Assembly (NCBI GenBank): GCA_037447435.1
Contig: JBBIGR010000006.1
Location: forward strand, 1-64,000
Direction: 5' to 3'
Source of the DNA: Fibrobacteria bacterium
GTDB lineage: Bacteria; Fibrobacterota; Chitinivibrionia; Chitinivibrionales; FEN-1185
DNA length: 64,000 nucleotides
Of the stretch, positions 1-64,000 are shown one piece after another (positions within the stretch are counted from its first letter, which is position 1; every line of letters begins with the position of its first letter). The position numbers were made by a program, and so were the translations under genes. The notes beneath the pieces are model-generated. The model saw only the letters and a program-made list of their open reading frames with translations, was not told the DNA's origin and made no database searches.

Positions 1-70
1 CACAATACACACAATTAAAAACAAAAAACTGTAAACATTTTTTAGGACTTGACCCATTAATGGGCGAAGT

Positions 71-102
71 GCCCTTGTGGTAAGAGGGGCCAGGGGTGAG
101 GG
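71..102. repeat. REP-like element (CCCT..AGGGGCCAGGGGTGAGG type)
   Basis: gcccttgtggtaagaggggccaggggtgaggg; its reverse complement (cctcacccctggcccctct) resembles the units at 16321-16436. Confidence 0.45.
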
Positions 103-296
103 AAATGAGAACATATAAAATATTATTCCGCAAATGCGCGGGATGTGATTACCGTCACATTTATGCTTTTCTATTTGGTTCTTATTAGCCCGTTTATCAT
201 ATTATCATTGCATCTCTTCACGGCTATGCCACTTATTCTTCACAGGCATATGCCTTTTTAACAAGCAGTCACAATAGTACTGAAAGGAGGCCACCC

Positions 297-1055
297 ATGG
301 CCGATCAACAGGATTTTGAGACGTTGTTATCCACCCTCAATGGAATTGACAGGAAGAGCATTAGAAAGCTCGACATGCCTGTCGACCAGGCGATCAAAGA
401 AGGCGAAGTAATGGCTGCGGCGGCAACGGAAGATTCCGTAAAGCTTGCCGCAGTGGGTTTTGATGTTGCAAGAATCAATGCACTCGGCGCCGCTGTGGGG
501 GCCTTGCGATTTGCGCAGGCGCAGTATACGTCTACGTTGGGCGAGCATAAGGAAGCGACGAGGCAATGGGCCGCAGAAGAACCTGCGGCAATAGAACTGC
601 GTGCCGAAATGCTTGCGGCAGAAGCCTTTGCATTGCGTAAAATTCCCGATGCGGTAAAGGCCCTCAAGCATATTCGTGAAGGCAGCGGCAATCCAGACAT
701 GATTCAGGACATCGCCGGATTGGCCCAAGTCGGGAAAAAGTATCCCGATAGTTTAAAGAGCATAAATTTCGATCTTTCTATTCTTGATACGGCGGCGGAA
801 AAGGCCGGGATTCTCAGTAAATTGTATGCAAAAGCATTTATCGAAAACTCGACGACACAGGCCAAAGACCTGCGTGACCGGGCATTTTCGTATATGCGGT
901 CCATTATGAGTGACGTGTTGGAGGTTGCCGAATATGTTTTCCGTAAAGACAAGGCTAGGCTCGGATTTTATCATAGCGAATACAGAGCCAGGCAAAAAAG
1001 CAGTACGATGGAAGCTATAGTGATTCCAGAAAAAGCTCCTGCTACCGCAAAATAA
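297..1055 (+). CDS. hypothetical alpha-helical protein (252 aa)
   Basis: Clean ORF with strong RBS aaaggagg just upstream; Ala/Glu/Lys-rich helical composition; no catalytic motif recognised. Confidence 0.85.
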   Translation: MADQQDFETLLSTLNGIDRKSIRKLDMPVDQAIKEGEVMAAAATEDSVKLAAVGFDVARINALGAAVGALRFAQAQYTSTLGEHKEATRQWAAEEPAAIELRAEMLAAEAFALRKIPDAVKALKHIREGSGNPDMIQDIAGLAQVGKKYPDSLKSINFDLSILDTAAEKAGILSKLYAKAFIENSTTQAKDLRDRAFSYMRSIMSDVLEVAEYVFRKDKARLGFYHSEYRARQKSSTMEAIVIPEKAPATAK

Positions 1056-1067
1056 TCGTCATAGTAT

Positions 1068-1096
1068 CTTGGTGAGGGTACTTTGCTCTCACCAAG
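1068..1096 (+). other. stem-loop between the hypothetical gene and the periodic array
   Basis: cttggtgag(1068-1076)...ctcaccaag(1088-1096) perfect 9-bp inverted repeat, extendable by G-U pairs; no U-tract. Confidence 0.7.
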
Positions 1097-1098
1097 TC

Positions 1099-1645
1099 CT
1101 TGTGGAATCCTCGAATGTATTCATGGAATCTTCGAAATTGCTTGTGGAATTCTCAAATTCGTTCATGGTCGTAATTTTTTCATTAGTGGAACCGATTTTT
1201 TCATTCACGGAAACTATAAATTGTGGTCATGGAAGACGACCATTAAATCATGGACGATATATAATTATACATTTGTAAACATATTTTTGTTTATGGATTG
1301 CTTTTTTTTGCTTATGGAACACGAATATTCGGTTATGGAAGCATTTTTTTATTTTTTTCCGGTCTCCATTCCCTATTTCCCGGTCTCCATGACCGGTTTT
1401 TCCATTTCCATAACTACTATTTAAGGTTTCCATAACCATTTTTATGCCTTCCATGCAGCATGTTAAAGCTTCCATGCAAGCTTTCGGGGTTTTCATGCAT
1501 TAATTATAATAAAGCAATATTTCTATTTCAGTTTACATTTAAGCATTCCGGGCTTCCATGACCAAATTTAAATCATCCACGATTAATTTTAAAACTTCCA
1601 CTCACCATTTTATCAGATTACACAAACATTTTAAACTTTCCATGT
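1099..1645. repeat. degenerate 21-bp-period array with two oppositely oriented arms
   Basis: TGG(AA) cores at 1103,1124,1145,1166,1187,1208,1230,1251,1294,1315,1336; TCCA-type cores at 1365,1386,1407,1429,1450,1471,1492,1534,1555,1576,1597,1639; spacing 21 (occasionally 22) or multiples. Confidence 0.85.
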
Positions 1646-1812
1646 CGATTTATAGGCATGTGGAACAATAATTTGACATTTAAGGCATTGGAATATGATA
1701 TTAAGAAAAAGAAGAAATCTTATTTTTATAGGCCCAAATCGAATTTGACATCATCAACTTCGACATCAAATACCCGGATAAGCAAGGAACTTTACGGGAG
1801 TATGGAAAAATA

Positions 1813-2292
1813 ATGTCTTCCGGCATTTACAATCAATACACCGGTTATCACAATCGCCAATCAATCCGATTGCCAGGATACGATTATTCGCGGCCAGGAT
1901 GTTATTTCGTAACGATATGCATTCACGACCGGAAACAAAATTTATTAGGGAAGATTATTGAAAATAAAATGATATTAAACGAATTCGGTTTTATCGTGAA
2001 GAATGAAATATTGAAAACGGCGCAAATGCGTCCAAATGTGAAAATCGACGAATATGTAATAATGCCCCATCATTGTCATATTATTTATCATTTGAATGGA
2101 CAACGTAGGGGCACGTTGCAACGTGCCCCTACGGGAATAACCGCACCAATGATCGCATTGCAATATGGCACGGACCCACAAACCGAAGAATTCGGTAAAC
2201 CAACGACGAATTCAATTCCAACCATTATGCGCCTGACAAAATCAACCGCCACAAAACAAATCATTTTTTTGCGCAATACCCCTGGTTACTAA
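1813..2292 (+). pseudogene. REP-associated tyrosine transposase (RAYT, IS200-like Y1), C-terminally truncated
   Basis: RQSIRLPGYDYSRPGCYFVTIC and VIMPHHCHII (HUH) motifs; ORF stops before the WQRxY/YI..N segment that carries the catalytic Tyr. Confidence 0.8.
2104..2133. repeat. REP-type perfect 30-bp palindrome inside the RAYT gene
   Basis: cgtaggggcacgttg|caacgtgcccctacg, with GTAG/CTAC ends. Confidence 0.85.
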
Positions 2293-2358
2293 AAAAGTAA
2301 AAGGCCGCTGCTTTCTGTTTGGGGGGGGAGGGAATCGAAAGCGGCAGCCCTTACTTTT
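2291..2358 (-). terminator. long hairpin with C-rich loop and U-tract (terminator or sRNA)
   Basis: aaaagtaaaaggccgctgctttc...gaaagcggcagcccttactttt; reads as stem plus poly-T on the minus strand. Confidence 0.6.
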
Positions 2359-2498
2359 ACTACGAACCAAATTTTACAATACTGTATACAAAAATACTAC
2401 AAAAATCGTTTTTCCGCCTATTTTTTTTAATTTCCAGCCTAAAACAACTATGTATACGTGCAAATACACGAAATATTCATTTTGATTTTTATAAGCCT

Positions 2499-3488
2499 TT
2501 ATTCGAAATTAATGTCTTTAGCCGAAAAATCGACCCAGAAGAAATACCTGCTCGACGGTATGTCTTGTAGGATTCTCTGCGCAATGGCGATTTGAGGTTT
2601 GGGCAGCTTTTTCCACCACTTTGCATCGCTGGGATAACCGTATTGATACCCGGTTACGCTGTTGCCGTAACTCGAGCCCCAGTATTTGAAATCATCCATG
2701 CAGGAATCCATGCTCGGGAAAATTTGACTATCGGTTAAGAACCATAAATTAGGATGACGGAATGTTTTGGGCATATGCTCGGGTTCCCAATGCTTTAAAA
2801 ACAAAGTCCATTTGGGATTATATTCGGTGATTTTTTTCATCCATTTTTCCGCATCACTATCCCGTATAGGTAAGCCCGTGCTGTCTTTTGATTGTTTCGT
2901 GAAATACCATTCGGCATCCACGCCAAAACCAATGATGCATTTATGGCTTCCGAATGCCATAAATGCCATATCGATGTTTGACAAAAGATCGGAACTGCCC
3001 GGCTCGAATTGGATGATCGCGGAAATTCCGGCCGAATCGTAAAGCAACAGGGCTTTTTCATGATTGATGCCATCGGTAGTATCAAAGGTCATTGCAGCGG
3101 TATTGCCTGCATAATTTTCCGGTTTTGTAAACCCTATAACGGATCCTCCGTTTTTTTCATTATACCCGGAAACGATTTCTATGATTGCCGGTTCGAAACG
3201 GATCGATTTGTTCGTCTCTTTGGATAAACTTGCAGCGAATTGTTTTGCCCTGTTTATCCACCAAATATGGTCGTTGTTTTTTTCATCGTAACCGTAGGTG
3301 CTGCGCCGAAGTCCGGCAAAATACCGTTGCGTATCGGCATAATTGGCCTGTGCTTTGGAATTGGACAAAATTGCAGCTATTGAATTTTTCTTAGGAGATA
3401 CGGCAGAGTAAACCATGAGGCCGTTGATCGCAATGATTACCGATATCACCCAAACGGCACGTTTCGTATTTTCTTTTTTCGATATCAT
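2499..3488 (-). CDS. exported hypothetical protein, possible TIM-barrel glycoside hydrolase
   Basis: Probable start MISKKENTKR followed by a hydrophobic segment; motif IIGFGVDAEWY; Trp-rich. Confidence 0.7.
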   Translation of the reverse strand: MISKKENTKRAVWVISVIIAINGLMVYSAVSPKKNSIAAILSNSKAQANYADTQRYFAGLRRSTYGYDEKNNDHIWWINRAKQFAASLSKETNKSIRFEPAIIEIVSGYNEKNGGSVIGFTKPENYAGNTAAMTFDTTDGINHEKALLLYDSAGISAIIQFEPGSSDLLSNIDMAFMAFGSHKCIIGFGVDAEWYFTKQSKDSTGLPIRDSDAEKWMKKITEYNPKWTLFLKHWEPEHMPKTFRHPNLWFLTDSQIFPSMDSCMDDFKYWGSSYGNSVTGYQYGYPSDAKWWKKLPKPQIAIAQRILQDIPSSRYFFWVDFSAKDINFE

Positions 3489-3850
3489 TTTTGCTCGTTT
3501 CCAAATTTTTATCCATGAGATTTTCTCATGAATAAAACAGACTTTGGCGAAGTTGGATATTAGAAATATACAGAAATGAAATAAAGCAAACTTTGCAAAA
3601 AGCACCGGTTTCATTTGCAGAACTAAGAAAACATTTTTCTTAAGAATTACAGGGGAAAAACGAATAAAAGAAATTTAGCATCAGATACCGGCAATGTTTA
3701 AATTATATTGAGATGTCTATACAGCTTAGTACTTGAAACATATAGACCATGGTGCCGAGTTTTACCGAGCGTATTAATTCTCAACTGCAACTGCCCGGTT
3801 GCGGCAAGTCCTCCGAAACAATAGGAGGAATCAACGGATTAGGCAATACT

Positions 3851-5011
3851 ATGAAAACTTTAAAGCCCCTTATCCTCTTCCTGCATCAAAAACGACTTCT
3901 GTTCATTATTCCGATACTGCTTTGCCTGGGCCTTGTTTTTTGGTCTCAATCCCAAAAATCCAAAACGATTTTCCCCAGCAAAAACCATAAATTCGCGATC
4001 CAAACCTATTCGGATACCAGTGAAGAAGGCGGAAAATCGGTTATTTCCCCTCCCCGTATTTCCGATACCGGTGTAACCTTTGAATTCACGCTACAGAAAA
4101 ACCCCACGTATTCATATGCAGGATTGTTTATTTCCCTCATGGCCGATAGCCAGTTTCTGGATATTTCAAAATACAAATATCTGAAGCTGGAACTTGCCGC
4201 CGAAAACGCACGGTCGTTTTCGGTATATCTCAAGGCCTTTATCGACGGCGTTTCGAAGCTCGACCAGTTCATGACCCACGAGTTCCTCATGAACGAACTG
4301 CGCATCGATTCCGTCAAGTCGGTTTACAAAATAAACCTGGACGAATTCGTGCATCCCGCCTGGTGGCTGGAAGAAAACAACATAGCCCTGCAAACGGTCA
4401 AACAGCCCCATTTCAATAAAATGATAAGCATGCAAATACAAAACGGCGTTTTCACCCCTTTCAACACGCCGATAAAAGTCTCGGTAACAAATGTCTCTTT
4501 TGTTAAAGACAATACCGTTTCCCTCTTTATCATATTCACCCTTACGATACTCTATTTCTTCGCCTATCTGCTGGTATTCATGGACGTGCAAAGAAAAAAC
4601 AAGGCAAAGCAGACCGTCATATCCTACAAAGAACTTGTCGTTGAAAACGATGCGGACAAAGATCTGCAGCGGCTACAGAATTCGGTCGCCAAACATTTCG
4701 CAGACCCTGAATTTACGGTCGAGAAACTTGCACGGGAAGCGGGCGTTTCGGCATCCCGCATACCGGGAATTCTCAAAGAGCGTTTCAACATGAATTTCAA
4801 GCAGTATCTCAATATCATCAGGATCACCGAGGCAAAACGATTGCTACGGGAAACCGACAATCAGATCACGACCTGCGCCTATAACGTGGGGTATAATAAT
4901 ATCCCGCATTTCAACCGGACGTTCAAACAGTTGGAAGGCGTATCTCCGAAGGAATACCGGAAAAACCTTAAGGAAGGTAAACCCGGCACTGCAATTCATC
5001 CGAAGCCTTAA
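3851..5011 (+). CDS. AraC-family regulator with two TM helices and an extracytoplasmic CBM11/CIA30-like sensor domain
   Basis: C-terminal AraC HTH (FKQYLNIIRITEAKRLL..AYNVGYNNIPHFNRTFKQLEGVSPKEYR); TM segments flank a beta-rich domain (DISKYKYLKLEL). Confidence 0.9.
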   Translation: MKTLKPLILFLHQKRLLFIIPILLCLGLVFWSQSQKSKTIFPSKNHKFAIQTYSDTSEEGGKSVISPPRISDTGVTFEFTLQKNPTYSYAGLFISLMADSQFLDISKYKYLKLELAAENARSFSVYLKAFIDGVSKLDQFMTHEFLMNELRIDSVKSVYKINLDEFVHPAWWLEENNIALQTVKQPHFNKMISMQIQNGVFTPFNTPIKVSVTNVSFVKDNTVSLFIIFTLTILYFFAYLLVFMDVQRKNKAKQTVISYKELVVENDADKDLQRLQNSVAKHFADPEFTVEKLAREAGVSASRIPGILKERFNMNFKQYLNIIRITEAKRLLRETDNQITTCAYNVGYNNIPHFNRTFKQLEGVSPKEYRKNLKEGKPGTAIHPKP

Positions 5012-5031
5012 CGCGATTTTAGTTTATTATT

Positions 5032-7587
5032 GTGAACAAACAATTATTGTCCCGCAATTGGTTTATGCAGTCGTCGAGGCAGATTTCGGCTTACGGCGAC
5101 GGCATTTCCCGCCCCCATTTCGAATATGAGAACTGGTATCCCGCAGTCGTTCCGGGGACCGTCGTTTCCACTCTGTCGAAAAGCGGCGCCTACGGCGATC
5201 CGACTTTCGGCACGAACATGAAAAATATTCCGGGATATAAACATGGACGAACGACGCATTTTTCCCTGCATAAAATGCCCGACGACAGTCCGTTTAAGGC
5301 GACATGGTGGTATCGATGCGAATTCCTGTTGGACAACACGGAGCATTGCTCTCAAACCTGGATGCACGTCGACGGGATAAATTATGCGGCGCATATATGG
5401 ATCAACGGGACGCGCATAGCCGCCGCAGACCATTGCATCGGACCGTACCGGCGTTTCGTTTTCAACATTTCCGCCGTAGTATCTTTTGACAAAATCAACG
5501 TATGCGCGATTGAAATCGTTCCCCCGCAGCCCGACGATTTGAACCTTACCTTCATCGACTGGGGACCGACGCCGCCCGACGATTCCATGGGCATGTGGCA
5601 AGGGATTTCATTAAGCCGTTCGAACGCATGCGCATTACGGCATCCGTTCGCGTCATGCGAGCTTGATATTACGGATTTTTCAAAGGCAGCGGTCTCGGTT
5701 TCTACGACAGTCGTCAATACATCTTTAGAACGCATGCAGGTACTTTTGCACGGCGTCATCGAAGAAATCGAGTTTTCAAAAGAGATAGTCCTTGAACCCA
5801 AGGAAATCCGGGAAGAAACGTTTTCTCCGTTCGACTTTCCCGAGCTCATACTGAAAAATCCCCGCGTTTGGTGGCCGTATCAGCTCGGATCGCCCCAGAC
5901 CTATTCCTGTCGCCTCGAACTGCACATCGACGGAGCGTTATCGGACAAAGCGGACTTTACCTTCGGCATCCGCGACATAGTTTCATATATCAACGAGCAC
6001 GGTTCGCGCCAATTCAGCGTCAACGGAAAAAACATTTTGCTGCGCGGAAGCGCCTGGAAACCCGATTTGTTTTTTGCCCAATCCGAAACGCGCGACGATA
6101 TCGACATCGCATTCCTCAAGAACATGAACCTCAATTGCCTCCGCATGGAAGGCATGCTGGCGTCGGACGGGTTTTGGGACAAATGCGATAAAGAGGGCGT
6201 TTTGGTTTTGGCCGGTTGGCCGTGTTGCAACCATTGGGAAAAATGGGACGCATGGAAAGAGGGTGATTACGTTATAGCTAATGAATCCCTCAGGTCCCAG
6301 ATACTCCGTTTGCGGAACCATCCCAGTTTGATCGCATGGTTTTACGGAAGCGATTATCCTCCCCCGCCCAACGTTGAAAAGAGCTATTTGGCAATTCTTG
6401 ATAGTTGCGATAAGCATCTTGTCCGGATTTCCAGCGCAACGGCGCAGGTTTCGCCCGTTACCGGGCCCTCCGGCGTTAAAATGTCCGGGCCGTATACCTT
6501 CGTACCGCCGGTATACTGGTACACGGATTCCATGCCCGGAAAAGCGACCTCTTTCAATACCGAAACGGGTCCGGATGTATGCATTCCGATTTTCGAGAGC
6601 TTGAAAAAAATGCTTCCGCCCGACCAGTTATTTCCCGGCAGCGACGCCTGGAACCATCATGCGGGACTCGGGTTTTTCACCGACACCGAAATCGTGAATA
6701 CAGCTATTGTCAAGCGCTACGGCAAGCCCAAAGACACAAAAAACTTTTGCGATACCGCGCAAGTGCTCGGCTATGAATGTTGGCGGGCAATGTACGAAGC
6801 GTATAACAGGAACTTTCCCAAAGGCACCGGAGTGATCGGTTGGATGCTTAATGCGGCGTGGCCGTCTTTACTCTGGCAACTGTACGATTATTATCTGAAA
6901 CCGACCGGCGCATTCTTTGGAACGAAAAAGGCTTGCGAACCTTTACATATACAATACTCGTACGACGACGGATCGATTTGGGTCGCGAACAACACATTCG
7001 AACCGGTTCCGGAGATCACCGCGACGGTACGAAGATACGGTCTCGATGGAAAACCGATTTTCGAACAAGACCGGCAAATCTCGCTTTCTCCCTACGAAAG
7101 AACGAACGTGATGGCCGTGCCCGAGGCGGCGGAGCAGGCGCCGCTATACTTTCTTCGCTGCAACCTGAAACTGAACGGCAGGTTGCATAGCGATAATTGG
7201 TATTGTATTTCTTCGGACAAGGACGTTTTCAGCCCTGTTTCAAAAACCCATTTTTATTGGTCGCTGGACCATTATGCCGATATGTCGGCATTGCGGGACA
7301 TTGCAAAACCGGAATTGATCGCCGCTTTCAAGATTGCCTCGACGGGACGGGAGGAAGATACCCCGTATCATACGCTGGAAATCGCGGTACGGAACCCTTC
7401 GGAGCATATCGCATTTTTTACCCGGCTCACCATTTACAACCTTCAAACAAAAGAATCGGTTTCGCCGGTCTTATGGGACGATAATTATGTAAGCTTTGCT
7501 CCCCATGAACATCGCACCGTTTTCTGCAAAATTCCAAAGTACATAGACATATCCCATATTTCAGTTTCGGCAAAAGTCTGGAATTAA
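5032..7587 (+). CDS. GH2 exo-1,4-beta-D-glucosaminidase (CsxA-like), no signal peptide
   Basis: RLRNHPSLIAWFYGSD, GVKMSGPY, FNTETGP and WMLNAAWPSLLWQLYDYYL motifs typical of the CsxA subgroup. Confidence 0.85.
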   Translation: MNKQLLSRNWFMQSSRQISAYGDGISRPHFEYENWYPAVVPGTVVSTLSKSGAYGDPTFGTNMKNIPGYKHGRTTHFSLHKMPDDSPFKATWWYRCEFLLDNTEHCSQTWMHVDGINYAAHIWINGTRIAAADHCIGPYRRFVFNISAVVSFDKINVCAIEIVPPQPDDLNLTFIDWGPTPPDDSMGMWQGISLSRSNACALRHPFASCELDITDFSKAAVSVSTTVVNTSLERMQVLLHGVIEEIEFSKEIVLEPKEIREETFSPFDFPELILKNPRVWWPYQLGSPQTYSCRLELHIDGALSDKADFTFGIRDIVSYINEHGSRQFSVNGKNILLRGSAWKPDLFFAQSETRDDIDIAFLKNMNLNCLRMEGMLASDGFWDKCDKEGVLVLAGWPCCNHWEKWDAWKEGDYVIANESLRSQILRLRNHPSLIAWFYGSDYPPPPNVEKSYLAILDSCDKHLVRISSATAQVSPVTGPSGVKMSGPYTFVPPVYWYTDSMPGKATSFNTETGPDVCIPIFESLKKMLPPDQLFPGSDAWNHHAGLGFFTDTEIVNTAIVKRYGKPKDTKNFCDTAQVLGYECWRAMYEAYNRNFPKGTGVIGWMLNAAWPSLLWQLYDYYLKPTGAFFGTKKACEPLHIQYSYDDGSIWVANNTFEPVPEITATVRRYGLDGKPIFEQDRQISLSPYERTNVMAVPEAAEQAPLYFLRCNLKLNGRLHSDNWYCISSDKDVFSPVSKTHFYWSLDHYADMSALRDIAKPELIAAFKIASTGREEDTPYHTLEIAVRNPSEHIAFFTRLTIYNLQTKESVSPVLWDDNYVSFAPHEHRTVFCKIPKYIDISHISVSAKVWN

Positions 7588-9764
7588 GCTTTTGAAATCT
7601 TAATGCCGCCGTCGAATTGCCATGAATTGATTCGTCCTTCTTTTCTGAGGGCATGAATCACGCCGTGGAGATCCCGATCGTTGACATCGTGACTTTTGTC
7701 GTTTTTTAAAACAGCCATAATATCGTCCAACGTCATTTCTATATGGGAATCCAACTGTTTCATAATGACGGCTTCATACCATAATTCAATGCGGTTTTTG
7801 TTTTTCATTTCGCGTATATGATATGCCTGGACTTCTTTACCGACCGCAAGCAACGCTTCTTTGATTTCCCGTTTGCCCTTGACATAGGTTGCCGTCTTGT
7901 CTTCGGTGCCGGAATTTCTCATGAACACGCAACCGAGCAATCCGTTTGAATCGCGCAGGGTCATATACAAGACGTTGGGATCTTCCTTGTCTTCGAATTG
8001 AACCGCAGTATCTTTGGGAAGTATTCCACCCTGGATCTGATTGCGAATGGCCGAAGCGACGATATCGCGATCGGCATTCCAAACGGCGCTGTTCCGATAA
8101 AATTTCGTTTTATCGACGAAAAACGTATAGAATGTTTTTGAAAATCCCGGTTCGAACGGTTCGATTATTTTTTGAGGAGTCGGGTTCATTTCTTTAATCG
8201 CAACAAGCGAAAGCAGACCGGTCAAAAGGCCAATGCCCGACAGAAGCGTAGTTCTTACACCTGCGTCGGTGGTTACGCTCAGCGGCACGATCAGATGTCC
8301 GGATATTTCCAGCCCGACAAGAAGTTTCCCGTCTTTAAACCCGCCGATCCATTTGTCTCCCACGCTCACGACTTTTGAATGGAGGCCGAGTTGTTTTTGC
8401 GCCGCAACCGCGGTCATGAGATCGGATTCTATGGTAGAAACGAACCAATGGTCTTTGGGATCGATTTTTTGCCGTTCGATCAAATAGTTCGCAATAGTAT
8501 AGCCGCATTTATCGCCGTCTATGACCGCGACCCGGTCGTTCTTTTTGTCGTAATACAATACGAACCCGCGGTCGCCGTCTCCGTCGAGCGCGATGCCGAA
8601 GACCTTTCCCTCGTCTACCGTTCGGCCTTGGGAAAAAATTTCACGGACAAACGGTATATGCGTGCTCAGGTCTTTTGCATAGAAAAACTCCACGCCTTCG
8701 ATTTCCGCAACGCCGCAATGCCGGTTGATATTTGCGCCGGTCGGCACTTCGTTTACCGAAACGAACGAAATTCCCAGGTCTTTAAGTACCATGTGGCCGA
8801 GTTCCGTGAACGCGCCGTTGGCATTATCGAGCACGATGGACGTGTCTTTCAATATCTCCGACGCGTTGGGAGGCAGAACGCTTTTGATGAAGCTATTGCT
8901 TTGCGATAGAACATCCGGCACTTCGCGCGCAAACGCGCCTTGTCCCTTGCTTTGCGGCAGCAGCCGGTTCGCATACATATACGCGGAAAGCACATAGTCT
9001 CCGAATTCTCCTTCGGGGAGCAATTTCTTTCCGTCGATGAAAAACTTTATCCCGTTTTGATTGGAAGGATTGTGGCTTGCGGTAAGCATTGCGGCGGCAT
9101 GTATTCCCTTTTTCAACATCATAAAAGGAACGATGGCGGTTGGAACCACGCCGCAATCGTATACCGTTAACCCTGCCTGGGAAAAACCGGCGCATACCGC
9201 CTTGTTCAATACCCAATCGAAGGCCTTGTCCCTGCCGTCGTTGCCGATGACGACCGAATCGCCGGATTTTACCAGTCCGTTGTCAATGCAGATCTTTGCA
9301 AAAGAATACGATGTTATTCGCACCAGATCGGGCGTGAACGCTATATCTTGAATGAACGATTTGATGCAATCGGAATGTTCCTTGCCGTCTGCGACGACTT
9401 TGCCGTCTGCGACGACCTTGCCCCTGATGCCGTCGGTTCCCATAAAATTAACCCGGGACATAAGCAATGCGCTTTCGATGCGCCGGTCTTCCGGGACATT
9501 CGACGCACGATACAGCCCCACGGCTTTATGCAAATCGATAAGGACGCCGAAGGAATATACGGTGAGGAAATCCGCATTTATGAGGCTGGAAACGGCCTTG
9601 GCATCATCGGCAGAAAACCATTTCGCATTGCCTTGTACCGATGCCGGATCGTCTATATAGCCGCCGTGGTGGATGTTCGAAACGAACCGGATGTTGCGTT
9701 GTGATAAATTTATAAGCGTCGATTCGTTTTCGCGCAATAAAGAGGTGAACGAAGTAATCTCCAT
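7584..9764 (-). CDS. alpha-D-phosphohexomutase (GlcNAc/GlcN-phosphate mutase-like) with terminal extensions
   Basis: GTDGIRG, TASHNP (phosphoserine), DGDGDR (metal), VGDKW, RNSGTE motifs. Confidence 0.85.
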   Translation of the reverse strand: MEITSFTSLLRENESTLINLSQRNIRFVSNIHHGGYIDDPASVQGNAKWFSADDAKAVSSLINADFLTVYSFGVLIDLHKAVGLYRASNVPEDRRIESALLMSRVNFMGTDGIRGKVVADGKVVADGKEHSDCIKSFIQDIAFTPDLVRITSYSFAKICIDNGLVKSGDSVVIGNDGRDKAFDWVLNKAVCAGFSQAGLTVYDCGVVPTAIVPFMMLKKGIHAAAMLTASHNPSNQNGIKFFIDGKKLLPEGEFGDYVLSAYMYANRLLPQSKGQGAFAREVPDVLSQSNSFIKSVLPPNASEILKDTSIVLDNANGAFTELGHMVLKDLGISFVSVNEVPTGANINRHCGVAEIEGVEFFYAKDLSTHIPFVREIFSQGRTVDEGKVFGIALDGDGDRGFVLYYDKKNDRVAVIDGDKCGYTIANYLIERQKIDPKDHWFVSTIESDLMTAVAAQKQLGLHSKVVSVGDKWIGGFKDGKLLVGLEISGHLIVPLSVTTDAGVRTTLLSGIGLLTGLLSLVAIKEMNPTPQKIIEPFEPGFSKTFYTFFVDKTKFYRNSAVWNADRDIVASAIRNQIQGGILPKDTAVQFEDKEDPNVLYMTLRDSNGLLGCVFMRNSGTEDKTATYVKGKREIKEALLAVGKEVQAYHIREMKNKNRIELWYEAVIMKQLDSHIEMTLDDIMAVLKNDKSHDVNDRDLHGVIHALRKEGRINSWQFDGGIKISKA

Positions 9765-9839
9765 AGTCGCACTCCTTAAAAAAAAGCCATGAATCCGATT
9801 GGACCCATGGCTGCATTTTAATTGTTCAAATAAGCGGCA

Positions 9840-12374
9840 TTATCCCATGACAACTTCAACGATATGTTCTTTATTATCGCCGAAAGACGCGATCTTGTTT
9901 CCCGTAATCGCCGCGCCGTCTACGGTTACTTTCTTGACGCCGTATTCGACATGCGACGGATTCTTAACGGTAATCGTATATGTTGCATTGCGGAATTTTC
10001 TGGTTACCGTATATCCGTCCCACTTGGCCGGGATACAGGGATTAACGATCAGGCCGTCGTACCACGGGGTTATGCCGAGAATGAATTCGACGCCCACGAA
10101 AAACATCCATGGTGCGGTTCCGGTAAGCCAGGAATGTCCTGCTCTGCCGAATTCCTTATGTGCGGGACCGGTCGTATATTCCGGATACACATAGGGTTCG
10201 ACCACAAAACGGTCCTGATCTTCTCCTAAAACCTCGGGTAAGGTTTTATAATACTGGTCATAGGCGACATTGCCTCTTCCGAGCATGGTGTTCGCCTGGA
10301 TAAACCAGGTGACCGGATGGTTGAACACGGAGGCGTTTTCCTTTTTGCCCGCGGCTTCCCGCGTCGCGCCGCCGATGGTGGCGTCGGCCACCGTATAATG
10401 CGGCCCGCACAGAAGCGGTCCGTATTTTGTGTCAAGCTTTTCGATCACGGAATCAAGGCATTGCGCGCCGCGTTTTTCATCGGCAAGTTTTCCGATGACC
10501 GCCCACGACTGGGAATTGATGAATATGGAGCCTTCCTTGTTTTGTTTTGACCCCTGCGCGCGCCCGTCGTCTCTTGTAAAGCGCTGATACCAGGCACCGT
10601 CCCAGCAGCTGTCGTTGAGCGCTTTTTTAAGGGACACGAGGACTTCTTTATATTTGGCAATTTTGTCGCCGAATGTCTTGATCAACGAAGAGGCCGGCGC
10701 ATAGTCGTACATTTCCACCACATAGTTGACGGCGACCGCAAGTTGCTCGGCAACCATCATGGATTCGCCCTTGCCCTTCACGCCGCAGCCGTTCAAATCG
10801 TCGTTCCAATCGCCGCCCAGCATAAGCGGGATGTTCCGTTCGGATCGGCATTTCCATACTTTGTCCATGCCCACAAAAAGATGCTCGAGAACGGAACCTT
10901 CGGCCGGGTTCTTTACATACGATTCGACGTCGTTCCAATACGGAACCACGCTGTCGTTGAACCCGTTGGCGCAATAGGTTTTGCCGTCCACGTCTTTGGT
11001 GGGCACCTCGGAAATACCGCGATACGGGACGACCTCACTTAACAAGTTGTAATCGGCGGTTTCGCGGACGTAATACGCCAGGGCGATGGCCATCCATAAC
11101 GGATCGTCGGAATGGTTGGTGAAAACATGCCCTTCCTTCTGCCCGCGGAAATAATGATGGTACACATACCCGTTGGTAAACATATGGGAAAACAGTTCCT
11201 TGATCAGCCCTTTGGACGCGGCCGGATCGAACATGATGAACCCCAAAAGGTCTTGCGCCTGATCGCGATACCCGATACCGTACGAGAGGCCCAAATGATA
11301 CCGGGACGCGTCGCGCGAGCAGCGGAACGTGGTTTCGAGCTGCATTTTATTCCAGGTATTGATATGCCGGTTGATCTTGACTTCCGGGGTTTGCACCGTT
11401 ACCTTGGAGTACAATTCGTCGTAATAGGTTCCGATCGCAACGAGCGCCTTATCGGCGCGCTCGACGCTGCCCCATTCCTTCATGAGGGAAGGGACCTGTT
11501 TTTCATATGCTTTGTCAAGTTGGTCCGCGATGCCGACGACGATGCAAAACTCGATTTTCGCTCCCGCTTTCAGGGATATGTTATGCTGCAACGCGCCGCA
11601 GGCGTGTCCGGAAAACACTTCTGAATTTGTCAATTTTCCGTCTTCGACGGTTTTCGGGTTTTCCTCGGAACGGTATACGGAACCGATGAATTTTTCCCTG
11701 TTGCCGTCGAACCCCGCTATCGGAAGCGTACTGGTCATGAACACGACTTTTCCCCAGCATCCTTCGTCTTTGTCCTGCTCGTTTTCCGGTAAATAGGAAA
11801 TCCCCATTTTATTTCCCGCGATAAGGGAATTGCAGATTTTGCTGAAATGGACTTCCTTGAAATGCGAGGAATTCGGCTGTTCGACCAAATCGTCGAGCGC
11901 GTCTCCGGGAACGAATTCTACATACGGGAATAAAGACAGGTCGCGATCGGCCCCGACATTCTCTATTGTATATCTCCAAATTTCGAGATCCGCCTCTTTG
12001 GGCACGAAAAACGCCACGGAATGTTTGAGGCCTTTATATTGGGAAGAAATTTTCGTGTATCCCCTGCCGTGCCGGCATTCGTACGACTCGAGTTCGGGCA
12101 GCGTCGGTTGCCATGTCGGCGAATAATATTCTTTCGACGTATTGTCGCGGATGTATAAATATCTTCCGGGCCGGTCTTCGGGAAGCGCATTGTAACGACG
12201 GCGAAGTATTCTGCCGTTTAACGGGGAAATATAGTAGCTGAATCCGCCGCCTGTATTGGTGATCAAAGCATGATAGCGTCCGTTAATCGAATAATTCAAC
12301 CATGCTTGCGGCGTATCGGGCCTGGTGATGATGAATTCCCGGCCGTCGTCTGAAAAATGCCCGTATTTTCCCAT
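9840..12374 (-). CDS. chbP: GH94 phosphorylase, probably N,N'-diacetylchitobiose phosphorylase
   Basis: MGKYGHFSDDGREFIITRPDTP, GYRDQAQD, DWND, KENASVFNH, HSWLTGTA motifs; ggagg RBS; substrate inferred from the chitin context. Confidence 0.8.
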   Translation of the reverse strand: MGKYGHFSDDGREFIITRPDTPQAWLNYSINGRYHALITNTGGGFSYYISPLNGRILRRRYNALPEDRPGRYLYIRDNTSKEYYSPTWQPTLPELESYECRHGRGYTKISSQYKGLKHSVAFFVPKEADLEIWRYTIENVGADRDLSLFPYVEFVPGDALDDLVEQPNSSHFKEVHFSKICNSLIAGNKMGISYLPENEQDKDEGCWGKVVFMTSTLPIAGFDGNREKFIGSVYRSEENPKTVEDGKLTNSEVFSGHACGALQHNISLKAGAKIEFCIVVGIADQLDKAYEKQVPSLMKEWGSVERADKALVAIGTYYDELYSKVTVQTPEVKINRHINTWNKMQLETTFRCSRDASRYHLGLSYGIGYRDQAQDLLGFIMFDPAASKGLIKELFSHMFTNGYVYHHYFRGQKEGHVFTNHSDDPLWMAIALAYYVRETADYNLLSEVVPYRGISEVPTKDVDGKTYCANGFNDSVVPYWNDVESYVKNPAEGSVLEHLFVGMDKVWKCRSERNIPLMLGGDWNDDLNGCGVKGKGESMMVAEQLAVAVNYVVEMYDYAPASSLIKTFGDKIAKYKEVLVSLKKALNDSCWDGAWYQRFTRDDGRAQGSKQNKEGSIFINSQSWAVIGKLADEKRGAQCLDSVIEKLDTKYGPLLCGPHYTVADATIGGATREAAGKKENASVFNHPVTWFIQANTMLGRGNVAYDQYYKTLPEVLGEDQDRFVVEPYVYPEYTTGPAHKEFGRAGHSWLTGTAPWMFFVGVEFILGITPWYDGLIVNPCIPAKWDGYTVTRKFRNATYTITVKNPSHVEYGVKKVTVDGAAITGNKIASFGDNKEHIVEVVMG

Positions 12375-12573
12375 GCAATCCTCCAAAATTCGATTGATAT
12401 TTCCGGTAAATTAATTGCCGCTTCGGTATTGTTTCCCAAACGCGGAAAACCGTTTACTAAAAATGCTTTATAATGACGTTATAAAGTATAAAAAATGCCC
12501 CAAAGGTCCGCTTTGCAGAATCCGGAATTTTAGTTGTCAAAAGGCTGCGCGTATCGATTTTTCATTGTTTTTC

Positions 12574-12612
12574 AAAGCAAAAGGCCTATCGAGCGACAGG
12601 CCTTTTGCTTTT
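12574..12612 (-). terminator. intrinsic terminator
   Basis: aaagcaaaaggcct...aggccttttgctttt just downstream of the 12632 stop. Confidence 0.8.
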
Positions 12613-12631
12613 GAGTCCGTTATCCGTTCTT

Positions 12632-14962
12632 TTACTGAACAATGGTTTTCATTGACTTTTTCATGTTGTTTCCCTCGATGTTTACAACATATAAGCCGCG
12701 GGAAATCTCATTGCCGAGCTTCAAATTGTTCAGTCCGCTTTTCAGTTCGCGTGTTCCGAACGATTTGACCATGCGGCCGCTGGCCGAAAGGATATTCACC
12801 GTATACATTCCTTTTGTCCCGACCACCAGTTTAAGCATATTATTGGTAAACGAACGCAAACCGATATCGCTTATCGATTTTGGGGCAATGGTGCCTAAAA
12901 CGGCAACTGCGGCACCATAGAATTTAACATTTTTTACGCTCATGGTCACGCTTTGGGCCGCTTTGAGACCGGGAATCGCGACCTCAACCGATACGGCGGT
13001 GATATTTGCGGTGTTTACGGCTGTTTCGGTTCCGACATAGTTCGGATCGTATTGAAATGCCGACAACGGAATGTTACCCGAGTTCAGGTTTGTGCCGATG
13101 TTATTCAGCATGGCGTACCACGGCTGGTCATTCGCAACGGTTAATTTGACCCGTAAAGGCGCCGTTGTGGAATACGTCAGGGAAATATGGTCGAGACCTT
13201 GGAAATAGCCGGCCGACTTTGTATTTGCATAACCGCAGCCCGATTCGGCTTTATCGACGCTGATCACCGCATTGGTAATATCCCCTGTAAATGTCTGGGT
13301 ATTTGCCGTCGATGCGGACCCTTTATAAAATGTCCAGGCAGCATCGGTTGCCGCATATGCGGTGCCCGGTTTGTCCGTGGCTTGCAACGCACGCATTTTT
13401 TTGACCAAATCCAATCCGCCGATAAAATTGCAATTCTTGGAAGCCGCATAGGTAACGAATTCGGTTATGGCTTGCTGCCTGGTTTTCCAGTTATTCCAGC
13501 CGTTTGTCAAAACCAACCCGTATGAGGCCTTATTGGTACTGTTCAGCAATGTCGCGTAATCGTAAATGGGCGTGTAATAATCGGGGTGCAAACCGAGAGA
13601 GAACGGCGCGCGGTTGCCGTTCATACATTGGTCAAGATTGTATTTCATGGTTGTGACGAATTGATCTTTCGTCATACCCCACAGGATGAACAAGTTAAAA
13701 TCATATCCCGTGATCCGACCGGTTTTTTTCCAGGTCGACAACGGTTCGAGCGTATCGCCTTCCGGAGACTTTTGGGCTATTATGTTTGCATGCGCCCATA
13801 CGCTGTCGCGAAGTTCCGGCGGAACGACTACGACGAATACGGGAAGTTCCCACAGTCCTGCCGGGTATTTGTCGAAAACGGGCGTATGGGTATTTTCATT
13901 GATCAGATCGCCTTTATTCATGGAACTCCAGATACTCGGAGATCCGTTATCGGTTGTATAGGGCCACATTGCACCGGTTGCAAGAGGGTTGAATTCTTCA
14001 ATGCTGCAATCGTAGGTGTAGCCGAGTTCCTTGAGAGCCAAAAGCATTCCGGAATTGTCTTCAAGGCGCGGAGCCCTGAAACCGCACAACTTACCGTTTG
14101 CAACGGAAATCTGAAGAGAATCGGTCAATTCTTGGGAAGCGGTTTGCAGAACACCTTTCCAACCGGCTTGAGAAAGCTTCATTCCCGCTTTGTCGTCCCA
14201 GCCGATCGTGTCCCATGTCGGATATGTTTCTATAAGAGTATCGCCATTGATATCCAAATCTTTGCGAATGCCCGGGTCCCAGCATTCGTAATTGGGAGCA
14301 GGCCATAACGATTTCGGTAATCCGGAATTTGTTTCTAAATGATCCAGCGTGTGGCTTCCTATTTCAAATCCTTTTGTTAAAATATCACGGTACATCATAG
14401 CAGTGTAGCCTTTTTCAAGCAAGGTGCCGTGACCGAGGCTGTCGCCATTAACAAATGTTGCAAATTCGCGTCCCCAGCAAACCGGTGCGCGCACTGTTTT
14501 TCCGCCAGCTGCCGTGGTAACGTAGGATTGTTTTTTCCATCCCCAGCAATAACCGGGGATTATGGTATCGGTCCAACTTGTTTTCCAGGTAACTGCAGCC
14601 ATCTGGCCGGTTATGACATGAAAGCTCATGGTACGAGTGCTTCCGTCGGGGTTGGTTCCGGCCGGCAGCACTTTTCTTTCGGCCCAGCTGACTCCGATAT
14701 CTCCTTCTTGAAGATTAAGTACATTCGGAGTACCGCCGACGCGATTCAATTGCGCCCATGTTTGGGCCGTATCGCTTTCATAAATTGTTCCGGCCAATCC
14801 GGAATAGGAGCAATCGTCCCACATTAAGCAAACGTATTGAGGGATCGCTGTTGTTGCTTTAATGTTGGCAGGCGGATTCACCGAGGGAAACATGTAATCT
14901 TGTGCGGAAGCGTTAAAAAACATCGCACAAAAAGCCGTACAAAACAACAGACGTTTGATCAT
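12632..14962 (-). CDS. secreted CE4 polysaccharide (chitin) deacetylase with CBM-like module and T9SS-like C-terminal domain
   Basis: Signal peptide; WDD, HTLDH, FRAPRLE, YDCSIEE, WPYT, LWELP, LHPD motifs; C-terminus ..SRGLYVVNIEG..KKSMKTIVQ. Confidence 0.8.
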   Translation of the reverse strand: MIKRLLFCTAFCAMFFNASAQDYMFPSVNPPANIKATTAIPQYVCLMWDDCSYSGLAGTIYESDTAQTWAQLNRVGGTPNVLNLQEGDIGVSWAERKVLPAGTNPDGSTRTMSFHVITGQMAAVTWKTSWTDTIIPGYCWGWKKQSYVTTAAGGKTVRAPVCWGREFATFVNGDSLGHGTLLEKGYTAMMYRDILTKGFEIGSHTLDHLETNSGLPKSLWPAPNYECWDPGIRKDLDINGDTLIETYPTWDTIGWDDKAGMKLSQAGWKGVLQTASQELTDSLQISVANGKLCGFRAPRLEDNSGMLLALKELGYTYDCSIEEFNPLATGAMWPYTTDNGSPSIWSSMNKGDLINENTHTPVFDKYPAGLWELPVFVVVVPPELRDSVWAHANIIAQKSPEGDTLEPLSTWKKTGRITGYDFNLFILWGMTKDQFVTTMKYNLDQCMNGNRAPFSLGLHPDYYTPIYDYATLLNSTNKASYGLVLTNGWNNWKTRQQAITEFVTYAASKNCNFIGGLDLVKKMRALQATDKPGTAYAATDAAWTFYKGSASTANTQTFTGDITNAVISVDKAESGCGYANTKSAGYFQGLDHISLTYSTTAPLRVKLTVANDQPWYAMLNNIGTNLNSGNIPLSAFQYDPNYVGTETAVNTANITAVSVEVAIPGLKAAQSVTMSVKNVKFYGAAVAVLGTIAPKSISDIGLRSFTNNMLKLVVGTKGMYTVNILSASGRMVKSFGTRELKSGLNNLKLGNEISRGLYVVNIEGNNMKKSMKTIVQ

Positions 14963-15327
14963 AATACCTCCAGGCATCGTTTTATTAAAAAATGTGGTTT
15001 ATATAACCGCATACCATTGCTTTTGGGAATAAATGTACTACAATATTTTTGAATAGTAATCAATAGTTTGTCTCATCCATGTTTTATCAAACATTTTATA
15101 CGAAAATGCAAACTTTTTATCGCTGCTTCGAAGGCAAAAACAGGAGGTTTTGAGGGCACGGTTTCCGCAGAGGATTTTTACAGGTCGAAAATGATTACTT
15201 TTAAAACGAATAATATCAATATAGTGTTCATTTCTCCTGTTATATTAAATCCGGGCTGTTAAAAAAATAAAATTTTGAACTGTCCTATTCAGATATACAA
15301 TTTTTCTTAAACATTTTTGGAGGATGT

Positions 15328-16230
15328 ATGAAAAGATGGGCTGGCATTGTTTCGGTTACTGCAATATTTCTATTTTTTATTGGCTGCGGAAGCAAAAGTT
15401 CACCGACAAGCGTAACCCCGGTCGTCGTAGATACTACTCATCAAACCACGGCAAACGTCGTTGTTTTTGATGATTTCAGCGATAGCATAAATGCGCAAAA
15501 TTCAATTGGAAGAGCCTTGGGAAATTATAAAATAGCCAATCTCACGGCTGCCGGAAAAGATGTGACTTGGGGCGGCGGTAGCTGGTACGGTCTTGCAAGT
15601 GCAAACGGTGCGCTCATTGTCAGCGGCAACGGTGATACGGTAATGAATGGAAAAATTGAAACCCAGGACAATGTCGACCTCATGTCGACACTGTTCAGCG
15701 GCGGCAGACTGCAAGCTGAATTCAACTGCCAAAATATCGTGCCCACAACGGCGGATTATTGGGCAGGAATAAGTTGCGATTTGGCCGGAGACCTCGAACA
15801 CCCATCCAAATTCGATTCGCTCAAATATCCCGGCGATTCAACCGCATACTGGGACTTAAGCGCCCTTGATTCAATTCGGTTTACGATGCATGGAACCGGT
15901 GCGGTCAGGTTCTCCTTCGAAACAAAAGCGGTTGATGATAAATTCAAAGCAAAAGGCGCGGATGCATGGGGCTTTCATGGCGTCAATATCATTTTCCCGG
16001 ATAACATGACGGCCGATAGGGTCTACTCCATCCCGGCTAGTTCATTGACAATGATTCCCGATGCGGCAACCGAAGCAGGCGGGAATGTGACCTGGGACCA
16101 GGCTAAATCGGCAGCGTCGGTGGTCACGCTCGAACTCGACACCGAAGACGATGATTTCCTGGACATCGATGTGGATAAAATAGAATTCATTTTCAAAAGC
16201 GGAGCAGCGGTCCCGTTCGATTTCAAATAA
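15328..16230 (+). CDS. lipoprotein with CBM11/CIA30-like carbohydrate-binding domain
   Basis: Lipobox FFIGC; FDDF, WAGISCDL, WDLSALDSIRFTMHGTG pattern; ggagg RBS. Confidence 0.65.
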   Translation: MKRWAGIVSVTAIFLFFIGCGSKSSPTSVTPVVVDTTHQTTANVVVFDDFSDSINAQNSIGRALGNYKIANLTAAGKDVTWGGGSWYGLASANGALIVSGNGDTVMNGKIETQDNVDLMSTLFSGGRLQAEFNCQNIVPTTADYWAGISCDLAGDLEHPSKFDSLKYPGDSTAYWDLSALDSIRFTMHGTGAVRFSFETKAVDDKFKAKGADAWGFHGVNIIFPDNMTADRVYSIPASSLTMIPDAATEAGGNVTWDQAKSAASVVTLELDTEDDDFLDIDVDKIEFIFKSGAAVPFDFK

Positions 16231-16254
16231 GCATTCCGTTAGTCGTTGACTTTC

Positions 16255-16284
16255 AAAAGCCCTGTATCATTACAGGGCTTTTTT
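16255..16284 (+). terminator. intrinsic terminator
   Basis: aaaagccctgta-tcat-tacagggctttttt. Confidence 0.85.
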
Positions 16285-16320
16285 ATTGTCCGAACAACCC
16301 CAAACTTGGCCCTTAAGACC

Positions 16321-16436
16321 GGTTTACTACCCCATCCTCGGTCCTTCCCATTAACCAAGGGGAAGAATGACAAGGAAGGTTTACTACCTCATCCTCGGTC
16401 CTTCCCCTTAACCAAGGGGAAGGATGACAAGGAAGG
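16321..16436. repeat. 57-bp tandem duplication of a REP-like hairpin unit
   Basis: Near-identical copies start at 16321 and 16378, each with tccttcccc..ggggaagga dyad symmetry. Confidence 0.85.
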
Positions 16437-16462
16437 GGTGAATATGACATATGCATGCATAT

Positions 16463-16503
16463 AAAAAGAAAGAGACGCTTTTAAAAAGCGTCTCTTTCTT
16501 TTT
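16463..16503 (-). terminator. intrinsic terminator of the long minus-strand operon
   Basis: aaaaagaaagagacgcttt..aaagcgtctctttcttttt. Confidence 0.85.
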
Positions 16504-16521
16504 GCAATTGATGATAAGCAG

Positions 16522-18423
16522 TTACTTACCGGTTTTTCTGTCGTTGGTCAATCGCACTTCCTTGAGCTGGAACATTCCGCTTCCCGCTGCGACGGGGTTT
16601 ATGATAAGCGACGTGACCGCATCAAGATCCAATTTATTGTTTTGCACTGCACCCGGTTCCTGATAGGTCGGGTCTTTTTTGAAATTCTTGAACGGAACAA
16701 GGATATCGTTCCATCCGTCTTTACATGTAATATTTGTGATGAACGCTTCATTTCCCGAATCGTTGATCTGAATTTTATAAACCGCCTGATCGCGGTCTAT
16801 GAACATGGAGAATTTTAGTCCCCAGAACTTTCGCCAATCGCGAACATCGGCGGGCGAACTGTTCTTGTCGAAATCATAGGTAGCGTTACACCATTCGTTG
16901 TTCGAATACCGCACTTCCATCGCTTTTTTATCGTAATTTTCGGCGTCGGCGTTATCCTGCAAATCGATGAACTCGTGGGAAATTTCGGAAGCGTCGTCGC
17001 CGTCGGTTTCCCAAGCCAAATCGGTTTGCTTGTCGAAATTGAACAGGACCTTTTCAGGTTCGCTGGAGGTAAATCCGTTCCAGTAAATTTCGGGGTCGAT
17101 ATATCCGGGGACTTTTTCAATCAGGGAAATATCCTTGACATATATGACCGCCGGCACGCTGTCTTCGACCCGGTTGCCGAATTTATCGGCGGAAAAACTG
17201 ATTTGCGATATTTTATTCCATTGAACGGTGTCCGGAACGTCTAGTTTGGTATCTTCATTATACCAGGTACCTTCGGAACTGAATTCTTTCAGCGGAATCA
17301 TGAAGTAATGCCAGTTCGAATCGAGTTTTCCGTAATCCGCGAGCGTAATGTTCGACTGAACCATTTTTTTGTCGCTGTCGTCGTCGAGAAAGCCGAACGA
17401 TACCTGCTCGACGCCTTTTCCGACCTTTGCCCAAAAAGCAACTCCTGCCCCGTCTTGCCTCAATTTTGAAAAATCGATCGGTTTGGGGAACGTCACGCTG
17501 ATGTCCGAATAATCCGTATTGTCAAGATACATGACCCATACCGAAGGTTTTTTGGGATTGTCGGTCGTCGATGCGATCTGATAATCCGATTTCCCGCCGT
17601 CGGCCCCGTAGGAATCGACATTGAATTGGTCCGGCGTATACAGTTGGCGCAATACCTTTACCGCAGGTTGAGTCGCAACCGGCGGCGGAGGTATGATTTC
17701 CTTCCGCGCTTGCCAGAAATCATCGGGACCGTCGGGCGCGGCGTCGTATACGTCCTTGACAATATAGATATCGTCGAGATAAAACACCGCTTCCTTATTA
17801 TCATTTTTATCGACATTGAGACTGAACACGCAAATTTTGTCCCAATCGATACGGTGCGAGTAGTCTTTTTGTTTGTCTTCGTCCCAATACGTCCCCTTGT
17901 TTCCGAAATCGGCCAATGGAATGGAAAAATGGGTCCATTCCCGGGTAATCGTTCCGTATTTGCTGAGCTCCACTTTACATTCGGTAGACACGCCGTCGCT
18001 CGCTTCGTCGTCGCCCAGGGTAACATTGGCTATTTCCCCGCCGTTTTTGCCCCGGATCCAAAATTCGAGCGCGCCTCTTTTTAAATACGGCCTCAAATCA
18101 TAGACGACCTTGTCGAATTCGACCGCGCCGCCGGAATAATCGTTGGCGATAAGATCCATTTTCAAGGCAACGTCGCCGTTTTTGCCGGATCCGTCTTCGG
18201 CAATAAGAACCTTGGCATTATCGGGATAATGCCATTCATCGCCGTTGGAATAATACATTTCATCAAAAAACCGATACACGACGTTGGGATTGACATCGTT
18301 TTTTTTCTTATGCGCTTCCATTCGGGCAACTACGGAAGGCAAAGCCTTGATTTGAATTCCGCAGCCGGCGAACGCGAAGCATCCGAGCGCAACGACTATG
18401 TGGCTCAATAGACGTAATTTCAT
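16522..18423 (-). CDS. lipoprotein with three tandem CBM11-like carbohydrate-binding domains
   Basis: Lipobox FAGC; three repeats of (L/V)xFW..W.xf.IPl.dF..(I/V)dW.kI. Confidence 0.7.
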   Translation of the reverse strand: MKLRLLSHIVVALGCFAFAGCGIQIKALPSVVARMEAHKKKNDVNPNVVYRFFDEMYYSNGDEWHYPDNAKVLIAEDGSGKNGDVALKMDLIANDYSGGAVEFDKVVYDLRPYLKRGALEFWIRGKNGGEIANVTLGDDEASDGVSTECKVELSKYGTITREWTHFSIPLADFGNKGTYWDEDKQKDYSHRIDWDKICVFSLNVDKNDNKEAVFYLDDIYIVKDVYDAAPDGPDDFWQARKEIIPPPPVATQPAVKVLRQLYTPDQFNVDSYGADGGKSDYQIASTTDNPKKPSVWVMYLDNTDYSDISVTFPKPIDFSKLRQDGAGVAFWAKVGKGVEQVSFGFLDDDSDKKMVQSNITLADYGKLDSNWHYFMIPLKEFSSEGTWYNEDTKLDVPDTVQWNKISQISFSADKFGNRVEDSVPAVIYVKDISLIEKVPGYIDPEIYWNGFTSSEPEKVLFNFDKQTDLAWETDGDDASEISHEFIDLQDNADAENYDKKAMEVRYSNNEWCNATYDFDKNSSPADVRDWRKFWGLKFSMFIDRDQAVYKIQINDSGNEAFITNITCKDGWNDILVPFKNFKKDPTYQEPGAVQNNKLDLDAVTSLIINPVAAGSGMFQLKEVRLTNDRKTGK

Positions 18424-18439
18424 TGTAGAATTCCCTGTC

Positions 18440-20458
18440 TTAAAAGTTTACCGTTAAATACAATTCGGTCTGGTATTGACGAAAATCCTTATTAGACAAA
18501 TCGGTATCGGCATCATTTTCGTTATGAACCTCTATGACTCCGTACGAGCCCGTCACATACGCTCCGTCCGAGACCTTGTATTCCAATCCTGCGGCGTAAT
18601 GCAATTGCTTTACGGTTGTATTTATGTTATTGTACAAGCCGTCGCCCGTCGTTGCGAGATACTGATAGCCTGCCAACAAGGCCATTTTTTTGATAAACGT
18701 CCACGACAGCCCCGCATTCGCGAAATTAATCGTCGTTGTCCAGGGAGAATTGGCGAAATTGGCAATTCCGTTGTTTGCGGCCTGCGATACGGTGTATCCG
18801 CCCGACAAAACGAACGGGAACGGCCACCATTTTCCAAAAGCGGCTATGTCGACCGATGCACCGCCGCCGAATTCGGAAAACGTCGTTTGCGGAAACAGCC
18901 CGATCTGTTTTGTCAGCGTATCCACCATCGCGGTCTGCCCGTCGAGCTCGTTGAAATATTTGGCACAGACCGATGCGATGATCGCCTTATCGAGAAAATC
19001 CGCGGAAAGGTTTGCGGTACCGCCTTGGCGGTTAGGAGTGGCTGCGCCCAGCGGCATCGCCAAACAAAGGGAATTGTCGCGCGCGACATTCCTGATTTCT
19101 TTTTGCGTCAATATTCCGTTCGTATACGCTATTTTCTGAACCGGTCCCATCATCCATCCCGAACTCGCACCGAAGTTCTGCGCGGTTTGGGAAGGGCTGA
19201 ACTTAAAAACCTGCCGATACAGTCCGTCGAAGGTGGAATACAAAGCGGCCGAGTTCAAATCGTTTTCCGAATTCATGATACGGGTTTTTAAAAAGCTCGG
19301 ACTTTGCGCAAGATCGTTTCTGTAATTACTGTTGTTGCTGACAAATCCCGCATCGTAGTGAAACATGTTCGAAGCCCCGAGTTGCACATATCCTTTCAGA
19401 TTGACGGAAAGCGCCATGCCCTGTACCGTTTGTATAGACCTGGCCGTTTGCACCGGCAAAATTTTCGAAATGGTATCGTAGGCAACGGAATCATCCATGG
19501 ATGCCGCCACTTCTCCGAACAACCCTATGTCGAAGGGCTTGTTCGGAACGATCATTTGAGACCCGACATTGATACGCCCCGCAATAATGCGGGTATTTTG
19601 GGCCATGTCTTCGGCAACGCTGATCGGGCCGCTAAAGCTTTGGGTTGCATCCAAAATGTTAAGGAACGTTCCGCCGATTCCCAACCCATTGAGAACCGAA
19701 ACATTCAAATTTGTTCCATAGGCATATTTGTCCATAACCGAGGTATCGTAATGCGAAACGGATTGCAGGGTATTCAACGTAAAATCAACATTCCGCAATC
19801 GCGCACCCATCACGTTCCAATGTAATTCCTTTACCAAGGGCGAAACTTCGGCGTCGAAATTAAAGTTGATACCCTGTAAGATTCTTTCGTTATCGCCGAG
19901 GAACATTTCCCGCGTTATCGCGCTTCTTTGTTGGGAAAACAGTTCCGGTTCATAGGCGATATCGATGTCGGGCGAATAAAGGGTGAGCGGACTGTATTTC
20001 TGCCTGAAATCGCCGACGGAATAGGAAAAGACGTTCTTGACGGTTCCGTCGACGCTTATCCACCGTACATTGACGGGATCTTTAAAGGAATTCCACATGT
20101 TTCGCCAGTCTTCGTAGAACCGAAACATCAATTTCGCGGTAAGCTCGCTTGCGGGACGGGCGTCTATGTCGAGGTCGCATCCGGTAAATTCGACGCCTTC
20201 TTCCTTGCGAAACGACTTTGCCACTGCCCGGCCTTCGACGGTCGAAAGAAGGAATTGGGAATTAAACTCTCCGCCCAAGCTTATTCCGGCTTTGGAAACG
20301 GCCTTTGAAACGGCCATTTCAAGTTTGTTAAGCTCGGACGCGTCGATCGGCCTGATCCCGTGCTTTTCCTTCGTAGTGTCCTGCATATGGACGCTGTCCT
20401 GAGCTGCCCAGGCAACCACTGCAAATACGAGGGATACGATCATCGTTTTTCTGATCAT
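18440..20458 (-). CDS. putative outer-membrane beta-barrel protein
   Basis: Signal peptide; alternating amphipathic strands; C-terminal YLTVNF (BAM-type signal). Confidence 0.65.
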   Translation of the reverse strand: MIRKTMIVSLVFAVVAWAAQDSVHMQDTTKEKHGIRPIDASELNKLEMAVSKAVSKAGISLGGEFNSQFLLSTVEGRAVAKSFRKEEGVEFTGCDLDIDARPASELTAKLMFRFYEDWRNMWNSFKDPVNVRWISVDGTVKNVFSYSVGDFRQKYSPLTLYSPDIDIAYEPELFSQQRSAITREMFLGDNERILQGINFNFDAEVSPLVKELHWNVMGARLRNVDFTLNTLQSVSHYDTSVMDKYAYGTNLNVSVLNGLGIGGTFLNILDATQSFSGPISVAEDMAQNTRIIAGRINVGSQMIVPNKPFDIGLFGEVAASMDDSVAYDTISKILPVQTARSIQTVQGMALSVNLKGYVQLGASNMFHYDAGFVSNNSNYRNDLAQSPSFLKTRIMNSENDLNSAALYSTFDGLYRQVFKFSPSQTAQNFGASSGWMMGPVQKIAYTNGILTQKEIRNVARDNSLCLAMPLGAATPNRQGGTANLSADFLDKAIIASVCAKYFNELDGQTAMVDTLTKQIGLFPQTTFSEFGGGASVDIAAFGKWWPFPFVLSGGYTVSQAANNGIANFANSPWTTTINFANAGLSWTFIKKMALLAGYQYLATTGDGLYNNINTTVKQLHYAAGLEYKVSDGAYVTGSYGVIEVHNENDADTDLSNKDFRQYQTELYLTVNF

Positions 20459-20521
20459 TGAAAATCCTTTCATATCCAGTTTCTTTTGCAATTTTGTCAT
20501 AGCTGTTCCGTTCGGCTAATA

Positions 20522-23101
20522 TTAAAAAAACATTGTTATTTCAAGTGAGGTCAGATACGATTCATAATCGTTTTGCGTGAAATTCGCATCGGAATGCGTG
20601 AATTTCTTGATTCGAAAATGCAATGCCGTTCTTGTCAACATATCCCAATCGAAACCGATACCGTAGGCGACGTCTTTGTAATTCATGGGAACACGCTTGA
20701 CAAGCGGATTTTCGAGATCTTCGGTTCCGTCATCGGCCACCGCCAGGTTCATCCAGGCTTTATTGGAACGCCAGTTTTCCACGCCCAAAAGAATATCGAG
20801 ATAGAATTTGCTGGTAAGCCCGATAGCGGGTTCAAACCGGTAATATGACGACCAGAGAAGCATTTCGTTGCCGTTTTCATTAAATGTCAAGGCCTTGAAC
20901 GCGTTGGTGACGCTGCTTATCGCCAGGTAACCGGCCAGATAGAATTTATTGGGAAAATGGATGAGCGGCCCGATATCATAGGCTGCATCCAATTCCAGAT
21001 TTCCCGTATATTTCTTGTGCATCGGGACGAAGCCGTTCGCATCGGCGACCAGGGAGGGGTTTGTCACGGTTACGGTATCGCCGTTATCATTTATCACTCG
21101 TCCGAGCGGTCCCGGACCAACTTGACGATAGCGACTTATCACGTTTCTCCGGGATTTGATGTTCAGCAAAAGCTGCACCGGATCGTCGTAGGGAACAAAA
21201 CCTTCGAACATCGACAAATAATCGGCATGAAGCCCGCCTTTTTCAGGGCTTTCCTCGATATGCGAAAAACCGTTTGATCCCGAGGCTCCGGAGTTGGGGT
21301 CGGTCGGATCGTTCGGATCGTTTGGTTTGCCGGTAATACTGACTTGGGGATCAAAACTTTCATCGCCCAGACGCCGATAATATTTTCCCGCCATAGGATA
21401 ATCCACGGTGCCGAACCCGTCCATGTTATACGACGAGGTTATCGTGCTGTTTAAATCCATTCCGTTAAGTCTATAGGGAATAAACAATAAATCACGTGCG
21501 GATTCGGGCTGAAAATGCTGTCCGTATTTAATATCGAAATGCCCGGTTCCCGGTACTTTGGGAGAAATAGTCAATTGAGCGCCGGCCATATTTTGCGAAT
21601 ACGGGGAAGCTTCGGTTTTTGCCGAAAAAGTCCCTTCGCCCACGCAGTTTGTCCCAAAGGCATAAAAAGCGTCCATAGGAGAAATAAAGGAAAACGGCGA
21701 ATAAAAACCCCGTTTTGCATACGCCATATCGGCGGTCACGGTAACGCTCGGAAACGCGTACGACAAATTCGTATATACCGCAGGAGTGAGATCCGAATAG
21801 GTTTGAGCCGTTTTCTTTACTGTCAACGGGGTTTTCTCCATATCGGTTTTGACAGTGTCACCCCACACCCACGTCGTATCTATCCTGCTGAAACCGACAT
21901 CGGCATGCATGTTGAAATGCGTGAAGAGATCACCCTTTAAATCGAGCGAGAAAACCTTCGGTTCCTTATAAAAGCCTTTTCCGCAATCGAGAGGAATCGA
22001 ATCGACCGTTGTCGCGGTCCTCACGACCTTGTATTCATCGGCCCAGAGGGGCTTTCCGCGCGAGTACTGCAGGTTGAACATTGCATTAAAAAACATTGCC
22101 GAAGGATTCTCCGCATAGATGATGTCTTTCGAGCAGTTGATCATGTTATAATTGGCGCCCAAAGTCAGGTCGTTGAATTTTTTCGCCAACCGCGCATGAA
22201 AAATGTGCCTGTACGAATCTCCGTATCCTGTTTCGATGATCGACGGATTTTTTTCCTCGGCAGCATATCCCAAATCCGTTGAAAAATCCATATACTCGCG
22301 CTCGAAGGGATCGTAGTCGGGAAACTTTGCATATAAGAGATTGATGTAAAAATCGTACGGCAGCGTCAGGCTCTCGAGGTTTATTCCGTTAAACGCCTTT
22401 TTATTCCACGCGGCTCGTCCGGTTTTTTCCCCTATTTCCACATTGGATTTGTAATATTCCGAAGAGGGGGCCTCGTCTTCGTATTCGAGATATTCCCAGG
22501 CGAAGGCGCGGGGTTCCGATTTCCATATTGTCAGAGGAGACGCTTCCGTCCAGATAATCGCACCGAGTTTGAGCCATAACGATACATCGCTCGTGGTGTA
22601 CGCTGCACCGGCAGCCATGTCTTCAAAAATCGCCAGCGGATTGTTTTCGGAATAATAATGGCTTTCGGTCGGGGAAAAACTTCCCGTGGAATCCATTCTC
22701 CGCACGCGGTTGCCCGTTAATTTCGACGTAAGCCCCAATTTCGACCACAAAACGAGATTCCTTGACGGCTGCGCAACAAGCCCGAGCCTGATGCCGCCGC
22801 TGGGGATTATACCCATCCGATCGCCGTATGCCAAGAAGTCGGGACATTCGCTGAATAAATGATAGGTACCTTTTATCCTGGCCTCTCCGGTAATCGATAC
22901 CGGCGACGAACCGCCGAACAACAGGGTCGAATACACCTTTTGCTCCAGTAGCGGCAGATTTTTTGCGATACTGTCGAGTCGCTGTTGGTCGGGTATATGG
23001 GATTCGGCGGTCGCCTGAGCGAAAACAGGCGATATGCATACCGCGACAATGTACATGAGGGCTGCTAAGCTCATCTTCTTGTGATGATTTCGTTCTGACA
23101 C
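20522..23101 (-). CDS. putative outer-membrane beta-barrel protein
   Basis: GTG start after GGAGG; signal peptide ..VFAQA; C-terminal strands YGIGFDW..LEITMFF. Confidence 0.65.
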   Translation of the reverse strand: MSERNHHKKMSLAALMYIVAVCISPVFAQATAESHIPDQQRLDSIAKNLPLLEQKVYSTLLFGGSSPVSITGEARIKGTYHLFSECPDFLAYGDRMGIIPSGGIRLGLVAQPSRNLVLWSKLGLTSKLTGNRVRRMDSTGSFSPTESHYYSENNPLAIFEDMAAGAAYTTSDVSLWLKLGAIIWTEASPLTIWKSEPRAFAWEYLEYEDEAPSSEYYKSNVEIGEKTGRAAWNKKAFNGINLESLTLPYDFYINLLYAKFPDYDPFEREYMDFSTDLGYAAEEKNPSIIETGYGDSYRHIFHARLAKKFNDLTLGANYNMINCSKDIIYAENPSAMFFNAMFNLQYSRGKPLWADEYKVVRTATTVDSIPLDCGKGFYKEPKVFSLDLKGDLFTHFNMHADVGFSRIDTTWVWGDTVKTDMEKTPLTVKKTAQTYSDLTPAVYTNLSYAFPSVTVTADMAYAKRGFYSPFSFISPMDAFYAFGTNCVGEGTFSAKTEASPYSQNMAGAQLTISPKVPGTGHFDIKYGQHFQPESARDLLFIPYRLNGMDLNSTITSSYNMDGFGTVDYPMAGKYYRRLGDESFDPQVSITGKPNDPNDPTDPNSGASGSNGFSHIEESPEKGGLHADYLSMFEGFVPYDDPVQLLLNIKSRRNVISRYRQVGPGPLGRVINDNGDTVTVTNPSLVADANGFVPMHKKYTGNLELDAAYDIGPLIHFPNKFYLAGYLAISSVTNAFKALTFNENGNEMLLWSSYYRFEPAIGLTSKFYLDILLGVENWRSNKAWMNLAVADDGTEDLENPLVKRVPMNYKDVAYGIGFDWDMLTRTALHFRIKKFTHSDANFTQNDYESYLTSLEITMFF

Positions 23102-23185
23102 GCTTTCCTCCAAATTTAATAACCGAGTTGGTTTCCGATACATCTGCTGTCGATTATACCGAACGTTGTTTCCGATACGGATTCA

Positions 23186-23974
23186 TTACTCTTTCAACCA
23201 TGCCTTATGCAAAACAGGAATATCTTCAAGCAATTTTTTCGTGTACTCGTGCTGCGGATTGCCGATGATTTCGTCCGGATGACCGGTTTCGACGATCGCA
23301 CCTTTACACATAACAAATACCCGGTCGCTGACGTAATGCGCCAGACCGATGTCGTGCGTGATGAAAATAATGCACATTTTAAGTTCTTTTTTGAGCGACA
23401 GGAGCAAATCGAGAATCGACGCCCGCAAACACGCGTCGATCATCGACGTGGGTTCGTCGGCGATGAGCACTTTGGGACGGATAAGAAAAATACGGGCGAT
23501 GAGCAGCCGTTGCATTTGTCCGCCCGACAGTTCGAACGGGAATTTTTCCTTGACTTCGGCCGGTTCCATTCCGACGGAACGGAGCGCATTGTCGATACGG
23601 ACCTGTTTTTCCTGATCCGTAAACTTTTCCGAGAACAGATTGAAACATGCCAGCAACTGGCTCTCGACGCTGAAAAACTGATTGAACGACGCGTACGGGT
23701 CTTGGAACACGGCCTGCACTTTGCGCCAGTGTTCCTGCTTGTCGGTCACGGGCTTTCCGTTAAACAGCAACGTGCCGCTTGTTATTGCCTGTAAATGCAA
23801 CAGGAGCCGTGCGAGCGTGGTTTTTCCGCTCCCCGATTCTCCCACGATGCTGATTATTTCTTCATTATAAATTTCGAAATCAACGTGATCGACGGCGGTG
23901 AACTTTTTCTTCCCAGAGCCAAAAACACACGTCAGATCGCGGGCCAAAATGATCGCCTCTTTTTGATTGTTCAC
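23186..23974 (-). CDS. Opp/Dpp-type ABC transporter ATPase
   Basis: GESGSGKT, LSGGQMQR, ADEPT, ITHD. Confidence 0.92.
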   Translation of the reverse strand: MNNQKEAIILARDLTCVFGSGKKKFTAVDHVDFEIYNEEIISIVGESGSGKTTLARLLLHLQAITSGTLLFNGKPVTDKQEHWRKVQAVFQDPYASFNQFFSVESQLLACFNLFSEKFTDQEKQVRIDNALRSVGMEPAEVKEKFPFELSGGQMQRLLIARIFLIRPKVLIADEPTSMIDACLRASILDLLLSLKKELKMCIIFITHDIGLAHYVSDRVFVMCKGAIVETGHPDEIIGNPQHEYTKKLLEDIPVLHKAWLKE

Positions 23975-24831
23975 AAACGCGCTCCCTCGGAATGGCGTTC
24001 TCCGGTTGTACTGAGTTTAGTAATCGCTTCCATCAATTGCTTGCTGTATTCGTGTCGCGGCCTGAAAATCACCTGGTCGCTTTCGCCGACTTCCACGAAT
24101 TTCCCTTTGTACATGACCGCGATATCGTCGGCGACATGGTATAAGAGCGGCAACTCGTGGGTGATGAATATCATCGAACCGAAAATTTTTCGTTCCATAA
24201 GATCAAGCAGCATCCGGATTACCGACTTTTGCGTGGAAACGTCGAGCGCCGAGGTCGGTTCGTCGGCGATGACGACATGCGGATTCATGAGTGTGGAAAT
24301 CCCGATGACGACGCGTTGCTTCATACCGCCCGACAATTCTATCGGAAACATATTCAATACGCGGGGGTCGAGCCCGATCGCCTCGAACCGATCTTCCAAC
24401 CGGTCGTAGATTTCCGCTTTCGACAGGTTTTTCTCATGGTTGCGCATGACATCGGTGGCAAAGTGCTTTACTTTGCGCGTCGGGTTCAGGGAATTGAGCG
24501 CGCCCTGCGGTATCATGGAAATTTTCTTGCCGAGAATTTCGACGCGAAGTCTTTCACTGTCGTATTTGGTAATGTCTTCCCCGTCGACGACCACCGAACC
24601 GTACGAGTAAAACAGCGGCGGAATGAACAAGGACATGACGCCATTGACAAGCGTCGATTTTCCGCAGCCGGATTCGCCGGCGATGCCGAACACTTTGCCC
24701 TGGGCAAGTGAAAACGACACACCGTCGACGGCTTGTACCGTTTGGCCGAAACGGGTTTTATAATGAACCCCGAGGTTATCCACGGTTAAAAGGACCTTGG
24801 GCTTCTCTGAGGCGTTTTTTGCGTCTGTCAT
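23971..24831 (-). CDS. Opp/Dpp-type ABC transporter ATPase
   Basis: GESGCGKS, LSGGMKQR, ADEPTSALD. Confidence 0.92.
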   Translation of the reverse strand: MTDAKNASEKPKVLLTVDNLGVHYKTRFGQTVQAVDGVSFSLAQGKVFGIAGESGCGKSTLVNGVMSLFIPPLFYSYGSVVVDGEDITKYDSERLRVEILGKKISMIPQGALNSLNPTRKVKHFATDVMRNHEKNLSKAEIYDRLEDRFEAIGLDPRVLNMFPIELSGGMKQRVVIGISTLMNPHVVIADEPTSALDVSTQKSVIRMLLDLMERKIFGSMIFITHELPLLYHVADDIAVMYKGKFVEVGESDQVIFRPRHEYSKQLMEAITKLSTTGERHSEGARL

Positions 24832-24853
24832 AATTGATTTCAGCTTTCCGTTT

Positions 24854-25693
24854 TCAGCTTTCTTTACGTAAGCGGGGGTTAAAAATGCCTTCCATGGAAG
24901 TATTGACAACATACAATGAGAACTGGAGCGCGGTTATCAAAACCGTCGCAGGCATAAACGCCCACCAGTTGCCGTTCGAAAATGCCTCGGTCTTTTGGGC
25001 CTGATTGATGATTTGCCCCAACGTGACCGAATCGTACGGCCCGAGCCCCATCATGCTGATCGCCGCTTCTTCCAGGATTCCCGTGGCCATTTGAATGATG
25101 AAAACCATAAAAACATAGGACATTATATACGGAAGTATTTGCATAAACAGGATAGAAACGATGCCGTAGCCGTTTAGTTTTGCGAGGCTCACATGTTCGC
25201 GGTTTTTAAGGCTCGATGTTTGCGCGCTTACCGCACGGGCGGTCCAGGGCCATGTTGTCGCTCCGATGATAAAGGCGACAAGGAGCATCGATCTTTTTTC
25301 TATGCTGTTTGCGATGAGAATGAGAACAAGAATGGAAGGAATGACCATAAACAGGTTCGTGATAAGCGTCAGCACATTGTCGACCCAGCCGCCCTTGTAT
25401 CCGCCGACAATGCCGATGACCGTACCGATGATGGTTGCGAAAATTCCCGCGGCAATTCCGACGAACAAAGACGAACGGAGTCCGAACAATAGCGCCGAAA
25501 ACATGTCCTGGCCTTCGCCGTTAGTCCCGAGCCAATGCTCGCGGCTTGGGCCTTCGAACGGCAGCGCGCCGCGTAAAAGCGGGTCGGTATGGGAAAACAT
25601 CGGGTATAAAACGCCGACAAAAATGCAAAACAGAAACATGGCTGCCCCAAAAACAAACCACGGAGACTTACAAAGCAATTTGAATTGTTTCAT
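24854..25693 (-). CDS. ABC transporter permease (OppC-like)
   Basis: HWLGTNGEGQD, multiple TM helices, GNWW. Confidence 0.9.
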   Translation of the reverse strand: MKQFKLLCKSPWFVFGAAMFLFCIFVGVLYPMFSHTDPLLRGALPFEGPSREHWLGTNGEGQDMFSALLFGLRSSLFVGIAAGIFATIIGTVIGIVGGYKGGWVDNVLTLITNLFMVIPSILVLILIANSIEKRSMLLVAFIIGATTWPWTARAVSAQTSSLKNREHVSLAKLNGYGIVSILFMQILPYIMSYVFMVFIIQMATGILEEAAISMMGLGPYDSVTLGQIINQAQKTEAFSNGNWWAFMPATVLITALQFSLYVVNTSMEGIFNPRLRKES

Positions 25694-26730
25694 TCTACCC
25701 TCGATTCATGCGAGATGCGTACGCGGGGATCCAATAGTCCGATAAGAATATCGATAATAAAATTCATTGCCAGCAAACTGACCGTCACGATGAGAATTCC
25801 GGCCTGTATGACCGGATAATCCATTTCGAGAATTGCAGTGTATAATGCCAGCCCGACGCCGGGATACGAAAAGACGATTTCTATGAGTAAAGCGCCGCCG
25901 ATGGCAAAACCGAGCGCCAACGCAAGACCGGTGAGCTGCGGCAGCATTGCGTTGCGGATAACGTACATCACGATGGTACGTTCCTTTATCCCGAGCATTT
26001 TTGCATACTTCACATAATCGGTACCGAGTTCGTAAATAGACATCGATCGCATCCCGATTGCCTGGCCGCCGATAAATACCAGTACCATGGTCATAAACGG
26101 CAATGCGTAATGATACAGGACGCTGAGAAAAAACGTAAGGGAAAAACTCGGCATCAGGTCCATTGCATACCCGCCGCTGGGAGGAAAAATTTCCAAGGTT
26201 ATTCCGAAGACGTAGACAAGCACTATGCCGAGACAAAAATACGGGATCGACATTAAAAATAACGACAAAGGATAAAACGCCTTATCGTATATGCCCCGTT
26301 TATACGCGGCGAGCGCGCCGAGGATATTTCCGAGAATGTATCCCAGGATAATCGACGGAATCTGAAGCCATAACGACCAGGGAAGCGCTGTTTTGAGAAT
26401 GTCCCATACGCTTTTGGGATATTTGGTGAACGATACGCCGAGATCGCCTTTGAGCGTCGTGCTTACGTAAGAGAAAAACTGCTGCAGTATCGTGGTTTTC
26501 TTCCCGTTCTCATCCATCAGGCCGAATTTAACCATGAATTCTTCATACCGTTTTTTATATTCTTTGGAAGTCATTCCCGGCGTATGCACTTTTCTCATGA
26601 TGGTGTCTACGGGGTTCGAATGGCCCAACCGCGGCAGAATGAAATTAAGCGAAATCGCGACCACAAAGGTCACCATATACCATCCGAGCCGTTTTAAGAA
26701 GTACTTTTGAAAACCCGACATTTTGATCAT
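25690..26730 (-). CDS. ABC transporter permease (OppB-like)
   Basis: GDLGVS, RNAMLPQLT, EIVFSYPGVG, LLDPRVR. Confidence 0.9.
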   Translation of the reverse strand: MIKMSGFQKYFLKRLGWYMVTFVVAISLNFILPRLGHSNPVDTIMRKVHTPGMTSKEYKKRYEEFMVKFGLMDENGKKTTILQQFFSYVSTTLKGDLGVSFTKYPKSVWDILKTALPWSLWLQIPSIILGYILGNILGALAAYKRGIYDKAFYPLSLFLMSIPYFCLGIVLVYVFGITLEIFPPSGGYAMDLMPSFSLTFFLSVLYHYALPFMTMVLVFIGGQAIGMRSMSIYELGTDYVKYAKMLGIKERTIVMYVIRNAMLPQLTGLALALGFAIGGALLIEIVFSYPGVGLALYTAILEMDYPVIQAGILIVTVSLLAMNFIIDILIGLLDPRVRISHESRVE

Positions 26731-26737
26731 AGCAAAA

Positions 26738-28522
26738 CTACTTTCCTATTGGATTGATATTCCATAATCCTTTTATCCCGGCTCCGACGATGAGACATTG
26801 CGGCGGAGAATGCGGATTGTCTTCGGTTGGAAAATTGTTCCAGTGTTTTTTTGAAAACTCGTAAAAAAACCAGGGCCTGTACATGAGAGGAACAACAGGC
26901 AGGTCCTGCATGAATTTGATATTGAGACTGCGATAGACTTCCTTGATAGAATTCTCATCTTTCAAGGTAGGCAAAAGCACGATCAGGGAATCGGCGACGG
27001 AGTCCTTGTACCGTTCCACATCGATATACATGACTTCCCCGGGCTTGGCCCATTCGAACGATCCCATGGTTTTATAAAACCGTTCCCAGGGAGTCGCTAT
27101 GCTTTCGTAATCCAATGTTTGGTATAACGTGATATCGAAATTACCATTAAGCAAATCTTTCCACCAAATCGCCTCTTCGACGAATTTTTCGTGGACATCG
27201 ACGCCGATCGAGCGCAAACCCGTAACCAAAATCCTTGCAGCGGATTCCCAATCGGTCCAGCCGTTCGGACAGGTCGCGTATACCGTTTCCAATTTGTTAC
27301 CGTCGGGCCCGACAAGAAGGCTGTCGGTGTCCCATTTGTATCCTGCGGCTTTCAAAATTTCCCGGGCCTTTGCCGGATCATAAGAAACGCCGTAGCGAAC
27401 CGCATCGGAATCGTTGAAATATTTTTTTTCAGGGCCAAACGGTATTATGAGGCCGGGTTTGAGCGGCGGCGCATATCCGTAAATTGACAATTTACGAATT
27501 TGCTCGTAATTTACCGCATGGGCGACGGCTTGCCGGAAATGAACGTCGGAAAACGGTTTTTTCGTGAGTTCCATCAGCATGCAGGCGATAGTACCGGGAA
27601 CAAAATACGGTTTATCTTTGTACCACGTTCCAACGCCCTTTTTAAACCGGTTGTAAATTTGCGGAACAAAGTTGACCGACAAATCCACGTTGCCTTGCGA
27701 TAAAGCGACGTTCCCGGCTTCGTTTGACTTGAAAATAGGGAAAATAATGTATTCGGGCTGAGGTTTTGCTCCCCCATGGAGAACGTTTCCCCAATACGAA
27801 TCGACCCGTTTAACGACGATTTTCTGGTCGGAATAGGTATAGAGCGAATACGGGCCCGACGAAAGCGGCATAGAATCGTTTTTGAACGCGTTGATTTTTT
27901 CAAAAATATCGTCCGGATCGGTCTTGCCCTTTTTTTCCTCTTTTACTTCGGCTATGCAACGCTGTTCCAACGGATAAAAGGCCTTTTTTGGTAAAATCAA
28001 CGCGGAGCCTATGATTTCCTTCATTATCAGCGGATTGAGCTTCTTTTGATTCAAGGTGAATTTCACGCAATGAGGACCTGCGGCTTTGATGTCGTCGAAA
28101 TACTCGCAATCGGAATGAAGGCTTGTGTTGTATTTTTTATGCAATTCGAACGTGTACAGGACATCTTCGGATGTTAGTGGAGACCCGTCGTGCCATGCGG
28201 CATGTTCGTTCAATTGCACGATCAGAGTATCTTTTGAAAAGGAATACGAGGTTCCTAAAATCCCCTCCATTTCGCCGGTCAGCATATTGTAGCCGAACAT
28301 CGGCTCATAGACGAGGAAGACATCCCCGGTCATCGGGCATGTCGGGTCTTCGTTCAACGGATTGAAACTCGTCGGCGGACTCCAGACAAAGCCGGCCATG
28401 ATCAGCGTTTTCTCACGGGGAAAGTCGGTAACGTCGCCCGCTTGCTTCGTGCTTTTACATCCGCCATTCAAGAAGACCGTCGAAAGTATTGCAATCGCTA
28501 CAGCATAGTTTATTTTTTTCAT
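26738..28522 (-). CDS. family-5 solute-binding lipoprotein, probably for (chito)oligosaccharides
   Basis: Lipobox NGGC; PREKTL, SFNP, WHDGSPLTSEDVLYTF, PNGWTDW (oligosaccharide-binding subgroup). Confidence 0.85.
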   Translation of the reverse strand: MKKINYAVAIAILSTVFLNGGCKSTKQAGDVTDFPREKTLIMAGFVWSPPTSFNPLNEDPTCPMTGDVFLVYEPMFGYNMLTGEMEGILGTSYSFSKDTLIVQLNEHAAWHDGSPLTSEDVLYTFELHKKYNTSLHSDCEYFDDIKAAGPHCVKFTLNQKKLNPLIMKEIIGSALILPKKAFYPLEQRCIAEVKEEKKGKTDPDDIFEKINAFKNDSMPLSSGPYSLYTYSDQKIVVKRVDSYWGNVLHGGAKPQPEYIIFPIFKSNEAGNVALSQGNVDLSVNFVPQIYNRFKKGVGTWYKDKPYFVPGTIACMLMELTKKPFSDVHFRQAVAHAVNYEQIRKLSIYGYAPPLKPGLIIPFGPEKKYFNDSDAVRYGVSYDPAKAREILKAAGYKWDTDSLLVGPDGNKLETVYATCPNGWTDWESAARILVTGLRSIGVDVHEKFVEEAIWWKDLLNGNFDITLYQTLDYESIATPWERFYKTMGSFEWAKPGEVMYIDVERYKDSVADSLIVLLPTLKDENSIKEVYRSLNIKFMQDLPVVPLMYRPWFFYEFSKKHWNNFPTEDNPHSPPQCLIVGAGIKGLWNINPIGK

Positions 28523-28565
28523 GTCGATCCTTTATCGGTAATTCAATTGCACGCGCAAATTCGCT

Positions 28566-30284
28566 TTAATCCCTGAAATTTTTGGATGCCACCGCAAGCA
28601 TGTAAATACCGTCGGCAATGCCGCCGATGGTTGTTTCCATACTCATATAGTCCTTTTTGTTATCGTAGAAAACGCCTTTGGTCGTATTGAATTTGTACGT
28701 GGGTTCGGCGGTATTGTCGAAACCCATGATCGGGAAATCGTGCGCGAATTCAAGCACGTCGCCGGGCCCTTCGGCGATCGCGCCTTCGGGAAACAATCTG
28801 CTTTGCATGGTGTAAATTTGCGAATACGGATGCCTGATGGTATGCGGCACGTCTTTGTCGGCAATGAAGAACACTCCCCAATTATTGCAACCCATCATGT
28901 AATCGAGCATGTTGAGGCCCATCCGCTGGTACCTGGAATCTCTTGTCAACTGCTTGTACTCCAGGGCGCCGGACCCTATTCCGATGTAGCAATATAACCC
29001 CGCCCAAACGTATTTGAGGGGCACGCCCCAGATATTGCCGGGCCGCTGTGAATATTTCAGAAAATCCTCCATGTCGGCGCGGATATCGTTTTTGACAATA
29101 GGATAATAATCGAGCAAGCGCATATGCGCGGGCATATTCACCGATTCCCAGGCGCGCCATCCCGCCGACCTGGCCAATTCGGCGAATTTTTTCGCATCAT
29201 CGAGATATTTTTGTTCTTTCGTCAACCTATAAAGTTCCGCGGCGGCAAGTTCGAGATTGTCGTTTTTCGAATTGTCGTCGTAAAACGCTTCTCCTTCTTC
29301 GGGGATGGAATACCATGCCGGCGAGGTCGCATCCTTTGAGACGGCGCGTCTGTAAATAAGCTCCGCTTTTCCTTTATAAAATGCGGCAAGATCGGCCTTG
29401 CCCATTTTCCCGAAAATATCGCTTCCCAAAGCGAGAGACGCCACGGCATAGCCCATTTGCGTCGGTGAAAGGCACGACAATGCGGGCCGTTTGCCGTCGA
29501 GCGTGTCCTGGTCGGGAAGTCTACATCCGATGTTATGGTCGATTTTATCTCCGACCTGAATGATAAATTCGTCCGTATCGGGCATGCACTTTGCAAGATA
29601 ATCGAGTCCCCATTTCGCTTCATCGAGTACGTCGACGAATTCGGTTTTACTGTATTTCTTCGCGAAAATTTCAGGGGCGGTTTCATACGCTCTGAGCAGG
29701 AAATAATCCGAGTATCCTATTGTCAATGTTATTTTGAGATAATCGCCCGCATCATACCAACCGCCGACAATGTTTATTCTTTTTTTCGTCGAATCGGTCC
29801 ATTCGCTGTTCATTTTATTTTTCCGGTGAAACACGGCACAAGACGTATCACCGTAATGACCCGGTTTATGGTCCAAACAATCGGGAGAACCGCTTCTGGC
29901 GACCCGGAACCATCGTACCGGTTTTTCAACGATCGCCGTATAAGGGTTCTTTTTAATGTTGATTACGGCTTTTTCCGCACCGCTTGTCTCAAGCGAATAA
30001 ACGCCTTCCTGGTTCAGAGAGGAAATATCGATGTAATAATTGAACCCGAGCGGCGCATGATCGCCCCTGCCGCATAAACTGAGGCCAAGCGCGCCTTGTA
30101 AAACAATTTTCCCAGTCGCGTCCCTCACGAGCCATTTCTGATTGTCAATATTGCGCTCCGCCATCACAACCACTTTTTTCTCGCGTGACGGATTATATCC
30201 CAAATAATTATATCGGATAAAGACATCCGCGCTTTGTACCATTGTTGCGCAAACAAGAAGCATAATAACTATCGATTTTTTCAT
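28566..30284 (-). CDS. GH9 glycoside hydrolase with intact catalytic residues (possible glucosaminidase/chitosanase)
   Basis: GGWYDAGDY base motif; DYMSME acid; signal peptide; N-terminal Ig-like module. Confidence 0.85.
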   Translation of the reverse strand: MKKSIVIMLLVCATMVQSADVFIRYNYLGYNPSREKKVVVMAERNIDNQKWLVRDATGKIVLQGALGLSLCGRGDHAPLGFNYYIDISSLNQEGVYSLETSGAEKAVINIKKNPYTAIVEKPVRWFRVARSGSPDCLDHKPGHYGDTSCAVFHRKNKMNSEWTDSTKKRINIVGGWYDAGDYLKITLTIGYSDYFLLRAYETAPEIFAKKYSKTEFVDVLDEAKWGLDYLAKCMPDTDEFIIQVGDKIDHNIGCRLPDQDTLDGKRPALSCLSPTQMGYAVASLALGSDIFGKMGKADLAAFYKGKAELIYRRAVSKDATSPAWYSIPEEGEAFYDDNSKNDNLELAAAELYRLTKEQKYLDDAKKFAELARSAGWRAWESVNMPAHMRLLDYYPIVKNDIRADMEDFLKYSQRPGNIWGVPLKYVWAGLYCYIGIGSGALEYKQLTRDSRYQRMGLNMLDYMMGCNNWGVFFIADKDVPHTIRHPYSQIYTMQSRLFPEGAIAEGPGDVLEFAHDFPIMGFDNTAEPTYKFNTTKGVFYDNKKDYMSMETTIGGIADGIYMLAVASKNFRD

Positions 30285-30359
30285 GAATTCTCCTGTCGTC
30301 GATCTGTTAACAATCCCGCAGCGAAGCGCGGGGTTATAAATTCCCGTCGCCCAACAATA

Positions 30360-32078
30360 TTATTGTCCCTGAACCAAGCTCAAAAGGGAAAACAAGAAAA
30401 TCCCGTCGGCAACTCCGGGAATTGTGGCGCTTACGCACGATTCATCGTCGGAATTATCGAAGAAATTGACTTTTTCAGTGTTAAACGGATACATGGGTTC
30501 CGTTGTTTTGTCGAAACAGCACCACATATCGTCGTCCTGCGTTTTTTTGTCGACCGGACCGGGCACGATGCTTCCTTCGGGGAAAAGGCGCGTTTGCAAA
30601 CGATAAATCTGCGAAAAGAGATTTCGCACCGAACTTGGAACGGTCTTAAGGGAAACAAACGACATTCCCCAATTATTGCAACCGAACATGTAATCCACCA
30701 CGCTCTGGGTCATACGATCGAATTTTTTATCTTTGGTTACCATTTGATATTGGATAACGGCGCTGCAAATTTGCTCGTAGGAATAAATCGCATCCGAGGT
30801 ATACTCTATCGGCAATTTCCAGATGTTCCCGTTGCTTGTCGACGTATTCAAAAAACCGTCCAAATCTTCGGAAACGAATTTTTTAGCCTGCGGGTAAACA
30901 TCCATGCAGCGTAAATGCGCGGCCAAATTCTGCTCGCTCACCGAAGACCAACCCGCGGTTTTCGCTTCTTTGGCAAATTTCTGGATTTTCGGCACGTACG
31001 ACTGGTCCTTGGTCAATTTGTATAATTCTATTGCAGCAAGTTCCATATTGTCGGCAGGGGTTTCATCTTTATACGGATCGACGCCGTCTTTTTCGAGCCA
31101 TGCGGGCGGTGTGGTCACACTCAGTGCTTTTGAAAAGATTTTCTCAGCCATTTGCCTGTATTTTTTTGCATCGTCGGTTTTCCCGAGTTTTGAAAAAACG
31201 GAACTTCCTAATGCCAATGCCGCAGCGCTAAGCCCCATTTGAGGCTGGGACATCATGGCGTAACATTCATGCTTTGCCGCACGGGGATCTTTATCGGGCA
31301 GATAAATTCCGCCGTCGTTATCCTTAAACCCGCCGACCTGAATGATGAATTCGCTGTCGTTGGGCATGATTTTCGTCAGGTAATCGAGTCCGCATTTCGC
31401 ATTATCCAGAATGTCAATATTCTCGGACGTGCTGTAGATTTTATCGAACAGGGAGGGCTGAATTTCATAGGCGCGAAGCAAATAGTACGTTGCATAGGCT
31501 TCGGACGCGGTATACTTCGTATATAAATTTCCATCGTACCAACCGCCCCGCAAATTGAATTTTCTGTGTTTAGGGTCAACAACCCATTCGTCGGTATTTT
31601 CTTTTCCGTTCCGATGATAGACGACGCTGGCCGAATCCGCAAAATGTCCGGGCTCCCGGTCCAAGCAATTTTTTGATCCGCTGCGATGCGTATAAAAGAA
31701 GCGCAAATTGGCTGCGACAACATTTTTCAAAAGATTTTTCTTCACGGTTATTGCGGCATCGGTCACACCCTGCATTTTAAACGTGTATTGCCCCTCCGCA
31801 GTAACGGATGAAAAATCTATTTCATAATTAAATGGCATCGGCGTATGATCGCCTTTGCCGAAAACGCTTTTTCCGACAACACCCGAGGCCACTGTCTTTT
31901 TACTCTGATCCAGCAAGTCCCATTTGGTTCCGGCACAGTCGTCATCGGACATGACGATGATCCGTTTGATGCTACCGGGAAAATATCCAACATAATTGTA
32001 ACGCGCATACCGTTCAGCAAAGCTGAAGGAATAAGCGGCAAAAAGAACAATAAGCACGGCCATCAATTTATGCTGCAT
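30360..32078 (-). CDS. GH9-like protein lacking catalytic residues
   Basis: Paralog of the adjacent GH9 with the same 1719-bp length; GGWYDGNLY replaces DAGDY and Ser replaces the acid Glu. Confidence 0.8.
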   Translation of the reverse strand: MQHKLMAVLIVLFAAYSFSFAERYARYNYVGYFPGSIKRIIVMSDDDCAGTKWDLLDQSKKTVASGVVGKSVFGKGDHTPMPFNYEIDFSSVTAEGQYTFKMQGVTDAAITVKKNLLKNVVAANLRFFYTHRSGSKNCLDREPGHFADSASVVYHRNGKENTDEWVVDPKHRKFNLRGGWYDGNLYTKYTASEAYATYYLLRAYEIQPSLFDKIYSTSENIDILDNAKCGLDYLTKIMPNDSEFIIQVGGFKDNDGGIYLPDKDPRAAKHECYAMMSQPQMGLSAAALALGSSVFSKLGKTDDAKKYRQMAEKIFSKALSVTTPPAWLEKDGVDPYKDETPADNMELAAIELYKLTKDQSYVPKIQKFAKEAKTAGWSSVSEQNLAAHLRCMDVYPQAKKFVSEDLDGFLNTSTSNGNIWKLPIEYTSDAIYSYEQICSAVIQYQMVTKDKKFDRMTQSVVDYMFGCNNWGMSFVSLKTVPSSVRNLFSQIYRLQTRLFPEGSIVPGPVDKKTQDDDMWCCFDKTTEPMYPFNTEKVNFFDNSDDESCVSATIPGVADGIFLFSLLSLVQGQ

Positions 32079-32125
32079 ACATTCTCCTGAAATGAAAGAA
32101 CTTTGGGGAGCGTACTTTTCGTTAC

Positions 32126-32163
32126 AAAAAAACCCCTTCGGCATCTTTGCCGAAGGGGTTTTT
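32126..32163 (-). terminator. intrinsic terminator
   Basis: aaaaaccccttcggca-tctt-tgccgaaggggttttt. Confidence 0.85.
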
Positions 32164-32176
32164 GCTTTTCATTTGT

Positions 32177-33088
32177 TTACTTAATAAGAAATTTACCGGT
32201 CGCTTTAGAAGCTCCATTCGAAATGGACACCATATACACACCGGGGGCGAATTTAAATTGCGCCAAATTGATTTCATTATTTCCGTTTGCCGAGAAAGAC
32301 TGTTCGGACATTGCCATTCTTTTTCCTTCGGCGTTATAGAACGAAACCTTGTAGTTATTGCTCGAAGGAACGTTAAATTTCAAGGAATTGTTTTTTGTAA
32401 ACACAATCGAATATTGAGCCGCACCGTTTACGCTATGAAAGTTTTTCACGGCGAGAGGAAAACCGTTATAATTAAACAGGGTAACGTCTTTGATTTTAAT
32501 CGTGGTCGTTATCCCAAGATCATCGTCGTCTTTTGGCGAAAAAGACAAATTGATGACATTTTGCGTGTTAAGATTTCCACGCGATGTCCGAGCGACCCAA
32601 GACGGCTGAGTAAACGTTGCCGTAATGGAGTAAGCGCGGGACGTGTCCAAAACATTAAAATATTTTGTCGTCCAGGCAGTCGCTGCCGGCATCAATGCCT
32701 GGTATGGAGCGGAATTGTCGGGATCCAACGTCGAATCGGGCAATACAAGATACCATGCACTGTCCGCCATATATGTTATTCTGATGGCAGTTGTCGTATT
32801 GAGGGGTTTGGCGGAATCGAGATCGACTGTCAGTTCGACCCATGGATAAATCGTATCGCCGATTGCCGCAGCTTTAATGGTTTTCAAAACAATAATATCT
32901 TGTGCGGCATCCGTTTGATAAAGGTGCCCGGAAGTATCGATTTTGCTGAGCGAATCGCAAATCGGTTCCCAATAAGATTCTTCCACTAAATTGGCGGAAG
33001 CATGGGTGGTGTCGATAGGGCCAACCGCTGCCGGAGCTGCATTCAAAGCAAAAAGCGCAACCGCAAGCGTTGCAAAAACCTTTTTCAT
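32177..33088 (-). CDS. secreted protein, CBM-like domain plus T9SS-like C-terminal domain
   Basis: Signal peptide; aggagg RBS; FTQPSW motif; C-terminus APGVYMVSISNG..TGKFLIK. Confidence 0.7.
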   Translation of the reverse strand: MKKVFATLAVALFALNAAPAAVGPIDTTHASANLVEESYWEPICDSLSKIDTSGHLYQTDAAQDIIVLKTIKAAAIGDTIYPWVELTVDLDSAKPLNTTTAIRITYMADSAWYLVLPDSTLDPDNSAPYQALMPAATAWTTKYFNVLDTSRAYSITATFTQPSWVARTSRGNLNTQNVINLSFSPKDDDDLGITTTIKIKDVTLFNYNGFPLAVKNFHSVNGAAQYSIVFTKNNSLKFNVPSSNNYKVSFYNAEGKRMAMSEQSFSANGNNEINLAQFKFAPGVYMVSISNGASKATGKFLIK

Positions 33089-33624
33089 GTAAACCTCCTG
33101 AAAAAAATGATTTTAAAACATTTAGATGGAATTTTATCGAATTTTAAACTGCGTTTTCACACAATTTTAACATTACAAATTTCAACTGCAAATAATTATT
33201 TCAAATTAATCTTCATTTTCGCTGATTAATATAAAACATTATAATTCCTCCGTATTTGCATTAAGGAATAAATTAGTTGTTATTTTCCAAAATTTAAAAT
33301 TTCCCGGTTACAAAAATTTATTTGCAACGAATTATTGAGTCCAGCAAAGCATTGTTCGGCTTTTATAGACAACGTTTGCAGATTATATAATAATATGGAA
33401 TGCTTTAACCGCTTTTATTTTTCTCAATTTATTGAAATAGTAACATTTTCCTAAAAACATCGAACTGCCAAATATAATTAGCACGAATCGGGACATCCAC
33501 CGCCCCGAATTAAGGCATAATATTGTTGCCATACTATTCCGAAATATTTAGTTTTGTAATAAGACAACCGGAATTCAAACAAAAACACTGCCTTTCCTCA
33601 AAATCGTTTTGGGAAAAAAATACC

Positions 33625-34359
33625 ATGGCCAATGAAGAATCAAAAAACAAAAATGATTGGGCAAGCTCGGTTAAATGGATAGTTATCGGCGTTATCACGT
33701 TAACGGTCGTTTTTTTATTTAAAAAGGAAATCAGCCAATTGCTCGGCCGGGCCGACACGATAGAAATATCGGACAAAGGGCTAAAAATTAAAACCGTTCA
33801 AACCGTGTTGGGAAATGCGGAAGTTTCCAATGTAACCGTGAAAAACACCGCAATTGCGGGTGACGGCATTCAGGATACTTCATTCATCAGCCGACGACAC
33901 ATGTTTCAAATCAGCTGGCCGCATTCGGGCAATTGGATCGCAAACACAACCATGAGCAAAGCCCTTATGCAACAAATGGGGTTTCCTTCAACCGTCGACA
34001 TGCCGTTGATAATAATGAAAAATGAGGTTTCCGGAAATTTTCGTCCCAATGTCAACGTCGTGGTGGAATCAATCGGCACTATGACCACGACCGAATATAT
34101 GAACAGATCGGTTCAGATTCTCCAACAACAAGGCTGGCGGATTTTAACAAAAGATATCGACGAAGACACCCACGGAGGGTTTATTTCTTTTTTCAACAAC
34201 AACCTCGGCTATACATTGTTCCAATTCCAGCGATACGCAATTGCAAATGGAAAAGCGTATATTATAACGGCAAGTCAATTGCCGCCCCAAGATTCGTTTT
34301 CACAAAGCTTGCGCCAGGAACTTTTAAGTATTCTTAATTCATTCAGGGTAATTACGTAA
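33625..34359 (+). CDS. membrane-anchored hypothetical protein with PsbP/DcrB-like C-terminal domain
   Basis: One TM helix (WIVIGVITLTVVFLF); FRPNVNVVVE..QRYAIANGKAYIITA..ILNSFRV pattern. Confidence 0.55.
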   Translation: MANEESKNKNDWASSVKWIVIGVITLTVVFLFKKEISQLLGRADTIEISDKGLKIKTVQTVLGNAEVSNVTVKNTAIAGDGIQDTSFISRRHMFQISWPHSGNWIANTTMSKALMQQMGFPSTVDMPLIIMKNEVSGNFRPNVNVVVESIGTMTTTEYMNRSVQILQQQGWRILTKDIDEDTHGGFISFFNNNLGYTLFQFQRYAIANGKAYIITASQLPPQDSFSQSLRQELLSILNSFRVIT

Positions 34360-34404
34360 TATCAAGAATACGTAAATAAATTCCGAGTTCGCTCGCTATT
34401 CACC

Positions 34405-37400
34405 TTACGGCAAATACATCACCTTGGATTGCAACACTTTCATGGCTGCGCCGTGATTGTCGTACCCCGAAAGTTTGACGATATACATACCCGCTGCGGT
34501 CTTTTTTCCGTCCTTGGGATTCCATACGATTTCATTTTGACCGGCACGGACCGGCACTTTTTGAGTGCTTTTCCAAACGATTCGCCCCAATTGATCGACA
34601 ACTTGGCAGTTTACATAATCGATACCTGCGCCGGGAATGGCAAACCCGATCCTGACCGAACTTCTGAACGGATTAGGAAATATCCGCGTCAGCCTGAATT
34701 CCCCACCCATGGCCCTTACCGAATTCCCGATAAATTCTTTTGTCCCCACGACAAAATACCGGAATTCCCGGGACAACGCCCCTACCGATACGGTTTGCAC
34801 ATTTTGCTCGTATGATGGTTCCCCGGTTTGCGGATCGATAACGGCGATTTCATTTCCTTTTGCAAACGGAGTCTCTTTTGATAAAGTAAATGAAATTTTC
34901 GCGGCGGATTCGCCGTTATTTTCGAAGGCCAAAGTAAACGCGCAGCCGTTTTTTTCCCGGGAACGGACTAGCACGTTACCGAAGATTTTTTTTTGCGCCT
35001 CATCATACACGCCGACCGACACTTTTGCCCACGACGGAGGTTTGGGATACCAAACGGTTCCATTGTCGGCTTCACGGAATCCGCAATACACCGAACCGAG
35101 CATACCGTCGTCCGTAAACGGTTTAACCGAAACGCACCATTCGTTTGCACGTGCGGTTTTCACGGAAGAGACTTGCGAAAGGACCACGGGAGTAGGCGGA
35201 ATCAATAATGCAACAGGCTTGGCCAATTGATTATTTACCGAATAGGCAAGCCCCTGACCGTCCCGATACGAGAGCAGAGTTTTTTTGTCGACTTTTCCCG
35301 GCATACCCGGGAGATAAACCGCCTCGGGATACATCCGGGATTTTCCGGTATCTGACTGCAGGCGCCACTCATAAAAAGAAAGTGAGTTTTCTTCATTACC
35401 CAATAGCGCTCCTTGGGAAACGGTAGATAACAACACATCGCCGATGCGAACCGGAAATTGAAACGGCAATGCGAAATCCGTCCATCCGTTCGCATCACAG
35501 GAAATGATCGTCGGGTTTTTCAAGGAGACTGTTTTCCCGGTTCCAAAATCGATATGCGGCGCCGTCCTCGTTTTCAACCATACGACTTTTCCCGGCAACA
35601 AATCGAATTGAGATTTTATTGAATCACTATATTCGAACCACGTGCTGTTTTTCCAGGAAAAGAGCCTGAATTTTGTCTTATCGTATGTCCACGGAGTGGA
35701 TTGGCCCAGCTGCTTAAGGCAGGATTGTATAGACGGATCATCGAGTATTGCAGTGGTTGAAACCGGGGTCCACTGTTCGATTTGCGGAACAAACTCATTG
35801 GATTTTGATTTCGCGACGGAGCGTGAAAGGTCTACCCGTTGCGTAAAGTGACCGTCGGAAACCGAAAGCGACATTCTGACTCCGTAGTCGCTGATGACAA
35901 GATAATCGCTGCCTTTGACAATACAGGAAAACGTATCGATTGTGGACGTGCAAAAGGAATCGGCCGAAACGGATTTATCGTCGGCCCGTCCCCACGTGAG
36001 CGTGGATTTTACATTTGCAATATTGTCGGAAATTCGCCATGAAACCGGCACATCCTGCAACGGCTGCAAAACGGACTGCGTATCGCTCAGCAAGGTCAAT
36101 TCCGGCCGAACCGTGTCGACCATCACGATAAACGGCAACTTGCAATTCGTCCCGAGCGGAGAAATCGACAATGTCTTGGATAACGGGTCCACGACCACAG
36201 GCAACGTATCGACAAACCACAGATCTTTTTGCGCGTCATAATGATAAACGCGAAAATCGCTTTCCGAATACGGAGCCGGAACCGAATCGTAATGGATGGA
36301 AACGGTAAAGGGAATCGGCGGAAGAGAATGATTGTCGAACAGAAATCCGAGACTCGCGGGAATACACCCGCTTTGGTGAAGTGCAGCGTCCGATTTTCTG
36401 ACCGTCACATCGTATTCGATGAGTTGGGAACCTTTGATCGTGTCTTTTTGAAGCACCACTTTGCCGCCGAATACGGACAATTGGTTCGTGTTTGCCGGAA
36501 ACAACGATATTTTTTGCCATGAAGGCATCGGGATAAGGAATGTCGTGTCCGAGCCTTTTGTCGGGCTCGCCCATTTTCCTTCTACTTTCCGGAGCCAAAT
36601 TCCAAACCGGTATTTTGTTCCGAAATCGATTTTCGGGGGAACGATATCGACGGCGCAGGTCGTTTTGGCGAACGTGACGATCGGAACGATGTTTCCGATC
36701 CCGCTGGCTTTATCGGGCGCGGGAAACGCGCCATTCTCACTTGTCCAAACAATACCCGCTTCAAGCTGAACACCGGCGGTATCCACGGCAAATTCGAACG
36801 TGAGTTTATTGGCAACGCTATCGAAAGCCAGGGCTGTGATGCGGATTTTATTGACAATGGCCATTGTGTCGGTAAGCGGCAACGTCTTTGCGAATGCGCT
36901 TGACAGTTTTGTCACATTGGACCATATCCCGGCCTTGGCGACCTGCAGGCCGAAATAATACGAGGCGGAATCCTTAAGTCCCGTGATCCAGACGGTAGTA
37001 TCGAGCAATGAGAGGTTGCCGGTTTTGGCATAATCGCCGTACGAAATAGCCGGAGTATCGAGCGGAACCGGATTTGCCCCATACAAAACTCGCATACTAT
37101 CGACCGATGTTGCGTTCCTTGTCCAATGCAAATGCACCTGGGTCGATTTGATAGTATCCACCGACAATGCCACCGTATTGACCGGACGCGAGAAACCAAC
37201 CGTATTGGCAGCGAGAGCCGCCGAACTCACGCCGCCGTTGACGCCTTTGATCACGACGCGCCACTGCACGGTTTTTTCCGAGCCGGTAAACCTCACGTCT
37301 TTATACGTTTTCGTCAACGAATTTCCCGACCCGATAGATGAACGGAGTATTTCGTCGGTTATTGCCGCGGCACCCGCAACCGAATAGCTCAGCGACAATG

Positions 37401-39078
37401 AGGCAACCTTGCTTAAATCCACTTGGGACAGGTTTAAAATCGTTACGGTAACCGAATCGGCACCTCCCGAGTAGAGTAAGGCCATTGTTAACGGATTTGA
37501 CAATGGCGCGGTATCGCACATAAGTATGGAAACGCCGGACGCTGCCGTATCGGCAAACGACGGCAAAGAATCCTTTGCACCCGCATTGTTTTTCCAATTG
37601 ACGCTGCCGAGAAAATCGTACAGAAAGCACGGCGAGGGCGAGGCGTAACGGGCAACGGAAACGACGGTGTCGTACTGATCCGCGGATTTACTTTGCAATT
37701 GTTTCACGGAAAAGCTCAATGCCGTTTTATCGGTTCTTTGGGGCGGATTTGTTGGCCAGGCGTTTGCCTTGTACCAAACGAAAACACTGTCCGTAAACCA
37801 CGGAAACAACATCGGCGCAGCCAACGGAAGCCCCGCATATTTGCTAATAGTCAATTTAACATGCATGGAGTCTATTACCGTTCCGCGAACAACGATCGGG
37901 TTATTGACCGACAGGTTCGGCGCGACTATCAACCGGGCAAAACGGCTTGTGTCGGCACCGAACGAATTGCTCACCACGCATATGTACAGACCGCTGTCTT
38001 GCGGCTGGGCACTGGGAAACGAGAGTATATTGCTTGTTTGCCCGGAAAATAAAGATGTCGTTGCAACCGAATTTTTGTACCATTTGTAAGTGAGCGGTTG
38101 TACGCCGCTTGCGGTTACGGAAAACCGGTATGCCGACGAAGCCAGTACGGCAGTGTCTCGCGGTTCTATGGTAATTACCGGCAAACCGGTATTCACCTTT
38201 ACCGTTGCGCCTCTACTGGTATCGGCACCTGCAGAATTTTTAACGACACAATAGTAGACACCGCTATCGGCCGGCTGAGCGGCCGATAGCGAAAAAGTGC
38301 TGGATACCTGATTAGCGATGACGTTTCCAGCCAAGACGGAAGTTTTATACCAGGCATATGATAAGACCCCGTTTCCGCTTGCCGAAACGCTGATTGAAAG
38401 CGGTGCACCCTGAATACCTACAGTGTCCTTTGGTTCCGTGGTTATGTTGGGAACAGTAACGGCGTTTGCGGCATAGGTTACGACGAGCTGTGCATCGGAA
38501 ATTGTCCAATAATAGCCCCAATATTTAAAATCGGCGGACATGATAAACCCTTTATTCGCGGTATCGGCGTCCACCCATTTTTGAATCAGCTTGGTCAAAG
38601 TATCGGTTGAAATATCGACCCATGTGTTTGTTGTTGGGGAAACCGTGAATTGTTTTGATCCGATCAGGCTGTTCCAAGGTGCATCTTCTGTTTGAGCGGC
38701 ATAATTTACATAATACGAACTGTAATCGCCTGCGGCAGTATATGGTTTGTGGTTTTGTTCGAACAAATTGATTGTTTGAGGGAAAACAAGAAATGGATTT
38801 GGGGTGAACCCTGAAATCTTGAATTGAAACGTTGCTTTTTTAACCGTGACCGATTTGAGAGAACTTAAATTTGAATAAGCCAACACCTCTTCTGAATAAC
38901 CCGCAGTTAGTCCTCTTGGATAAGCGCCGACATAAGAAGTGGCGCTTGTGCTGGGAACCCATTCCACCATATGCAGACCGGATTTAACAACCGAAAAAGT
39001 GGCAGTGGTATCGGCTTTAGAAAGACAAACTATTGATAAAGCCAGCAAGATTACCTTAAATATCAAGCCCTTACGCAT
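34405..39078 (-). CDS. large secreted multidomain protein (two Ig I-set-like repeats, FN3-like domain, FlgD/T9SS-like C-terminus)
   Basis: Signal peptide; ITxEP..YxWYK..DSGxYxCVVxN twice; FPNPF..AAGMYIVKL. Confidence 0.75.
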   Translation of the reverse strand: MRKGLIFKVILLALSIVCLSKADTTATFSVVKSGLHMVEWVPSTSATSYVGAYPRGLTAGYSEEVLAYSNLSSLKSVTVKKATFQFKISGFTPNPFLVFPQTINLFEQNHKPYTAAGDYSSYYVNYAAQTEDAPWNSLIGSKQFTVSPTTNTWVDISTDTLTKLIQKWVDADTANKGFIMSADFKYWGYYWTISDAQLVVTYAANAVTVPNITTEPKDTVGIQGAPLSISVSASGNGVLSYAWYKTSVLAGNVIANQVSSTFSLSAAQPADSGVYYCVVKNSAGADTSRGATVKVNTGLPVITIEPRDTAVLASSAYRFSVTASGVQPLTYKWYKNSVATTSLFSGQTSNILSFPSAQPQDSGLYICVVSNSFGADTSRFARLIVAPNLSVNNPIVVRGTVIDSMHVKLTISKYAGLPLAAPMLFPWFTDSVFVWYKANAWPTNPPQRTDKTALSFSVKQLQSKSADQYDTVVSVARYASPSPCFLYDFLGSVNWKNNAGAKDSLPSFADTAASGVSILMCDTAPLSNPLTMALLYSGGADSVTVTILNLSQVDLSKVASLSLSYSVAGAAAITDEILRSSIGSGNSLTKTYKDVRFTGSEKTVQWRVVIKGVNGGVSSAALAANTVGFSRPVNTVALSVDTIKSTQVHLHWTRNATSVDSMRVLYGANPVPLDTPAISYGDYAKTGNLSLLDTTVWITGLKDSASYYFGLQVAKAGIWSNVTKLSSAFAKTLPLTDTMAIVNKIRITALAFDSVANKLTFEFAVDTAGVQLEAGIVWTSENGAFPAPDKASGIGNIVPIVTFAKTTCAVDIVPPKIDFGTKYRFGIWLRKVEGKWASPTKGSDTTFLIPMPSWQKISLFPANTNQLSVFGGKVVLQKDTIKGSQLIEYDVTVRKSDAALHQSGCIPASLGFLFDNHSLPPIPFTVSIHYDSVPAPYSESDFRVYHYDAQKDLWFVDTLPVVVDPLSKTLSISPLGTNCKLPFIVMVDTVRPELTLLSDTQSVLQPLQDVPVSWRISDNIANVKSTLTWGRADDKSVSADSFCTSTIDTFSCIVKGSDYLVISDYGVRMSLSVSDGHFTQRVDLSRSVAKSKSNEFVPQIEQWTPVSTTAILDDPSIQSCLKQLGQSTPWTYDKTKFRLFSWKNSTWFEYSDSIKSQFDLLPGKVVWLKTRTAPHIDFGTGKTVSLKNPTIISCDANGWTDFALPFQFPVRIGDVLLSTVSQGALLGNEENSLSFYEWRLQSDTGKSRMYPEAVYLPGMPGKVDKKTLLSYRDGQGLAYSVNNQLAKPVALLIPPTPVVLSQVSSVKTARANEWCVSVKPFTDDGMLGSVYCGFREADNGTVWYPKPPSWAKVSVGVYDEAQKKIFGNVLVRSREKNGCAFTLAFENNGESAAKISFTLSKETPFAKGNEIAVIDPQTGEPSYEQNVQTVSVGALSREFRYFVVGTKEFIGNSVRAMGGEFRLTRIFPNPFRSSVRIGFAIPGAGIDYVNCQVVDQLGRIVWKSTQKVPVRAGQNEIVWNPKDGKKTAAGMYIVKLSGYDNHGAAMKVLQSKVMYLP

Positions 39079-39347
39079 TTTTTCAGCCTCCGGATTTTAC
39101 CGTAACGAATATCGCATTTTTCGGGTCGTCAATTAACGTAAGAAATAATTACTTAAATTATCATATGAATATGAGTAAAAACAGTAAAATTTAAAAATGA
39201 TATGTCTTTTTGGGAAAAACATCAAATAGTATCCCCGTTTTTGATAATTACTTTTTTGCCTTTTAAGGTATTTTTATAGACGTCATTCAAGGGTTTATTT
39301 GATTATTCTTTTTTTATAAATATAACTTTAAAGGGTATCTCATTATC

Positions 39348-40613
39348 ATGATTTCGAAAAATATCACGTTGTCTTTGTCACTGATTTTCACAATTTCTAT
39401 TTTCTTGTTTTTTTTGAATTGCCAGGAGCAGAAAAAAATGTGCGGCCACAATTTTATCAAAGTTGGAGCAGGCTTTCAATATTTGGATAAAAGAGATCCA
39501 TCCAACATGCCGCCCAATGGGCTTGCCGTTGCAAAGGTTCCCCAATTCATTTCATTCGGATTTGACGATAATGGGTTTTCGGGGTGGAAAAATTCAAAAT
39601 CCCAAAATGGAATATCCTTTACCTTGGAACTTGCAAAAAATAAAAACAATCCGAAAGGAAAAGGAAATCCAAAAACTTTTGATGGTGCCAAATTACACTT
39701 TTCTTACTACATTGCAGGAGTCTACATCGGTGCGGAGCAAGCTGAAAGCCCTGTTTTTATTCGCAAAGCGATGCATGAAGTCCTTTCCTGCGGTAATGAA
39801 ATCGGAAACCACACCTATTCGCACGAACATGGAACGAATTTTTCACTTGCACGGTGGCAAGCGGACATAGATGAATGTACCCGACGGTTGATTAAGCCGT
39901 TCGATGCGGCGGAAGATCCCGAGAACCCGGACATTTTGAAAGGTATTGGGGATTCGGCCAATACTATTTTCGGGTTTCGGACTCCGTTCCTCGAATACAG
40001 CGATACGCTTTTTACGGCGATTAAAAATATGGGGTTCTGGTATGATTGTTCTATCGAGGAAGGCTGGCAAAAAGACCAGGACGGTACCAATTACCTTTGG
40101 CCGTATACTTTAGATAACGGAAGTCCCGGCAATGTCAAAACCACCCAGGACTCTGCTTCACCATTGATCGGAAAACATAGCGGTTTATGGGAACTTCCCT
40201 GTTATGCCGTTATCGTGCCCCCGGACAACAAGTGCACAGAATACGGAACAGTTCCCGGACTTCGCGCGAAACTTGCAAAAGTAAAAAAATATTGCGACAC
40301 CGCCGACGGCAAAATAACCGGATTGGACTGGAACCTGTGGGTTGATTTTCAGATGTCGAAACCGGAATTCCTGGCAACGCTCAAATATACTTTGGATTTA
40401 AGACTTGCAGGAAACCGGTGTCCGATGATGATCGGCGTGCATAGCGATATTTATTCCGATTCATATCCGGATACTATTGCCAATGCGACTCCGAAGGAAC
40501 GACGCGAAGCTTTGCAGGAGTTCATTGCCTACGCCTTGAGCAAGCCGCAAGTGCGTTTTGCCACAAATAAACAAATCCTCGATTGGTTACGAAACCCGGC
40601 GGCCATGGAATAA
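39348..40613 (+). CDS. CE4 polysaccharide deacetylase, possible lipoprotein
   Basis: GFDD, HTYSH, FRTPFLE, YDCSIEE, WPYT, LWELP, HSD motifs; paralog of the 12632 gene. Confidence 0.82.
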   Translation: MISKNITLSLSLIFTISIFLFFLNCQEQKKMCGHNFIKVGAGFQYLDKRDPSNMPPNGLAVAKVPQFISFGFDDNGFSGWKNSKSQNGISFTLELAKNKNNPKGKGNPKTFDGAKLHFSYYIAGVYIGAEQAESPVFIRKAMHEVLSCGNEIGNHTYSHEHGTNFSLARWQADIDECTRRLIKPFDAAEDPENPDILKGIGDSANTIFGFRTPFLEYSDTLFTAIKNMGFWYDCSIEEGWQKDQDGTNYLWPYTLDNGSPGNVKTTQDSASPLIGKHSGLWELPCYAVIVPPDNKCTEYGTVPGLRAKLAKVKKYCDTADGKITGLDWNLWVDFQMSKPEFLATLKYTLDLRLAGNRCPMMIGVHSDIYSDSYPDTIANATPKERREALQEFIAYALSKPQVRFATNKQILDWLRNPAAME

Positions 40614-40648
40614 AAAAAAGGCCGCGATCGGATTTCGCGGCCTTTTTT
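40613..40648. terminator. bidirectional intrinsic terminator
   Basis: aaaaaaaggccgcga..tcgcggcctttttt between convergent genes. Confidence 0.85.
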
Positions 40649-40666
40649 GTGTTTCTTAACGGATGA

Positions 40667-41752
40667 TTATTGCGAAACAAGAAATTTCTTTGATTGAACG
40701 TTCCCATTGTCCGTTAAGGATGCAACATAGGCTCCCGGCTTTAAACAAGCCGAAAGTCCGGTAAACGCATTTGCCCCGATACGCATTGCATGGACCTTTG
40801 CAGATAAATCGGCCACCAGCGCACCTTTAACGTCGTAAATTTTCATTGTCGCTTTTGAAGGATTTACAAGAGCTGCCGATACTTTCGCCTCGGTATTGGG
40901 TTTCGCTTTTGTTTGGGTCACGTAGCCTTTTTGATATACACGGATATAATCAATGGATAATTTCTGGGGAAAAATCGAATTGTCGATGCTGTTTCCCTGA
41001 TAATTTCCGCCGATAGCGATATTCGCGATAAAAAAGTGCGGCTGATGAAACGATTGGAAATTATTCGTTTTATTAATATCGGCATATTCCCAAATTTTTG
41101 TTCCATCCAAGAAATATTGAATTTTTAGCGAATCCCATTGAATTGCATACAGATGAAAGGTATCGCATAAACACGCGGTAAAATTTGTTTGATTCGTATG
41201 ATATTCCGGCGCATACGCTCCCCACGTAGAACTATAATGACAGGTGGTTACAAAACAATTGTCTCCCGCGCAGGCCGGAGTGCTTCCCAAACTATATTTT
41301 TGCGGGCCGGTACGTTGTTCGTACATTTCTATTTCTCCGCAGGATGGCCATTTTGAAACATCAAGATCGCTTCCCAAAGTCCAAAATGCGGGCCACAATC
41401 CGTTTCCTTTAGGAGTTTTTAATTTTGCTTCAAAATAACCGTATTTGAATTCCCTTTTGCCTTTCGTATGCATTCTGCAGGAAGTGTAACTGAAACCTCC
41501 CATGCTTTCATGTTTTGCAATAAGTGAACCAACGCCATTTGCCACTTCAAAATTCCCCGGGTTATAATATTCGGCCTCGAAATTTCCCCAACCCTGAACG
41601 CCGTTACCGGTTTCAAAGCTCCAATTGCTCGTATCTACGGCATTACCGTCAAATTCATCCGACCAAGCCAAATTGTACCCAGCCGGAGCCGCAGCCATAG
41701 TACTCAGCGCACTTATACAGACTAATCCGATTGCCAATACCTTTTTCAGCAT
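40667..41752 (-). CDS. GH16 laminarinase-like glycoside hydrolase with T9SS-like C-terminal domain
   Basis: WSDEFDG, GWGNFEAEYY, GLWPAFW, WPSCGEIEMYE, NIAIGG, IDYIRVYQ. Confidence 0.88.
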   Translation of the reverse strand: MLKKVLAIGLVCISALSTMAAAPAGYNLAWSDEFDGNAVDTSNWSFETGNGVQGWGNFEAEYYNPGNFEVANGVGSLIAKHESMGGFSYTSCRMHTKGKREFKYGYFEAKLKTPKGNGLWPAFWTLGSDLDVSKWPSCGEIEMYEQRTGPQKYSLGSTPACAGDNCFVTTCHYSSTWGAYAPEYHTNQTNFTACLCDTFHLYAIQWDSLKIQYFLDGTKIWEYADINKTNNFQSFHQPHFFIANIAIGGNYQGNSIDNSIFPQKLSIDYIRVYQKGYVTQTKAKPNTEAKVSAALVNPSKATMKIYDVKGALVADLSAKVHAMRIGANAFTGLSACLKPGAYVASLTDNGNVQSKKFLVSQ

Positions 41753-42140
41753 GAAATCCTCCACTTGTTAAAACGTTAAAGAATAATTTTTTTTATGAAC
41801 ACTGATTATGCGGGTTTTGTAATGTTACAATATACTGTCGCTTTTAAAAATTCGCAAACATATTTTTTCTAAATTAATTAAATAATAATATATTTTTATT
41901 ATAACTTATTGATTTTTTTAGTTATTATTTGATTTATTAATTAAACAAGATCGTGTATATTCGTAATCGCGATCATGAAAAGCCGCTGACTACCTTGACA
42001 TTGCCCATAAAAGCTATAAAAGTAAACGAGATTTTGTAATCGGCAACGCATGTATTTATTGCTCTATGTGTGAAGCCGATAGTATGTTATAACGATTAAA
42101 TATCGCATCCTTTAATCAACGTACTGCGGAGAAATGCTTT

Positions 42141-43439
42141 ATGATTTGGAACAAAGAATTCGAGACAATGAGCAGGAAACAACTTACGTTACTTCAAAGT
42201 AAGCGGCTTTCATCATTGGTGAGAAAGATCTATGCGACAAACCCTTTCTACAAAAGCAAGATGGACGCTGCCGGCATAAAACCGTCCCGGATCAAAGACA
42301 TTAAAGACATTGCCGCATTGCCGTTCATCACCAAAGACGAAATGCGGACCGTGTATCCGTACGGATTGCTCGCCTGCCCTGTTGACAACATCGTAGAAGT
42401 GCATACGTCGTCGGGCACGACGGGAAAACCCGTTGTCGATGCGTACACAAAAAAGGACATAGACCTTTGGGGCGAAGTCATGGCACGGACGCTTTCGATG
42501 GGAGACACGACAAAATCCGATAGGGTTCAAAACGCATACGGGTATGGGCTTTTTACCGGCGGTCTCGGCGTACATTACGGGACACGGAAAATAGGCGCCA
42601 TGGTCATCCCCATTTCCGGGGGCAATACGAACCGGCAACTGCAAATCATGCAGGATTTCGGATCCACTGTTCTTACTTGTACACCATCATACAGCCTTTA
42701 CATGGCCGAAGCAGCCAAAGAAATGGGTATCGATTTTAAAAAATTGCCGCTTAAAACCGGACTTTTCGGCGCAGAGCCTTGGAGCGAAAACATGCGGAAG
42801 GAAATCGAGGAAACCCTTCACATAAAAGCTATCGATATTTACGGTTTGACCGAAATCATCGGACCCGGAGTCGCGGCAGAATGCGAACGGCAGAATATGC
42901 TTCATGTGTTTGAAGACCATTTCTTCCCTGAAATCATTGATCCGAAAACCCAAGAACCCCTACCCGACGGTGAAAAAGGAGAATTGGTATTCACCACCAT
43001 CACCAAGGAAGGCACCCCGCTTATCCGGTACCGAACCCGGGACATTACGTATTTAAGCCATGAAAAATGCGGATGCGGCAGAACGCACGTGCGCATGCAC
43101 AGGATTTTGGGACGCACCGACGACATGCTGATTATCCGCGGAGTCAATGTTTTTCCTTCCCAGATCGAAGAAGTTTTGCTCCGTATGGACGGCATCGAAC
43201 CTCATTACCAGCTCATTGTCGAACGAAAAGGCAATCTCGATTGTCTCGAAGTGCAGGTGGAAGTGAATGAATCCGTGTTTTCGGATGAAATCCGGGGCCT
43301 CGAAGTTCGCGAAAAGAAAATCGAACACGCGTTGCACGAAGCCCTATTGATAAGTGCAAAAGTCAAATTGGTTGAACCCAAGACTATTGCAAGAAGCGAA
43401 GGAAAAGCGAAACGAATTATAGACAAACGCGTTATATAA
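42141..43439 (+). CDS. paaK: phenylacetate-CoA ligase-like protein
   Basis: [50 protein letters not shown]. Confidence 0.9.
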
Positions 43440-43454
43440 TCTAAAGGAGCTTTT

Positions 43455-43886
43455 ATGAATATTCAGCAGATATCTGTATTTTTGGAGAACAAACCCGGAC
43501 GGCTCGCCCATGTCGCGGAAGTGCTGAAGAATAATTCCATAAATATTCGCGCATTAACCATAGCAGACACGTCGGATTTCGGTATTCTCAGGATGATCGT
43601 CAGCAATCCGGAACAGGGTTATGAAGTGTTGAAAAAGGCCGGATTCACGGTTAAGGTCAATACGATACTCGCGGTTGAAATTGACGACCGCGAAGGACTG
43701 TTTTACGACCTCATGAACCTCTGCGATAAGAACGGCCTTAACGTGGAATACACCTATTCCTTTGTCGAACAGTCGTCGAACAAGGCGATTTTATTTTTGC
43801 GCATAGAGAACTCCGATAAAGCAATAGAGGTTTTTTCCAAGAACGGATATAAATTGCTTACCGCCAACGAAGCGAAAAAGATTTAG
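43455..43886 (+). CDS. tandem ACT-domain protein
   Basis: QISVFLENKPGRL..IADTSDFGILR. Confidence 0.9.
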   Translation: MNIQQISVFLENKPGRLAHVAEVLKNNSINIRALTIADTSDFGILRMIVSNPEQGYEVLKKAGFTVKVNTILAVEIDDREGLFYDLMNLCDKNGLNVEYTYSFVEQSSNKAILFLRIENSDKAIEVFSKNGYKLLTANEAKKI

Positions 43887-43929
43887 TACTCTTTCGCCCG
43901 TGTAACCCTTTTTCATTGAGGAGGTTTTC

Positions 43930-45087
43930 ATGTCAAAACGCCTTGTTGTTGCCGTTGCGAGCGCCTGTCTACTTGCGATGCGATCTCTTTCGTTTTGCGC
44001 AGATGCAAAAGCAACGGAGCCGCTTAAAATCGGCGCAATATTCGCAATAACCGGTCCGGCATCGTTTCTCGGAGCACCGGAAGACAAAACAGCAAGAATG
44101 GTTGTCGACGACATTAATGCGAAAGGCGGAATAAAGGGGCAAAAACTGGTCCTTGTCATAAAAGATTCGCAGGGAAGCCCTGAAAAAGCGGTATCGTTTG
44201 CAAAACAATTGATCGAAGAAGAAAAAGTATTTGCCATCATCGGCCCATCGACCAGCGGCGAAACCATGCAAATCAAGGCCCTCTGCGACGAAAGCAAAAC
44301 ACTGCTTTTATCGTGCGCAGCGGCGGAAGTGATTGTCAATCCGTTGGCCAAATACGTTTTTAAAACGCCGCAAAAGGACAGTGATGCGGCCCGCAAGATT
44401 TTTGCCGAATTGCAAAAAATGAAAATCGACAAAATCGCGGTCATGTCGAGCAATACGGGGTTTGGGAAAGCCGGAAAAGAACAACTTGAAAAACTCGCTC
44501 CCGAATACAAAATCCAGGTCGCTCTTAGCGAAGTGTACGAAAAAGACGCCACCGATTTGACCGGGGTTCTCACAAAAGTCAAAGCCGCAAACGTGGGCGC
44601 GATCGTGAACTGGTCGATAGAACCTGCCCAGGCGATTTTGGCGAAAAACATGAAGCAGCTCGGCTTCACCATGCCGCTTTTCCAAAGCCATGGCTTCGGC
44701 AATATCCGCTATGTCAAAGAGGCCGGCGCTGCTGCGGAAGGGATTATTTTTCCCGCAGGCCGTTTACTCGTAGCCGAAGGACTTGCCAAGGACCATCCGC
44801 AAAAAACGCTGTTGGAAAAATACAAAAAAGATTACGAATCGAAATATAAAGAGGATGTCAGTACGTTTGGCGGCCACGCCTACGATGCCGTTACTATTCT
44901 TGCCAAAGCAATTGAATTGGCCGGTCCGAACAAGGAAAAAGTCCGCGATGCCATCGAATCGATTAAAAACCTTGTCGGTACCGCAGGCATTTATAATTTT
45001 TCGGCAACCGATCATAACGGCCTCGATATCAACGCATTTCAAATGTTGACGGTAAAAGACGGAAAATTCGTGGTTTACACAAAGTAA
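43930..45087 (+). CDS. livK: branched-chain amino acid-type ABC substrate-binding protein
   Basis: KIGAIFAITGPASFLG, INAKGGIKG, YDAVTILAKAI. Confidence 0.85.
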   Translation: MSKRLVVAVASACLLAMRSLSFCADAKATEPLKIGAIFAITGPASFLGAPEDKTARMVVDDINAKGGIKGQKLVLVIKDSQGSPEKAVSFAKQLIEEEKVFAIIGPSTSGETMQIKALCDESKTLLLSCAAAEVIVNPLAKYVFKTPQKDSDAARKIFAELQKMKIDKIAVMSSNTGFGKAGKEQLEKLAPEYKIQVALSEVYEKDATDLTGVLTKVKAANVGAIVNWSIEPAQAILAKNMKQLGFTMPLFQSHGFGNIRYVKEAGAAAEGIIFPAGRLLVAEGLAKDHPQKTLLEKYKKDYESKYKEDVSTFGGHAYDAVTILAKAIELAGPNKEKVRDAIESIKNLVGTAGIYNFSATDHNGLDINAFQMLTVKDGKFVVYTK

Positions 45088-45117
45088 TTTTCACACTTTT
45101 TATCCTTAAGTAATAGC

Positions 45118-45150
45118 CGACATCCGCGTCCGACTTGGCCGTGGATGTCG
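45118..45150 (+). other. intercistronic stem-loop after the binding-protein gene
   Basis: cgacatccgcg..cgtggatgtcg; typical position for an mRNA-stabilising hairpin. Confidence 0.55.
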
Positions 45151-45197
45151 AATTTAAAACGTCCCGATTTCAATTTCAAACATCCCTCGAGTAATGA

Positions 45198-46088
45198 ATG
45201 TCCTTTGCGTTGATTTTACAATATTTGCTATCGGGTATAACAACCGGCAGCATTTACGCTATTGTGGCAATCGGTTTTAATATCATTTACAATACCACGG
45301 GGATCATCAATTTCGCCCAAGGCGAATTCCTGATGATCGGAGCGATGACGGCGATTTCCTTTTCCGCATTCATGCCCTTGCCTGCCGCGATCGGTTGCGC
45401 CGTTTGTATCACTGCCTTGGTCGGCGCATTGGTTGAAATCCTGTTCATCCGCTGGCTCAAGAATCCTTCGGTTTTACGGATGATAATAATTACGATCGGG
45501 GTTTCGATCCTTTTACGGGAAGCCGGCCTTCACATTTGGGACGAAAAAGTGCGGTCGCTTCCCTATTTCACCGGAAACGAATGCTCGTCGATTTCGTTTA
45601 TGGGCGCCCATATTTCACCGCAAGTCGTGTGGGTGTTATCGGTATGCGCAGCCATGGTTTTACTATTGACTCTGTTTTTCAAATACACCCTGACCGGCAA
45701 ATCGATGCGCGCATGTTCCGCAAACAGACGAGCTGCAATTTTATGCGGCATTAATGCAAAAAACATGGTCACCTTGTCGTTTATGATAAGCGCCGCCATA
45801 GGCGCATTGGCCGGATGCGTTATTTCTCCCCTTACGCAAACCCATTATGATTGCGGCGCCCCGCTTGCGATAAAGGGATTTATCGTCGCGATTTTAGGCG
45901 GACTCGGTAACACGACCGCTGCCGTTGTTGCCGGATTGCTCCTTGGCATCATAGAAGCCGCAAGCATCAGCGTTATGCCCGTTGCCTATAAGGATGTGAT
46001 ATCGATTACCGTGCTTTTAGCGATTCTTTTTTTTAAACCTTCAGGGTTGTTCGGTAACAAGGAAGCAGGACGATTAAAGGAATTTTGA
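45198..46088 (+). CDS. livH: LIV ABC permease
   Basis: GSIYAIVAIGF, INFAQGE, ILGGLG. Confidence 0.88.
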   Translation: MSFALILQYLLSGITTGSIYAIVAIGFNIIYNTTGIINFAQGEFLMIGAMTAISFSAFMPLPAAIGCAVCITALVGALVEILFIRWLKNPSVLRMIIITIGVSILLREAGLHIWDEKVRSLPYFTGNECSSISFMGAHISPQVVWVLSVCAAMVLLLTLFFKYTLTGKSMRACSANRRAAILCGINAKNMVTLSFMISAAIGALAGCVISPLTQTHYDCGAPLAIKGFIVAILGGLGNTTAAVVAGLLLGIIEAASISVMPVAYKDVISITVLLAILFFKPSGLFGNKEAGRLKEF

Positions 46089-46140
46089 CGAAATCCTATA
46101 GAAAGTTACTTGATTTTAAATAGTTATTTTTATTAAAAAT

Positions 46141-47187
46141 ATGAAACGATATCTCCCTCTATTTTTTATTATTGCGGCGGTCATTGCCATCCAAGTTTGG
46201 GTTACGGCTTGCGATAAATCGTTTTACCTTACCCAGCTTACCATGTCGGCATACTATACGATCGTCGTCATCGGATTATGCATGCTCATGGGGTATGCGG
46301 GACAAATTTCTCTTGGACATGCGGGATTTTTTGCGATCGGCGGTTATTGCAGTGCGGCATTGTCGGGGGCCGATTGTACCGTATTCTCCCATTCCGCAAC
46401 GGGAAATCTTTTTGTCAAGCTCGGCCTGCTCATGGTAAAACAGGATTTATACGGATCCAGCCTCGTTCAATTGCACCCCTGGATCTGCTTTGGTGCCGCA
46501 ATTTTGATCACGATTTTCATTGCGTATCTCATCGGTATGCCCGTGCTTCGGCTCAAAGGCCATTATCTGGCAATGGCAACCCTCGGGTTCGGTTCCATCA
46601 TTTACAAAATAGTGCTGGGCACCAAGGTTTTCGGCGGCGCGGACGGCCTTTCGGGCGTTAGCCCGTTCGAAATCACCAAAGGTTTTTCCATTTGCGGCAG
46701 CATGGCGATGCGCGTTCCCAATTATTATTTCGCCTGGCTTTTAGTAATACTGGCCGCTTTATTTATGCAAAACCTCCTTCATTCACGCGCAGGACGCGCT
46801 TTACGTGCGATTCACGGAAATGAAGAAGCGGCAAACGCAATGGGAATAGATACCGCACGGTACAAACTTAATTTGTTCGTCATCAGCGCCGTTTTCGCCT
46901 CCGTAGCCGGAATATTCCTCACCCATTTCAACGGCGGCATCGGACCATCGGAAGCTTCGACCATGAAATCAGTCCGTTATGTCTCCATGGTCGCGGTAGG
47001 CGGAATGGCCAACTTATGGGGCAGTATACTCGCGGGTATCGGATTGAATTTTCTTTCGTTGCGCGGATATTTCGGCAGTTTCGACGAAGCGGTTTTCGGC
47101 GTTATTCTGGTCGTCATCATGCTTTTTGCCCCAAACGGTATACTTTTCAAACCCGGCATACCGTGGAAACGAAAAGGGGAAAATTGA
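46141..47187 (+). CDS. livM: LIV ABC permease
   Basis: GYAGQISLGHAGF, LRLKGHYLAMATLGF. Confidence 0.88.
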   Translation: MKRYLPLFFIIAAVIAIQVWVTACDKSFYLTQLTMSAYYTIVVIGLCMLMGYAGQISLGHAGFFAIGGYCSAALSGADCTVFSHSATGNLFVKLGLLMVKQDLYGSSLVQLHPWICFGAAILITIFIAYLIGMPVLRLKGHYLAMATLGFGSIIYKIVLGTKVFGGADGLSGVSPFEITKGFSICGSMAMRVPNYYFAWLLVILAALFMQNLLHSRAGRALRAIHGNEEAANAMGIDTARYKLNLFVISAVFASVAGIFLTHFNGGIGPSEASTMKSVRYVSMVAVGGMANLWGSILAGIGLNFLSLRGYFGSFDEAVFGVILVVIMLFAPNGILFKPGIPWKRKGEN

Positions 47188-47188
47188 C

Positions 47189-47953
47189 ATGGATCTACTC
47201 GAAGTCCGCAAACTTCACCGCAGTTTCGGCGGTCTGCATGCGGTAAACGACGTCAGTTTTACCGTTAAGAAAGGCTCCGTCAAAGGGATCATAGGCCCGA
47301 ACGGGGCCGGTAAAACGACATTGTTCAATCTCATTGCCGGGGCGACAAAAGCGGACAGCGGGACCATCGTGTTTAACGAAAAACCGGTACACGACAAACC
47401 GTGCCACGAAATTGCGCGATTAGGAATCATGAGGACCTTTCAAAACATCAAACTTTTCTCAAAAATGACCTGCCTTGAAAACGTCATGGTCGGAAGACAT
47501 GTGAAAAGTAAAGCGGGCATGGCCGCCGGTTTTTTGAATACGCCCGCAACCTGGCGGGAAGAAAAAGAAATACGGGAGATCGCTCTTGCGAAGATGGAAA
47601 TACTCGGCATTCCCCATTTGGCCGACACCGACGCTCAAAGCCTTGCTTTCGGACAACAACGCCATGTCGAATTGGCCCGGGCGCTTGCCGGAGAGCCCCG
47701 CTTATTATTGCTCGATGAACCGGCCGCCGGCCTTAACATGCAGGAAACGGAGGAGCTCGGAAAAACAATAGCGGCGATTAAAGACCTCGGGATCACGATT
47801 CTTTTGGTGGAACACGACATGTCGCTTGTCATGAGCGTTTCCGATGAAATCAACGTCCTCTGTTTCGGGCAGGTGATTGCCCAGGGCTCGCCCCGGGATA
47901 TACAGAAAAACCCTGAAGTTATCCGGGTATATTTGGGGGACGACAATGCTTAA
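47189..47953 (+). CDS. livG: LIV ABC ATPase
   Basis: GPNGAGKTT, RTFQ, LDEPAAG, EHDM. Confidence 0.88.
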   Translation: MDLLEVRKLHRSFGGLHAVNDVSFTVKKGSVKGIIGPNGAGKTTLFNLIAGATKADSGTIVFNEKPVHDKPCHEIARLGIMRTFQNIKLFSKMTCLENVMVGRHVKSKAGMAAGFLNTPATWREEKEIREIALAKMEILGIPHLADTDAQSLAFGQQRHVELARALAGEPRLLLLDEPAAGLNMQETEELGKTIAAIKDLGITILLVEHDMSLVMSVSDEINVLCFGQVIAQGSPRDIQKNPEVIRVYLGDDNA

Positions 47954-48680
47954 AGTGAGAAGCGTAGAATCGGGTTACGGCAAACTGAAGGTTTTGACAA
48001 ACGTTTCCCTGCACGTCGGCAAAGGTGAAATAGTCGGGATCATCGGTGCGAACGGGGCCGGAAAAACGACGTTGCTCCATACGATTTCACAAGTAATAAA
48101 ACCGCAGTGCGGAGAAATCCGTTTTAACGATATTCCCATCACGACGATCGCACCGCACAAAACCAACTCGCTCGGTTGCGTCCTTGTCCCGGAGGGAAGA
48201 CAGGTTTTTGCCCCGATGACCGTGGCGGAGAACCTGCTCCTCGGCGCATATTCGCTGTATAAAAAAGGCAAAAAGGAATGCGTTACGGAAGAATTATCAA
48301 AAGTCTACGGACTCTTTCCCGTATTAAAACAGAGACACGCCCAATTAGCGGGCACTTTGTCGGGCGGAGAGCAACAAATGCTTGCCATCGGCCGCGCATT
48401 GATGGCCAAACCATTATGTATAATGCTCGATGAGCCGTCTATGGGGTTGGCACCGCTCGTGGTAAAGGAGATTCTAACTGCGATCCGTACATTGCGCGAT
48501 ACAGGCACGACGATTTTGATTGTTGAACAAAATTCAAAAGCGGTGCTCGGCATTGCCGACCGGGGATACGTTTTGGAAACGGGATCCATCGTCCTTGAAG
48601 GCACTGCCCAAGACCTTTTGAATAACACCGAGGTCCAACGAGCCTATTTGGGCAAGGACTATACGCGGATAAATGAGTAA
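47946..48680 (+). CDS. livF: LIV ABC ATPase
   Basis: GANGAGKTT, VPEGR, LSGGEQQML, DEPSMGLAP. Confidence 0.9.
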   Translation: MLKVRSVESGYGKLKVLTNVSLHVGKGEIVGIIGANGAGKTTLLHTISQVIKPQCGEIRFNDIPITTIAPHKTNSLGCVLVPEGRQVFAPMTVAENLLLGAYSLYKKGKKECVTEELSKVYGLFPVLKQRHAQLAGTLSGGEQQMLAIGRALMAKPLCIMLDEPSMGLAPLVVKEILTAIRTLRDTGTTILIVEQNSKAVLGIADRGYVLETGSIVLEGTAQDLLNNTEVQRAYLGKDYTRINE

Positions 48681-48689
48681 GGAGACCGT

Positions 48690-50000
48690 ATGACAGTCCA
48701 TCAACTAAGCGAAACGATGTCGAAACCCGATCTTTCCCAATTGCAAATTGAAAGATTGCAAACCACGCTCAACCGGGTGTATCGTAATGTCTCGTTTTAC
48801 AAACACGCACTCGATGAACATAAAATCCAAATCGACACAATCAGGAACCTTGCCGATATTCGGAACCTTCCCCTTACTTCCAAGGAAGATTTGCGAAAAA
48901 GCTATCCGTACGACATGTTCGCGTTGCCCTTGCGCGACGTTGTTCGCATTCATGCAAGCTCGGGAACAACGGGAAAGCCCATCGTGGTCGGCTATTCGCG
49001 AAACGACCTTGCCCATTGGGCCGATCTTGTCGCGCGGGAACTTTCGTGGGCGGGAATTACCGACCGGGATGTGGTGCAAATCGGTTTTGCGTACGGACTG
49101 TTTACCGGCGGATTGGGATATCAGGACGGCGCGGAAAAAATAGGCGCATCGGTTATTCCCGCTTCGAACCAAACCGCCATGTCGGATCTTTTCACCATAA
49201 TGAAGGATTTCAAAACATCGGCGCTTATTTGCTCCCCCACGACGGCATTGACGCTTGCGAGGTATATGAGATCGACGGGAATTCACCCTGAGCAACTTCA
49301 TATGAAACGGGGCATTATCGGGTCGGAACCGTGGAGCGAATCGGTGCGAACGGAAATAGAAGAAACGTTTCAGATCGAACTTTTCGACAGTTACGGTCTG
49401 AGCGAAATCATGGGTCCCGGCGTATCGGCAGAATGCGAATGCCATTGCGGATTGCATGTCAACGAGGACCATTTCATTGTCGAGGTTATCGACCCCAAAA
49501 CTTTAGAAAGCCTCGATGAAGGCGATGAAGGCGAACTGGTATTCACCACGATAACAAAAGAGGCCTTTCCGCTGATACGCTATCGAACCGGCGATCGCGG
49601 CAGCATTATTCCCGGTCCTTGCAAATGCGGAAGAACCTTTGTCAGAACAAGCAGGATAACCGGTCGAACCGACGATCTGATAATGCTGCAGGGGGCAAAG
49701 GTCTTTCCATTGCAGCTATTGAATACGGTGCATGAAACCAAGGGCATTGCGCCGCAATGCCAAATCATCATTTCGAAAACCGACGGCGCGGACGCGATTG
49801 AAATCAGAGTCGCCATCGAGTCGAATTACGAGCATATCGACGAAATCAAAATCCTTGAAAAGCTGAGAACCGACCTGGGAAAATCCGTCAAGGACCGTTT
49901 CGGCATCGGCGCAAAAATCACGTTCATGGAAGAAACAACGCTTATAAACGAGAACCGCGGAAAAAAGCAGCCGGTGGTCATCGACAAACGTTATTCGTAA
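48690..50000 (+). CDS. phenylacetate-CoA ligase-like protein (second, more divergent paralog)
   Basis: [30 protein letters not shown]. Confidence 0.85.
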   Translation: MTVHQLSETMSKPDLSQLQIERLQTTLNRVYRNVSFYKHALDEHKIQIDTIRNLADIRNLPLTSKEDLRKSYPYDMFALPLRDVVRIHASSGTTGKPIVVGYSRNDLAHWADLVARELSWAGITDRDVVQIGFAYGLFTGGLGYQDGAEKIGASVIPASNQTAMSDLFTIMKDFKTSALICSPTTALTLARYMRSTGIHPEQLHMKRGIIGSEPWSESVRTEIEETFQIELFDSYGLSEIMGPGVSAECECHCGLHVNEDHFIVEVIDPKTLESLDEGDEGELVFTTITKEAFPLIRYRTGDRGSIIPGPCKCGRTFVRTSRITGRTDDLIMLQGAKVFPLQLLNTVHETKGIAPQCQIIISKTDGADAIEIRVAIESNYEHIDEIKILEKLRTDLGKSVKDRFGIGAKITFMEETTLINENRGKKQPVVIDKRYS

Positions 50001-50132
50001 GCCACTATTTGTCCTTATTGATACGTGTGAAAGTATATTACTTCGTACTTGACAAAACCTGTGCCTTCTTCTATACTAAAGCATATGTGAATGCGGCCAT
50101 TTTTTTGCACGGCGATTAGCAATGAGCCCAAA

Positions 50133-53100
50133 ATGATTAAACAATGGTTTACGTCGGGTTTCGGACTTGCGGCACTTTTAGCATTGACCATGACGTGTTC
50201 GAATCCATCCTCCACATCAAATCCCGCATTATCCGTGATTTCTCCTGTAAAGGCATCAACCGTGGCTGCGGGCGATACGTGTTTGATAACATGGAATTAC
50301 GCGGGAACCGCCGATGCCGGCGTTATAATCGGCTTGTATAACGATACCGGACTTGTTTGCATTTTGGCAACCGGTTGTAAAAACAACGGGACATTTGCCT
50401 GGACCGTTAAATCGACCGTCCCTGCCGGCAATTCGTACCAGATTAAAATATCCGATGCATCCAACGCTTCAACTTTCGCCTACGGGCCGACCTTCTCCGT
50501 TGCAAATTCGATCGACGATTACGAACCCGACAACAATTCCGCAGCAGCAACACCGATAGACGTAAATGGAAATTTGCAGCATCATAGGATCGGCCCGGAC
50601 GCGGATTGGTTCTCATTTTCGGCAACAGCGTTAAAAACGTACTGCATCGGGATTCATGGATCCGTTATGCTGACGGTCAACCTTTATTCTTCCGATGCCG
50701 CGACGTCGATTCAGACCGGCAGCGTACCGTTGGAAAATCAACAACGGATATACTGGACATGCTCGACAAGCGGAAAATATTACTTTAAAATCACAAACTC
50801 CTATTCTCCTACCGAATACGATATCGACCTTCGTTCCGGAAACGGCATATTCTTCATCCAGAACCCGAATGCCTCGACCTCCATTATCCAAGGGAATAGT
50901 TATACCGTCCAATGGAAAAACTCTTCGAATATAACCGGGTTATTATCATTATATGCGTATCGAGGAGATTCCCTGATCGCAACAATCGCCTCCGAAATTA
51001 CAAATTATCTTCAATATAGCTGGCTTGTTCCCGCCGCCATGCCGGCGTCGTCGGAATACCGGCTTAAAATCATGAGCGACAAAGACTCGTCGGTTTTTGA
51101 ATACAGTGAAAAATTCTCCATCACGAAACCTGTTTACGGATTGTCAATTTTATATCCGACGTCATCGTCCCGTTACTCGTCCGGATCAACCGCCTCGATA
51201 CAATGGGGGTACTCTTATTCATCAGGCACGCTCGTAGGACTTTCATTGTTCGACAGTTCTACCTTTGTGTCGACGTTAAGTACCGGCTATTCACTTTCGT
51301 CCGGGTCTTTTTCATGGATAATCCCAAATGCCCTGCCGACTTCGAGCAAATACCGCATCAAAATGTTCATTATCGCAGACACGACCGTGTATGCCTGGAG
51401 CAACGATTTCTCGATCACCAAGGTCCCTTGTTCACTTTCGGTATATTCCCCGGCGATTGCCGCAAAATACAACTCGGGAACGTCGTGCCAAATATCCTGG
51501 TATTCGTCGGGGAACCTGGGATCGTATGCGTCGATTGACTTGTACGACAGCACGCGAAAAGTCGCAAATCTTAATGCATCGGCATATATTTCGAACGGAT
51601 ATTTTTACTGGACTATTCCCTTCTCCGTTCCGACATCATCGTCGTACAGAATAAAAATCACCAGCGTTACCGATACGGGCATTTATGCGTTCAGCAAATA
51701 TTTTTCGATCACGCAGCTACCTTCCGCATTTTCAATAACCAGTCCCACCGACACGACAAAATGGAACACGAACAGCAATTATGTAATCGGTTGGACCAAT
51801 ACCGGCGCAGCGGGACAATATATCTCGCTTAAATTATTCGACAGCACCTATTACGTATGCTCGATTGTTTCCAGTCAATACAATTCTTCGTCGACCGGAA
51901 CGTTGAACTGGCTTGTCCCCTATGCTTTGAATTCGTCTTCGAAATACAGAATCAAAATCAACGGCTCAACCGATACGACGAATTGCAATTTCAGTAAATA
52001 TTTTACCATTACCCATGTTCCGCCGGTATTGAAAGTAACCTTTCCCAAAAAAACCGATACTTTGGTTACGGGCACGTCATACAATATCAATTGGACCGCA
52101 GGCGGGTATCTGGGAACGTATGCAAAACTTGAGTTGTTCGACAGTACGAACCATTCGACATCACTCAATTCCAGCGTAATCGTATCATACTACACATCGT
52201 CATGGGTTGTACCGGTTGCAATGTTGCCGTCGACAAAATACCGCATCAAAATCACCAGCACGAGCGATACGACGGTCTATGCGTTTAGCGACACGTTCAC
52301 TATTGCCAAAGCTCCGACATCTTTAACTATTGTCAAACCCGACAGCCAGACGACCTGGACAAGCGGCATAACCAATACCATCAGCTGGACTTCTTCCGGT
52401 TACCTCGGCTCCTACGCACAAATTTCCCTGTACGACGGTACTGCTTTTAAATCGACGATCGCTTCTTCCACGTCGATATCGGCAAACTCCTATTCGTGGA
52501 CTATCCCGTTCGCCTGCCCGGCCTCATCAAATTACAGAATAAAAATAGCAAGCGTTATGGACTCAACGATTTATTGTATGAGCCGACCCTTTAGCGTTCT
52601 AAAAAATACCGCCACAACGACCATTGCGGTACCGAGCGCTGCATCGGTGTGGACTGCCGGAATGGTGTATGCCATAAACTGGACGAGTACGGCGAATTTT
52701 CCGGGCACCAATGTCTCGTTGACGCTATTCGATTCTACAAAGGAAAGTTACAGTATTTCGTTATCGACATTGCGTTCCACTAATTATTATTCTTGGCAAA
52801 TTCCGACGACCCTCGGTGGGAATAAATTCCGTATTCGCATTGCATCAACGTTCGACACAACCGCCAATTCCATGAGCGATTATTTTACCATAATACCCGT
52901 TCCGCCAAAAATTTCCTTCTCGGTGCCGAATTCCGCTACTTCCTGGTTTGTCGGATCATCGTATACGATATCCTGGGTTGCATCCGGAAAAGTCGGAGAC
53001 TCGTTGAATATCGACCTGTATGATTCGTTGACAAAATCCGCCACGATTACGACGGGAATAATTCCGTCGACGACACAATACTATTGGAATGTTCCGCCAG

Positions 53101-53531
53101 GTGTAACTGCCGGGAACAAATATCGGATAAAAATCTACAGCCCGACAATCGATTCGGCATTTGCATTCAGCGACTATTTTCTCATTGCAAACATTGATGA
53201 TGCCTATGAACCCGATGAAAGACCGTCTCAGGCAAAGCCGATAAAGGTCGGCGACCCTGCTCAATTGCATTCCTTGCCCGGCATGGACCAGGACTGGTTT
53301 AGTTTTGACGCGAAAACCCAAACAACGTATGTGATCGAAACAACGGGAAATTCCGATACGTATATAAATTTATACGACAGTACGGGAAGCACCTTTGTCG
53401 CATCCGATAATGGCAGCGGAACAGGGCTCAATGCAAAACTGACCTGGACTTGCCAGACAAGCGGAACCTATGATTTCATGGTCGGCGGGGTGTACGGAAG
53501 CACAAGTACCTATTACATTACCGTACGTTAA
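50133..53531 (+). CDS. Ser/Thr-rich surface lipoprotein with nine ~95-aa Ig-like repeats and two PPC-like domains
   Basis: Lipobox-like LTMTC; repeated P..G..Y.I.W..LYD..W.iP..YRIKI..S..F.I; DDxYEPD..DWF domains near both ends. Confidence 0.75.
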   Translation: MIKQWFTSGFGLAALLALTMTCSNPSSTSNPALSVISPVKASTVAAGDTCLITWNYAGTADAGVIIGLYNDTGLVCILATGCKNNGTFAWTVKSTVPAGNSYQIKISDASNASTFAYGPTFSVANSIDDYEPDNNSAAATPIDVNGNLQHHRIGPDADWFSFSATALKTYCIGIHGSVMLTVNLYSSDAATSIQTGSVPLENQQRIYWTCSTSGKYYFKITNSYSPTEYDIDLRSGNGIFFIQNPNASTSIIQGNSYTVQWKNSSNITGLLSLYAYRGDSLIATIASEITNYLQYSWLVPAAMPASSEYRLKIMSDKDSSVFEYSEKFSITKPVYGLSILYPTSSSRYSSGSTASIQWGYSYSSGTLVGLSLFDSSTFVSTLSTGYSLSSGSFSWIIPNALPTSSKYRIKMFIIADTTVYAWSNDFSITKVPCSLSVYSPAIAAKYNSGTSCQISWYSSGNLGSYASIDLYDSTRKVANLNASAYISNGYFYWTIPFSVPTSSSYRIKITSVTDTGIYAFSKYFSITQLPSAFSITSPTDTTKWNTNSNYVIGWTNTGAAGQYISLKLFDSTYYVCSIVSSQYNSSSTGTLNWLVPYALNSSSKYRIKINGSTDTTNCNFSKYFTITHVPPVLKVTFPKKTDTLVTGTSYNINWTAGGYLGTYAKLELFDSTNHSTSLNSSVIVSYYTSSWVVPVAMLPSTKYRIKITSTSDTTVYAFSDTFTIAKAPTSLTIVKPDSQTTWTSGITNTISWTSSGYLGSYAQISLYDGTAFKSTIASSTSISANSYSWTIPFACPASSNYRIKIASVMDSTIYCMSRPFSVLKNTATTTIAVPSAASVWTAGMVYAINWTSTANFPGTNVSLTLFDSTKESYSISLSTLRSTNYYSWQIPTTLGGNKFRIRIASTFDTTANSMSDYFTIIPVPPKISFSVPNSATSWFVGSSYTISWVASGKVGDSLNIDLYDSLTKSATITTGIIPSTTQYYWNVPPGVTAGNKYRIKIYSPTIDSAFAFSDYFLIANIDDAYEPDERPSQAKPIKVGDPAQLHSLPGMDQDWFSFDAKTQTTYVIETTGNSDTYINLYDSTGSTFVASDNGSGTGLNAKLTWTCQTSGTYDFMVGGVYGSTSTYYITVR

Positions 53532-54838
53532 AACGCAGGCCTATTGTCGAATACCCTTTTTGCTTTTCCTTCATACACGGGCAGCAGTCCGGGTTCATGC
53601 AATTCAATAACCGGATTAATTAAAATTTGGGATTTTATCGTTTCCTTTATTCTATGCCGCAGTTTTTCCAAATCGCGCATATCGTCTTGGAATAAATCGG
53701 AATTGATTTCGGTTTTGATGGTAACCCTGTCGAGCGAATCTTTTTTATCCACAAGAATTTGATAATTGGTCCCCATTTCAGGCATCTTCATGAGCGCCTC
53801 TTCGATTTGAGACGGGAAAACATTGACCCCGTTTATTATGAGCATATCATCGGTACGGGCCTTGATACGGTCGAGCCTGCGATGGGTACGTCCGCATGCG
53901 CACGGTTGCGGAATGATCCGCGAAAGATCGCGCGTCCGGTACCGTAAAATCGGCACCGCTTTACGTTTAAGGGTTGTGAAAACGATTTCGCCTTCGTCTC
54001 CGTCTTTCACCGGCTCCAGCGTAAGCGGGTCTATGATTTCAACGATATAGGAATCTTCCCATACGTGCATGCCGCATTTGTGAACGCATTCGAACGCAAC
54101 GCCGGGGCCGTTCATTTCGCTCAGGCCGTAGGAATTATACGCATCGATATTGAAAAGCCGTTCGATTTTCAAACGGGTATTTTCGGAATACGGCTCGGCG
54201 CCTAAAAACGCCTTGCGCAAGCGTAAATCGGACAACGCTATCCCCTCTTTGACCAATTCGGAATGGATATGCAGCATATAACTGGGTGTTGCGTGGACAA
54301 CCGTGGAGCCGAATTCCTTCATGAGCCAAAGTTGACGTTTCGTATTTCCCGCACTCACCGGAATAACGGTGAGGCCGGCGCGTTCGGCACCGTAATGCAA
54401 TCCGAGGCCGCCGGTAAAAAGTCCGTAGGTCATCATGTTCTGAAACACGTCCGATTTGACGCAACCGGTTGCAACAACCGAACGGGCAACCAAATCGGTC
54501 CAGGTGTCGATGTCTTTTTGCGTATGGTAAATTACCGTCGGGACCCCCGTCGTGCCGCTTGACATATGTACACGAACGACCTCGTCCATGGAAACGGCCA
54601 GGTGCCGCCGCGGATAAAAGTCGCGCAAATCGTTTTTAGCGGTAAACGGAATCCGCCGTATATCGAGCAGGCTTTTAATGTCGTGGCCGGAAAAGATTCC
54701 CGCACGATTCAACCGCTCCCGATTTCCGGGCGAATTAAGCGCATCGTCGACGCTTTGTTTCAACAGTTTCAATTGATGCAAAGCAAGCGACGGTTTATCT
54801 ATGGTTTCACAGCGTTTGTCCCAAAAATTAATTTCCAT
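53528..54838 (-). CDS. phenylacetate-CoA ligase-like protein (third paralog)
   Basis: [35 protein letters not shown]. Confidence 0.88.
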   Translation of the reverse strand: MEINFWDKRCETIDKPSLALHQLKLLKQSVDDALNSPGNRERLNRAGIFSGHDIKSLLDIRRIPFTAKNDLRDFYPRRHLAVSMDEVVRVHMSSGTTGVPTVIYHTQKDIDTWTDLVARSVVATGCVKSDVFQNMMTYGLFTGGLGLHYGAERAGLTVIPVSAGNTKRQLWLMKEFGSTVVHATPSYMLHIHSELVKEGIALSDLRLRKAFLGAEPYSENTRLKIERLFNIDAYNSYGLSEMNGPGVAFECVHKCGMHVWEDSYIVEIIDPLTLEPVKDGDEGEIVFTTLKRKAVPILRYRTRDLSRIIPQPCACGRTHRRLDRIKARTDDMLIINGVNVFPSQIEEALMKMPEMGTNYQILVDKKDSLDRVTIKTEINSDLFQDDMRDLEKLRHRIKETIKSQILINPVIELHEPGLLPVYEGKAKRVFDNRPAF

Positions 54839-54854
54839 ACGGTATTTCCGATCG

Positions 54855-55388
54855 TTATGATTCCCGGGCTTTTGTGCCGATGTTTTTGCCAAGATCAAAT
54901 GCTTCGATATTCTCTTTAAGAAATCGCTTCAATTTCCCCCGCAACGCCTGATGCCAAGCCTCCGACGGAATGGGCAGATACGCGCTCAAAATGCCGAGAT
55001 AGAACGTATTGACGAATCGTTTGTCGGCCGGTTGGGTCTTCGGGTCTTCCAAATACCCGACAAGGCTGACTCCGTCTTTTTTAAGGAACGAAGACATCCG
55101 CTTTCCTTCGCCCGTATGGAACGCGACCAGGTAATCGGCCTCGCCCGGGTTGATTAGCGGGGAATATATTTTTTCGCCGAACCGAAGATGCGACTCCACG
55201 GAACCGCCTCGTTGGGCCATTCCGTGCACTTCGGATTTTTTCACGTGATACCCGGCAATCATGGCCGCAATTCCGGCGATTTCCGATGCCGTAAGAACGC
55301 CCTGGCCGCCGGTACCGCAGAAAAAAACATTCCATATTTTTTTTTCGGCACCTTGTACATTGGATTTTTCCGTCTGAGTTGTATTCAT
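54855..55388 (-). CDS. iorB: indolepyruvate:ferredoxin oxidoreductase beta subunit
   Basis: GTGGQGVL, SEVHGMAQRGGSV. Confidence 0.88.
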   Translation of the reverse strand: MNTTQTEKSNVQGAEKKIWNVFFCGTGGQGVLTASEIAGIAAMIAGYHVKKSEVHGMAQRGGSVESHLRFGEKIYSPLINPGEADYLVAFHTGEGKRMSSFLKKDGVSLVGYLEDPKTQPADKRFVNTFYLGILSAYLPIPSEAWHQALRGKLKRFLKENIEAFDLGKNIGTKARES

Positions 55389-55399
55389 TTTCTTACCTT

Positions 55400-57112
55400 T
55401 CAATGTTTCTTCAAGGCATCGGTAGGACATACGTCGGCACATAAATAACATCCGGCACACAGCGAACCGTCGAGGATTACGGTACCGTTTTCGGCTTTGG
55501 TAAGCGCCGGGCAATCGATCGCAAAACACACGCCGCATGTTTTGCATTTTTCGGATTCGTATGAAGGCATCGCTCCCCTGTCGCGGTCTATCAATTTACA
55601 CGGCCGTCTCGCGATGATGACCGACAATGCATCATCGGTCAACCGTTTCTTGATGAGCGCGTCGAGTTCTTTGATGTTTTTCGGGTCTATGACATCGACG
55701 TTATCGGCGCCGCTTGCGGCGCAAATCGCCTCGAGGGACAATTGTTTCGTCTTTTCGTTCCTTATTGTCAAGCCATTGGCGGGATTGTTCTGGCCGCCCG
55801 TCATTGCAGTGGTCGAATTATCGAGAATAACGATAAGTCCTTTGACATTATTGTATGCTGCGTTGATAAGCCCGGTGATTCCGGAGTGGACAAAGGTCGA
55901 ATCGCCGAGCACGCCGACGAATTTCCCCGTCGGAATCACGCGCCTGAAGCCTTCGTGAAAAGTCACCGAAGCGCCCATGCAAACGCAGGAATGCAATGCC
56001 GACATCGGCGGCGTTGCCGCCAGCGTATAACATCCTATATCGCCGGTCACTATCGCTTTATTCTTTTTAAGCACCGAAAACACGAAGCGGTGCGGACAAC
56101 CGGGGCATAACACCGGCTTGCGCGCAGAGGACACCGGTTCGACTTTTATGCCGCCGTTACAAATAATCGACATATGCTCGGGCAAAAGTTCGCCGATGCG
56201 GAATGTTTCATGTTTGGCTTTAAAAGGCAACCCCAGGGTTTTCAAATGGTCTTCGATAATGGGATCGAGCTCCTCAACCACCACCAGTTCTTTCACGCTT
56301 TTTGCAAATTGCGTAATTTTATTGTCGCAAAACGGGAAAGTAAAGCCCAATTTCAGTACCGATGCATCGGGATACGTTTCCTTGATGTACTGATACGTCA
56401 CGCCGGAAGTAATGAAACCGAGATTTGGGCTGCCTTCATCTAATTTGTTAAGCGAGCTCGTTTCGGAATATTTTGAAAGGTCATGCAGCCTTTTTTCGAT
56501 GAGAATATGCTTCTGATAGGCGTTTTTGGGAACCATGACGTATTTGGGAATATTGATTGCAAACGGCTTTAGCGCGACTTCGTTTTTTTCGCCGATGGAA
56601 ACGGTTTCCTTGGTATGCGCGACGCGGGTCGTCATACGGAACAAAACCGGCGTGTCGAATTTCTCGCTTATGTCAAAAGCTTCCTTGATGAACACATATG
56701 CTTCGGCGGGACTCGACGGTTCGATAATCGGGATTTTCCCAAACATGCCCACCCATCGGGTGTCCTGTTCATTCTGTGAAGATGCCATTCCCGGATCGTC
56801 GCAAACGACGGCGACGAACCCGGCATTGATACCGGTATACGAAGCGGTCATCAGCGGATCCATCGCAACATTCAGTCCCACGTGTTTTGATGCGTACAGG
56901 CTTCTGCCGCCGGCAATTGCGGCGGCCAGAGCGATTTCGAAAGCCACCTTTTCGTTGACCGACCATTGCGCATCGATATCTTTGTATGCGGCAAGCGATT
57001 CGAGAATTTCGGTCGAGGGAGTTCCGGGATACGCGCAAGCGACCCGTAAACCGGCTTCCCAGGCACCGCGGGCTACTGCTTCGTCTCCGGATAATAAGGC
57101 TTTTGTTTGCAT
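55400..57112 (-). CDS. iorA: indolepyruvate:ferredoxin oxidoreductase alpha subunit
   Basis: AYPGTPSTE, KHVGLNVA, SSQNEQD, CPGCPH, GDIGCY, GDSTF; C-terminal 4Fe-4S cysteines. Confidence 0.92.
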   Translation of the reverse strand: MQTKALLSGDEAVARGAWEAGLRVACAYPGTPSTEILESLAAYKDIDAQWSVNEKVAFEIALAAAIAGGRSLYASKHVGLNVAMDPLMTASYTGINAGFVAVVCDDPGMASSQNEQDTRWVGMFGKIPIIEPSSPAEAYVFIKEAFDISEKFDTPVLFRMTTRVAHTKETVSIGEKNEVALKPFAINIPKYVMVPKNAYQKHILIEKRLHDLSKYSETSSLNKLDEGSPNLGFITSGVTYQYIKETYPDASVLKLGFTFPFCDNKITQFAKSVKELVVVEELDPIIEDHLKTLGLPFKAKHETFRIGELLPEHMSIICNGGIKVEPVSSARKPVLCPGCPHRFVFSVLKKNKAIVTGDIGCYTLAATPPMSALHSCVCMGASVTFHEGFRRVIPTGKFVGVLGDSTFVHSGITGLINAAYNNVKGLIVILDNSTTAMTGGQNNPANGLTIRNEKTKQLSLEAICAASGADNVDVIDPKNIKELDALIKKRLTDDALSVIIARRPCKLIDRDRGAMPSYESEKCKTCGVCFAIDCPALTKAENGTVILDGSLCAGCYLCADVCPTDALKKH

Positions 57113-57158
57113 AATTTTTATGTTTCCGTCGGTGATTAAATTGTACAGGTATCTTTGG

Positions 57159-57962
57159 TTAAGGAGCATTGCCGAGCAACAGTTCGGCATTCTTATAAAA
57201 TATCAGCTCTTTTTCCTCTAATGAAATAGGTAAACCGTCGAGCCATTGAATATCATCGGATTGGTCGTACCACGGCGAATCGGAGCCGAACAGGATTTTT
57301 TCCGCCCCCTGCTTTCTCATCATGCGTACGAAATCCTCCTTGGGCAGAAATTCCCTGACCGCTGCGGTGTCGAAAAACATGGACTTTACGGAAATCTTTT
57401 TTTCCACCTCGGCCCAAACCTGCCAACCGCCCATATGCGCCGCAACGATTTTTAACTTTGGAAAATTTTCCGCAATGGTAACGAGCGCTTCGGGCAACGC
57501 ATGGTCGCAGGTAAACGGTCCCGGGTCTTTACCCGCATGCAGAACAACGACCAATCCCGCGTCGGAAAGCGCTTCGTACATAGGGAAATTCTTTGGATCG
57601 TCGATGTAAAAATCCTGATATTCGGGATGCAATTTAATTCCCTTGATACCCATAGTTTTTATTCGTTGTACTTCGTCGGCGATTCCGGTCATTTCGGGAT
57701 GCAATGTTCCGAACGGTATGAGTTGGGGCGTCATAAGCGCGGTACAACCGTTATTGATGGTTTGCACCTGTGAAGGCTTGGTGGCTATCGGCAAAAGCAC
57801 CGATGTCGTCACACCGCTTGTACGCATGGATTGTAACAAACCGCCGCAGGTACCGTCGGTATAGGCCTTTGTACCTCCGGCAGCGTTTTCCATGAGAGCC
57901 GAAATTGCCCTGCTTGCAAGACTATCGGGAAATATATGCGTGTGAAAATCGATAATTTTCAT
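57159..57962 (-). CDS. amidohydrolase-family (TIM-barrel metal-dependent) protein
   Basis: DFHTH, GIKLHP, AHMGG, FGSDSPW. Confidence 0.85.
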   Translation of the reverse strand: MKIIDFHTHIFPDSLASRAISALMENAAGGTKAYTDGTCGGLLQSMRTSGVTTSVLLPIATKPSQVQTINNGCTALMTPQLIPFGTLHPEMTGIADEVQRIKTMGIKGIKLHPEYQDFYIDDPKNFPMYEALSDAGLVVVLHAGKDPGPFTCDHALPEALVTIAENFPKLKIVAAHMGGWQVWAEVEKKISVKSMFFDTAAVREFLPKEDFVRMMRKQGAEKILFGSDSPWYDQSDDIQWLDGLPISLEEKELIFYKNAELLLGNAP

Positions 57963-58013
57963 AGATTACAAAATTACTGCTCCGTCGTATGAAAAAAACA
58001 AAAATCCAATCTG

Positions 58014-60335
58014 TTAATCCCGTGTTTGAATTGCTTCGATATGGCCTATGGCGCCGGTTTGTATATTCGCCGCATTGCCTTCATCGGTATCGATATGCAT
58101 TGCCAGTTTAAAACCCGGATTGATACGGATCAGGACATCGCCGAAAATCAATTCGCGTTCGCCTTGCACGCGAACCCTGACTTTGAATTTGTCGCGCAAT
58201 CCGAATTTAAGCGCGTCTTCGGGTTGCATGTGAATATGACGGAGCGCGCAAATGACTCCTTTTGTCAAAACCACGGACCCTTTGGGGCCTTCGATGGTAA
58301 TGCCGGGAGTGTTCTCGATGCCGCCCGATTCGCGGATCGGAGGGTGAATGCCGAGTTTGAACTGTTCGGTCATGGCTATTTCCACCTGCGTTTCTTTACG
58401 GGTCGGTCCGAGGACACGTACCCGGTCGACACGGCCTTTAGGCCCGACAAGGGACACGGTTTCCTTGCACGCATATTGCCCCGTTTGAGACAGATCGTGC
58501 GCGGGAGTCAAGGAGTGGCCCGGCCCGAACAACAGTTCGACATGTTCTTGCGCCAAATGAACGTGATGTGCGGAAACTTCGATCGGTATTCCGGTATTTT
58601 TCTGGGTACTGATGATGTCCTCAATATACGTGGACTTGACGGTACGGATCGTTTCGCGCGCAATCATTCGTTCTTCGTCTGTGGGAACGACGAGTATTCT
58701 TGCCCGTGACGAATCGGTGGCGATATCGGTTATTGCGCCGAACCCGTCGGCAGCCTTGTTTTTGTGCTCATCGATTTCGATGCCCATTACCACCAGCCCC
58801 TGGCATGCGAGACTTCGGACGCCGGCACTGCCCTGGCCGATTCCGCCGGTAAATATGACCACATCGCAGCCGCCCATTGCAGCCAAGTACGAGCCGATGA
58901 ATTTGCGTATCTGATAGCAAAACGTCTTGTATGCCAACAGAGCGCGATGATGCCCTTGCTGGCTTGCCCGTTCCAATTCCCGCATATCGTTGGATATGCC
59001 GGAAATCCCCTTGAAACCGCTCTCATTGTTGATAAGCTTTTCGATTTGGTCAACCGTCATTTTTTCGGTTTTCATCAGGTGCACGAGAATGCTCGGGTCG
59101 ATATCGCCGCAACGCGTTCCCATAATGAGGCCTGCCGTCGGCGTAAAGCCCATGCTCGTATCCACCGACCGGCCGTGATCTATGGCGCAAATCGACGAAC
59201 CGTTGCCGAGATGACAAGAGATAATATTCAGACTGTTGAAAGAACGTTTTAAAAATTGCGCCGTTCTGAGCGCGACATACATATGCGATGTGCCGTGGAA
59301 ACCGTATCTGCGAAGTTTTTTCTGTTTGTAATACTCGTACGGCAATCCGTACATATACGCATACGGCGGCAGCGTATTGTGAAACCCGGTATCGAAAACA
59401 ACGACATGGGGAATATGAGGAAACAGGATTTGCGCTTCCTTGATTCCTATGATATGCACTTTATTATGTAAAGGAGCGAATGAGGAAGCCCGGTCTATTG
59501 CATCAATGACGTCCTGATTGACAAGGGTCGGGGCGCTCAAGGTGTCGCCGCCGTGAACGATCCGATGCCCGACGCCCGTGATTTCCTGCAGTTCGGGACT
59601 CATTCCGAACTCTTTTTGCCGCAATCCTTTGGCCATAGCCTGAAACGCTTCCCTGTGTCCCATGCCTTCCGGCTTTGGAACATCGATGCTTTTGCTGCCG
59701 ATTTTACAGGTATGCTTCACCGCATCGCTGCCGATTCGTTCTATCGAACCGCGAATAATTTTCATTTCGTCCGTCGAATCGAAAAGAGCGTATTTAAGCG
59801 ATGACGAACCGCAATTTATCACCAAAATCTTTGCCGGATGCTCGGTCTTAAGCCTTAATCCGTAGGGATCGTCGCTTTTTTCAATTGCCTCGGTGGCAAG
59901 AGTACTGACATTGGCCCATTGCGTTGTCCGTTCCGTTATTGTCCGGGATAAATATCGTATTGCCTGGGGATGTGAAATCAGGATGGAAGAAAAGAGATTT
60001 TGCGGAATCAGCAATGCTTCACACCGGGTTATACCGATGATGTTTGCAATCGTTTGATTGCCGGTCATAAGCGACATTTCGCCGAAAACATCGCCTGCTT
60101 CCAAAAGGCTCAGAGTGACTTTTTGTCCGTTATTATCGGTGACCGCTGCTTCGGCCTGCCCGGAAAGCAGCACGCCCATGAACCTTCCTTCTTCGCCGAA
60201 TTTGACCACAGCTTCTTTTCCTTCAAAAGTAATATCCTGCGAACCTTCAACAAGTTGCTGCAACTTATCTTGAGGAAATCCTTTGAATAATTCAACCTTT
60301 TCGATTAAAAATGTGAGCAATTCCTTCGTTTCCAC
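58014..60335 (-). CDS. ackA: fusion protein: cyclic-nucleotide-binding domain + acetate kinase + PduL phosphotransacylase
   Basis: N-terminal ..GDVFGEMSL..; INCGSSSLK, HRIVHGG, YGFHGTSH, HLGNG, MGTRCGD; C-terminal VSAHHVHL, RHIHM, MHIDTDEGNA. Confidence 0.9.
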   Translation of the reverse strand: METKELLTFLIEKVELFKGFPQDKLQQLVEGSQDITFEGKEAVVKFGEEGRFMGVLLSGQAEAAVTDNNGQKVTLSLLEAGDVFGEMSLMTGNQTIANIIGITRCEALLIPQNLFSSILISHPQAIRYLSRTITERTTQWANVSTLATEAIEKSDDPYGLRLKTEHPAKILVINCGSSSLKYALFDSTDEMKIIRGSIERIGSDAVKHTCKIGSKSIDVPKPEGMGHREAFQAMAKGLRQKEFGMSPELQEITGVGHRIVHGGDTLSAPTLVNQDVIDAIDRASSFAPLHNKVHIIGIKEAQILFPHIPHVVVFDTGFHNTLPPYAYMYGLPYEYYKQKKLRRYGFHGTSHMYVALRTAQFLKRSFNSLNIISCHLGNGSSICAIDHGRSVDTSMGFTPTAGLIMGTRCGDIDPSILVHLMKTEKMTVDQIEKLINNESGFKGISGISNDMRELERASQQGHHRALLAYKTFCYQIRKFIGSYLAAMGGCDVVIFTGGIGQGSAGVRSLACQGLVVMGIEIDEHKNKAADGFGAITDIATDSSRARILVVPTDEERMIARETIRTVKSTYIEDIISTQKNTGIPIEVSAHHVHLAQEHVELLFGPGHSLTPAHDLSQTGQYACKETVSLVGPKGRVDRVRVLGPTRKETQVEIAMTEQFKLGIHPPIRESGGIENTPGITIEGPKGSVVLTKGVICALRHIHMQPEDALKFGLRDKFKVRVRVQGERELIFGDVLIRINPGFKLAMHIDTDEGNAANIQTGAIGHIEAIQTRD

Positions 60336-60550
60336 ATGAACCCCTTTTTATATATAAAAAAAAATAGTTGACTATCTATTTATAGTACCTTAAAATGAAT
60401 CCATAAACAATAAAAATGCCTTCGAATCCAATCAAAGGCTTTTATGAACAAAAAAGCCTAACTTGTTGGACCATCAAATGTTATTTTAATAATTCTTTGG
60501 ATAAGATTAACAAAAATACACCATAGAATCATTAAACGAATAGCAATTTA

Positions 60551-61522
60551 ATGAAGTCTTTAAAAGAAGTTCTAACAGAGGCGATTTACGCAGGAATTTG
60601 CGGTGACGCATTGGGTGTTCCCGTCGAATCCACGACTCGCCAGGAATTGGCCCTGTCCAGCGTTAAAAATATGCTTGGGTATGGCCGATACGATCAACCG
60701 CAAGGCACGTGGTCCGACGATACCTCGCTTGTGTTATGCACCATGGAAAGCCTCATTCAGGGATACGATCTTGAAGCAATGGGAAAGAAATTCTGTTCCT
60801 GGCTTTTTGATGCTTTGTGGACACCGACCGGATTCGTATTCGACGCCGGTCTGACAACCTATCTGGCTCTCGATAAAATTCAAAACGACCATAAAAGCGC
60901 TGCCGTTTCGGGCGGCATCACCGAAGACGACAATGGTAACGGCTCATTAATGAGAATGATGCCGGTCGCTTTTTATTTTGCGCATCTGGCGATAGAACCT
61001 TTTTTAAAAGCCGTGCACGACATTTCGGGCATTACCCACGCGCATCCCCGGTCGAAAATAGCATGCGGAATGTATTGTCTTTTCATCAGAGAATTGCTCG
61101 CCGATAGAGACAAGGACCGGGCGTATAAGGCTGCGGTAAAACAAGCGGTGGATTTTTACAGCGCAATACCGGAATTCAACAACGAATTGTCGCATTTCAT
61201 GCGCATTATTTCCCATGCAGTCCCCACGCTTCCCGAAAACGAGATCCAATCGTCGGGATATGTCGTGGATACGCTCGAGGCAAGCCTGTGGTGCGTGTTG
61301 CGTCACGATTCCGCCAAAGACGTCCTGTTGGCAGCCGTCAATCTTGGTCTGGACACCGACACGACCGGCATGGTTGCCGGCGGTTGCGCGGGCATTATTT
61401 ACGGACTAGACTCAATTCCCCCCGCATGGCTGAAATCTTTGGCGCGTAAAAAGGAAATAGACGAGCTTGTTTCCCGTTTCTGCGACGTGATTTGCGCTTC
61501 GAATTCCGGAAAATCGGCATGA
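60551..61522 (+). CDS. ADP-ribosylglycohydrolase
   Basis: GDALGVP, WSDDT, GNGSLMR, TH, NLGLDTDT. Confidence 0.9.
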   Translation: MKSLKEVLTEAIYAGICGDALGVPVESTTRQELALSSVKNMLGYGRYDQPQGTWSDDTSLVLCTMESLIQGYDLEAMGKKFCSWLFDALWTPTGFVFDAGLTTYLALDKIQNDHKSAAVSGGITEDDNGNGSLMRMMPVAFYFAHLAIEPFLKAVHDISGITHAHPRSKIACGMYCLFIRELLADRDKDRAYKAAVKQAVDFYSAIPEFNNELSHFMRIISHAVPTLPENEIQSSGYVVDTLEASLWCVLRHDSAKDVLLAAVNLGLDTDTTGMVAGGCAGIIYGLDSIPPAWLKSLARKKEIDELVSRFCDVICASNSGKSA

Positions 61523-61556
61523 CGGGCATTTTACTTTATCCGGATCTTTTGACTCT

Positions 61557-62492
61557 ATGAAACCTGTTTACATCAGAGACTTCGACCTGCTTGTCATCGG
61601 TGAAACATTCATTGAAATCGGATGCGACGGCGACATAGCCCTGGCAAAAGAATACCGCAAAGACATCGGCGGCGCCGACATCATCACCGGCGTCACCGCG
61701 GCACGGCTCGGATCGAGCGTTTCACTCGTTTCGGCGATTGCGGCCGATCCGTTTCACTCATTCATCCGGGAAGCACTGCTTTCTCAGGGTGTCAATATCG
61801 ACCATACGATTACCAGCCAGGGATACAACGGCCTTTACTTTACCAGTCCGCGTGCGAGCGAGCAGCGGGAATACCTGTTTCATAGGCCGGGGACTGCGGC
61901 ATCGTCCATTACGCCGTCCCTTATTTACGACGATCTCATCGAAAACAGCAAAATCGTGTATGCATCAAGCGAATTGCAATCGGTATCCAAAGCCGCACGC
62001 CATACGGTTTTCAAAGCGTTCCATCACGCCCATATCAACGACATTATGGTCGCGTATGACCCGAATTTACGGCTTCGCCTGTGGTCCCTTGACGATGCGA
62101 AAGAATGCCTGTGGAGCGTTTTGCCTCTTGTCGACGTCATGCTGCCTTCGGCGCCCGACGAATCGAAGGCATTGTTCGGATACGAACGCCCCCTCGACGT
62201 CATCGGTTTTTTATGGGACAGGGGCGTTTCGATTGTTGCCGTTAAAAACGGAGAAAAAGGGTGTTTGGTAGGATACGACAGTAAGATCGAAGAATTCCCC
62301 ATGCCGCAGGGCAAAGGGACCGTGACCGACGTGACGCTTATCGGCAGCGTTTTCAACGGCGGTTTTCTCCACTGCATCGCACGAGGGTTCGATCCGTTTT
62401 CCGCAGCGCAATTCGCCAACAACGTCGCTCTTTACAAAGGAATAAAAGGCGGTTCCATTTCGTCGCTGCCCACCAAAGAAGATCTTGCGTGA
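61557..62492 (+). CDS. PfkB-family carbohydrate kinase-like protein with degenerate active site
   Basis: IGE, GGAD, ARLG, YDPNLRLRLW, VKNGEKG; DVTLIGSVF replaces DTxGAGD. Confidence 0.8.
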   Translation: MKPVYIRDFDLLVIGETFIEIGCDGDIALAKEYRKDIGGADIITGVTAARLGSSVSLVSAIAADPFHSFIREALLSQGVNIDHTITSQGYNGLYFTSPRASEQREYLFHRPGTAASSITPSLIYDDLIENSKIVYASSELQSVSKAARHTVFKAFHHAHINDIMVAYDPNLRLRLWSLDDAKECLWSVLPLVDVMLPSAPDESKALFGYERPLDVIGFLWDRGVSIVAVKNGEKGCLVGYDSKIEEFPMPQGKGTVTDVTLIGSVFNGGFLHCIARGFDPFSAAQFANNVALYKGIKGGSISSLPTKEDLA

Positions 62493-63508
62493 AACCGCAA
62501 TCCTGGTTCATAACGATTCCTCCGTTCGGCGCTGCCCGGGAAGTCGGCCTCCAATGCGCCGCCGCATTCGAACAACTCCTTGGAAAAACGCATTGTAAAA
62601 CGTTCGATTGCAAAACCTATCTGGATTTTTTTTCCGCTGCGCTGAAAAATCCCGAAGAATCCGTGGTCGTCGATTTGGTCAATCATGTTTTGACCGTACA
62701 ATGCCTTGCACAAAAAGCAACCCATTGCCTTGTGTGCGCATTGTCGCCGGTGACCCTTTTTACGCTCAATCTTTTGCGGTCGTATTCGGTGAAAACATGC
62801 CACTGGTTTTATGAAGATTATAAAAAAGCCGTATACTGGAAAGACGTTTTAGCGGGGTACGATTACTTTTTCGCAATACAAAAGGGACCGGTGGAAGCCG
62901 CGTGCGCGGCAGCGGGCAACACGTATCGCTTCTTGCCGACCGCCGCAGGCCCGTACCATCAATTGCCTTTGCTTTTTCAGAATCAGCCGCTTCCCAAGAC
63001 CCATGACGTCGCGTTTGTCGGCGTTCCGACCCCCTATCGCATCGGCATCCTCGAACAGTTCAAAAAAAACGGTATTTCGCTGGTCATCGCAGGACTGGGC
63101 TGGGAAACGTATCGCGGCGAGCTTGAACCTTGTATCGCGAATTCTAAATGGACAGACGGGAAACAGGTCGATACGATTTTAAAAAGCGCAAAAATCGGTA
63201 TTAACCTGTCTATGAATTCTCCCGCTTTCGACATTGAAAACACGCATATCAGTCCCCGGGTGTTCGACGTTTTAGCCGCAGGACTTGCCCTGGTTACCGA
63301 AAAAGTGCCCTTACTGGATGCAACGCTCTCCGGTATCGCTTACCGGACGTTTTCCGATGGGGCCGAGGCCGTAAACGCGGTGCGTCTCGCGTTGTCGGAA
63401 TACGATGCCGCCGCCGAGGAACGTTTGCACAATAAAGCAGTCATCGAATCCGCCCATACCTATGGTGCGAGAGCAAAAACAATACTGGAAACAACGGGAC
63501 AACCATGA
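62489..63508 (+). CDS. CgeB-like glycosyltransferase
   Basis: HWFYED, DVAFVG, AKIGINL, SPRVFDVLAAG, HTYGAR. Confidence 0.7.
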   Translation: MKPQSWFITIPPFGAAREVGLQCAAAFEQLLGKTHCKTFDCKTYLDFFSAALKNPEESVVVDLVNHVLTVQCLAQKATHCLVCALSPVTLFTLNLLRSYSVKTCHWFYEDYKKAVYWKDVLAGYDYFFAIQKGPVEAACAAAGNTYRFLPTAAGPYHQLPLLFQNQPLPKTHDVAFVGVPTPYRIGILEQFKKNGISLVIAGLGWETYRGELEPCIANSKWTDGKQVDTILKSAKIGINLSMNSPAFDIENTHISPRVFDVLAAGLALVTEKVPLLDATLSGIAYRTFSDGAEAVNAVRLALSEYDAAAEERLHNKAVIESAHTYGARAKTILETTGQP

Positions 63509-64000
63509 ACACGTATTCCATTCCGAAAATCGACTACCCGAATCAAACGGCGCCTTCACACGAGGCGTCCGTGTGGACGGAAATACCGCCATTGACAATT
63601 TCTAATTTTCGTCCGGAAAGTTCCGACCATCGGCCCCAAACCGCGGTGCGAATGTTCCATAACGACTCGGCGGTGTATGTATTGTTCGACGTCGAGGACA
63701 ATTTTGTCAAATGCACAAGAACCGAGTATCAAAGCGACGTGTGGCGGGATTCCTGTGTCGAGTGGTTTGTAAGCCCAAAAAGCGGTTGCGGTTATTTTAA
63801 TTTTGAAATCAACTGCATCGGGACGCTCCACGTCTATTTCATCGAAGACCCGGTCAGGATAAACGGAAAATTAAAAAAATCCACGCCGATATCCTATGAT
63901 ATCGGAAAGCTCGTTTCGATTGTCTCGTCGGTCGGGGCGCCCATAGCCGTCGAATCGACTATTCCGTCGAAGTGGCATATCGCAATGGCCGTTCCGCTGA
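63505..64000 (+). CDS. carbohydrate-binding family 9-like (DOMON-like) protein, partial; absent from the ORF track
   Basis: Own translation MNTYSIPKID..VYVLFDVED..VWRDSCVEWFVSP..YFNFEINCIGT; frame stays open to the window edge; ATG overlaps the upstream TGA. Confidence 0.8.
   Translation, partial: MNTYSIPKIDYPNQTAPSHEASVWTEIPPLTISNFRPESSDHRPQTAVRMFHNDSAVYVLFDVEDNFVKCTRTEYQSDVWRDSCVEWFVSPKSGCGYFNFEINCIGTLHVYFIEDPVRINGKLKKSTPISYDIGKLVSIVSSVGAPIAVESTIPSKWHIAMAVPL

What the first reader, a model, noticed from the sequence alone, without database searches (positions are those of the whole stretch)
297..1645. Candidate undescribed two-part system: helical protein gene + hairpin + phased array
Seen: a 252-aa helical ORF with a strong RBS is followed 12 bp after its stop by a 9-bp hairpin without a U-tract, and then directly by the phased array. 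The cassette sits between a REP-like element and a RAYT remnant and is unrelated to the neighbouring metabolic genes. Inference: protein and array form one unit, for example a DNA- or RNA-binding protein that polymerises on its own array, a protein/ncRNA pair, or a mobile or defence module. The hairpin could be a processing site or attenuator that releases an array RNA. I recognise no characterised family for the protein.
Basis: inference. Interest (0 to 1): 0.82.

Follow-up and report, generated by a model that had tools for sequence, protein, structure and literature searches.

The report
Helical protein with two-turn DNA array
An uncharacterised bacterial gene sits beside a non-coding array of repeats spaced two DNA turns (21 bases) apart, a pairing that recurs at about half of its relatives while the repeat letters change, so its predicted rod-shaped protein likely coats its own array and may be a partner sought for fixed-length bacterial satellites.

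Summary
Observation confirmed; the gene-plus-array unit is real.
- The 252-aa ORF (297-1055) is followed by a hairpin and a 21-nt-phased array of two inverted arms (26 units; lag-21 identity 0.485 vs 0.284±0.019 in shuffles).
- The protein is an all-helical two-repeat rod (pLDDT 87), a distant sister of NCBIfam PQLLE, with no structural match.
- It occurs in 39 of 296 Fibrobacterota genomes. 42 of 81 loci carry a 20-22-nt array (29 downstream, 13 upstream, never both), against 1 of 239 control genes.
- The period is kept (21.07±0.46); the motif is not.
- The array-RNA idea is weak: the hairpin is family-wide an ordinary 3' end, most arrays are single-armed, and the two arms show no pairing register.
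- Best reading (about 0.5): the protein binds its own double-stranded array, one rod per two helical turns. Binding is untested.
- The array class is in print (Subirana and Messeguer, PMC8161180) with the protein only hypothesised; seven literature searches found no gene-array pairing.
- This scan has noted the pairing before, in this genome (e1-9002601) and for DUF6261 genes elsewhere.

The parts
1..54 (.). End of a multicopy element at the contig break, read as an IS end; not part of the cassette
   Evidence: 12 copies at 98-100% identity, mostly at contig ends; IS reading is inference
53..115 (.). Short dispersed REP-like repeat; flank
   Evidence: Copies on C58, C26, C8 and others
110..296 (+). 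Leader shared with paralogous cassettes; contains a conserved block at 176-261 (putative promoter region) and the RBS at 285-290
   Evidence: 84% identical to the C26 leader; block found 6 times in the genome, 4 before family genes
297..1055 (+). 252-aa all-helical protein made of two internal repeats; distant sister of PQLLE family
   Evidence: halves align at 95% probability, E 3.8e-8; vs PQLLE 94.8%, E 4.9e-8; dN/dS 0.16 against the C26 paralog, dS saturated
1068..1096 (+). 3' hairpin of the gene, 13 bp with G-U pairs, no U run here
   Evidence: family counts
1093..1346 (+). Array arm 1: 12 units, period about 21.2, core (T/A)TGGA on the top strand
1358..1652 (-). Array arm 2: 14 units, period 21.1, same core on the bottom strand (inverted arm)
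1662..1721 (+). End block with an outward sigma-70-like promoter match (-35 at 1673); shared by all six paralogous loci of this genome and five other sites
   Evidence: 11 hits at E<=1.2e-9; scan; not found in loci of other genomes
1813..2292 (+). RAYT-like transposase remnant with an internal palindrome at 2104-2133; flank
   Evidence: NF047646 30 bits vs cut-off 80; palindrome I4

Best explanation
This is a stand-alone two-part cassette, a gene for a two-repeat helical protein plus a non-coding array with a period of two DNA turns, in which the protein likely binds and coats its own double-stranded array, about one predicted 8-nm rod per 21 bp. Shown: the pairing, the fixed period, the fast motif turnover, dispersal of the whole unit within genomes, and purifying selection on the gene. 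Inferred: DNA binding; that the rod length sets the period (the two long helices have 54-55 residues, about 8 nm at 1.5 A per residue, against 7.1 nm for 21 bp); and that recognition rests on spacing and DNA shape plus a short 4-7-base core, so the array sequence drifts by tandem duplication while its length is held. The likely outcome is a local nucleoprotein track that acts in cis as a sink for the protein and as a roadblock or insulator next to the gene or to the promoter at the array's end. The inverted second arm of the window is a local variant, not the family rule.
For: Array within 900 nt of the gene at 42 of 81 loci with full flanks vs 1 of 239 random genes of this genome. The unfiltered lag spectrum of all 95 downstream regions peaks only at 20-22, 42-43, 63-64 and 84-85, with nothing at 10-11. 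Period 20.0-22.0, mean 21.07, sd 0.46 in 35 arrays, i.e. 10-11 bp per turn and often not a multiple of 3. The array lies 3' (29) or 5' (13) of the gene, never both (Fisher p 0.003, kin not independent), so co-transcription is not required. Window arms share one core in inverted orientation while the T-tracts stay on the top strand in both arms, and the real order of units folds no better than permuted orders (-120.0 vs -121.4±5.6 kcal/mol; 35 of 60 permutations as good). Five cassettes of genome G016 are 87-95% identical from about -200 (one from -100) to stop+558 in unrelated contexts. dN/dS 0.05-0.21 in 7 pairs. Conserved basic residues R102/R114 and R193/R195/R201/R221, and a basic stretch after Y225. 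PQLLE genes over the cut-off have an upstream array at 5 of 7 loci with flank.
Against: No binding was measured or modelled. The proteins are net acidic (median -5.5) and match no DNA-binding fold. Motif and protein sequence barely covary: Mantel rho 0.09, 84 of 2000 permutations; rho -0.01 for cores, although 14 disjoint close pairs are somewhat more alike than background (0.62 vs 0.54, p 0.007). Proteins 82% identical can have unrelated motifs, and no hypervariable specificity segment was found. 39 of 81 loci have no array at z>=10; 16 of these lie in head-to-head gene pairs, only 4 with a clear array behind the partner. Gene-less copies of the window's array exist. Cores are not more palindromic than shuffles (13 of 35 above null). 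Arrays were tested only in Fibrobacterota and a few metagenome contigs.
Confidence: 0.5

Rival explanations
1. Protein/ncRNA pair: the array is transcribed and the protein polymerises on the RNA (in the window as a beads-on-a-string duplex of 7-bp stems and U-rich loops), in the manner of VIPR or TIGR arrays.
For: The window hairpin has no U run, so read-through is plausible. The bipartite layout resembles clusters #8,581 and #156,623 of Sun et al. 2026 (section 2.3 read). Downstream arrays lean G-rich on the sense strand (24 positive, 8 negative) and upstream arrays C-rich (9 of 12), p 0.0014, a polarity that an RNA could explain. 52-nt Bacillus satellites are reported as transcribed (PMC8161180 discussion).
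Against: Only 3 of 37 arrays pass a strict two-arm test (four more paralogs of this genome look two-armed by eye). No preferred pairing register and no G-U bias on the top strand. 15 of 44 downstream arrays lie behind a hairpin with a U run and 13 arrays lie upstream. Units are copies of their neighbours (adjacent identity 0.35-0.93), not unique guides; the array has no phage match and no Rfam family above threshold.
Confidence: 0.17
2. The protein makes or spreads the array rather than merely coating it: it acts on DNA in 21-bp steps (slippage or recombination aid), so the cassette is a selfish element and the array is its footprint or its end structure.
For: Up to nine or more paralogs per genome with patchy distribution. 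Whole-unit duplication with a ~40-bp direct repeat at both ends in three G016 copies. Gene-less array copies. Mirror GC polarity of upstream and downstream arrays. Some arrays are near-perfect recent expansions.
Against: No catalytic fold or invariant catalytic set (no invariant column in 150 sequences). No target duplication or empty site could be shown. A gene is never flanked by arrays on both sides (0 of 81). No match in phage, plasmid or viral collections.
Confidence: 0.18
3. The array is bound by a host factor (nucleoid protein or similar) or is a neutral satellite that collects in loosely constrained, AT-rich accessory regions; the helical gene only travels with it.
For: About 30 periodic regions in this genome, many without a family gene. 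Two other helical families with no detectable homology also have such arrays: DUF6261 at 13 of 30 loci and a 163-aa family at 12 of 13 (hhalign <=5%). Weak motif-protein covariation.
Against: Random genes have the array at 1 of 239, and mostly non-coding 3' regions at 17 of 440, six of which are this family's own loci. The motif is replaced at almost every locus while adjacency to the gene is kept, which passive hitch-hiking would not maintain.
Confidence: 0.12
4. Anti-phage defence module or toxin-antitoxin pair.
For: In this genome the end block precedes Cas3 and an NsnA/PD-T4-2-like ATPase; a few relatives lie near HipA, TIR, DpnII-type or Schlafen genes.
Against: No PADLOC match for 6 family proteins; most neighbours are metabolic, transport or unknown genes.
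Confidence: 0.05

Closest known systems
Constant-length, variable-sequence bacterial satellites, 20-21-nt class (Subirana and Messeguer 2021, PMC8161180; abstract, section 3.3 and discussion read)
   Same: Non-coding tandem repeats of 20-21 nt, no sequence conservation between families, a short conserved core per unit; the authors note two helical turns and hypothesise a protein that needs a constant repeat size to polymerise on DNA.
   Different: The sections read name no such protein and no adjacent gene; their data are Bacillus. Here the array is tied to one gene family, is more degenerate and can be two-armed. Whether Bacillus satellites have such genes was not tested.
NCBIfam NF052641 PQLLE family protein (function unknown)
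   Same: Profile alignment over 176 columns, 94.8%, E 4.9e-8; both have an internal two-fold repeat; PQLLE genes carry 21-nt arrays too.
   Different: The window protein scores 29.6 bits against a cut-off of 80, has an extra N-terminal segment, and its array is mostly downstream, whereas PQLLE arrays were upstream.
Centromere/operator arrays bound by the adjacent gene's product: ParR-parC, TubR-tubC, omega-parS, SopB-sopC (own knowledge, recalled)
   Same: A phased array next to a gene whose product would coat it cooperatively.
   Different: No NTPase partner, no ribbon-helix-helix or helix-turn-helix match, no plasmid hit, many chromosomal copies, and a motif that is not conserved.
VIPR and TIGR-Tas arrays, and the inverted period-7/8 clusters #8,581 and #156,623 (Sun et al., bioRxiv 10.64898/2026.10.21.760802; abstract, passages and section 2.3 read)
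   Same: Fixed short motif alternating with variable bases; the two clusters have an array followed by its reverse-complemented copy, like the window.
   Different: Periods are 5, 18, 7 and 8 nt, not 21; the two inverted clusters have no co-localised protein; units here are tandem duplicates, not guides.
Pfam DUF6261 (PF19775)
   Same: Similar size, unknown function, multi-copy, and next to 20.5-21-nt arrays (13 of 30 loci); nearest named cluster by language-model features (0.83).
   Different: No Pfam hit for any of 150 family members and hhalign <=5%: homology not shown.
BrickBuilt MITE/minisatellite of Porphyromonas gingivalis (Klein et al. 2015, PMC4596501; abstract and 'Genome locations' read)
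   Same: Intergenic tandem array (23 nt) with promoter elements, dispersed in a genome.
   Different: One sequence family with terminal inverted repeats and target duplications and no dedicated gene; here each locus has its own motif and a partner gene.

Membership tests
20-21-nt constant-length satellites | Tandem units of 20-21 nt | tested here: met
   Window 21.1-21.2; family 20.0-22.0, mean 21.07
20-21-nt constant-length satellites | Sequence varies between families, short core conserved within | tested here: met
20-21-nt constant-length satellites | Non-coding | tested here: met
   6-18 stops in each of six frames; 22-nt steps inside the window array and periods of 20 and 22 in relatives
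20-21-nt constant-length satellites | Detected under the authors' own repeat-calling thresholds | not tested
   Their program was not run; TRF finds only 2-3-unit fragments of the window array
PQLLE family (NF052641) | Score above the curated cut-off of 80 bits | tested here: not met
   29.6 bits
PQLLE family (NF052641) | Homology over most of the model | tested here: met
   Model 27-203 of 211; hhalign 94.8% over 176 columns: sister family, not member
DUF6261 (PF19775) | Pfam match above 27 bits | tested here: not met
   0 of 150 members match at E<=0.01
Plasmid partition centromere systems | Linked NTPase (ParA, ParM or TubZ) | tested here: not met
   No conserved neighbour among 220 flanking and partner queries
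Plasmid partition centromere systems | RHH or HTH centromere-binding fold | tested here: inconclusive
   No such match; best VIA Z 8.6 to generic helical bundles
Plasmid partition centromere systems | Protein binds the array | not testable with these tools
   Needs EMSA or ChIP
RNA-guided arrays (CRISPR, TIGR, VIPR) | Known period (60-79, 18 or 5 nt) | tested here: not met
   Period 21; known periods from section 2.3
RNA-guided arrays (CRISPR, TIGR, VIPR) | Unique spacers matching foreign DNA | tested here: inconclusive
   Units resemble neighbours; no phage match of the array, but 15-nt spacers are too short for that search
RNA-guided arrays (CRISPR, TIGR, VIPR) | Array is transcribed and processed | not testable with these tools
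   No RNA holder listed
MITE / transposon ends | Terminal inverted repeats and target-site duplication | tested here: inconclusive
   None seen at G016 boundaries; no empty site available

The most novel reading that the evidence does not exclude
A widespread class of rod-shaped helical 'ruler' proteins (this family, PQLLE and perhaps DUF6261 and the 163-aa family) each coats a private DNA satellite, one protein per two helical turns, reading spacing more than sequence. They would be the missing partner that fixes the length of 20-21-nt bacterial satellites, and a new kind of self-encoded bacterial chromatin module that spreads as a cassette and gates promoters of captured genes.
Probability: 0.35. 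Interest if true: 0.88.

Novelty: categorically new. Interest (0 to 1): 0.74.

Why it matters
Fixed-length, variable-sequence satellites are a published puzzle whose proposed binding protein has not been named in the papers read. This cassette supplies a concrete protein-DNA pair that can be tested with one gene and 550 bp of DNA. The family is large (2,083 clusters at 50% identity) and has no structural match, so a positive result would add a new DNA-binding fold and a mode of recognition by spacing, with possible use as programmable DNA scaffolds.

Tried and rejected
Homodimer prediction: no verdict (score 0.00), not used either way. Sequencing runs: no RNA holder listed, not used either way. 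Fold searches of the 252-aa model (PDB, wide PDB, viral) and of the 163-aa model gave only generic helical bundles; a missing match does not show that the fold is new. Sequence search of solved structures: two hits at E 0.12. Rfam: two hits far below gathering score. Long RNA hairpin of the two arms: rejected by unit permutation. Palindromic cores as a rule: rejected. Hypervariable specificity residues: none found. 'Array always ends at an outward promoter': weak, 8 of 33 outward vs 1 inward, 3.8 expected by shuffling; 2 of 13 for upstream arrays. Heptad-coding array: rejected. Homology to DUF6261 or the 163-aa family: not detected, though helix lengths of the 163-aa model resemble one repeat. 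Empty insertion site in the genus: flank DNA not found in 5 relatives. Phage, plasmid and IMG/VR searches: no match. Literature searches that found no description of the pairing: DUF6261; PQLLE. Subirana and Messeguer 2020 (J Bacteriol) was not available, and bioRxiv supplements and the COMPASS database were not seen; either could list 21-nt clusters with neighbours.

Full report
Observation. The ORF 297-1055 (252 aa) has a clear RBS. A hairpin begins 12 nt after the stop (1068-1096, -23.2 kcal/mol, z -5.2, no U run). The array runs from about 1093 to 1652. Lag-21 identity is 0.485 against 0.284±0.019 in 1000 shuffles, and each half is significant alone. It has two inverted arms: 12 units with (T/A)TGGA on the top strand and 14 with the same core on the bottom strand. 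All six frames contain stops. Base 1-54 recurs at many contig ends (read as an IS end, inference), 53-115 is a dispersed repeat, and 1813-2292 is a RAYT-like remnant.

The protein. Pfam finds nothing for it or for 150 relatives, nor does PADLOC. NCBIfam PQLLE matches below cut-off, and a profile comparison confirms a sister relationship (94.8%, 176 columns). The two halves are repeats of each other (95%, E 3.8e-8). AlphaFold2 gives an all-helical model, pLDDT 86.7, with long helices at 58-112 and, broken once, 161-214. Fold searches gave no significant match. An HMM search finds 2,083 clusters at E<=0.001. Named members include Chitinispirillaceae and Galbibacter mesophilus. The family is in 39 of 296 genomes of the phylum, often as many paralogs, and six times in this genome. 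dN/dS is 0.05-0.21 in 7 pairs by a simple count. Phage, plasmid and IMG/VR searches were blank.

The pairing. I took 113 distinct family hits from the best-ranked loci; they were chosen by E-value, not at random. Of 95 with enough downstream DNA, 44 have a 20-22-nt periodicity score >=6, against 17 of 440 mostly non-coding 3' regions of this genome, six of which are the family's own loci. With both flanks scanned at a stricter score of 10, after dropping 3 partial hits and 29 loci with short flanks, 29 of 81 have the array downstream, 13 upstream, none on both sides and 39 neither. The control was 1 of 239 random genes; 11 of 250 were dropped for short flanks, and controls were scanned at a coarser step of 100 instead of 50. 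Sixteen of the 39 lie in head-to-head pairs of two family genes, four with a clear array behind the partner; several others score 5-10. The detector looked only at periods 19.5-22.75, but the unfiltered lag spectrum from 8 to 94 peaks only at multiples of about 21. Mean period is 21.07, sd 0.46, in 35 arrays. No neighbour recurs among 220 queries (most of the 240 flanking ORFs listed, plus partner genes).

What is kept and what is not. Motifs differ between close homologs. Whole-profile similarity tracks protein identity weakly (Mantel rho 0.09, 84 of 2000). Core similarity does not track it overall (rho -0.01), though 14 disjoint close pairs are somewhat more alike than background (0.62 vs 0.54, p 0.007); that shows co-inheritance at most. 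No specificity segment stands out. Most arrays are single-armed: 3 of 37 pass a strict two-arm test. Downstream arrays lean G-rich on the sense strand and upstream ones C-rich (p 0.0014, kin not independent); the window's second arm is C-rich like an upstream array. This polarity is unexplained.

RNA or DNA. The real array folds at -120.0 kcal/mol; permuting units within arms gives -121.4±5.6, 35 of 60 as good. No register has more spacer pairing, G-U pairs do not favour the top strand, and T-tracts face T-tracts. A strong hairpin follows the gene equally often with an array (22 of 44) and without (22 of 51), and two thirds have a U run. With upstream arrays in 13 loci, a DNA-level role fits best. 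A beads-on-a-string RNA is not excluded for the window itself.

Spread. Five G016 cassettes are 87-95% identical from the leader to stop+558 in unrelated contexts; three have a ~40-bp direct repeat at both ends. In this genome a promoter-like end block occurs 11 times, behind all six paralogs, before Cas3, an NsnA/PD-T4-2-like ATPase and ORFs I recall as restriction-modification-, TcmP- and KilA-N-like (labels from memory, no call). Gene-less copies of the window's array lie on C9, C2 and C42. The end block is not found in other genomes, and a promoter after the array is not a family rule. No mobilising enzyme was identified.

A wider pattern. DUF6261 genes have such arrays at 13 of 30 loci, a 163-aa helical family at 12 of 13, and PQLLE genes over cut-off at 5 of 7 with flank, against 0 of 7 below cut-off. 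Homology to DUF6261 and the 163-aa family was not detected. This either points to an old superfamily or to convergence, and it also leaves room for a shared host factor.

Literature. Subirana and Messeguer 2021 (PMC8161180; abstract, section 3.3, discussion) describe 20-21-nt satellites of fixed length and free sequence and hypothesise a polymerising protein without naming one; I took this lead from earlier scan notes and read it myself. PMC6749651 and PMC8625621 were seen as passages only. Sun et al. 2026 (abstract, passages, section 2.3) report inverted arrays of period 7 and 8 with no protein. BrickBuilt (PMC4596501; abstract and one section) is a single-sequence MITE. Searches found no account of the gene-array pairing; subscription papers and supplements were not seen.

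Verdict. The feature is real and is a recurring gene-plus-satellite cassette. The most likely mechanism is cooperative coating of the double-stranded array by the encoded rod, one per two turns (0.5); array RNA 0.17, array-generating selfish element 0.18, host-bound or neutral satellite 0.12, defence 0.05. It fails membership of PQLLE, DUF6261, partition systems and RNA-guided arrays, while its array meets the description of the 20-21-nt satellite class. Interest 0.74.

Noticed in passing
G000 C9:109986-110406 (-), C2:226081-226460 (+), C42:17538-17615: Gene-less copies of the window's array; the C9 copy keeps both arms and the junction, the C2 copy keeps arm 2 and the end block.
   Followed up: partly
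window 1662-1721 and 10 other sites in G000: Promoter-like end block dispersed in this genome only, often before defence-type or mobile genes.
   Followed up: partly
L105:1307-1795 (G000 C45) and L117-L129: A widespread 163-aa all-helical family without Pfam match has a 21-nt array at 12 of 13 loci; its helix lengths resemble one repeat of the 252-aa protein.
   Followed up: partly
L102-L104, L130-L159; gene-less L109, L110: DUF6261 genes with 20.5-21-nt (41-42) arrays, mostly upstream, and look-alike arrays without the gene on C20 and C65.
   Followed up: partly
L036, L038, L052, L055, L061, L065, L069, L070, L073, L075, L079, L080, L083, L087, L092: Head-to-head pairs of two divergent family genes, usually a long and a shorter one, with the array mostly behind the weaker-scoring partner; three lie next to a beta-CASP nuclease gene.
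   Followed up: partly
L044, L046, L047 (G016), about -200 and stop+574: A ~40-bp direct repeat, part of a REP-like palindrome, at both ends of duplicated cassettes.
   Followed up: partly
G000 C6:70441-70516 and C4:113100-113900: The cassette's leader block precedes a RAYT-like ORF instead of a family gene, and another 21-nt array precedes a RAYT-like ORF (label from likeness to the window's remnant).
   Followed up: no
family-wide: Mirror GC skew: downstream arrays G-rich, upstream arrays and second arms C-rich on the gene's sense strand.
   Followed up: partly
L006, about 560-770 nt after the stop: CRISPR-like repeats follow the 22-nt array directly.
   Followed up: no
window 2499-3614 (-) and 16321-16436: A 371-aa ORF with no Pfam match, and a 57-bp tandem duplicate of a REP-like unit.
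   Followed up: no

Follow-up and report, generated by a model that had tools for sequence, protein, structure and literature searches.

A helically phased, two-armed repeat array beside a gene of an unnamed helical protein family in Fibrobacterota: a candidate protein-docking strip

The repeat array at positions 1099-1645 of the stretch of Fibrobacteria bacterium DNA analyzed here (hereafter the window: 64,000 nucleotides of contig JBBIGR010000006.1, assembly GCA_037447435.1) is a real, two-armed variant of a bacterial repeat class that has been described but not explained. The array keeps its period and is non-coding, it is linked to a gene family along which its core word turns over, and it has spread both as gene-linked and as orphan copies. 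From these observations we infer that the adjacent protein reads duplex DNA once every two turns and assembles along one of its faces. The array would then be a double-stranded docking strip for this protein, which is predicted to be rod-shaped, with one unit per two turns on one face of the helix, a reading to which we grant about an even chance of being correct.

Results

Organization of the array

Twenty-six units make up the array, arranged in two facing arms. The left arm (1098-1347, plus strand; 12 units, 1102-1335) bears the core YRTGGAA and a T-rich tract in mid-spacer, with RTGGAA words at 1102, 1123, 1144, 1165, 1186, 1207, 1229, 1250, (1272), 1293, 1314 and 1335. The right arm (1357-1651, minus strand; 14 units, 1364-1638) bears the same core inverted, which appears on the plus strand as TTCCAY at 1364, 1385, 1406, 1428, 1449, 1470, 1491, (1512), 1533, 1554, 1575, 1596, (1617) and 1638. 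In the three bracketed units the core is faint or missing, and their positions follow from the register, not from a match. The period is 21-22 bp in both arms, with a spacing of 21 bp in 21 of 24 steps and of 22 bp in 3. Autocorrelation at lag 21 is significant (z of 7.5 in the left arm, 7.4 in the right and 10.6 for both), with none of 1000 dinucleotide shuffles reaching this signal at any lag between 5 and 69, and the array is the sole such periodicity peak in the window (score 47, against 10 for the next best). A prior sequence-only reading of this DNA had proposed about 25 degenerate YRTGGAA/TTCCAY units every 21 (rarely 22) bp and a flip of orientation near 1350, and both proposals are confirmed at this locus: the inversion axis lies near 1352 (1348-1356), and the innermost pseudo-dyads are 33 bp, or about three turns, apart. 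The units are highly degenerate, to the point that Tandem Repeats Finder detects merely 2-3 copies. An assembly unitig of the probable source run, which does not constitute independent data, spans 300-1931 with no letter differing, and a search of 20 related genomes did not recover the array sequence.

A single pseudo-palindrome, TTCCA-TGGAA, contains the left and the right core as its halves, and the half that is best conserved in each arm is the one facing the array centre. The spacers of about 14 bp had been said to differ in every unit. They are indeed degenerate, but not unrelated, since identity among units is 0.38 in the left arm and 0.42 in the right, adjacent units show partial duplication and an A/T tract recurs in mid-spacer. 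The prior exclusion of a CRISPR array stands, because the spacers are degenerate copies of one another; a CRISPR- or TIGR-type guide array was rejected on these grounds, together with the lack of a notable Rfam match and of any recurring Cas, Nop or RT neighbor. In the window array the T-rich tract is about one turn away from the core, and spacers are T-rich on the plus strand in both arms, meaning that the tract keeps its strand when the core inverts. Among family arrays, the dyad symmetry of unit profiles exceeds that of column-shuffled controls in 39 of 53 cases, if modestly (0.45 vs 0.40), and in 19 of the 28 arrays that could be scored the distance between core and A/T tract is 8.4-10.5 bp, a count that omits arrays in which the core overlaps the tract and is thus biased away from zero. 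A and T tracts alternate within a single orientation in 7 of 15 arrays, and the excess of pyrimidine-purine steps in cores is weak (56 vs 48).

Coding and structured RNA as explanations

Each of the six reading frames contains between 6 and 18 stops over 1099-1645, in agreement with the initial argument against coding. The idea that the array is decayed heptad-repeat coding sequence, which we find scarcely credible, draws on the divisibility of 21 by 3 and on the open heptad frames that near-perfect arrays do yield (L029), but it has to contend with these stops, with a period of 22 or 21.5 in 16 of 65 family arrays and with an inversion of arms that cannot fit a single reading frame; the stops in all frames and the non-21 periods among relatives rule it out at the window locus. 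The proposal that the two arms fold back through TGGAA/TTCCA pairing into a long, ladder-like structured non-coding RNA fares little better, and we regard it as quite improbable. Predicted folding of the region is more stable than that of dinucleotide shuffles (z of -4.2; -3.3 and -5.0 by strand), as any inverted repeat must. Nonetheless, no antiparallel register of units pairs better than a random choice of partners (permutation p 0.72), G-U pairs are no commoner on the plus than on the minus strand (1.57 vs 1.72 per unit pair), and 12 of 14 arrays fold no better than arms with permuted units on either strand (12-20 shuffles each). The exceptions are C26, on the minus strand, and L003 (z of -3.0 and -4.6), which speaks for a ladder except that permutation of 21-mers breaks its 43-nt alternation. 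Altered predicted pairs in near copies are mostly breaks, with 6 compensatory, 16 one-sided and 53 broken on the plus strand, and 4, 26 and 44, respectively, on the minus strand. The single orientation of most family arrays also goes against a ladder, and the sole Rfam match, to InvR, lies outside the array and is weak, at the level of chance (27 bits vs 60).

The partner gene and its product

The gene preceding the array (297-1055, plus strand, with AGGAGG at 285-290) encodes a 252-aa protein, P0001, that belongs to no named family and is predicted to be all-helical and rod-like, with a basic C-terminal helix. A 13-bp hairpin devoid of a U tract (1068-1096, plus strand) lies between its stop codon and the array, and terminator-like hairpins are seen by eye at the equivalent place in many relatives. 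Upstream of the gene, a 5' leader (190-262, plus strand) is predicted to form a hairpin (arms 222-230 and 245-254) ahead of a T run, and may act as an attenuator. This leader is common to very distant family paralogues on C26, C58 and C44 and to a gene for a RAYT (REP-associated tyrosine transposase) at C6:70609, with copies at C26:63903-64094, C58:18763-18827, C44:28011-28075, C6:70445-70509 and C34:234-298; at the RAYT gene, a 38-bp fragment of a family gene comes after it.

P0001 is assigned to no family by Pfam or PHROGs and to no named one by the protein atlas. It resembles NF052641 (PQLLE) and Pfam DUF6261 in that these are helical proteins of about 250 aa without assigned function, but its 29.6-bit match to NF052641 is below the curated cut-off of 80; 23 of the 24 members of A1, the partner-family alignment, also match this model weakly. 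A profile search with the partner family returned 2,083 related clusters (50% identity, E<=0.001). The closest named relatives of P0001 belong to the Chitinispirillaceae (Fibrobacterota), and a more distant one is found in Galbibacter mesophilus, so that the family has members in Bacteroidota. Searches with P0001, P0050, P0060 and A1 turned up no family gene in phage, plasmid and viral-contig collections. The structural model of P0001 (pLDDT 86.7) is all-helical, with a predicted longest helix of 55 residues. Foldseek gave no match for the model at E<=0.001 in the PDB and viral structures, a VIA fold search produced generic helical bundles (best Z 8.6), which amounts to no match to a known DNA-binding fold and does not make the fold new, and the best E-value in a PDB sequence search was 0.11. 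Conserved positions across 151 family sequences comprise P28, E35, D46, W91, R114, D138, R193 (96%) and Y225, among which we recognize no catalytic motif. Family proteins are mildly acidic overall (median pI 5.6), and the C-terminal residues 216-240 have a mean net charge of +4.5. In the source genome each of the six partner-family genes is followed, by eye, by a phased array with its own core; by eye too, no array accompanies the PQLLE-like gene on contig C33.

Association of gene and array across the phylum

Arrays (z>=10) lie within 1 kb of the gene at 50 of the 71 family loci with at least 900 nt of flank on each side, against 14 of 1,244 control ORFs of 200-320 aa from the source genome, although the loci are related to each other and all belong to Fibrobacterota, so that these counts overstate independence and significance. 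The coupling of the array to its upstream gene, as first suggested, is thus substantiated. The 98 loci analyzed included 30 plus 60 of about 150 phylum matches, the 60 having been picked by E-value and contig position before their flanks were seen, as well as loci from further relatives and the six of the source genome; L006, L007, L009 and L010 were dropped as duplicates. The remaining 21 of the 71 loci have no array at the threshold, some of them carrying visibly degenerate ones (e.g. C58, G016). The distribution of the gene is patchy, with presence in 39 of 296 phylum genomes, often in multiple copies.

Sixty-five arrays could be classified by position, with 35 downstream of the gene, 28 upstream and 2 between or within genes, and by period, with 49 at 21, 13 at 21.5 and 3 at 22. 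In a lag spectrum of 183 flanks computed without favoring 21, maxima appear at 21, 42 and 63; shoulders can be seen at 22 and 43, and lags of 10-11 and 31-32 give no signal. The fixed 21-22-bp period across loci supports the notion that cores are phased at two helical turns. According to a quick tree, the linkage spans the whole protein family and the side on which the array lies mostly tracks protein clades, while the seven proteins of one clade have mostly differing cores. Core words turn over between loci and the period stays; the source genome alone holds at least five different core words. Free position and a side that follows clades are what would be expected of a DNA site rather than of a co-transcribed RNA. 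Among the 104 nearest neighbors of 60 loci (best 5 Pfam families each) there is no recurring partner, partition NTPase, Rep, Cas, Nop or reverse transcriptase, and the lack of a shared partner points to a two-part, stand-alone module. At the window locus the upstream neighborhood ends at the contig end.

As for the inversion, two-armed arrays number 7 of 65 in an exact-word test and 3 of 63 in a stricter profile test, both of which miss degenerate arms. By eye, 5 of the 6 gene-linked arrays of the source genome flip, as do several orphans, including the arrays of very distant paralogues. The flip is a real but optional layout, a minority across the family and favored in the source genome. Homologous loci thus reproduce the 21-bp period but not, as a rule, the change of orientation, and since most family arrays have a single orientation, the family as a whole cannot depend on loading from two directions; as a general feature, that part of the original proposal falls. 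The gap between dyads across the flip, with dyads picked by hand, is 33, 34, 52, 53 or 54 bp in the window, L002, L003, C2 and C30/C3. These five gaps approximate 3 or 5 whole turns, both odd numbers, and hint at an arrangement that would keep both arms on one helix face. On the other hand, C9 (48), C44/C4 (99) and C93/C2 (119) do not fit, and 22-bp slips blur them.

Several further arrangements were observed along the way. Tandem pairs of divergent family paralogues are common, usually with the array upstream of the pair (L013, L033, L036, L046, L049, L055, L059, L062, L066, L068, L071, L072, L079 and L083), and at L001 (3990-4874) a CRISPR-like array, by eye, comes directly after a 22-bp array. 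In the source genome, DUF6261 genes also have phased upstream arrays, clear at C16:12085-13444 and weaker before C17:91179-91958, C71:2806-3591 and C8:137248-138048, and sigma-54-like motifs can be seen by eye ahead of DUF6261 genes. A 163-aa gene without close relatives in the genome (C45:4820-5794) has a downstream array with a 42-bp period. Profile comparison detects no similarity of the partner family to DUF6261 (for which just four local sequences were used) or to the 163-aa gene, and P0001 itself has no DUF6261 match. The presence of phased arrays beside these genes makes the arrangement wider than the partner family.

Orphan arrays and mobility

About ten arrays in the source genome, located in intergenic gaps, have no adjacent family gene. 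Over the array, gene-linked and orphan copies share 84-92% identity in 3 of the 4 pairs aligned, the window/C9 pair being more diverged; the C44/C4 pair shows 90% identity over its best 244 bp. Two orphans keep 34-56 bp of the 3' end of a partner gene. The orphan at C27:64937-65420 keeps the last 56 bp of the 163-aa gene together with its terminator-like hairpin, and copies of the array next to the C16 DUF6261 gene are found on C65, C20 and C92 without a detected partner gene. Orphan ends proved ragged in six pairwise alignments, in which neither terminal inverted repeats nor target duplications were seen. Copies differ by the gain and loss of whole units, and the neighbors of family loci are unrelated to each other. 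In genome G016, five gene-plus-flank units of about 1.7 kb (L015, L039-L042) occupy different places with 87-95% identity, and a 41-bp direct repeat bounds three of the five. Flanking direct or inverted repeats were considered as a general boundary and discarded, as they occur at 7 of 86 loci, 3 of which are a single G016 lineage. The best reading of these sequence comparisons is that the module behaves as a mobile accessory unit, one that would copy itself around the genome and leave orphan arrays behind.

Downstream of the window array, 1813-2292 (plus strand) holds a RAYT-like remnant, which scores 30 bits against NF047646 (cut-off 80) and contains a perfect 30-bp palindrome (2104-2133); its link to the array is putative. 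Of the 23 arrays in the genome, 2 are found less than 1.5 kb from one of its five RAYT-like places (0.07 expected), and this proximity offers a lead on how pieces might move. Between array and remnant, a sigma-70-like promoter motif (TTGACA-18-GATATT; 1667-1707, plus strand) forms part of a partial copy of a separate repeated element outside the array. Fuller or partial copies of this element occur on C30, C16 (two), C93, C58, C26, C15, C2, C44 and C28, and the cassette combines a strong palindrome with sigma-70-like boxes ahead of defence-type genes (e.g. Cas3 HD, TcmP), possibly as a shared operator. Two other repeats were noted in the window: a multi-copy REP-like repeat near the contig end (48-110; 10 BLAST matches in the genome, high contig depth) and, between genes at 16321-16436, two copies of a 57-bp hairpin-type repeat.

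Discussion

Relation to known repeat systems

The closest precedent for the window array is the class of bacterial satellites of constant size and variable sequence, with 20-21-nt units, which form non-coding, species-specific families and whose function is unexplained (Subirana and Messeguer 2021, PMC8161180). Satellite units share a short conserved word, their length has been noted as two DNA turns, and the authors propose either that a protein polymerises along the DNA or that small RNAs are involved (PMC8161180); further reports deal with the same class (PMC8625621, PMC6749651). The window array shares with them the 20-21-nt period (within one nucleotide), the variable sequence, the non-coding state, the presence of several families per genome and the short conserved word. 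It differs in being far more degenerate, and in its partner gene, inverted two-arm layout and pseudo-palindromic core, none of which is described in the portions of that report on which we rely (PMC8161180). BrickBuilt, in Porphyromonas gingivalis, likewise consists of dispersed intergenic arrays of units of about 20 nt with shared flanks, but it is made of near-identical 23-nt direct repeats with small terminal inverted repeats, so that its period and ends are different, and the consulted sections of its description link it to no gene (PMC4596501). A BrickBuilt-like MITE is disfavored, as the six pairwise alignments show neither terminal inverted repeats nor target-site duplication. The RAYT-REPIN system, the subject of PMC3116915, also involves a gene flanked by repeats and orphan copies across the genome, often as inverted pairs. 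Unlike it, P0001 and the A1 members have no HUH/Y1 transposase match, and the window units are phased cores, not hairpin REPs, with no selection for pairing between arms.

The ParR-parC, TubR-tubC and SopB-sopC centromeres and the iterons of Rep proteins, the latter spaced at 21-22 bp, set helically phased sites beside the gene of their presumed binder. The window array resembles them in being phased and in adjoining a candidate binder gene, and among the readings first offered a centromere- or iteron-like platform is the better-fitting one. It does not extend to a classical partition or replication site, because the Pfam families listed for the 104 neighbors of the 60 loci include no linked ParA/ParM/TubZ NTPase or Rep initiator. 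There are moreover no matches in plasmid or phage collections, chromosomal copies are many, and units conserve only 5-8 bp; the P0001 model is made up of long predicted helices, with no visible ribbon-helix-helix or HTH, and fold searches yield generic bundles. Type III toxin-antitoxin systems are defined by near-identical structured repeats that always lie upstream of a terminator and an RNase gene. Such a system was rejected, given that 35 of 65 arrays are downstream and that no ToxN, CptN or TenpN Pfam match was found. Searches of open-access PMC and bioRxiv literature found no description of the gene-plus-array module.

A proposed docking mechanism and its rivals

Reading of duplex DNA is the interpretation most favored by the constancy of the two-turn period, by the variable position and side of the array, by its modest dyad symmetry and by an A/T tract located one turn off. 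At standard values of 1.5 A per residue and 3.4 A per base pair, the 55 residues of the predicted longest helix of P0001 measure about 80 A and 21 bp about 71 A, lengths to be compared for a protein that would bind once per two turns. The protein would read the short pseudo-palindromic core and the A/T tract one turn away, more through shape and spacing than through exact sequence, with contacts probably made by the conserved arginines and the basic C-terminal helix. In the window copy, the two polar arms would give rise to head-to-head filaments that meet near 1352 on the same face, and orphan arrays would provide sites in trans for the same proteins. In what is the weakest step of the scheme, coating would most likely organize DNA locally, by stiffening it, bridging it or blocking read-through, and so help the module persist or copy itself. 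Counting against a docking strip are the overall acidity of the proteins (median pI as above) and the failure of the modeled structure to match any known DNA-binding fold, as well as the loci without an array at threshold and the dyad gaps that do not fit.

Similar data could be read through a transcript instead. The array might be transcribed, with the partner protein binding each unit of the largely unpaired repeat RNA (or single-stranded DNA) in turn, much as in a type III antitoxin or a nucleocapsid-like filament. The T-rich plus-strand spacers of both window arms would suit such binding, as would a partner without recognized DNA-binding fold, and the 52-nt satellites of Bacillus coagulans are reportedly transcribed (PMC8161180, PMC8625621). 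We nonetheless deem it unlikely, because the position and side of the array vary, a terminator-like hairpin usually intervenes between the gene and a downstream array, the period of two B-DNA turns is kept whatever the sequence, many arrays use A and T tracts interchangeably and no per-unit structure is conserved. Unlikely to a similar degree is the option that a host protein, such as a nucleoid or enhancer-binding one, reads the array as a cis-regulatory or architectural site, with the gene as a regulated passenger and not as the binder. Unrelated-looking helical genes (DUF6261, 163-aa) lie beside such arrays, which leaves room for a host protein as their common reader; orphans do sit in intergenic gaps, and sigma-54-like motifs occur near the ends of some upstream arrays (5 of 97 family loci score at least 6 of 8, with 0.8 expected) and, by eye, before DUF6261 genes. 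On the other side, five or more core words in a single genome would be hard to reconcile with one sequence-specific factor, over half of the arrays lie downstream of the gene, behind a hairpin, and the window gene has no sigma-54-like motif; a general sigma-54 promoter for the family was in fact rejected, with motifs at those 5 of 97 loci and none in the window. Finally, the array could be a neutral minisatellite, or the cargo of a BrickBuilt-like MITE, accumulating in intergenic hot spots that also attract the gene. Partial duplication of neighboring units, gain and loss of whole units and the closeness of 2 of 23 arrays to RAYT-like places would fit this notion, but a linkage of 70% vs 1% that persists over a deep protein tree, core words that turn over completely under a constant period, and ragged orphan ends devoid of terminal inverted repeats or target duplications make it a poor candidate, with about half the probability of a repeat RNA or a host-read site.

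Implications

The nature of 20-21-nt repeats is a stated open question, for which a polymerising protein has been posited (PMC8161180); the window locus supplies both a candidate protein and a candidate site. Extending the docking-strip reading beyond this locus, we tentatively put forward a broader scheme, likelier to be wrong than right, of widespread and undescribed stand-alone modules. In it, a rod-shaped helical protein would measure two turns of DNA and polymerise on its own array whatever the core, the module would copy itself without a recognizable transposase and seed orphans as it does so, and the two-arm form would represent a head-to-head double filament; such proteins would be the missing readers of the 20-21-nt satellites. 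The strong genomic link to a large, unnamed protein family makes the satellite question testable. If true, a protein that reads spacing despite changes of core word would recognize DNA in an unusual manner, and might provide a modular DNA scaffold.
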